Below the pieces are notes generated by a model that saw only the letters and a program-made list of their open reading frames with translations, searched no databases and was not told the origin of the DNA. From an uncultured Gammaproteobacteria bacterium (lineage in GTDB: Bacteria > Patescibacteriota > Microgenomatia > Daviesbacterales > UBA10151), in assembly GCA_964522265.1 (NCBI GenBank), contig CAZFVS010000041.1, positions 1-8,578 on the forward strand: a stretch of 8,578 nucleotides of DNA. The letters run 5' to 3'. Of the stretch, positions 1 to 8,578 are shown one piece after another. Position 1 is the stretch's first letter; the number at the start of each line of letters is the position of its first letter. Made by a program: the position numbers and the translations under genes.

Positions 1-366
1 TCTCCGGAAAAAAGAGAGGTTGATACGGAAGGCAGCAGAGGCGTGCTTTTTAAAGAGGAATATTATGACGGTTGGCAAGCCAAGTCAGAAAGTGGTGAAG
101 ATCTGACAATATATAAAGCCGGTCCTGCCTTTCCGGGTTATATGTATGTGCCTTTTTCACAAGATGTTAAACCCAAAGAGGTTAAATTTGAATTTGTCGG
201 TGAAACCAAATGGAAAATATACCATTTGATTTCTCTGGCAACGATTTTAATTCTAATTGACTTGATCCTATTGCGGGGGTTTCTGGTTGTTCGGTTATCA
301 AAGAAGGGATTAAGGTTAATCCATAAAAGAGCCTCAACCTGGTGGCAAAAAGAAAATGTGGAATGA
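1..366 (+). CDS. 3' end of a larger membrane-protein gene, 5'-truncated by the window edge. It has a C-terminal extracytoplasmic segment plus a terminal TM anchor and is YfhO-like (tentative).
   Basis: Frame 1 is open from nt 1: SPEKREVDTEGSRG precedes the GTG at 43 used by the ORF track, so 43 is probably an internal Val codon. The stop is TGA at 364-366. The segment YYDGWQAK..GEDLTIYKAGPAFPGYMYVP..VKFEF is followed by the hydrophobic helix IYHLISLATILILIDLILL and a basic tail. This resembles my recollection of the C-terminus of YfhO-family membrane proteins; I did not search. Confidence 0.55.
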   Translation, partial: SPEKREVDTEGSRGVLFKEEYYDGWQAKSESGEDLTIYKAGPAFPGYMYVPFSQDVKPKEVKFEFVGETKWKIYHLISLATILILIDLILLRGFLVVRLSKKGLRLIHKRASTWWQKENVE

Positions 367-371
367 GGATA

Positions 372-1091
372 TTAATTTGGTTTTTTGGCAGAGATCCATA
401 AATTATCACGAAAAAAAGATAGGGGTGATTCTGTCTGACAGAAATTAATAAAATTTTTTAATGATATCGGCCACTTTTCCATAAAAATAGGCAAATTCGG
501 ATTATAGTCAATATTCTTTGGTGATTTAAAAGAAGTGGTGATGTTTACAAATTTTGAATTACCAAGCATATTTTTTAATTGCAAAGGGTTAAAGAATGTA
601 ATATGCGTTGGATCTTTATATCCAAACCACTTTTTCCCCAAAATTAGTCTAAATGGACTAAAATAATTTGGCGTAATTAAAAAAATAAATCCCCCAGGTC
701 TTAATATATTGTAAGCAGAATGAAAAAATAGTTCAACATCGGGTTCTTCTAAGTGTTCAATTAATGAGATTGCTGTAATTAAATCAAATGATTCTTCTGA
801 GAAAGGCAAATTGTTCGCCGAAGCTTGGATAATTTTGTTGGAAGGATTAATTTTATGAGCCATTTTTACCGCTTGAGTAATTGGGTCACACCCAACTGTG
901 TAACAACCTTGATTGTTAAGATACTTTACTAAGTGTCCAGCACCACAACCAACATCTATAATTTTTTTTAAGTTATATTTTATTATAAACATTTTAATTG
1001 CCTCAGACAGGTATGGATCGAGATGATTTCTTTCACGATAATATGTTATAGAATAATGCTTTTTTAAGGAATTTGTAAAATTACTACTCAT
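372..1091 (-). CDS. Class I SAM-dependent methyltransferase (Methyltransf_11/23-like), 239 aa
   Basis: The ORF runs from ATG to TAA. The SAM-binding motif I, IIDVGCGAGHL, has its DVGCGAG core encoded at 936..956. Downstream motifs are typical of the fold: FDLITAISLIEHL, LRPGGFIFLITPN and DPTHITFF. It is the last gene of the minus-strand operon. Confidence 0.9.
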   Translation of the reverse strand: MSSNFTNSLKKHYSITYYRERNHLDPYLSEAIKMFIIKYNLKKIIDVGCGAGHLVKYLNNQGCYTVGCDPITQAVKMAHKINPSNKIIQASANNLPFSEESFDLITAISLIEHLEEPDVELFFHSAYNILRPGGFIFLITPNYFSPFRLILGKKWFGYKDPTHITFFNPLQLKNMLGNSKFVNITTSFKSPKNIDYNPNLPIFMEKWPISLKNFINFCQTESPLSFFRDNLWISAKKPN

Positions 1092-1107
1092 TAATTTAAA
1101 TAAACAA

Positions 1108-2052
1108 TTAAAGCTTTTTAAAATAATTTACAACTTTTTGACTATGCAAATTGGCACGTACTCCTTTTCTGGCTTCTAGAGTTTGATTGAGGTTTTTCAG
1201 GTTCCAAAAAAACCCTTTAAAGAGTGATTTGTAAGTCTTGTTTTTTGACCTTAGATTCTGAGCGATAATTAAAATGGTAAATTGAGCAATGATTGAAGTA
1301 AAAATTTGAGGTATTGTGGCATTCTTAAAAATACATCTCCACTTACTAACATATCCTTGAGTGACAACTTCCTCAGCGCCCTTCTTAAATTGAGTTTTAC
1401 CATATCCATGGTAAGCGATTGCTTTAGGATTATAAACTAATCTATAACCTTGTCGCCTGACTCTTAGACAAAAATCTAAATCTTCAAAGTAGATAAAGAA
1501 ACCTTCATCAAGCAAACCGACTTTCTTAAAGACTTTCTTTGGAACAAATAATCCGTTACCAGAGATAAATTCACATTCTCTTGGCTTATCCAGTCCATTT
1601 AAATCATATTGATGGTAGCCAAGATATGGGTTAACTTTAAATCCATCAAAGGCTAATTTATTTCTTGGTTTTTTTAAGTAAACTAGAGCGCTCATTATTC
1701 CCAAATGTGGTTCTTTATCCGCTTGTTCAGCCAAATTCTTGAAATAATTTTTATCAAAGATCACGTCATTACTTGAAACTAAAATATAATCTCCAGTTGC
1801 ATTTCTTATTCCGATGTTAACTGCTACTGCAAATCCTGAATTTTTCTCTAGAGTAAACAGTTTTACTTCGGGATAATTTTTTTTTATATCTGAAACAGTA
1901 TTATCTGTTGAGTTATTATCCACAATTATTACTTCAAGTTTATTTTTGGGGTAGTTAACTTTTCTGAGTGAATTTAAAAATTGCCTTGTTTCACTCCAAA
2001 CATTGAAGGTTGGAGTAATAACAGAAACTTTTTTAACATTATTCCTGAGCAT
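1108..2052 (-). CDS. Family 2 glycosyltransferase (GT-A fold, WbbL/RfbF-like subgroup), 314 aa
   Basis: The N-terminus VSVITPTFN...LEVIIVDNNSTDNT is the classic GT2 nucleotide-sugar-binding region. SND is at residues 94-96. YFEDLDFCLRVRRQGYRL (residues ~188-205) is characteristic of the rhamnosyltransferase-like GT2 subgroup. The ATG at 2050-2052 overlaps the upstream gene by 14 nt, and AGGAAAAG lies immediately upstream. The stop is TAA. Confidence 0.9.
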   Translation of the reverse strand: MLRNNVKKVSVITPTFNVWSETRQFLNSLRKVNYPKNKLEVIIVDNNSTDNTVSDIKKNYPEVKLFTLEKNSGFAVAVNIGIRNATGDYILVSSNDVIFDKNYFKNLAEQADKEPHLGIMSALVYLKKPRNKLAFDGFKVNPYLGYHQYDLNGLDKPRECEFISGNGLFVPKKVFKKVGLLDEGFFIYFEDLDFCLRVRRQGYRLVYNPKAIAYHGYGKTQFKKGAEEVVTQGYVSKWRCIFKNATIPQIFTSIIAQFTILIIAQNLRSKNKTYKSLFKGFFWNLKNLNQTLEARKGVRANLHSQKVVNYFKKL

Positions 2053-3229
2053 CTTTTCCTATGATGTTTAGCATTACTATAGCATATCTTTTGGCAGTTT
2101 TCTCCCAAGAAAAAACATTCATAGTTCTCTCGAATGCTTTTTGGCCCATTTTTTGTCTAACTCTAGAATTTGAGGCCAAAAGAATCATTTTCTCTATCAT
2201 TTCATCCTTCGAAACGATCACAAACCCGGTTTTATCATTTTGTACAATTTCTCTTGCTGAACAGTAGTCCATCAATATTGACGGAATTCCAAATCTGGCA
2301 GCCTCCAGCGGTGGTAAACCAAAAAACAAATACCGGTCGGCACCTAAATATATATCTGCATAGGAATAAATTTGATTTAGTCGGGTATTTGAGATATTAA
2401 TTAAAAATTTGACATTCTGACCGGCGATTTTTTTCAAGTAATTTAAGTAGTTTGTTTTGAGGGCAGAACCTACGATAAGAAGCCGAGTTTTAATATTGGT
2501 TTGCTTTTCAAAATTGTTAAAGGCTTCGATCAAGAGATGGAAACCTTTGTATGGTGTAATCCGGCTGACTGAGATAAAAGTAATTTGATTTTTGTTTTTA
2601 ATGATTTTTTTAATGACTGTAGATTGGTGTGATTTCAAAGTTTCAGAATCAGCACCCAGATATATAAAACTGACTTTCCTTCTGAATAATTTATAGCATT
2701 CCCGGCTGCCATATTTAGTCATGGCTACCACTTTTGTAGATAAAAGAACCGGTATGGCTTGGAAGATATATATAAGTAGGTTCGCTGAAAGATTTGTTAA
2801 TTTCTGAAAAAGGGAAATCTTTTCGTTCGGCAAAAATTTTTCCTCAAAAGCGTTAAATTGTGTGCCGTAGTAAGTAGTAATAATCGGTTTTTTAAGCACC
2901 CCGGCAATCAAAAACATTGGCAGTGAACCGTGGAATAAGATAATATCGATGGAATTTTTTTTAAATATTTCAAAAAGCTTAAAGCTGGCTTTAAACTTTG
3001 ATAAAAATGATAAGCTGGTAACTTTTAAAGTAAAAACCTTTATATTCTTAGATTCCAAATCTTTCTGAAGTGTATTATCTAATTTGTAGCTGAAACTAAT
3101 AAGACAGAGATCTAATTGTTTTGGGTTTAATCTATTTATGGCATAAGCCAGTTCGATGGGAGCTCTTGAGCCTGAATAGGTATTTAAAACCTCAGTCAAA
3201 ATAGCAATTGATAATTTTTTTCTTTTCAT
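2039..3229 (-). CDS. Family 4 (GT-B fold) glycosyltransferase, 396 aa, with a degenerate EX7E motif
   Basis: The layout is typical of GT4. The N-terminal beta strand is KLSIAILTEV, and the C-domain begins ITFISVSRITPYKGFHLLIEAF. It continues LLIVGS...ADIYLGADRYLFFGLPPLEAARFGIPSILMD...KTGFVI. The ORF runs from ATG to TAA, and the start lies 1 nt from the stop of the upstream gene. Confidence 0.85.
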   Translation of the reverse strand: MKRKKLSIAILTEVLNTYSGSRAPIELAYAINRLNPKQLDLCLISFSYKLDNTLQKDLESKNIKVFTLKVTSLSFLSKFKASFKLFEIFKKNSIDIILFHGSLPMFLIAGVLKKPIITTYYGTQFNAFEEKFLPNEKISLFQKLTNLSANLLIYIFQAIPVLLSTKVVAMTKYGSRECYKLFRRKVSFIYLGADSETLKSHQSTVIKKIIKNKNQITFISVSRITPYKGFHLLIEAFNNFEKQTNIKTRLLIVGSALKTNYLNYLKKIAGQNVKFLINISNTRLNQIYSYADIYLGADRYLFFGLPPLEAARFGIPSILMDYCSAREIVQNDKTGFVIVSKDEMIEKMILLASNSRVRQKMGQKAFERTMNVFSWEKTAKRYAIVMLNIIGKDAQE

Positions 3230-3230
3230 T

Positions 3231-5567
3231 TTAAGGCATGGCAGTTGATTCTAAGTCATATAACAGGGATTCAAAGCCTACAGCCACTTTTTTCCAATCA
3301 TGTTTTTTACTTTCGGTGATTGCCTGTTTTGACAAATATTCAAATTTAGATTTATTTTGCAAAAGTTCAATAGTTTTTAAAGCAAACTGATTATAATCAA
3401 AGGGTTTTATTTTAATAAATCCTTTTCTAAATACCTGTCCTAATATTCCAATATCCCAACCTAAAACAGGCAGTCCTGATGACATCGCTTCCAAGCCGGC
3501 CAGTCCAAACCCGGCTTCATGATCGGTAAAATAAAAAAGTTTTGAACGGGTCAGGTATGTCTGAACTTTGGTGTCAGATAAAGGGCCAAGTATTTGAATA
3601 TTTTTCTGAATTTTATATTCACCGGCTTTTTTGTGCAAAATTTGGATTATTGCCGGATTAGATTGACCGATTATTACCAGTTTGGCCTCAGGTAAATCTT
3701 TGCAGACAAACCTCCAAATTGGAATTAAGTCCAGGATTCCTTTAGAAGGATGCATTCTGCCCAAAAAGACTGCATCGTAAGGTTTGGAGATTGGTTGGGG
3801 AAGTCTTTTTGCATCCCTGTTTCTTATTCCGGCGGTAACCACCACTAATTTATCCTTTTTGAAGCCGATTTTTAGCAAATCATCTCTAAGCATAGGATTT
3901 AGCGCTGCGACCAAATCTGCCTTATGTTTTAAGGCAATCAGGGATATTTCTTGTAGTAAGTAAGAAGCAGTATTAACAAAGAAATTTCCGGGTCTTTTAT
4001 GTGGAGGGGGAGTTAGGTGATGAATTCTGGCAAACCAATGGACTTTTGGGTTAATGAATTTGAATAGATAAGCAGGGATAACATCCGGGAAAACATTTGT
4101 AGAAGAATAAATAATTTGTTTAGGTTGAATTTTAATTAACAACCTGATTGTTGAAAAAATCCGATAAAGATAGGTTATAAAAACAGGAATAGGGGATGGG
4201 TTATTATCAAATTTAGTTTGTTTCAAGGTGATAATACGAACTTGTCTATTGCGCCAATGCCAAGCTGCAATTTTCGGGATAATTACCGTGAGACTGGTAT
4301 TATTCGAAAAATAGACAGACATCTCTTCAAGTAATTTATCACCTCCTGAAATAACCGTACCTTGGGCGTGTCCGGTTTCAATGGCTAATACCTCAATTCT
4401 TTCCACAGATGATAAAATCATACTTTCCAACTGTTTGGTGTGATTTTCCCAAGATAATCCGTTTTGTATTGTTTGCCAGGCATGCTTGCCCATAGATCGG
4501 GCGATATCAGGATGGGAGATCAGGTATTTGAGAGGATTGAGAAAGTCCTGTACTGAAGCTTTTTTTGGGAAAAAACCGTCTTTTTTATCTTTCAGAATAT
4601 ATGATAACCCGCTTCCAAAGGGCATTATTACAGGACATCCGCACGAAGCTGCCTCAAATCCCCCCAAACCGAATGCTTCAACATTAGGGTGAATCCAGAC
4701 CAGAGCTTCAGAGTATATTTTGATAAGTTGTTTTGGCGGCGTGTCTTTTTTGATAATCACCTTTTTTCCCAAGCGATTTTCTTTTATTTTTTGCCTAAAC
4801 TCAATAAGATCAGATGGATCAGTCCAGTTTCCAACAATCAACAGTGTATTATTTGGTATAAATTTCATTATTTCTAAAAGCAGCTGAGGATTTTTACCCG
4901 ATTCCCACCTGGAGGAGGCAACTATATATTTCTTTCTTATCCTCGGCAATTTGGCTAAAGGTTGAGCTCCAAGCGTTAATATTTCCGGAGTTATTCCGTA
5001 TTTGTTTTGAATAAATGATGAATGTTTTTCAGAGTCAACGATAACGGTTTTTGCATTTTTAACAATTTCCTTTTCCAGATAAAAAAGCATCGGAGATATC
5101 AGCCAAAAGAGATATCTTAATAGCGTATTGGAGTAAACCTTTTTTAGTATATACTCCATAGGATCGTGAATGATTGCTATATAAGGAATCCGATGTCTTT
5201 TCCAAAGAGCCAAAGCTGTCAGGCAAGTTGTTGTTCCGTGGGCAATAATGATGTCGTAATCCTTAGCTTTTATGGATAAGGGAGCAAGATAGGGGCTTAG
5301 CAAATGCAGTGTTGAAAAGAAAGAAAATATGGGAAATTTTATCGAATGCTTAAAAAAAATAGGATATTTATCAGACAGAAATTTAATTTGAATTTTAGGG
5401 AAAAATTTTACAAATTTTAGCTGATAACCTTTTCTCATTAACACTTCTAACCTTGCGTTATGTCCTAATTTATTCAAATGAAGCACCTCATTTGCTGCGT
5501 CTTTTTGTACTCCACCCAGTACCAATTGGTCTATTAAAACTGCAACCTTTTTCTTACCGGAAGTCAT
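3231..5567 (-). CDS. Tandem GT4-GT4 (two GT-B modules) fusion glycosyltransferase, 778 aa
   Basis: There are two complete GT-B modules. Module 1 is about aa 1-388 (nt 4404..5567), with VAVLIDQLVLGG at the N-terminus and EAFGLGGFE (EX7E) at 4653..4679, followed by AASCGCPVI. Module 2 is about aa 389-778 (nt 3234..4403), with IEVLAIETGHAQGTVISGG at its N-terminus and EAGFGLAGLE at 3489..3518, followed by AMSSGLPVL. The ATG at 5565-5567 abuts the stop of the upstream gene at 5568-5570. Confidence 0.85.
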   Translation of the reverse strand: MTSGKKKVAVLIDQLVLGGVQKDAANEVLHLNKLGHNARLEVLMRKGYQLKFVKFFPKIQIKFLSDKYPIFFKHSIKFPIFSFFSTLHLLSPYLAPLSIKAKDYDIIIAHGTTTCLTALALWKRHRIPYIAIIHDPMEYILKKVYSNTLLRYLFWLISPMLFYLEKEIVKNAKTVIVDSEKHSSFIQNKYGITPEILTLGAQPLAKLPRIRKKYIVASSRWESGKNPQLLLEIMKFIPNNTLLIVGNWTDPSDLIEFRQKIKENRLGKKVIIKKDTPPKQLIKIYSEALVWIHPNVEAFGLGGFEAASCGCPVIMPFGSGLSYILKDKKDGFFPKKASVQDFLNPLKYLISHPDIARSMGKHAWQTIQNGLSWENHTKQLESMILSSVERIEVLAIETGHAQGTVISGGDKLLEEMSVYFSNNTSLTVIIPKIAAWHWRNRQVRIITLKQTKFDNNPSPIPVFITYLYRIFSTIRLLIKIQPKQIIYSSTNVFPDVIPAYLFKFINPKVHWFARIHHLTPPPHKRPGNFFVNTASYLLQEISLIALKHKADLVAALNPMLRDDLLKIGFKKDKLVVVTAGIRNRDAKRLPQPISKPYDAVFLGRMHPSKGILDLIPIWRFVCKDLPEAKLVIIGQSNPAIIQILHKKAGEYKIQKNIQILGPLSDTKVQTYLTRSKLFYFTDHEAGFGLAGLEAMSSGLPVLGWDIGILGQVFRKGFIKIKPFDYNQFALKTIELLQNKSKFEYLSKQAITESKKHDWKKVAVGFESLLYDLESTAMP

Positions 5568-7154
5568 TTAGTTCTTTTTTTTGTCTAATTTTAAAACATA
5601 GATTTCCCCAAATTGACGCTGGGAAGAGAGGGAATATCTTTTAAAAATCATATTTTCAAATTTTTCTCTTTGTATTTCATGAACTTTAGATTTAATTTCA
5701 ACCACCCAAATTGTTTGATCGTTTATTCGTTCCGGGTTGACAGGATTATAGTCTAATAGACGATTCATTGTCCTATTTGTATATACTGTTTCGTTGTTAG
5801 AAAAGTGATGTAATCCGGGCATTATATACGAGAAGTAGTTGTAAGTAGTAATCTCAGAATGGATGACAGATTGGCCCGGAGTAGTGTTATTGGCTAAGTA
5901 ACTGTCCAGTTGCGAAACATTTGAATAAAAATATTTAGCCATCAGTATCAGAGCAACAATGGGAAATAAGAAATACACAAGAGCAGTCCTTCTAAGATTA
6001 TTTAATGCTATTGCAATCAGCAGATAAAATGGTATTGAAAAAAGTATCAATGATCTGAATCCAAATACAGGTAAGTTTAATAGTGAAAAAATAATTAATA
6101 CAGTATGAGATATCAAAATAGTAGTGATTAAAAATTTCTTTTGTGAGTTATCCACCGCAGCAGAGCTGTTGGGTATTCGCACGCAGAATGAACTACCCTG
6201 CAGCAGAGCTGACGGGGTATCCTTCGGAAAGTTCTTCTGTGAACCATTCATCCCCGCATCGAAATGCGAGGTATTCTGGTTCAAGAATAAACCATAGATT
6301 GCGATCAGTGTTGTAAGTACAGCTAGAGAAATAAGAGCTGTATTTACTGGATTAAGCCGGTAATAGGGATAGAAGTTGGTTAATTGAGCGAGGTTGAGAG
6401 GAAATGAATAATTTATAGGTATGGATATTATTTTAAAAATCGTTACAGTCGGTAGAATTTCCCTGGGCAAGCGCTCTTGGTTTAAAAATGCATAATAAAG
6501 AGGCAGCGTTGTAATAACGGTGGAGAGATAGATTACAGCAAATTGTTTAAAGATTTTTGATCGGATACCTCTTGTTAAGAAAAGATAAAACCCAAAGCAA
6601 ATACCCAAAACCGGAAATAAATAATAGGTGTAATTGCCGATAAGCATGGAAGTAAATAAAAGTAATTTGTGTTTTGTCGAGTTGACCTTTAACAATTCCC
6701 AGAAATAATAAAAAATTAAAACGCTTATCAAAATTGATAGCGAGTACATCCTGACATTTATGCTGAAATATATTAAAGCCGGCGAGAAACAAAAAATAAG
6801 CGATGCTAACAGCCCCACTTTGGTATTAAATATAGATCTGCCCAACCTGCCTGCAAAAAAAATTGATGTAGCCCCGATAAATGCAGTTACCAGCCGAATA
6901 TAAATATAATTATGGGTGATTAAATTTAGGAAATGCAGTACAATTTGCCACAACGGTGGCCATGCGCTAATTGTTCCCTGAATCATCGGAATCAGAGGTT
7001 TTTTGGTAATTAATAGTTGGAAAGTTTCATCTCCGCCATCAAGTGGCAAAATAAGTGCAAATACCAGCCTTATTAAAAATCCCAGGACAGATATAATCAA
7101 TAAGTATTTGGTAAAAAGTGGTTTTCTGATTTGCAAATTCTTATGAATATTCAC
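5568..7154 (-). CDS. Polytopic GT-C fold membrane glycosyltransferase (PMT_2 / GT39 / ArnT-like), 528 aa, carrying an anomalous in-frame insert
   Basis: A basic N-terminus and TM1 are followed by a first-loop acidic motif, LPLDGGDETFQ. Multiple hydrophobic helices follow, then a C-terminal soluble domain of about 110 aa. It is clearly homologous to the adjacent ORF (PPL..H, IRL, IFN.K, SP.L.YFS, R.Y, FRS/LRS..NN blocks). The apparent start is GTG at 7152-7154, 5 nt from the upstream stop. The stop is TAA. Confidence 0.8.
   Translation of the reverse strand: MNIHKNLQIRKPLFTKYLLIISVLGFLIRLVFALILPLDGGDETFQLLITKKPLIPMIQGTISAWPPLWQIVLHFLNLITHNYIYIRLVTAFIGATSIFFAGRLGRSIFNTKVGLLASLIFCFSPALIYFSINVRMYSLSILISVLIFYYFWELLKVNSTKHKLLLFTSMLIGNYTYYLFPVLGICFGFYLFLTRGIRSKIFKQFAVIYLSTVITTLPLYYAFLNQERLPREILPTVTIFKIISIPINYSFPLNLAQLTNFYPYYRLNPVNTALISLAVLTTLIAIYGLFLNQNTSHFDAGMNGSQKNFPKDTPSALLQGSSFCVRIPNSSAAVDNSQKKFLITTILISHTVLIIFSLLNLPVFGFRSLILFSIPFYLLIAIALNNLRRTALVYFLFPIVALILMAKYFYSNVSQLDSYLANNTTPGQSVIHSEITTYNYFSYIMPGLHHFSNNETVYTNRTMNRLLDYNPVNPERINDQTIWVVEIKSKVHEIQREKFENMIFKRYSLSSQRQFGEIYVLKLDKKKN
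6147..6276 (-). repeat. GC-rich, repeat-built, hairpin-dense ~130-nt block inserted in-frame in the GT-C gene. It is a candidate RPE/MITE-like element or embedded structured RNA.
   Basis: By hand count, 69 of 130 nt are G+C in 6151-6280, against 12/50 in 6101-6150 and 18/50 in 6281-6330. A perfect 12-mer, GCAGCAGAGCTG, occurs at 6157-6168 and 6200-6211. The heptamer G(G/T)TAT(T/C)C occurs at 6147, 6172, 6216 and 6270. The 12-mer is translated in two different frames (NSSAA versus SALLQ). The adjacent paralog has only a short loop at the equivalent position. Confidence 0.55.
6252..6271 (-). other. 8-bp hairpin capped by a UUCG tetraloop in the sense (minus-strand) transcript
   Basis: The minus-sense RNA reads CCUCGCAU-UUCG-AUGCGGGG. 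It forms seven Watson-Crick pairs plus one G-U pair (6269/6254). That G-U becomes an A-C mismatch on the plus-sense RNA, which weakly favours minus-sense function. I folded it by hand and did not compute an energy. Confidence 0.5.
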
Positions 7155-7159
7155 ATCTG

Positions 7160-8578
7160 TTAAATAATAATATTTTGGGAAGGTTTGTTCTGTCTTGAGA
7201 AGATTAGAATTTTAATGTTACCCAAATCAATAATTCTAGGCTGACCCCTGGTTTTATTTAACATTCCGACCAGATTATTAAATTTACTATTCTCAATCCG
7301 GTCAACAGCATAAACTAAAATCGTATTTTTTGAGGAGTCAACTGTAGATATAATTTGGGGGGTTAAGGTAGTATACATTTGTTTTGGCAAGTCCTGTTTT
7401 AAAACATACCCGGCTTTGTTGTTTGAATAATACTTGCTTGGAAGATAAGTATACAAATTAACATGAATGATTTGACTGTCGTTATTGCTAAAATTTTTTA
7501 ACTCATTATTCAGTTGCAGTAAAGGTTCCTGGTTTAAAAAAAGTTTTTGGGAAGTAATAAAAATGACTGCTGAACTCAAAAAGGCATAAGTAAATAATAT
7601 GATTCTTGAAGCTTTAAAATTAAAAGAATTATTTATTACATAAGCAGACAGCATTAAGAAAATTGGGACTAAATATATAAAGCTACGAAGTGATATTAAC
7701 GGTCTGACAAATGATATGGCCACAATTATTAATAATGAAATGAAAAATAGAGATAATAACCAGCGAATTTTTGGAATACGAAAATAACTGATTGAGAAAA
7801 AAAATGTCAGGTTTGCAAACAGTACCACAAAGCCTAAAAATATTCTCAGGAGTAGCGGGTTTTGAGATTCAAAAAAACGTTTTAAAGAAAGGACACCATG
7901 TCCCCCAATGGACAAAAAGGCAAATATAGATCCTATACCCAAAACAGGATTAAAGCAGATACAACCCGGTCTTTCCTTAAAAAGTATCAGTAAAAGCCAG
8001 GGAAGAAAAAGGATTACAATCCAGAAATATGCAGTCGTCAAAAATCTAAGCCTAATCTTAAAAGTTGAATTTATTCGACTTGCTGCAGGTAAGGCGAGTA
8101 ATAACAGTAGTGCGTAATAGTGCGTATATAATCCAAGTGTGCCCGAGAATACAAACAAAAAAACATTTAATAAATTAGTTTTTTTGTGTAAATTCATATA
8201 GGTCAGAATTGTTAGCGCTCCCAGCAGTGCAAAAAGTGCATAGGGTCTGTTTTCGGAAGAGAAATATACCAGTGGGGGTGAGACACCTGCCAAAACCAGC
8301 ACAGAGAGTGCGGTTTTAGCATTAAAAATATTTTTAGTTATAAAATAAACTATAATTAATGTTAGTACTCCAAAGATTACTGAAGATAATCTTATCCAAA
8401 AGAAATTATGGGAAACTTTTTGCCAGTAATGCATAAAAAGGAAGTGTAGTGGTGGAGAGTTATCGTGGGCTTCTGTAAGTATTATCTGACCGGGTTGGTT
8501 TTCCGACACAAAGTAGTTATAAGCTTCATCCATCCAAAAATCATGTGAGAAAGCTGCGTAAACAATTATGATTAAAAA
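7160..8578 (-). CDS. Paralogous GT-C fold membrane glycosyltransferase (PMT_2 / GT39 / ArnT-like), 5'-truncated by the window edge
   Basis: The ORF track starts at the ATG at 8533, but the frame stays open to nt 8578. The extended reading is FLIIIVYAAFSHDFW-MDEAYNYF. This is a TM helix followed by the first-loop D..DE motif, which aligns with LPLDGGDETFQ of the neighbouring paralog. The true start and TM1 therefore probably lie beyond the window. Downstream there are about 10 hydrophobic helices and a C-terminal soluble domain. The stop is TAA at 7160-7162. Confidence 0.8.
   Translation of the reverse strand, partial: FLIIIVYAAFSHDFWMDEAYNYFVSENQPGQIILTEAHDNSPPLHFLFMHYWQKVSHNFFWIRLSSVIFGVLTLIIVYFITKNIFNAKTALSVLVLAGVSPPLVYFSSENRPYALFALLGALTILTYMNLHKKTNLLNVFLFVFSGTLGLYTHYYALLLLLALPAASRINSTFKIRLRFLTTAYFWIVILFLPWLLLILFKERPGCICFNPVLGIGSIFAFLSIGGHGVLSLKRFFESQNPLLLRIFLGFVVLFANLTFFFSISYFRIPKIRWLLSLFFISLLIIVAISFVRPLISLRSFIYLVPIFLMLSAYVINNSFNFKASRIILFTYAFLSSAVIFITSQKLFLNQEPLLQLNNELKNFSNNDSQIIHVNLYTYLPSKYYSNNKAGYVLKQDLPKQMYTTLTPQIISTVDSSKNTILVYAVDRIENSKFNNLVGMLNKTRGQPRIIDLGNIKILIFSRQNKPSQNIII

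Follow-up and report, generated by a model that had tools for sequence, protein, structure and literature searches.

Why should a gene for a membrane protein carry, within its coding sequence, a block of DNA that differs so clearly in composition from its surroundings? The window (the whole 8,578-nt stretch that was analysed) contains a glycosyltransferase gene (Table 1) whose product matches Pfam PF13231 with an E-value of 9e-6. In the first-pass annotation, a GC-rich block at 6147-6276 of this gene was proposed, with a question mark, as an in-frame insertion similar to the Rickettsia palindromic elements (RPE). The composition, copy number, structure and junctions of the block are considered here, together with its possible mode of spread.

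The G+C content of positions 6151-6280 is 0.53 (69/130), compared to 0.339 for the whole window, and this segment has the highest value of all 130-nt windows across the sequence (mean 0.339, sd 0.053; next peaks 0.469); its flanks reach 0.22 (6097-6146) and 0.36 (6281-6330). The 12-mer GCAGCAGAGCTG is present in two exact copies, at 6157-6168 and 6200-6211; allowing up to two mismatches, chance alone predicts 0.11 matches, and none of 200 shuffles reached three. The heptamer G(G/T)TAT(T/C)C is found at 6147, 6172, 6216 and 6270, each time on the + strand, and over the whole window and both strands it gives 7 matches against 3.8 expected. The two 12-mer copies lie 43 nt apart and are therefore decoded in different frames, and the host frame crosses the block with zero stop codons. 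The earlier description of about 53% G+C, of the two 12-mers and four heptamers at these positions, of their different frames and of a stop-free, frame-keeping block is thereby borne out. The block itself is real, and only its limits need correction: repeat-derived DNA spans approximately 6132-6291 and comprises a full 105-nt unit and a partial copy.

Comparison of the host protein with its relatives shows that homology continues in frame beyond either edge of the insert. At the block position, 44 residues are missing from four orthologues, a result that answers the orthologue comparison proposed at the outset, and the adjacent paralogue, rightly described as shorter, also aligns on both sides, the host having about 45 additional residues between. 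The insert sits in a loop between two transmembrane helices and adds about 44 probably disordered residues; that it is translated is deduced solely from its open frame.

The full copy is 88-94% identical over 105 nt to copies at seven other, unrelated loci, and is scored by the covariance model R1 with 92.7 bits (E 1e-19). The host gene reads the complement of this unit, which encodes G288 (third base) to F323, LFLNQNTSHFDAGMNGSQKNFPKDTPSALLQGSSF. The partial copy corresponds to unit positions 42-90, which cover the inner hairpin of P3 together with its 5' strand and GGTATTC; the 12-mer at 6157-6168 lies within this copy, which encodes approximately residues 326-341 (...NSSAAVDNSQKKF). Local alignment scores it at 36, whereas random segments of the window reach at most 21 and shuffles at most 25.

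Table 1. Features of the glycosyltransferase gene and of the repeat-derived DNA within it
Feature	Position	Strand	Basis
Host gene, 528-aa membrane glycosyltransferase of PMT_2 (GT-C) type	5568..7154	-	ORF list, Pfam, orthologue and paralogue alignment
Partial, degraded second copy	6132..6178	+	Local alignment, secondary BLAST match
8-nt linker GCACGCAG between partial and full copy	6179..6186	+	Sequence
Full copy of the conserved 105-nt unit	6187..6291	+ (consensus orientation)	BLAST-type identity and covariance model
99-nt core (AATGAAC...GGTTCAAG), net inserted DNA	6187..6285	+	TatD filled/empty sites
AATAAA adjoining the core	6286..6291	+	Flank profile of 43 sites, TatD empty site
Domain 1	6190..6234	+	Folding of window copy
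Domain 1 closing helix GAACU/AGUUC	6190-6194 with 6230-6234	+	Folding
Hairpin P1 in domain 1, contains 12-mer GCAGCAGAGCTG (6200-6211)	6195-6218	+	Folding
Small hairpin P2 in domain 1, loop UUCG region	6220-6228	+	Folding
Domain 2, long hairpin P3	6235..6287	+	Inverted repeat I1, consensus folding
P3 outer stem, invariant	6235-6246 with 6277-6287	+	Inverted repeat I1, consensus folding
P3 variable inner stem-loop, past an internal loop, followed by GGTATTC	6252-6271	+	Consensus folding

Merging of all searches (the seven other loci, species-representative genomes and metagenomes) gave 43 distinct insertion sites with 80-98% DNA identity, and the block is thus multi-copy, as the comparison with RPE had implied. 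Species-representative genomes contributed 19 matches, nearly all in Daviesbacteria, and metagenomes 31. Nearly all sites belong to groundwater Candidatus Daviesbacteria (Microgenomates, CPR), with about 1-3 copies per genome. Copies of one genome carry common private variants, such as a 99-nt pair (L021/L030) and a 106-nt pair (L017/L026); these reflect proliferation within genomes and form genome-specific subfamilies. Two metagenome copies are variants with a rearranged or expanded P1.

The copy count suggested by the first-pass annotation also revealed that other copies lie inside ORFs: 16 of the 43 are found in unrelated ORFs, and the remainder are intergenic, many of them adjoining the 3' ends of genes. 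The ORF hosts include TatD, PilN, a deacetylase, a methyltransferase, bAvd, an ice-binding-like protein and several membrane proteins. The copies within them are read in three frames and both orientations (10 sense, 6 antisense), and all keep the frame and are free of stops. Their length is divisible by three in 16/16 cases, compared to 16/27 elsewhere (Fisher p = 0.002). The idea that the unit length is always a multiple of three was rejected, as 11 of the 43 copies depart from it and the limit holds for ORF copies only. A unit built to be translatable is not claimed either: three of the six frames are open against 1.05 expected, a marginal result (P = 0.057). Since most copies are intergenic, insertion into ORFs is tolerated and not a speciality of the element, and the share of DNA-ascertained sites in ORFs (11/38) looks low for such compact genomes, given an assumed coding density. 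A diversity-generating retroelement repeat, considered as one host is bAvd, was rejected because the copies lie anywhere within unrelated genes as well as in intergenic DNA, whereas a variable repeat stands at its target gene's 3' end.

These observations bear on two further explanations of the block. A plain protein loop restricted to the lineage, or a peptide module under selection as protein, would agree with a hydrophilic in-frame insert between transmembrane helices. It is refuted by the occurrence of the same DNA in three frames, both orientations, unrelated proteins and intergenic regions; the block is also absent from all four orthologues examined, and its invariant core lacks synonymous-site variation, leaving this reading extremely improbable. 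The window contig was encountered once only, as might be expected of an assembly chimera. A misassembly is nevertheless very unlikely, because the unit occurs in frame in many independent assemblies: the deacetylase gene carries it in at least 10 contigs that were assembled independently, and the same holds for PilN. The homology of the host on both sides of the block also speaks against it.

Evidence for an insertion event also comes from TatD, whose relatives at 75-79% identity are without the unit. DNA alignment of the filled site (L019) with the empty ones (L035, L036) defines a net insertion of 99 nt beside AATAAA, and the last triplet of the 105-nt unit supplies the codon for an invariant Lys of TatD. 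The insert divides the match of this protein to the solved structure 1J6O into two parts. AF2 models place the inserts of both the host protein and TatD in coil (pLDDT 26-41), the host protein being poorly modelled and the TatD barrel well modelled. TatD is the one empty site recovered, and the comparison is between diverged relatives, not alleles. A search for empty sites among the collected Daviesbacteria loci found none, and no empty allele of the youngest copy (L025) was detected in metagenomes with a flank-gap-flank pattern.

We therefore conclude that the block very probably consists of a full and a decayed partial copy of a selfish, non-coding, hairpin-rich repeat of about 100 nt, specific to Daviesbacteria, and the first-pass interpretation is thus supported. 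In single-stranded form, whether DNA or RNA, the unit is predicted to take up two domains with two homologous hairpins of about 20 nt. It has spread to fresh sites within genomes, and gene-borne copies survive only if they are in frame, stop-free and at a tolerant place.

Folded as RNA or as DNA, either strand of the window copy gives z-scores from -3.8 to -4.8. Across copies, 96% of cells in the unit structure are paired, and compensatory (double-sided) changes occur in 15 of 36 pairs, compared to 4.9 +/- 1.3 in shuffles (0/500). These changes are found in 7/9 pairs of P1 and 7/8 pairs of the P3 inner stem, whereas the outer stem does not vary. The P1 hairpin is homologous to the inner hairpin of P3 (CYCCGCAGYAARCTGCGRGG then GTATYC in each), the two being arranged as direct repeats. 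An invariant core of 21-26 nt shows no third-codon-position variation. Conservation acts at the nucleotide and hairpin level, and the earlier statement that the similarity is maintained in the nucleic acid and not in the protein holds on both counts, the core and the stems.

Such a strongly conserved structure could also belong to a structured RNA acting as RNA: a cis-regulatory or stabilising element, a small RNA, a ribozyme or retro-element, or an excised intervening sequence. The compensatory changes fit this explanation, as do the UUCG-, CAAG- and UAAA-type tetraloops of the unit, the confinement of expansions to hairpin tips with stems kept, and the position of many intergenic copies beside gene 3' ends. 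Covariation is, however, equally expected of DNA hairpins required for transposition, and the 10 sense and 6 antisense ORF copies show both orientations relative to host transcription. Neither G-U versus A-C departures nor folding energies assign a strand clearly, 22 of 26 copies folding slightly better opposite to the consensus orientation. On both strands of 6100-6300, no Rfam 15 covariance model matched even at E <= 10, and ARAGORN detected no tRNA or tmRNA of the window in the block. Keeping the frame free of stops would moreover be needless if the insert were spliced out. Taken together, an RNA function is quite unlikely.

Turning to the junctions, AATA adjoins the unit in 43/43 copies, and the next two positions are A in 39/43 and 37/43; in reverse orientation, TATT borders each of the 43 copies, and at the TatD site it seems to be native. 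The AATAAA at 6286-6291 may be either a preferred target sequence or the element's own end. The flank variant AATAGA is common to all four members of one subfamily, which also carry an internal T-to-C change; such sharing fits inheritance within the element and runs counter to reading the flank purely as target. No terminal inverted repeats were identified: the ends AATGAACTAC... and ...GGTTCAAGAATAAA share subterminal TGAAC/GTTCA motifs at different offsets. No variable direct repeat was seen in the 43 flank pairs, and the absence of a target-site duplication is consistent with the data, though not proven. The AAT that is constant at both junctions may represent a duplication of 3 bp or may belong to the element or to the target.

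Bacterial MITEs (ERIC, BOX, Correia/NEMIS, Anabaena MITEs) are non-autonomous small repeats with occasional in-frame ORF fusions (PMC10969869). They are bounded by terminal inverted repeats and target duplications, of which the Daviesbacteria repeat shows no evident sign. A cut-and-paste MITE moved by a DDE transposase, with a 3-bp AAT duplication and an element proper of 96 nt (GAAC...CAAG), would account for AAT at both junctions (42/43 and 43/43 copies), and the TatD filled/empty pair equally fits a 96-nt insert with AAT duplicated. The short subterminal motifs point in the same direction, but their unequal distances from the ends do not make real terminal inverted repeats. In addition, usual DDE targets are palindromic but the conserved junction context (A)AAT-A is not, a 3-bp duplication leaves unexplained why 43/43 copies have an A past the 3' AAT, and no parent IS was found in 645 kb of loci or among the 31 metagenome matches. 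This origin is accordingly rated unlikely.

A different architecture is known from the IS200/IS605 elements and PATEs, which are characterized by (i) no terminal inverted repeats or target duplication; (ii) a hairpin near each end, recognised by the transposase dimer; (iii) a conserved tetra- or penta-nucleotide adjoining one end only (PMC7290912). The Daviesbacteria repeat is likewise without terminal inverted repeats or an evident target duplication, its P1 and P3 inner hairpin lie near the ends and are kept by compensatory changes (putatively for protein recognition), and the conserved AATA, which may be target or element end, adjoins one end. Its differences are that both hairpins are embedded in larger helices and that no tnpA/tnpB partner or full-length parent was found in the 645 kb of loci. 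By analogy, the architecture resembles ends-only IS200/IS605 derivatives.

Mobilisation in trans as single-stranded DNA by a Y1 HUH transposase (IS200/IS605 TnpA or RAYT-like) is the mechanism we tentatively prefer on this analogy, although it falls somewhat short of being probable. The candidate enzyme would recognise both hairpins, and the element would insert 3' of TTATT (5' of AATAA in consensus orientation) without target duplication, as PATE derivatives do. Tblastn with an approximate IS200 TnpA as query gave no Y1 transposase match in 645 kb of Daviesbacteria loci; as no transposase was found, the mode of mobilisation is something that we only infer. An autonomous parent element was found neither in these loci nor among the 31 metagenome matches, the metagenome pattern covering domain 2 only, so that a full-length parent was also catchable. 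These matches were all ordinary copies, save for the two with an altered P1. Half-element copies pointing to a parent were not seen.

It is very unlikely, in our estimate, that the repeat, instead of being a passive DNA parasite, moves in CPR bacteria as a unit dependent on RNA or a guide, either an excised or cis-acting structured RNA that leaves the proteins unaltered, or a hairpin pair whose internal sequence programs its own target. If true, such a unit would be mobilised in genomes otherwise with almost no transposases. A hint for the self-targeting version is that the internal T-to-C change travels together with the flank change from AATAAA to AATAGA in one subfamily. Inspection by hand for Watson-Crick pairing of the internal with the flank variant in this subfamily gave no convincing register.

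Plasmid and phage collections contained no match to the repeat, and in viral contigs the core 20-mer had 0 matches, the 6 matches of the 3'-end 18-mer being chance matches of that 18-mer alone. No description of repeats of such a kind in CPR bacteria was found in the searched literature.

Among known systems, REP, BIME and REPIN sequences are short imperfect palindromes in pairs, often located just downstream of genes, with compensatory stem evolution, and their mobilisation is attributed to a HUH enzyme (RAYT) that acts in trans and is encoded in a single copy. The Daviesbacteria hairpins are similarly paired, often at gene 3' ends, and their stems carry compensatory changes. REPs are extragenic, number hundreds of copies and possess a conserved GTAG head, and REPINs are two REPs in inverted arrangement; in contrast, the Daviesbacteria hairpins are direct repeats with 1-3 copies per genome and common ORF insertions (11/38). 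The GC clusters and byps of yeast mitochondria are GC-rich hairpins of an AT-rich genome that can lie inside protein genes, and the Daviesbacteria repeat also stands out compositionally as GC-rich hairpins inside protein genes. Byps are organellar, much shorter, and bypassed by the ribosome instead of being translated, whereas there is no evidence of ribosome bypass for the Daviesbacteria repeat.

The closest parallel in behaviour is offered by RPE, small (~100-150 nt) hairpin-forming dispersed repeats of a small AT-rich genome (Ogata et al. 2000, per PMC10969869). A sizeable fraction of them lie in frame within unrelated protein genes, are read through at fold-compatible positions, and have no known transposase (PMC10969869). 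The Daviesbacteria repeat is also dispersed (43 sites), forms stable hairpins, and lies in frame in 16 unrelated ORFs, with the host otherwise intact in the glycosyltransferase and TatD alignments. It differs in its lineage (CPR Daviesbacteria versus Rickettsia), in its much lower number of copies per genome (1-3), in the use of three frames and both orientations with about 70% of copies intergenic, and in its two hairpin domains with a conserved AATA junction. The two resemble each other in behaviour, by analogy only, and family membership is not claimed.

For selfish palindromic repeats that colonise protein genes in frame, Rickettsia is the best-known example, and Candidate Phyla Radiation bacteria have tiny genomes of about 1 Mb. 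The same in-frame behaviour is now seen in these bacteria, and the Daviesbacteria repeat is a new family of an already known kind of element. The GC-rich inserts of 33-45 residues in Daviesbacteria proteins (...AGMNGSQKNFP..., ...MNYPAAELTGYPSESSSVNHS...) represent repeat read-through and not functional motifs. Such inserts can cause spurious similarity between unrelated proteins, as for the host protein, which matched a deacetylase through the similarity of their repeat inserts. With 43 sites and clear subfamilies, the family is small and therefore usable for studying the movement of the element and the positions at which proteins tolerate it.

Through compositional analysis of the AT-rich window (G+C 0.34, with every long ORF on the minus strand), the GC-rich discontinuity described in the first-pass annotation was recovered. 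At 0.53, the G+C content of 6151-6280 is the highest of all 130-nt windows (mean 0.339, sd 0.053); the next peaks reach 0.47, and the flanks of the block have values of 0.22 and 0.36. The repeats reported there are likewise present, namely two occurrences of the 12-mer GCAGCAGAGCTG at a spacing of 43 nt and four heptamers G(G/T)TAT(T/C)C on one strand inside 130 nt, and the host reading frame runs through the block without meeting a stop codon. The block is a real feature; only its proposed extent, 6147-6276, was too narrow, and it is corrected here to about 6132-6291. Since a partial copy of a 105-nt unit lies directly beside a full one and aligns to part of it (score 36; random window segments reach at most 21 and shuffles at most 25), the block represents one and a half tandem copies. 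Two hairpins of the unit, P1 and inner P3, are homologous, and GTATYC then follows each. The repeats first noticed arise because the unit holds both hairpins and the partial copy supplies a third; of the two 12-mers, one belongs to the full copy's P1 hairpin, the other to the partial copy's P3-type hairpin.

Features of the repeat unit, its copies and neighbouring loci
Feature	Position	Strand	Remarks
Full unit	window 6187-6291	+ (consensus orientation; host gene reads the complement)	DNA match to other copies
Partial copy	window 6132-6178	+	Aligns to unit positions 42-90
Host gene	window 5568-7154	-	528-aa PMT_2-type (GT-C) membrane glycosyltransferase
GT4-type gene	window 3231-5567		778 aa
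glmS-ribozyme-like match	window 317-461	+	Rfam, weak
Domain 1 of unit			Closing helix GAACU/AGUUC enclosing hairpin P1 and small hairpin P2; from folding
Domain 2 of unit (P3)			Long hairpin: invariant 11-bp outer stem, internal loop, variable inner stem; from folding
Long copy	L028 7405-7542		30-33 nt longer than the unit; extra bases in P3 tip
Long copy	L034 5629-5763		30-33 nt longer than the unit; extra bases in P3 tip
Long copy	L063 4032-4191		About 55 nt longer than the unit; extra bases in P1 tip
Copy in deacetylase gene	L001 10075-10179		Matches window 6187-6291
GIY-YIG and HNH_3 ORFs	L001 8882-9887		84 aa and 156 aa
Second insert in TatD	L019 6103-6159		About 57 nt; Daviesbacteria MFDK01

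The search with the host protein retrieved four orthologues (35-38% identity) and, unexpectedly, a 333-aa polysaccharide deacetylase of Candidatus Daviesbacteria (locus L001), with which only the peptide LFLNQNT..AGMNGSQKNFP.DTPSALL is common; the DNA matches over 105 nt at 88.6% identity. Directly upstream of this repeat-bearing gene, two small ORFs, GIY-YIG and HNH_3, look like homing-endonuclease genes. A second search, with all open translations of the block as the query, identified bAvd, PilN, a methyltransferase and three hypothetical proteins, six further unrelated proteins that carry the unit DNA read from the opposite strand or in a different frame (MNYPAAELTGYPSESSSVNHSSPQQAARYSGSRI or ENELPRSRADGVSYGKFFCEPF). 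All these proteins hold the 105-nt unit with sharp ends and 89-94% identity to the window copy. DNA pattern scans revealed 19 copies in species-representative genomes, nearly all of them Daviesbacteria MAGs with 1-3 copies per genome, and 31 copies in metagenome contigs, mainly from Rifle and Hainich groundwater. After merging those with identical flanks, the unit recurs at 43 distinct insertion sites, including inside unrelated ORFs, which answers the question first raised of whether it is multi-copy. A covariance model trained on 13 copies recovers exactly these 43 (63-133 bits) and none further in 312 kb; Rfam, tRNA scans, viral contigs, plasmids and phages gave no match to the unit. Elsewhere in the window, a glmS-ribozyme-like match (20.7 bits and E 0.15; gathering score 37), covering one ORF's end and the next gene's start on the other strand, is most likely due to chance. 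Three MAGs titled “uncultured Gammaproteobacteria” (CAYMTV01, CAYNFQ01 and CAZWTE01; loci L027, L028, L031 and L032) contain the Daviesbacteria repeat with 89-97% identity; their taxonomy is probably misstated by these titles, and a labelling problem is suspected.

Insertion into the host gene is visible from its relatives. All four orthologues lack 44 residues exactly at the block, in a gap between two predicted transmembrane helices of the host, and the adjacent paralogue, which had already been described as having only a short loop there, lacks about 45. AF2 modelled the host poorly as a whole (pLDDT 54), with residues 299-330 as coil (pLDDT 26-41) between helices 269-298 and 331-359. The original interpretation, an RPE-like in-frame repeat insertion, is supported by the 43 sites and by the orthologues devoid of the block. 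In the orthologues P0003 and P0004, a GT4 glycosyltransferase and the PMT_2 domain are fused into one 835-aa protein; in the window, a GT4-type gene adjoins the PMT_2 gene, stop and start abutting at 5567/5568. Lineages differ here by the splitting or fusion of a gene.

At locus L019, one copy splits the TIM-barrel enzyme TatD, and the Pfam and PDB matches are both broken in two. TatD relatives at 75-79% identity lack the unit, and DNA alignment to the empty site puts the net insertion at 99 nt, bounded by ...CA and AATAAAA. After the insert comes an Ile-Lys that corresponds to the native Ile/Val-Lys of all TatD relatives, with an invariant Lys, and the AATAAA looks native. AF2 models the barrel with confidence (pLDDT 86-98) and gives residues 118-173 as coil (pLDDT 26-31). 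The loop that carries the unit also holds a second, different palindromic insert, GTCATTCCGAGCG...CGGCTCAGAATGAC, translated as VIPSVSEKSLDSSPSAQND; the three closest TatD proteins have this insert, and more distant ones do not. Altogether, 63 residues stand in place of 5 residues of the solved TatD 1J6O. This second insert suggests that ORFs in these genomes have been invaded by several families of repeats. Yet another insert of about 21 residues, SAMLSVNVSEESLNSFQNKSG, whose DNA includes a small TTCCAGAATAAATCTGGA hairpin, is located in the same loop of the TatD relative P0016 (L036, codons ~122-142), and insertions appear to favour this loop.

Private features common to copies of one genome (a 99-nt pair in JAUSHL01, a 106-nt pair in MFDK01 and GCGCGGTATTTTGG in JACPKP01) indicate that the unit has proliferated within genomes. 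ORFs of at least 125 aa hold 11 of the 38 DNA-ascertained sites, as a raw count; the remaining sites are intergenic, often touching a stop codon. Copy length is divisible by three in 16/16 ORF copies vs 16/27 elsewhere (p = 0.002), which, together with the seemingly small number of sites in ORFs, argues for selection against gene disruption. Adaptation of the unit for translation is not claimed, open frames being found in three of the six frames of the consensus, barely above chance (P = 0.057). The unit is a dispersed repeat, structured and non-coding, that has entered both genes and spacers, and the window copy is read through, in the predicted protein, as part of the membrane glycosyltransferase.

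All copies fold into the same two domains, and whichever strand of the window copy is folded, whether as RNA or as DNA, z lies between -3.8 and -4.8. In the model-guided alignment of the 43 copies, 96% of cells are paired. Double-sided changes occur in 15/36 pairs, compared with 4.9 +/- 1.3 for shuffles (0/500) and at most 5 for slid partners, in an alignment which was fitted to the covariance model and thereby leans towards structure. The covariation falls almost entirely in P1 and the inner P3 stem. Length variants are rare and expand only the hairpin tips, the extra DNA forming extended stems of its own. Strand tests favour neither strand clearly: G-U and A-C departures are balanced, and 22/26 copies fold slightly better in reverse orientation. 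ORF copies lie in both orientations relative to their host genes (10 versus 6). The structure of the unit is under selection, and its conservation is explained equally well by an RNA function and by DNA hairpins serving transposition.

The unit has no terminal inverted repeats, and no variable direct repeat was found in the 43 flank pairs. AATA directly follows 43/43 copies, and each of the two bases after it is mostly A (39/43, then 37/43); on the 5' side, the flank shows no more than a mild enrichment in A. Four mutually unrelated sites (L011, L014, L027 and L032) form a subfamily in which the internal GGTATTC is replaced by GGTACTC, GGCACTC or GGTGCTC, always with the flank AATAAA changed to AATAGA; either the flank belongs to the element, or the target co-varies with the internal sequence. 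IS200/IS605 and ends-only PATE elements are distinguished by a pair of homologous hairpins near the ends, by the lack of both inverted repeats and a duplication, and by a constant tetra-/penta-nucleotide at one flank (PMC7290912). Because the unit appears to display this same combination, we tentatively favour, at somewhat less than even confidence, a model in which a Y1 HUH enzyme mobilises it in trans, as single-stranded DNA, and inserts it 3' of TTATT. A 3-bp target duplication would also fit, AAT being constant at both junctions. Confidence in the Y1 HUH model stays below even because of this constant AAT, because the AATAGA flank is tied to the subfamily, and because neither a transposase (approximate IS200 TnpA query, 645 kb of Daviesbacteria DNA) nor a parent element (31 metagenome copies, 645 kb of Daviesbacteria loci) was found. 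Speculatively, a TTTATT target would bias insertion to Phe/Leu/Ile codons, which may underlie the position of several ORF copies at hydrophobic-helix edges (window, L001, L022, L024 and L056).

RPEs are inserted in-frame, read through and located at tolerated positions, with no known transposase (PMC10969869). They are the closest system in behaviour. The unit, found in a different phylum, with far fewer copies and most of these between genes, is regarded as an analogue of the RPEs rather than one of them. Its architecture comes nearest to that of PATE or REP-type hairpin elements. In contrast to a classical MITE it lacks terminal inverted repeats, and it shows neither the extragenic location nor the high copy number by which REPs are defined. 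In an incomplete full-text collection, where absence of evidence is all that can be read, no such elements are described in CPR, Patescibacteria or Daviesbacteria. The unit represents a new repeat family of a known kind, in a lineage with no earlier note of any. For annotation, the unit is a source of spurious similarity across protein families, and the family, being small and clean, is usable for studying the colonisation of genes by hairpin repeats.
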